A DNA stretch of 17,483 bases from Myxococcaceae bacterium. GTDB taxonomy: Bacteria; Myxococcota; Myxococcia; Myxococcales; Myxococcaceae. This document shows positions 1 to 17,483 of this stretch, one piece after another (the first letter of the stretch is position 1; the number at the start of each line of letters is the position of its first letter). The notes beneath the pieces are model-generated. The model saw only the letters and a list, made by a program, of their open reading frames with translations, was not told where the DNA came from and searched no databases. Both the position numbers and the translations under genes were made by a program. Where the stretch lies: the NCBI GenBank assembly GCA_004173515.1, contig SECN01000117.1, forward strand, positions 1 through 17,483, in the 5' to 3' direction.

Positions 1-77
1 GCCGGCGGCGCGGCCTCCGGCGAATGGGCACAGCGGACGGTCACCGCGACAACGAGCAACAGGAGGAGGCGGTTCAT
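1..77 (-). CDS. 5'-partial gene for a putative secreted protein. The ATG is at 77..75 and the gene runs off the left edge. The N-terminus reads MNRLLLLLVVAVTVRCAHSPEAAPP, which is signal-peptide-like.
   Basis: Manual minus-strand translation from the ATG at 77 gives a hydrophobic signal-like N-terminus. There is no stop in the window, so it is absent from the ORF track. No convincing SD is present. Confidence 0.3.
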   Translation of the reverse strand, partial: MNRLLLLLVVAVTVRCAHSPEAAPP

Positions 78-139
78 GGGATCCAGAGCGTAGCGCCCTC
101 CCACCCGACGTCCAGGGTAATCACCGACCCTGAAAGGGT

Positions 140-166
140 TTGAACAGACACCCCACCCTCTACAAT
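140..166 (+). promoter_or_regulatory. Candidate sigma70-like promoter for the Kelch lipoprotein gene. The -35 is TTGAAC at 140-145, the spacer is 15 nt, and the -10 is TACAAT at 161-166.
   Basis: Hexamer matches sit in a locally AT-richer stretch about 65 nt upstream of the ATG at 230. The 15-nt spacer is at the short end of the usual range. Confidence 0.3.
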
Positions 167-229
167 CACAGTCTGTGTTTCCAGACCCAATCTGTTAGAT
201 CGAATCACTCTCCCCACCCGGAAGGTGCG

Positions 230-2569
230 ATGCGCCGACAGTCTCGTCTGTCTAGTGTTATGTTTTACGTGGTAACCAGCTTTGCAATGGCTGTCATGGC
301 TTGCACCCCGGACACGGAGCCTGCTCCCGAAACAGGCGACGTGCGGTTCATCAGCGCGGTGCCCCAGGCGCTCGCGGGCGATGAGGTCACCCGGGTGACC
401 GTGACGCTGACGGCCACGGGCGTGCCCACGTCCACGGCCGTGCTCACGAAGAGCGCGGACGGTTGGAGCGGCACCCTGTATCAGGTTCCCGCCGGCCCCC
501 AGCGCACGTTCACCGCCGAGGCCTTCGCGGCGGACGGCTCGCTGCGCTACCGGGGCGCGGCCACGAATGTCACCATCACGGCGGGCACCACGTCGGTCGT
601 CGCCATCACGCTCCAGGCCCTGAACGTGCCCGGGCCCTTCGACAACTCCGCGCCCTGCATCGATTCATTGGTGGCGTCCGCCAGCAGCGTGCTGCCCGGG
701 GGCACCCTCTCCCTCCAGGCCACCGCGCATGACGCGGACGCGGCGGACACGTTCACCTATGCGTGGACGGCGACGGGCGGCACCTTCGGTTCGGCCTCGC
801 TCGGCTCGACGACCTGGACGGCCCCCGCGACGCCGGGCGTCGTCACGCTGACGCTGACGGTCACCGATTCGCGCGGCGCCACGGCGGTCATCCGCATCAA
901 CATCACGGTCGTCTCGACGGACGGCGGACCGGACACGGGCGTGGCCCAGGTGACCGTGACCTTCAACGTCTCCCCCGCCGTGACCCGCGTCACCGCGTCC
1001 CAGTCCCCACTGCCGGTGGGCCAGAGCACCACCGTGGTCGCGGACGTGACGGATGCGGACGGCGACGCGCTCACCTACCAGTGGACGGCGTCCTGCGCCG
1101 GCACCTGGACCGACGCCACCGCCAGCACGGCGGCCTTCACCCCGAGCGCGGTGCCGGCCGGCGAGTCCTGCGGCAACTGCTCGCTCACCGTCGCCGTGAA
1201 GGATCCGCACGGCGGCCAGACGCAGGGCACCCTGCGCATCTGCGTCGGCACGGGCCCGGTCGCCAGCGTGCCCCCGCGCATCGTCCTGTCGAACCAGAGC
1301 GCGCTCTCCGTGGCGGGCAACGGCACCGTGACGTTCCGCGTCCTCGCGGAGGACGGCAACGGCAGCGCGCTCACCTTCGCGTGGGCGTCGTCCCACGGCA
1401 CGCCAGGCACGGCCACCTCCGGGTTCACCTCCAGCGAGATCGCCTGGAAGGCCCCGGCCTGCATCCCGGATGGCCCCAGCCCCACCATCAGCGCCACCGT
1501 CACCAACGCGTCAGGCTTCTCCGCGTCCACGAGCTTCAGCGTCGCCGTGGTGGGGGTCCCGACCTGCACCCCGCCTCCGGAGAGCACCGTCGCGCGGTGG
1601 GATGCCACCGCCAGCCTGACAGGCCGTCGGTTCGGCGCGAGCCTCATCCCGCTCCCCTCCGGGAAGATCCTCGTCTTCGGAGGAACGGTCTCCTCCAACC
1701 CCATCCTGACGACCGCGGAACTCTATGATCCCACGACCGGAACCTGGTCTCCGGCGGGCTCCCTGGGCACGGCCCACTTTTCGCCGGCCGTGACGCTGCT
1801 GCCCAACGGCAAGGTCATGGTCACGGGCGGCTTCGCGTCCTACAACACCACCACCCTGAGGAACGTGGAGTTCTACGACCCGGCCACCAACACCTGGACG
1901 GCCGGGCCCAGCATGGCCTTCGCGCGTGGCAATCACACGGCGACGCTGCTGCCCAACGGCAAGGTCCTGGTCGTCGGCGGCAACACCACGGGCGACACCA
2001 CGAGCAACCGCATCCCGGAGCTGTTCGACCCCGCGACGCAGACGTGGGTGCCGGTGGCGATTTCGGCGTATGTGCATAACAACCACGAAGCGGTGCTGCT
2101 GCCCTCCGGCAAGGTCCTCATCCTGGGCGGTAGCCAGCTTTCGGAGGTCTATGATCCGTCCAACAACACCTGGAACGGCGCCACGGGGATGACGACGCGG
2201 ACGTTCACGCACGCCTTCCTGCAGCCCTCGGGCAAGGTCCTGCTCGTCGGCGGAACCCTGGTCGCGCTGTATGATCCCATCCTCAACGTCCAGACGACGG
2301 TGGGCAACTTCGCCTACGATCGGCAGTACTCCTCCGTGGTCCAGTTGGCCTCGGGGAAGCTGCTGCTCGCGGGAGGTAACTCCCTGGTGGGCCTGACGAC
2401 GGAGATCCTCGATCCGGCGACCGGGACGGTGGCCTTCTCCACCAGCATGGCGTCGAACCGCTACTTCATGAGCACCACCCTGCTGCCCAACGGCAAGGTG
2501 CTCTTCGTGGGCGGGTATGACCGGGACGCTGGGGCGAGCGTCAACGCGGTCCTGCTCTACACCCCTTGA
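230..2569 (+). CDS. Lipoprotein with three N-terminal PKD/Ig-like repeats followed by a Kelch-type beta-propeller, galactose-oxidase-like in its central domain.
   Basis: The ORF is 140..2569. The start is placed at ATG 230 (MRRQSRLSSVMFYVVTSFAMAVMAC), which is preceded by GGAAGG and followed by a signal peptide with a Cys lipobox-like site. Three repeats carry an xLT[YF]xW[TA] motif plus TVTDSRG. At least seven Kelch blades follow, with LLPNGKVLVVGG and YDP motifs. Confidence 0.8.
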   Translation: MRRQSRLSSVMFYVVTSFAMAVMACTPDTEPAPETGDVRFISAVPQALAGDEVTRVTVTLTATGVPTSTAVLTKSADGWSGTLYQVPAGPQRTFTAEAFAADGSLRYRGAATNVTITAGTTSVVAITLQALNVPGPFDNSAPCIDSLVASASSVLPGGTLSLQATAHDADAADTFTYAWTATGGTFGSASLGSTTWTAPATPGVVTLTLTVTDSRGATAVIRINITVVSTDGGPDTGVAQVTVTFNVSPAVTRVTASQSPLPVGQSTTVVADVTDADGDALTYQWTASCAGTWTDATASTAAFTPSAVPAGESCGNCSLTVAVKDPHGGQTQGTLRICVGTGPVASVPPRIVLSNQSALSVAGNGTVTFRVLAEDGNGSALTFAWASSHGTPGTATSGFTSSEIAWKAPACIPDGPSPTISATVTNASGFSASTSFSVAVVGVPTCTPPPESTVARWDATASLTGRRFGASLIPLPSGKILVFGGTVSSNPILTTAELYDPTTGTWSPAGSLGTAHFSPAVTLLPNGKVMVTGGFASYNTTTLRNVEFYDPATNTWTAGPSMAFARGNHTATLLPNGKVLVVGGNTTGDTTSNRIPELFDPATQTWVPVAISAYVHNNHEAVLLPSGKVLILGGSQLSEVYDPSNNTWNGATGMTTRTFTHAFLQPSGKVLLVGGTLVALYDPILNVQTTVGNFAYDRQYSSVVQLASGKLLLAGGNSLVGLTTEILDPATGTVAFSTSMASNRYFMSTTLLPNGKVLFVGGYDRDAGASVNAVLLYTP

Positions 2570-2592
2570 GCCCGGACTGAAGTTGCGTTGAA

Positions 2593-2624
2593 GAGCGGTC
2601 GGACCCACACCGGTCCGACCGCTC
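2593..2624 (+). terminator. Perfect 13-bp inverted repeat GAGCGGTCGGACC/GGTCCGACCGCTC with a 6-nt loop, just downstream of the Kelch gene stop.
   Basis: Seen directly in the sequence. There is no U-tract, but GC-rich hairpin terminators are common in high-GC genomes. Confidence 0.45.
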
Positions 2625-2665
2625 CGGGCATTGCGGCCTGCCTCGAATCAGCGAGGATGCGGCCC

Positions 2666-3487
2666 ATGTCCACCCTCAAAGGCAAGACCCTCTTCATCTC
2701 CGGTGCCAGCCGTGGCATCGGCCTGGCCATCGCGCTGCGCGCGGCCCGGGACGGCGCCAACATCGTCATCGCCGCGAAGACGACCGACCCGCACCCCAAG
2801 CTGCCCGGCACCATCCACACCGCCGCGAAGGAGATTGAAGCCGCGGGCGGCAAGGCGCTGCCCTGCGTGGTGGACATCCGCGACGAAGCGCAGATCCACG
2901 CGGCCGTGGCCAAGGCCGTGGAGACCTTCGGCGGCATCGACATCCTGGTGAACAACGCCAGCGCCATCAGCCTCACCGGCACGCTGGAGACGCCGCTCAA
3001 GCGCTTCGACCTGATGCACGGCATCAACACGCGCGGCACCTTCGCGTGCTCGCAGGCGTGCCTGCCGTACCTCAAGAAGTCCTCCAACCCGCACATCCTC
3101 AACAACTCGCCGCCGCTCAACATGGAGGCGCGCTGGTTCGGCCCCCACGTCGCCTACACCATGGCGAAGTTCGGCATGAGCATGTGCGTGCTCGGCATGG
3201 CGGAGGAGTTCAAGGACGAGGGCATCGCCGTCAACGCCCTCTGGCCGCGCACCGTCATCGCCACCGCCGCCGTGCAGAACCTGCTGGGCGGCGATGAGAC
3301 CATCAAGGGCAGCCGTTCGCCGGAGATCATGGCCGACGCGGCCCACGCCATCCTCACCAAGCCCAGCCGCTCCTTCACCGGCAACTTCTGCATCGACGAG
3401 GACGTGCTGCGCGGCGTGGGCGTCACCAACTTCGACAAGTACCAGTCCGTGCCCGGCGCGGAGCTGTTCCCCGACTACTTCATCTGA
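2666..3487 (+). CDS. Short-chain dehydrogenase/reductase (SDR) family oxidoreductase with an HSDL2-like catalytic domain.
   Basis: It has a TLFISGASRGIGLAIALRAARDGANIVIAAKT Rossmann motif (TGxxxGxG type) and a YxxxK region. The start is chosen at ATG 2666 (MSTLKGK) with GAGG nine nt upstream. ATG 2657 is an alternative start. Confidence 0.85.
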   Translation: MSTLKGKTLFISGASRGIGLAIALRAARDGANIVIAAKTTDPHPKLPGTIHTAAKEIEAAGGKALPCVVDIRDEAQIHAAVAKAVETFGGIDILVNNASAISLTGTLETPLKRFDLMHGINTRGTFACSQACLPYLKKSSNPHILNNSPPLNMEARWFGPHVAYTMAKFGMSMCVLGMAEEFKDEGIAVNALWPRTVIATAAVQNLLGGDETIKGSRSPEIMADAAHAILTKPSRSFTGNFCIDEDVLRGVGVTNFDKYQSVPGAELFPDYFI

Positions 3488-3537
3488 CCGTCGGACCCAC
3501 CGTCGGGGCGCATGGGTGCGCCAGGAGCAAGGCCCTC

Positions 3538-4458
3538 ATGCCCCCGCGCAAGCTGCTGCGACACCTGGTCTGGCTGGAGTCCTTCACCGCGGCGGTGGAG
3601 GCGGGCAGCATCGACGCCGCCGCGGAGCACCTGGGCGTCGCCCGCTCGGTGGTGAGCGAACACATCCGCGCGCTGGAGGAGGCGCTCGCGGATGGCGCGG
3701 CCCTGCTGGAGCGAGGCCCCGGACGCAGGCTGCAACTGTCCGCGCGCGGCGAGCGCCTCTACGCGGGCACCCAGACGCCGCTGCACCAGTTGGACATGAA
3801 GCGGCTCATGGACCTGGCGCGCGTGGAGCCCACCCTGCGCCTGGGGCTCAACCCCACCCTGTCCATGTCACTGCTCGGCGGCATCGCGCAGGACGCGGCC
3901 GCCACCGACCTCAAGCTGGTGGTGGGCTTCGGCGGCTCGCACGAGCTGGTGCGGCAGGTGCAGACACGGCAGCAGGACCTGGTGCTGGACTTCACCCCGT
4001 TGCCGCCGCACGACGGCGTGGAATCCGAATCGCTGCTGCGCATGTCCTTCGTGGTGCTCGCAGGCCCCGACTCCGCGCTCGTCCAGCAGCAGTCCGCCCG
4101 GCGCGCGCTGGATGTGAAGGACCTGCAGGGTCAACGCTTCGTGGACTGGTTGCGCGACGACCCCTACGGCGGCGCCAACAGCGCGCGCTTCGCCGCCCAG
4201 GGGGTCAAGGTGGACGAGGTGGGCCGCGTGGAGAGCTTCCTCCACCTCTACGAACTGCTGCGCGCCTACCGCGCGTGCGCCATCGCCCCCGACGTGCGGC
4301 CCACCCAACCCTTCCCCTCCGACGTCCACGTCTGGCCCCTGCGCGAGGCCGAGCCCCAGGTCGTGGAGGTGGTGGCCCTCTGGCCCTCCGGCGGCCTCAG
4401 CCCCGGCGCCCACGCCGTGCTGGACGGCCTGCGACGTCGGCTCCGCAAACGGCGATAA
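3538..4458 (+). CDS. LysR-family transcriptional regulator.
   Basis: There is an N-terminal HTH (LRHLVWLESFTAAVEAGSIDAAAEHLGVARSVVSEHIRALEEAL). The 306-aa length is typical of LTTRs. AGGAG sits 10 nt upstream of the ATG. Confidence 0.85.
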   Translation: MPPRKLLRHLVWLESFTAAVEAGSIDAAAEHLGVARSVVSEHIRALEEALADGAALLERGPGRRLQLSARGERLYAGTQTPLHQLDMKRLMDLARVEPTLRLGLNPTLSMSLLGGIAQDAAATDLKLVVGFGGSHELVRQVQTRQQDLVLDFTPLPPHDGVESESLLRMSFVVLAGPDSALVQQQSARRALDVKDLQGQRFVDWLRDDPYGGANSARFAAQGVKVDEVGRVESFLHLYELLRAYRACAIAPDVRPTQPFPSDVHVWPLREAEPQVVEVVALWPSGGLSPGAHAVLDGLRRRLRKRR

Positions 4459-4460
4459 TC

Positions 4461-4479
4461 CGACGAAGACGTCGTTTTC
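4461..4479 (+). terminator. Small hairpin CGACG-AAGA-CGTCG followed by TTTTCT, immediately after the LysR stop.
   Basis: A 5-bp stem is followed by a T-run. The evidence is weak. Confidence 0.25.
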
Positions 4480-4550
4480 TGCCGGATTTCCGTCCTCCGC
4501 TGACATGGGTATCTTCCAGGTGTCCTGTTTCTCTTGAAGGAGCCTCCGAG

Positions 4551-6146
4551 ATGACCCCCACGGAACGGACGATCGCTCGCCTGCCCGCGCACCTGCGCCG
4601 CTACGTCGTGTCGCAGGACTACGCGGCCTATACGCCTCGCGACCAGGCGGTGTGGCGGCACATCCTGGGGCAGCTCCGGGGGCACCTGCGCGACAAGGCG
4701 CATCCCGTCTACCTGGAGGGTCTGGAGGCCACCGGTATCGGCGCGGAGGCCATCCCCAGCCTGGATGAGATGAACGAGAAGCTGTCGAAGCTGGGCTGGT
4801 CGTGCGTGGCGGTGCGCGGCTTCATCCCGCCGGCGGTGTTCACGGAGTTGCAGGCGCTGGGCGTGCTGGCCATCGCGGCGGACATCCGCACGCACGAGCA
4901 CATCCAGTACACGCCCGCGCCGGACATCGTCCATGAGAGCGCGGGGCACGCGCCCATCATCGCGAACAAGCGCTACGCGGAGTACCTCAAGGCCGTGGGG
5001 CTGGTGGGGTTCAAGGCCATCGCGAGCGTGGAGGACCAGGCCGTCTTCGAGGCCATCCGCAACCTGTCGGTGGTGAAGGAGGACCCGACGGCGAGCGACG
5101 CGGAGATCGCCCACGCGCAGGCCCGCCTGGAGGCCGCGAATGAGAGCCACCGCTACATCAGCGAGAGCACCCGCGCGAGCCGCCTGTACTGGTGGACGGC
5201 GGAGTACGGGCTCGTGGGTGACCTGGAGCGTCCGCGCATCTACGGCGCGGGCCTGCTGTCGAGCATCGGCGAGGCCAAGCACTGCCTGACGTCCGCGGTC
5301 CAGAAGCTGCCGCTGGGCGCGGTGTGCGCGGACACGGACTACGACATCACCCGCATGCAGCCGCAGCTCTTCGTGGCGCGGGACTTCGAGCACCTGTTCG
5401 AGGTGCTGGCGGAGTTCGAGGCGACGCTCGCGTGGAAGCGCGGCGGGGACCTGGGCCTGAACGAGGCGCTGCGCGCGCGCACGGTGAACCACCTGGTGCT
5501 CGCGGACGGCCGCGAGGTGACGGGCAAGGTGGTGGAGCTGCTGCCTGCCGCCGGCGAGGTGGCTCCCGGGCTGTCCACCGCGATGGTGCGGTTGGAAGGC
5601 CCCATCCTCACGTCGCTCGACGGGCAGGCGCTGGACAAGCCGTTCAGCGGCGCGGCGCTGGTGGCCTTTGGGCAGGGCAGCCTGCCGGAGCGCGGGAACT
5701 TCCGGCTCGCGTTGGACAGCGGGCTGGTGCTGGAGGGCTTCGCGGTGGACGGCGGCGAGGTGATTGCCCTGAGCGGGACGCTCGCGGGCAAGCCGCTGGA
5801 GCTGCCGTCGATGGCGCGCCTGTACCTGACGGAGCGGCTGCCGTCGGTGGCGGGAGGCCCCGCGGATCCGGGCGCGTGGGACCGGTGGTTCGGGGAGATG
5901 AACGCCTTCACGGCGGGCGACGGCGAGGCGCAGGCGCGTGAGCGCAAGGCGAAGGCGCTGCATCCGTCCCTGGCGGCCCTCTACACGGAGGTGCGCCGCA
6001 TCCGGGAGACGGGACAGCTCGTGGCGGATCGGCTGGAGCAGATCGCCCGGGCCTCCTCCGACTTCCCGTCGGACTGGCTCTTGCGCGCCGAGGTCGCGGA
6101 GCTGCGCGGAGAAGTGCCCGCGAAGCGGGACACGGCCCACGCGTAG
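4551..6146 (+). CDS. phhA: Aromatic amino acid hydroxylase of the phenylalanine 4-monooxygenase (PAH) family. It is atypically long at 531 aa, with an internal insertion and a C-terminal extension of about 230 aa.
   Basis: GAAGGAG lies 8 nt upstream of ATG 4551. An iron-binding 2-His motif (PDIVHESAGHAPII) is present. A downstream LYWWTAEYGL...IYGAGLLSSIGEAKHCL block matches the human PAH block IYWFTVEFGL...AYGAGLLSSFGELQYCL. Confidence 0.85.
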   Translation: MTPTERTIARLPAHLRRYVVSQDYAAYTPRDQAVWRHILGQLRGHLRDKAHPVYLEGLEATGIGAEAIPSLDEMNEKLSKLGWSCVAVRGFIPPAVFTELQALGVLAIAADIRTHEHIQYTPAPDIVHESAGHAPIIANKRYAEYLKAVGLVGFKAIASVEDQAVFEAIRNLSVVKEDPTASDAEIAHAQARLEAANESHRYISESTRASRLYWWTAEYGLVGDLERPRIYGAGLLSSIGEAKHCLTSAVQKLPLGAVCADTDYDITRMQPQLFVARDFEHLFEVLAEFEATLAWKRGGDLGLNEALRARTVNHLVLADGREVTGKVVELLPAAGEVAPGLSTAMVRLEGPILTSLDGQALDKPFSGAALVAFGQGSLPERGNFRLALDSGLVLEGFAVDGGEVIALSGTLAGKPLELPSMARLYLTERLPSVAGGPADPGAWDRWFGEMNAFTAGDGEAQARERKAKALHPSLAALYTEVRRIRETGQLVADRLEQIARASSDFPSDWLLRAEVAELRGEVPAKRDTAHA

Positions 6147-6155
6147 TGGGCCATG

Positions 6156-6176
6156 GGCCTCCCCGCCTGGGAGGCC
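6156..6176 (+). terminator. Hairpin GGCCTCCC-cgcct-GGGAGGCC after the hydroxylase stop.
   Basis: An 8-bp GC-rich stem sits directly downstream of the TAG at 6144-6146. Confidence 0.3.
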
Positions 6177-6274
6177 TGGTGTGGCCCTTAGATCGAGACC
6201 GCGTGCTGGAGGGTGATGTGACGCGCCGCCTGGACGGCCGTCACTCCCCGGAAGCCTCCGCGAAACGACAGGAT

Positions 6275-6287
6275 GGCAATCATTGCC
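6275..6287. promoter_or_regulatory. Palindrome GGCAATcATTGCC upstream of the beta-helix gene. It is a possible operator.
   Basis: A perfect 6-bp inverted repeat with a 1-nt spacer lies in the 290-nt intergenic region. Confidence 0.2.
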
Positions 6288-6437
6288 GTGCAACTCCTTC
6301 CGCACGGAACCCTCCCGGTTGGAATCCGCACCGGCATTGCCCAGACGTATTGTCGCGAGCGGGCTCATCTTCGATCTCGGGAAGGGTGTCAGAGGGTTCG
6401 AGTATCAATGCGTGGCGACCCGATGAAGGGAGAACCC

Positions 6438-7856
6438 ATGGCACCTCCTGTTCTCACTGACGACAAGCCGCAGACGCCCAACGTGATGCTGGCCGGGTGG
6501 GATTGGTCCGAGACCACCCCACCGTGGGCCTACACCTCCGCGAGCGCGTGGGAATCCAGGCTCCCCGCAGGCGTGCCGGTGGCGCCTCTGAGCACCGTGG
6601 CGGGTGACTTCTACACGAAGCTGCAAGCCACGGTGAACGCGGCCCCCGGACGGGTCATCGTGCGGCTGCCGGCGGGCGTTTTCACCCTCACCCAGTTCCG
6701 TGTGATCGGCTCCAGCGGCAACCCCACGTATGCGTTCGGGTTCTTCTTCCCGAAACTCGCTGGGTTCGTCGGGGCTGGGCCAGACAAGTCGATCATCGAG
6801 ATGGCGGCAGGGTCGGTGAGTCAGGCGCAGTTGTCGCATATGTCCACCATGACCCAAGCTTCCTTCGCCCAGTTGCTGATGGGCATGTGCCGACTCGACA
6901 CCCAGTACTCGAACGCACCGGCACCGGTCTATCTGGGGGGCGTCGGCTTCGAGGCCGCGCCACAGCCGCTGCTCACGTCGATCAGCGGCGACATCACGAA
7001 CGGCGTGTACGTTCCGCAGTCGGCACCGCATCTGGGCGTGGCGCTCTACTCGGATTCGAGCCGTCGTCACCCCGACACCCTGGTGACGCACTGCCGGTTC
7101 CGGGGTGCGGGCAAGGCGATGACCAGTCAGCCTCCGTTCGAGCTGAGCAACATCACCAGCCAGCGGAACCACGTCACCTACGAGCACACGGAGTTCGACG
7201 GGCGCATGAGTCCCCGCTACGACGCGGCACGCCCCCGCAAGTGCGGGCCGTTCATGGCGAACGGCGGGGTCACACAGCACGTCACCGACTGCTGGATGCA
7301 TCACTCCAACGTGTCCCGGTACGCCGCGAACGACGAAGCGGTCGCGTCCGCCACGGCCCTGTCGAACCACTACCGGATCGAGCGGTTGAAGATCGAGCAG
7401 ATCACCAACAACCAGAACCGGCAGCCTCCGATCAACGGTGGCAACTCCCTGGGCGGGTACACGAACGCATCGTGCATCGGGTTCGAGTCATCGAACGCGC
7501 GGATCGAGATCATCGACTGCATCGCGTCCGTGGACAACAACCTCATCGCGGGGCAGGTTCCCTGTCACATCCAGTTGACCAACACGGGCGCTGCTCGTGC
7601 CGGTGGGCGGCTGTACGTGCGCGGCGGTGAGTTCCGTCACACGGCGTTCCCGCAGTTGAATGGCTTCGTGACGTTCCGCATCCAGCCCTCATCGAACTGG
7701 TGGACGGACGGTTTCAACACGACCCTCGACGTGCGCGACACCAATGACAGACGGCTGCTCCCGTATCAGGTGACGGGTACATGGCCCCCCACGGCCGCGG
7801 CGCTGGCCTCGGCAGGGGTCACCCCGGCGACCCACTACCTGATCCGAAGCACCTAG
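6438..7856 (+). CDS. Hypothetical protein, probably a right-handed parallel beta-helix (pectate-lyase-superfamily-like) with no signal peptide.
   Basis: GAAGGGAG lies 5 nt upstream of ATG 6438. ATG 6408 is an alternative start. The N-terminal block DFYTKLQATVNAAPGRVIVRLPAGVFTL resembles the start of pectate_lyase_3-type beta-helix proteins. Many short beta-strand-like repeats follow. GC is slightly lower than in neighbouring genes. Confidence 0.55.
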   Translation: MAPPVLTDDKPQTPNVMLAGWDWSETTPPWAYTSASAWESRLPAGVPVAPLSTVAGDFYTKLQATVNAAPGRVIVRLPAGVFTLTQFRVIGSSGNPTYAFGFFFPKLAGFVGAGPDKSIIEMAAGSVSQAQLSHMSTMTQASFAQLLMGMCRLDTQYSNAPAPVYLGGVGFEAAPQPLLTSISGDITNGVYVPQSAPHLGVALYSDSSRRHPDTLVTHCRFRGAGKAMTSQPPFELSNITSQRNHVTYEHTEFDGRMSPRYDAARPRKCGPFMANGGVTQHVTDCWMHHSNVSRYAANDEAVASATALSNHYRIERLKIEQITNNQNRQPPINGGNSLGGYTNASCIGFESSNARIEIIDCIASVDNNLIAGQVPCHIQLTNTGAARAGGRLYVRGGEFRHTAFPQLNGFVTFRIQPSSNWWTDGFNTTLDVRDTNDRRLLPYQVTGTWPPTAAALASAGVTPATHYLIRST

Positions 7857-7918
7857 AAGGTGCTACCCCCGGGGCTGCCCCTGATTGACTCAGCCAGAGC
7901 AGCAGGGAGGCGACCCGC

Positions 7919-7947
7919 AGGACGGCGAGAGAACTCCTCGCCGTCCT
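7919..7947. terminator. Perfect 11-bp stem AGGACGGCGAG/CTCGCCGTCCT with a 7-nt loop between two convergent genes. It is a candidate bidirectional terminator.
   Basis: Seen directly in the sequence. It lies between the + gene ending at 7856 and the - gene ending at 7980. There is no U-tract. Confidence 0.4.
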
Positions 7948-7979
7948 GTCGTAACGGGTGGCGGCGGCGCGAAAATGCT

Positions 7980-15781: not shown

Positions 15782-16418
15782 GGCTGTCCTCCACCGAAGC
15801 CGTCGCCGGCAGGTCCATTCCGATGAGCTCCGCCGTGGGGCCCAGGGCCTTGTCGTCGATGCCCGCGCGCTGCGCCATCGACGCGGGCGTGATGCCAATC
15901 ACCTTCACCGCCAGGGCGCCCTCCAGCGCGACGGAGATCTCATCCACCGTCTTGCGGGACGCGGCCCAGATCTGCACCTGCTGCGTCTTCAAATTCCACG
16001 TCACGTCCAGCACGGCGGTGCGGGGCACGGCGCGCTGACGCAAGAGCTGCTTCAGCTCCGCGCGCTGCTTGGTCTTCTCCGCGCGCGCGGGCGGACGGCT
16101 GTTCTCCTTGGTGAAGGCGGACGTCCACTTGTCCAGCTCCGCCTTCATCATCGACGCGGGCACCTTCAGCGTGTCGATGCGGTAGGCGAACAGGGCGTAC
16201 TCGCCATAGAAGAGGTGGGTGGTGGAGAAGTCGGAGGCCTCCGCGTTCTCCAGCTCCACGAAACCGGCCGCGCGCTCCTCCTCGGAGCGACGGTCGATGG
16301 GTTCGAACGCATGGGACTTGAGTCCCTTGGTCAACCAGCGCTTCACGTCGGACGGAGCTTCCTTGGAAGGCTCGGTCCGGAAGCGCGAAAAGGTCACGGC
16401 ACCACGTAGGACAGGCAT
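15768..16418 (-). CDS. rdgC: RdgC-like recombination-associated protein, N-terminal half, encoded as a separate gene.
   Basis: Within ORF 15768..17051 the real start is ATG 16418 (MPVLRGAVTFSRFRTE), which aligns with RdgC MLWFKNLMVYRLSRE. EKTKQRAELKQLLRQRAVPRTAV aligns with [23 protein letters not shown]. The stop TGA at 15768-15770 lies 8 nt past the downstream gene's ATG. Confidence 0.5.
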   Translation of the reverse strand: MPVLRGAVTFSRFRTEPSKEAPSDVKRWLTKGLKSHAFEPIDRRSEEERAAGFVELENAEASDFSTTHLFYGEYALFAYRIDTLKVPASMMKAELDKWTSAFTKENSRPPARAEKTKQRAELKQLLRQRAVPRTAVLDVTWNLKTQQVQIWAASRKTVDEISVALEGALAVKVIGITPASMAQRAGIDDKALGPTAELIGMDLPATASVEDSHGEG

Positions 16419-16569
16419 GGGGCGCGGCAGGATGGGCGTCCGGTGCCGTGGCGTCAAGGCACTCGGCGTGGCTGGACGTGCCGGGCGTCCACCCGTGCAC
16501 GCCTGGGCCCTTCCCCGCTGGCCGGAAACGATGACACTCCCAGGAGCGCGACATACGGTGCCAGCCGCC

Positions 16570-17483
16570 ATGCGCCGCGCCCTCCTCGCCTCCACCGCCG
16601 CCGTCCTCCTGTCCGCCTGCGCCCACGCGCCCTCCCCGTCGGATGCACCCCCGTCCAACACCCTGACCGGGGTGACGAAGGCCCTGCTGGAGACCCTGGA
16701 GGCGGACGGGGCGCTCGCGGGCGCGTATGTGGTGGACGCGCGCACCGGCGAGCCGCTCTTCACGCACCGGGAGAACGTGCGGCTGTTGCCCGCGTCCACG
16801 ATGAAGGTGGTGTCCACGTCCGCGGCGCTGTCCGCGCTGGGGGCGGACTTCCGCTTCGTGACGCCGGTGGCCCTGGAGGGCTCGCAGGTGGGGGGCCTGT
16901 TCCTGGGCGACGTGGTGGCGCAGGCGTCCGGAGACCCGTCGCTGGGCTCGTGGCGCTTCCCGGAGACGGCGCTCGCGTGCGACCGCATCGCGGAGGCCTT
17001 CCAGGCGCGCGGCATCCACCAGTGGCGCGGCAGCGTGCGCATCGCCGGCACCGACGGCGTGGATGGGCTGATGGGGCCCGGCTGGGCCTGGGACGACGCC
17101 GCGTATGCCTACAGCGCGGCGCCCACGCCCTTTGTCTTCCGCGAGAACGTGGTGGACCTGGCCCTCACGCGCGCGCCCGGCGCCACCTGCGAGGACGCGC
17201 CCACCGTGCAGCTCACCCCCACCTTCGCCACGCTGAGCGCGGTGGTGCGCGTGGACGTCAACGCGGAGCGCACCAACCTCTCCTGCATGCGCGGAGGCAA
17301 TGGCGTGCGCTGCACGTGGCGCTCGCCCCCGGGAGGCCCCTGCCCCCAGTCCGCGGGCGTGAAGCTGGCCGTGGAGGCGCCGCAGGAGCTCTTCGCCGCG
17401 TGCGTGGACGACGCGCTGGCGCGCAAGGGCGTGACGCGGCTGCCCCTCACGCTGGAGGCTGGTGAGGATGACGCGCGCCATGC
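16570..17483 (+). CDS. dacB: 3'-partial gene for a PBP4-family D-alanyl-D-alanine carboxypeptidase/endopeptidase (peptidase S13) lipoprotein, continuing beyond the window.
   Basis: Manual translation in the frame starting at 16570 gives MRRALLASTAAVLLSAC (lipobox LSAC), followed by the SxxK active-site motif in LLPASTMKVVSTSAALSAL. There is no stop before 17483. It is absent from the ORF track because it is open-ended. An upstream ATG at 16531 is an alternative start. Confidence 0.6.
   Translation, partial: MRRALLASTAAVLLSACAHAPSPSDAPPSNTLTGVTKALLETLEADGALAGAYVVDARTGEPLFTHRENVRLLPASTMKVVSTSAALSALGADFRFVTPVALEGSQVGGLFLGDVVAQASGDPSLGSWRFPETALACDRIAEAFQARGIHQWRGSVRIAGTDGVDGLMGPGWAWDDAAYAYSAAPTPFVFRENVVDLALTRAPGATCEDAPTVQLTPTFATLSAVVRVDVNAERTNLSCMRGGNGVRCTWRSPPGGPCPQSAGVKLAVEAPQELFAACVDDALARKGVTRLPLTLEAGEDDARH

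Follow-up and report, generated by a model that had tools for sequence, protein, structure and literature searches.

A long-form aromatic amino acid hydroxylase and its LysR-type neighbour in a Myxococcaceae bacterium

The window, i.e., the whole stretch of 17,483 nt that was analysed, contains two adjacent genes on the forward strand. The downstream one (4551-6146, +) encodes a long-form aromatic amino acid (phenylalanine) hydroxylase of 531 amino acids. Its translation is free of stop codons up to the terminal TAG, and a ribosome-binding site, AAGGAG (4537-4542, +), can be read from the sequence 8 nt 5' of the ATG. The upstream partner (3538-4458, +), separated from the hydroxylase gene by a gap of 92 nt, encodes a LysR-type transcriptional regulator of 306 amino acids with an HTH_1 domain (PF00126, 8.1e-13, residues 12-72) and a LysR_substrate domain (PF03466, 1.4e-19, residues 97-302). 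Thus, the original prediction that a LysR regulator is encoded immediately upstream and in the same orientation was borne out.

The catalytic domain of the hydroxylase is divided into an N-terminal part (residues 1-159; 4551-5027, +), which was delimited by HMMER alignments to solved PAHs and contains R113, Y120, D125, H128, E129, and H133, and a C-terminal part (residues 209-310; 5175-5480, +) with W214, E218, and the YGAGLLSS motif. Biopterin_H (PF00351) matches the protein in two stretches split by an insertion, scoring 105.6 bits where the gathering threshold is 22.7 (E = 3.6e-30). The 2-His-1-carboxylate iron ligands of PAHs correspond to H128, H133, and E218, and the pterin-binding glutamate to E129; all four are located in motifs that align with the Chromobacterium violaceum enzyme. 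These four residues, like R113, Y120, D125, W214, and S237, do not vary among 141 long-form sequences representing several phyla. We take W214 and Y120 to be the equivalents of W326 and Y277 in human PAH, and R113, S237, and G234 presumably are PAH-type residues as well. The catalytic fold, the iron triad, and the substrate and pterin residues are common to the short monomeric bacterial PAHs (PhhA; C. violaceum, 1LTU; Colwellia, 2V27; Legionella, 4BPT), which match the hydroxylase with E-values of ~1e-26 to 1e-31 and target-normalised TM-scores of ~0.75-0.78. Also eukaryotic PAH, TH, and TPH have a homologous catalytic domain and share the YTPxPDIxHE and YGAGLLSS motifs with the protein. The PF00351 match and the alignments to solved PAHs confirm the PAH-like core with a 2-His/Glu iron site and the YGAGLLSS block that had been recognized from the sequence, and the protein is predicted to be a non-heme Fe(II), tetrahydropterin-dependent monooxygenase.

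The short PAHs, which comprise 264-297 amino acids, lack two segments of the hydroxylase, i.e., an internal insertion and a C-terminal module. The insertion (residues 160-208; 5028-5174, +) has no counterpart in C. violaceum PAH. In the HMMER alignment, residues 17-158 and 209-289 correspond to residues 26-168 and 175-257 of that enzyme, leaving 50 residues opposite 6 and, hence, a net insertion of ~44 amino acids between the His pair and the Glu. This agrees with the ~45 extra residues that had been proposed between the His pair and the YWWTAEYGL block, the quoted string being residues 160-211. The insertion is specific for the family: it aligns contiguously with the PAH of Bacillus cereus ATCC 14579 (7VGM, released in 2022), and none of the 141 aligned long-form sequences lacks it. 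It is predicted to form a two-helix hairpin, with helices at residues 160-177 and 183-198 in the model (pLDDT 82-93).

The alignment with short PAHs stops near residue 289, and the first β-strand that follows in the model starts at residue 312. The C-terminal extension thus measures ~220 amino acids, close to the ~230 that had been estimated. It consists of a β-module (residues 311-436; 5481-5858, +) of about nine strands, weakly resembling a small Sm-like barrel, and a helical bundle (residues 437-521; 5859-6113, +) with five helices in the model. The AlphaFold model (pLDDT 92.9) matches 7VGM over 547 columns with a TM-score of 0.83, extension included; structure prediction therefore assigns to the extension the same fold as in the B. 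cereus enzyme.

One could suspect that the extension is a translation artefact, created by the loss of a stop codon or by fusion to a downstream ORF, since only the length of the protein is unusual as compared to short PAHs, long spurious ORFs are common in a genome of 69% GC, and the same frame is open from position 3294. However, the probability of this explanation is close to nil. The GC3 of the hydroxylase gene is 0.95 overall and 0.85-1.0 in each 180-nt window across the extension, and the dN/dS of 0.17-0.56 indicates that the extension is under purifying selection. Moreover, full-length orthologues are found in more than 100 clusters and 80 genomes, a curated profile of 580 positions (NCBIfam NF010657) covers the extension, the crystal structure 7VGM includes it, and it is modelled confidently. 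Thus, the loss of a stop codon relative to orthologues, against which the original prediction had warned, could be dismissed, and the extension is genuine coding sequence.

NF010657 (PRK14056), to which also the B. cereus PAH belongs, matches the hydroxylase far above its equivalog cutoff (634.6 vs. 346 bits), with residues 8-523 corresponding to positions 4-540 of the profile; the last ~40 positions are missing in the myxobacterial subgroup. The models for short PAHs remain below their cutoffs (TIGR01267, 157.3 vs. 264.75 bits; NF008877, 189.8 vs. 247 bits), as do those for eukaryotic PAH, TH, and TPH (TIGR01268, TIGR01269, and TIGR01270 with 95.6, 83.1, and 79.3 bits vs. cutoffs of 704.8, 654.65, and 705.5, respectively). 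A protein from Corallococcus exercitus is 92% identical over 100% of the length, and the loci of C. praedator and C. terminator show 96% identity. Full-length orthologues with 68-96% identity are found throughout the Myxococcaceae and Archangiaceae and in some Acidobacteriota, and homologues with 33-44% identity are common in Bacillota. Because loop and tail are both normal for a catalogued bacterial family with a crystal structure, the hydroxylase is an ordinary representative of the long-form AAHs of bacteria, a family of which B. cereus PAH is the structural prototype. Insertion and C-terminal extension are already known features of this family; the 44-aa insertion and the 220-aa β-plus-helix module are ancestral and family-defining. 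Consequently, the protein cannot be called unusually long, and the statement that its extension has no assignable similarity does not hold, as both NF010657 and 7VGM span this region. The possibility, raised at the outset, that homologues of this length are common and already characterized largely applies: they are common, catalogued, and represented by a crystal structure, but full-text literature searches found neither enzymology of any long-form or myxobacterial AAH nor a primary paper on 7VGM. The discovery value of the gene itself is low; it is a routine orthologue, automatically annotated by NCBI, with an architecture that has already been crystallized.

Within the family, the myxobacterial proteins have features of their own. 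The identity between the hydroxylase and 7VGM is ~35% overall and ~19% in the extension, and the myxobacterial protein is ~40-50 amino acids shorter than the Bacillota long forms. Since the myxobacterial subgroup lacks ~20 amino acids of the β-module and ~35 amino acids forming terminal helices, its module is not identical to that of 7VGM. Conservation of the module extends from Bacillota to Myxococcota; G396, G436, and R485 are invariant, and W509, E514, and E517 nearly so. R482, R485, W509, E514, and E517 in the helical bundle correspond to R494, R497, W525, E530, and E533 of 7VGM and are conserved in 127-141 of the 141 sequences. In a methods paper, a figure of a hydrogen-bonding network in 7VGM names the side chains of R32, D62, R494, E530, and E533 together. 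The equivalent residues of the hydroxylase, i.e., R36, E66, R482, E514, and E517, are conserved in 127-140 of the 141 sequences. Because the 7VGM residues share this one figure, the module appears, as judged from legend and text, to dock onto the catalytic domain: R482, R485, E514, and E517 of the C-terminal helices would hold it against R36 and E66 on the N-terminal side of that domain.

Searches for relatives of the extra segments yielded little. At E ≤ 10, Pfam gave no match for either the insertion or the extension when searched alone, and no structural relatives of the C-terminal module were found other than 7VGM. A phmmer search with residues 300-531 against 1.84 billion representatives gave only 56 hits, and no stand-alone version of the extension came up among them. 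Most hits were short proteins whose match began at the first residues; we take these to be truncated gene calls. Two were full-length AAHs (516 and 535 amino acids). Apart from a few longer hits (382-698 amino acids, matched in multiple short stretches), the set showed no further clear fusion partner. From these hits, the idea of a promiscuous domain that also occurs on its own was rejected.

In eukaryotes, PAH, TH, and TPH are tetrameric and carry an N-terminal ACT domain and a C-terminal coiled coil. The hydroxylase has no ACT domain according to Pfam and no tetramerisation helix, and its extra module is C-terminal and has an unrelated fold. The module may have a stabilising, oligomerising, or allosteric role. 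It is possible, though we put this forward only tentatively, that the module is not a passive structural appendage but an allosteric sensor of an amino acid or metabolite, or an oligomerisation device, which would fill the role of both the ACT domain and the coiled coil of eukaryotic PAH. The purifying selection on the module and the conservation of its residues from Bacillota to Myxococcota would fit such a role. The same holds for the weak resemblance to a small Sm-like barrel, a kind of fold that often binds ligands or oligomerises, and for the presumed contact with the catalytic domain on its N-terminal side, where mammalian PAH has its autoregulatory region.

The LysR protein remains below all NCBIfam equivalog cutoffs and, thus, does not match any characterized LTTR equivalog. 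It is 81% identical to the product of the M. xanthus gene at the same position. In tblastn searches of 80 loci, a LysR orthologue (60-97% identity over most of the length) was found directly upstream of the hydroxylase gene and on the same strand in 58, and the 3' end of a LysR gene was visible at the contig edge in six more. The space between the two genes contains a conserved element of 46 nt, AAACGGCGATAATCCGACGAAGACGTCGTTTTCTGCCGGATTTCCG (4447-4492, +), which begins in the last codons of the LysR gene and extends over the presumed -35 region of the hydroxylase promoter. It aligns without gaps between the window and 65 orthologous loci (66 in total) from Myxococcota and Acidobacteriota. The window has a single copy of it, where 0.01 would be expected. 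Further downstream lies TATCTT (4510-4515, +), which may serve as a -10-like hexamer of the form TAnnnT. Such a hexamer is found exactly 17 nt past the CGGATTTCCG block in 56 of the 66 loci and at 16 nt in five more; a scan with the strict sigma-70 consensus found no promoter.

A hairpin followed by a U-tract had been noticed between the genes, and it is indeed present within this element (4461-4479, +) as the dyad CGACG AAGA CGTCG with a TTTTC tract. It was hit by a scan for terminator-like structures, the match at 4461-4474 being followed by TTTTCTGCCG, and the hairpin directly follows the LysR stop codon. From these data, the hairpin could be read as an intrinsic terminator or RNA leader at which the LysR transcript stops, in which case the two genes would be independent, with no regulatory link. 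We consider this improbable. The stem consists of just 5 bp, and its folding z-score of -1.14 is unremarkable as compared to shuffled sequence. Its pairing is not maintained either: the full stem is intact in only 28 of the 61 distinct orthologous sequences, and 19 disruptions were counted vs. two compensatory changes at pair 31-38. In contrast, the bases themselves are conserved as sequence in two phyla, together with flanking blocks outside the hairpin, and the frequent pairing of the LysR and hydroxylase genes among the 80 loci also argues against their independence. An RNA element in the spacer was likewise rejected, since Rfam gave no match there and pairing is not kept. The hairpin is more plausibly a piece of a conserved operator and promoter than a terminator.

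The 46-nt element is probably the LysR operator and promoter. The regulator would bind CGTCG-N6-CGACG-N4-CGTCG and the CGGATTTCCG block, a candidate site that covers a weak -35 region and the stretch just ahead of it, 17 nt before the TAnnnT -10 box. This arrangement resembles that of LTTR activators with a site upstream of the -35 region, where a regulator with HTH_1 and LysR_substrate domains adjoins the regulated gene. Also the conserved dyad-containing sites, which precede a -10-like box by ~20-70 nt, and the poor -35 region are as in LTTR promoters. Unlike in the divergent LTTR arrangement, the regulator gene is located upstream in the same direction. Expression of the hydroxylase in Myxococcaceae, Archangiaceae, and some Acidobacteriota is probably controlled by this co-directional LysR regulator. 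Together with its operator-like element, the LysR gene makes up a clean candidate regulatory unit in two phyla that lends itself to testing. A more far-reaching proposal is that the C-terminal module is a previously undescribed allosteric or partner-binding domain, which senses an amino acid or pterin or recruits a pterin-recycling enzyme, and which is combined in myxobacteria and some Acidobacteriota with an uncharacterized pair of LysR regulator and operator that is found as a two-gene unit in both phyla. We regard this as rather unlikely; if true, it would mean that bacteria have an independent solution to the regulation that is accomplished by the ACT domain in eukaryotic PAH.

In the Bacillota loci that were inspected, the long-form genes are embedded differently: in place of a LysR gene and a candidate operator, T-box leaders or genes for PCD or the homogentisate pathway are found near some of them. 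T-box leaders precede the long AAH gene in two Exiguobacterium loci and in a B. cereus-like contig, and the specifier position reads GAA-U-UAC-A in all three. As UAC is a Tyr codon, we read these leaders, from our own interpretation of the T-box architecture, as Tyr-specific. A comparative study of T-boxes reportedly lists one specific for Tyr ahead of the pah gene of B. cereus. In Paenibacillus, the long AAH gene is at the end of a run consisting of hppD, an unknown gene, a gene for an FAA hydrolase, and hmgA. Pterin_4a is encoded directly upstream of the long AAH gene in Evansella, and two ORFs downstream of it in the B. cereus-like contig, whose AAH is 94% identical to 7VGM. Such pathway neighbours were seen in only three of the seven Bacillota loci inspected, and within the window no genes for PCD, HppD, HmgA, or fumarylacetoacetase were found. 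An hmgA mutant of B. anthracis formed pyomelanin from Phe, and the authors pointed to a putative pterin-dependent PAH, BAS4253 (PMC4457819).

The original prediction had left the substrate as Phe, Trp, or a different aromatic compound. Because the PAH-type residues are kept and because of the neighbours and T-box leaders in Bacillota, Phe-to-Tyr hydroxylation is favoured, and it is the most likely reaction as judged from residue conservation and gene context. The enzyme would convert L-Phe, O2, and tetrahydropterin into L-Tyr and 4a-hydroxypterin, and the Tyr produced may serve as a supply or feed aromatic catabolism via homogentisate. For myxobacteria, Tyr supply from Phe is a simple physiological hypothesis. 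Alternatively, the enzyme could act on another substrate or in another way, such as by converting Trp to 5-hydroxy-Trp or Phe to meta-Tyr, or by hydroxylating a secondary-metabolite precursor, with the module serving in substrate selection or delivery, as the original prediction had suggested. Myxobacteria are rich in natural-product pathways, no biochemistry was found for the family, and the NCBI name for NF010657 proteins, just "aromatic amino acid hydroxylase", is unspecific. Nevertheless, the chances of such an activity seem small, as the pocket residues are of the PAH type and invariant. We presume that the position of W214 is taken by Phe in TPH and that of Y120 by His in TH, and that the aromatic residue at 219 and G234 are at positions where Phe 3-hydroxylase reportedly differs. 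Furthermore, genes for NRPS, PKS, or tailoring enzymes are absent from the flanks of the hydroxylase gene, and its neighbours in Corallococcus are not those found in Myxococcus, whilst the LysR-AAH pair is kept. Also the links to Tyr-read T-box leaders, PCD, and homogentisate-pathway genes in Bacillota speak against it. Thus, the substrate could be narrowed toward Phe, with Trp and other aromatic compounds disfavoured. In the B. cereus-like contig, the ORF between the AAH and Pterin_4a genes resembles a split-off 3' end of the AAH gene.

The hydroxylase gene (window 4551-6146, + strand) consists of 531 codons and a TAG stop codon, its translation is uninterrupted, and a ribosome-binding site, AAGGAG, can be read from the sequence 8 nt upstream. 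The GC content of the window is 69%. The GC3 of the ORF is 0.95 and remains between 0.85 and 1.0 in each 180-nt stretch through to the stop codon, and, hence, the C-terminal part of the protein is coding. Together with the dN/dS values and the full-length relatives described below, this excludes the possibility, considered in the original prediction, that the C-terminal extension is an artefact of a lost stop codon. The frame is also open for 419 codons further upstream, which yields a mechanical ORF of 950 aa (3294-6146, + strand). As an N-terminal extension of the hydroxylase this stretch was rejected: its GC3 is 0.47 and the LysR gene shares its DNA in a different frame, as expected of a spurious high-GC ORF.

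The only Pfam match of the protein is PF00351 (Biopterin_H; E=3.6e-30), which is split into two stretches. In NCBIfam, it scores 634.6 bits against NF010657, a 580-position equivalog model named 'aromatic amino acid hydroxylase' with a curated cutoff of 346, and residues 8-523 are covered. The scores with the NCBIfam models for short bacterial phenylalanine hydroxylase (PAH), eukaryotic PAH, tyrosine hydroxylase (TH) and tryptophan hydroxylase (TPH) are all below the respective cutoffs. The nearest solved structure by sequence is 7vgm_A (592 aa, E=5.6e-102), the PAH of Bacillus cereus ATCC 14579, with an alignment that is continuous across the insertion. Thus, the protein has every testable property of the long-form family of NF010657 and 7VGM, whereas it lacks those of the short PhhA-type PAHs and of eukaryotic PAH, TH and TPH. 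It is predicted to act like any other pterin-dependent non-heme-iron hydroxylase.

Long forms are widespread. The 120 top-ranking relatives in the database share 69-92% identity with the query, are 521-553 aa long and cover 96-100% of it; they derive from Corallococcus, Myxococcus, Pyxidicoccus, Archangium, Cystobacter, Stigmatella, Hyalangium and Anaeromyxobacter. Among species-representative genomes, 363 stretches encode a relative. The best 80 of these loci show 67-96% identity, with C. praedator and C. terminator on top at 96%, and include Acidobacteriota (Holophagaceae, Geothrix and Solibacteraceae). A search seeded with 7VGM revealed that Bacillaceae, Paenibacillus, Exiguobacterium, Thermoactinomycetaceae and a few other lineages commonly have long proteins, mostly of 516-574 aa. 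The architecture, considered unusually long in the original prediction, is therefore already known: many homologues have this length, a curated model describes them, and the structure of one has been solved. A full-text literature search found neither published enzymology of the long form nor a primary paper for 7VGM.

The PAH-like core with its iron ligands is borne out by the Pfam match and by a 141-sequence alignment, in which the triad H128, H133 and E218 is invariant, as are E129, R113, Y120, D125, W214 and S237. In HMMER alignments with solved short bacterial PAHs, residues 17-158 pair with residues 26-168 of the Chromobacterium violaceum enzyme and residues 209-289 with 175-257. The 50 intervening residues, opposed to six in C. 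violaceum PAH, represent a net insertion of ~44 aa between the His pair and the ligand Glu; the peptide quoted for it earlier comprises residues 160-211. Since short PAHs align only up to about residue 289, and β-strands begin at residue 312 of the predicted structure, the extension measures ~220 aa, close to the 230 first estimated. Insertion and extension are present throughout the 141 sequences. Compared with the Bacillota proteins, the myxobacterial form lacks ~20 aa of the β-module and ~35 aa of terminal helices. Within the extension, G396, G436 and R485 are invariant, and W509, E514 and E517 nearly so. The extension evolves faster than the core (58-95% vs. 76-99% identity of relatives to the query; dN/dS 0.17-0.56 vs. 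0.06-0.36), but it remains clearly constrained. As a stand-alone domain, it was sought with phmmer, with residues 300-531 as the query and a set of 1.84 billion representative proteins as the target. Only 56 matches were obtained, mostly short proteins aligned from their first residues, which are taken to be truncated gene calls; two were hydroxylases of full length (516 and 535 aa), and a few others were longer (382-698 aa). Among the short proteins and the two hydroxylases, no clear case of an independent domain or of another fusion was found.

An AlphaFold2 model of the full protein (mean pLDDT 92.9, pTM 0.90) shows the insertion as two extra helices, 160-177 and 183-198, beside the catalytic domain, and the extension as approximately nine strands in residues 312-435 followed by five helices in 440-520, all confidently predicted. 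The original prediction could assign no similarity to this region. However, beyond the NF010657 match, a Foldseek search of the PDB ranked 7VGM first (TM 0.83 over 547 columns, 35% identity), an entry titled 'Phenylalanine hydroxylase from Bacillus cereus ATCC 14579' and released on 2022-04-27. Short PAHs and eukaryotic hydroxylases match the catalytic half only (query-normalised TM ~0.4). A methods paper, for which 7VGM serves as an example, pictures a hydrogen-bonding network in this structure and names the side chains of R32, D62, R494, E530 and E533 in the region shown (10.1101/2022.11.21.517405). In the HMMER alignment, these correspond to R36, E66, R482, E514 and E517 of our protein, conserved in 139, 139 (as E or D), 127, 140 and 140 of the 141 sequences, respectively. 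Because they map to this network, the conserved charged residues in the C-terminal helices are best explained as a putative interface docking the module on the N-terminal side of the catalytic domain. Such docking may stabilise, oligomerise or regulate the enzyme. The module has neither an ACT-like fold nor any other that is recognised as ligand-binding.

Phe, Trp or another aromatic compound had been proposed as the substrate; the pocket residues, the gene context in Bacillota and T-box leaders now appear to favor conversion of Phe to Tyr. By our own mapping to human PAH, the pocket is of the PAH type: W214 equals W326, where TPH has Phe, Y120 equals Y277, where TH has His, and R113, S237 and G234 equal R270, S349 and G346; all five are invariant in the 141 sequences. 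In Paenibacillus spongiae, the long gene is the last in a run of hppD, an unknown gene, and genes for fumarylacetoacetase and homogentisate dioxygenase, and in Evansella it lies directly 3' of a pterin-4a-carbinolamine dehydratase gene. A contig encoding a product 94% identical to 7VGM has a dehydratase gene two ORFs downstream; the ORF in between resembles the 3' part of the hydroxylase gene, split off from the rest. Pathway neighbours were absent at four other Bacillota loci examined. At three loci, two from Exiguobacterium and one on a B. cereus-like contig, a T-box leader lies immediately upstream (L089 4761-4955, L090 2736-2940 and L091 131-357; 111.6-136.3 bits, gathering score 93). In T-boxes, a single base separates the specifier codon from the GAA of the specifier loop, and a purine comes after the codon. 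Given this standard architecture, GAA-U-UAC-A, found in all three, is interpreted as presenting a tyrosine codon, and induction by uncharged tRNA-Tyr would be expected for a tyrosine-producing phenylalanine hydroxylase. In B. anthracis, an hmgA mutant produces pyomelanin from phenylalanine, for which the authors implicate the putative pterin-dependent hydroxylase BAS4253 (PMC4457819). Another RNA element, a Bacillaceae-1 sRNA (RF01690, 61.8 bits; L087 4837-4904), is located in the 685-nt spacer 5' of the long-form gene of Pseudalkalibacillus sp. SCS-8.

Directly upstream of the hydroxylase gene and in the same orientation, as noted originally, lies a gene for a LysR-type regulator (3538-4458, + strand; HTH_1 and LysR_substrate domains), separated from it by 92 nt. 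It shares 81% identity with its M. xanthus counterpart in the matching position, where the remaining neighbours differ. According to tblastn, 58 of the 80 genome loci have a full-length orthologue (60-97% identity) that ends ~110-180 nt before the hydroxylase start, and in six more the 3' end of the gene lies at a contig edge; it was missing at the Anaeromyxobacter and Geothrix loci. Eleven LysR-bearing loci (L053, L054, L057, L058, L059, L062, L065, L080, L081, L082 and L086) are from MAGs labelled Acidobacteriota (Solibacteraceae and Holophagaceae). They carry the unit with the operator-like element (LysR 60-66%, hydroxylase 68-73% identity), which suggests that the pair was transferred between phyla or that the contigs are mis-binned. 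Locus L019 (BNCN01000006.1), from an assembly labelled 'Comamonas sp. KCTC 72670', has a hydroxylase and a LysR 79% and 81% identical to those of the window and a Myxococcus-type spacer; this record is probably mislabelled or contaminated.

The spacer contains, at 4461-4479, CGACG-AAGA-CGTCG followed by TTTTC, which had been described as a hairpin with a U-tract. The sequence is indeed there, but a terminator-like pairing is not maintained: only 28 of the 61 distinct sequences retain the whole 5-bp stem, one stem pair is disrupted 19 times but compensated only twice, the three core pairs are kept as sequence without covariation, and the folding does not exceed that of shuffled controls in stability (z -1.14). 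Rfam has no match in the spacer. The hairpin is the second dyad of a 46-nt block (4447-4492, AAACGGCGATAATCCGACGAAGACGTCGTTTTCTGCCGGATTTCCG), which, when searched in loci L007-L086, aligned without gaps in the window and 65 loci of Myxococcota and Acidobacteriota, ~60-110 nt 5' of the hydroxylase start. It occurs once in the window, with 0.01 matches expected. It consists of three half-sites, CGTCG-N6-CGACG-N4-CGTCG, a T-rich stretch and a nearly invariant CGGATTTCCG; a TAnnnT follows after 16-17 nt, exactly 17 nt in 56 of 66 loci. A consensus promoter scan found no promoter. Given the loss of the stem, the conserved sequence and the ordinary folding, the block is read, instead of as a terminator, as a candidate protein-binding operator that would adjoin and overlap a weak -35, the usual layout of LysR-activated promoters, and it is likely the operator/promoter of the LysR-hydroxylase pair.

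Genes for the dehydratase, HppD, fumarylacetoacetase or homogentisate dioxygenase were not found within the window. The hydroxylase gene is surrounded there by those for a Kelch/Ig protein, an SDR and the LysR regulator, an unknown ORF and a metalloprotease-like ORF; an RdgC-like gene is also present. The unknown ORF, directly 3' (6273-7856, + strand; probable start 6408-6438, 472-527 aa, GC3 0.83), is matched by neither Pfam nor NCBIfam and is not kept beside the hydroxylase gene in M. xanthus. The ~570-aa metalloprotease-like ORF (7980-~9700, - strand) has a zinc-protease-like HEFFH motif and a DAGT-rich region but no Pfam match, and adjoins an ORF for a putative 347-aa lipoprotein (9626-10669, - strand) with TDAGT repeats and a C-terminal HmuY-like domain (3.7e-11). 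The gene at 10753-13047 (- strand) is a bacterial homologue, in a myxobacterium, of the eukaryotic major vault protein gene; its 764-aa product matches MVP_shoulder (2.4e-45) and the Vault, Vault_2, Vault_3 and Vault_4 repeats, followed by a long coiled-coil-like tail. Tandem genes for GDSL-family lipases/acylhydrolases of 309 and 314 aa are located at 13189-14118 and 14085-15029 (- strand), with overlapping ends.
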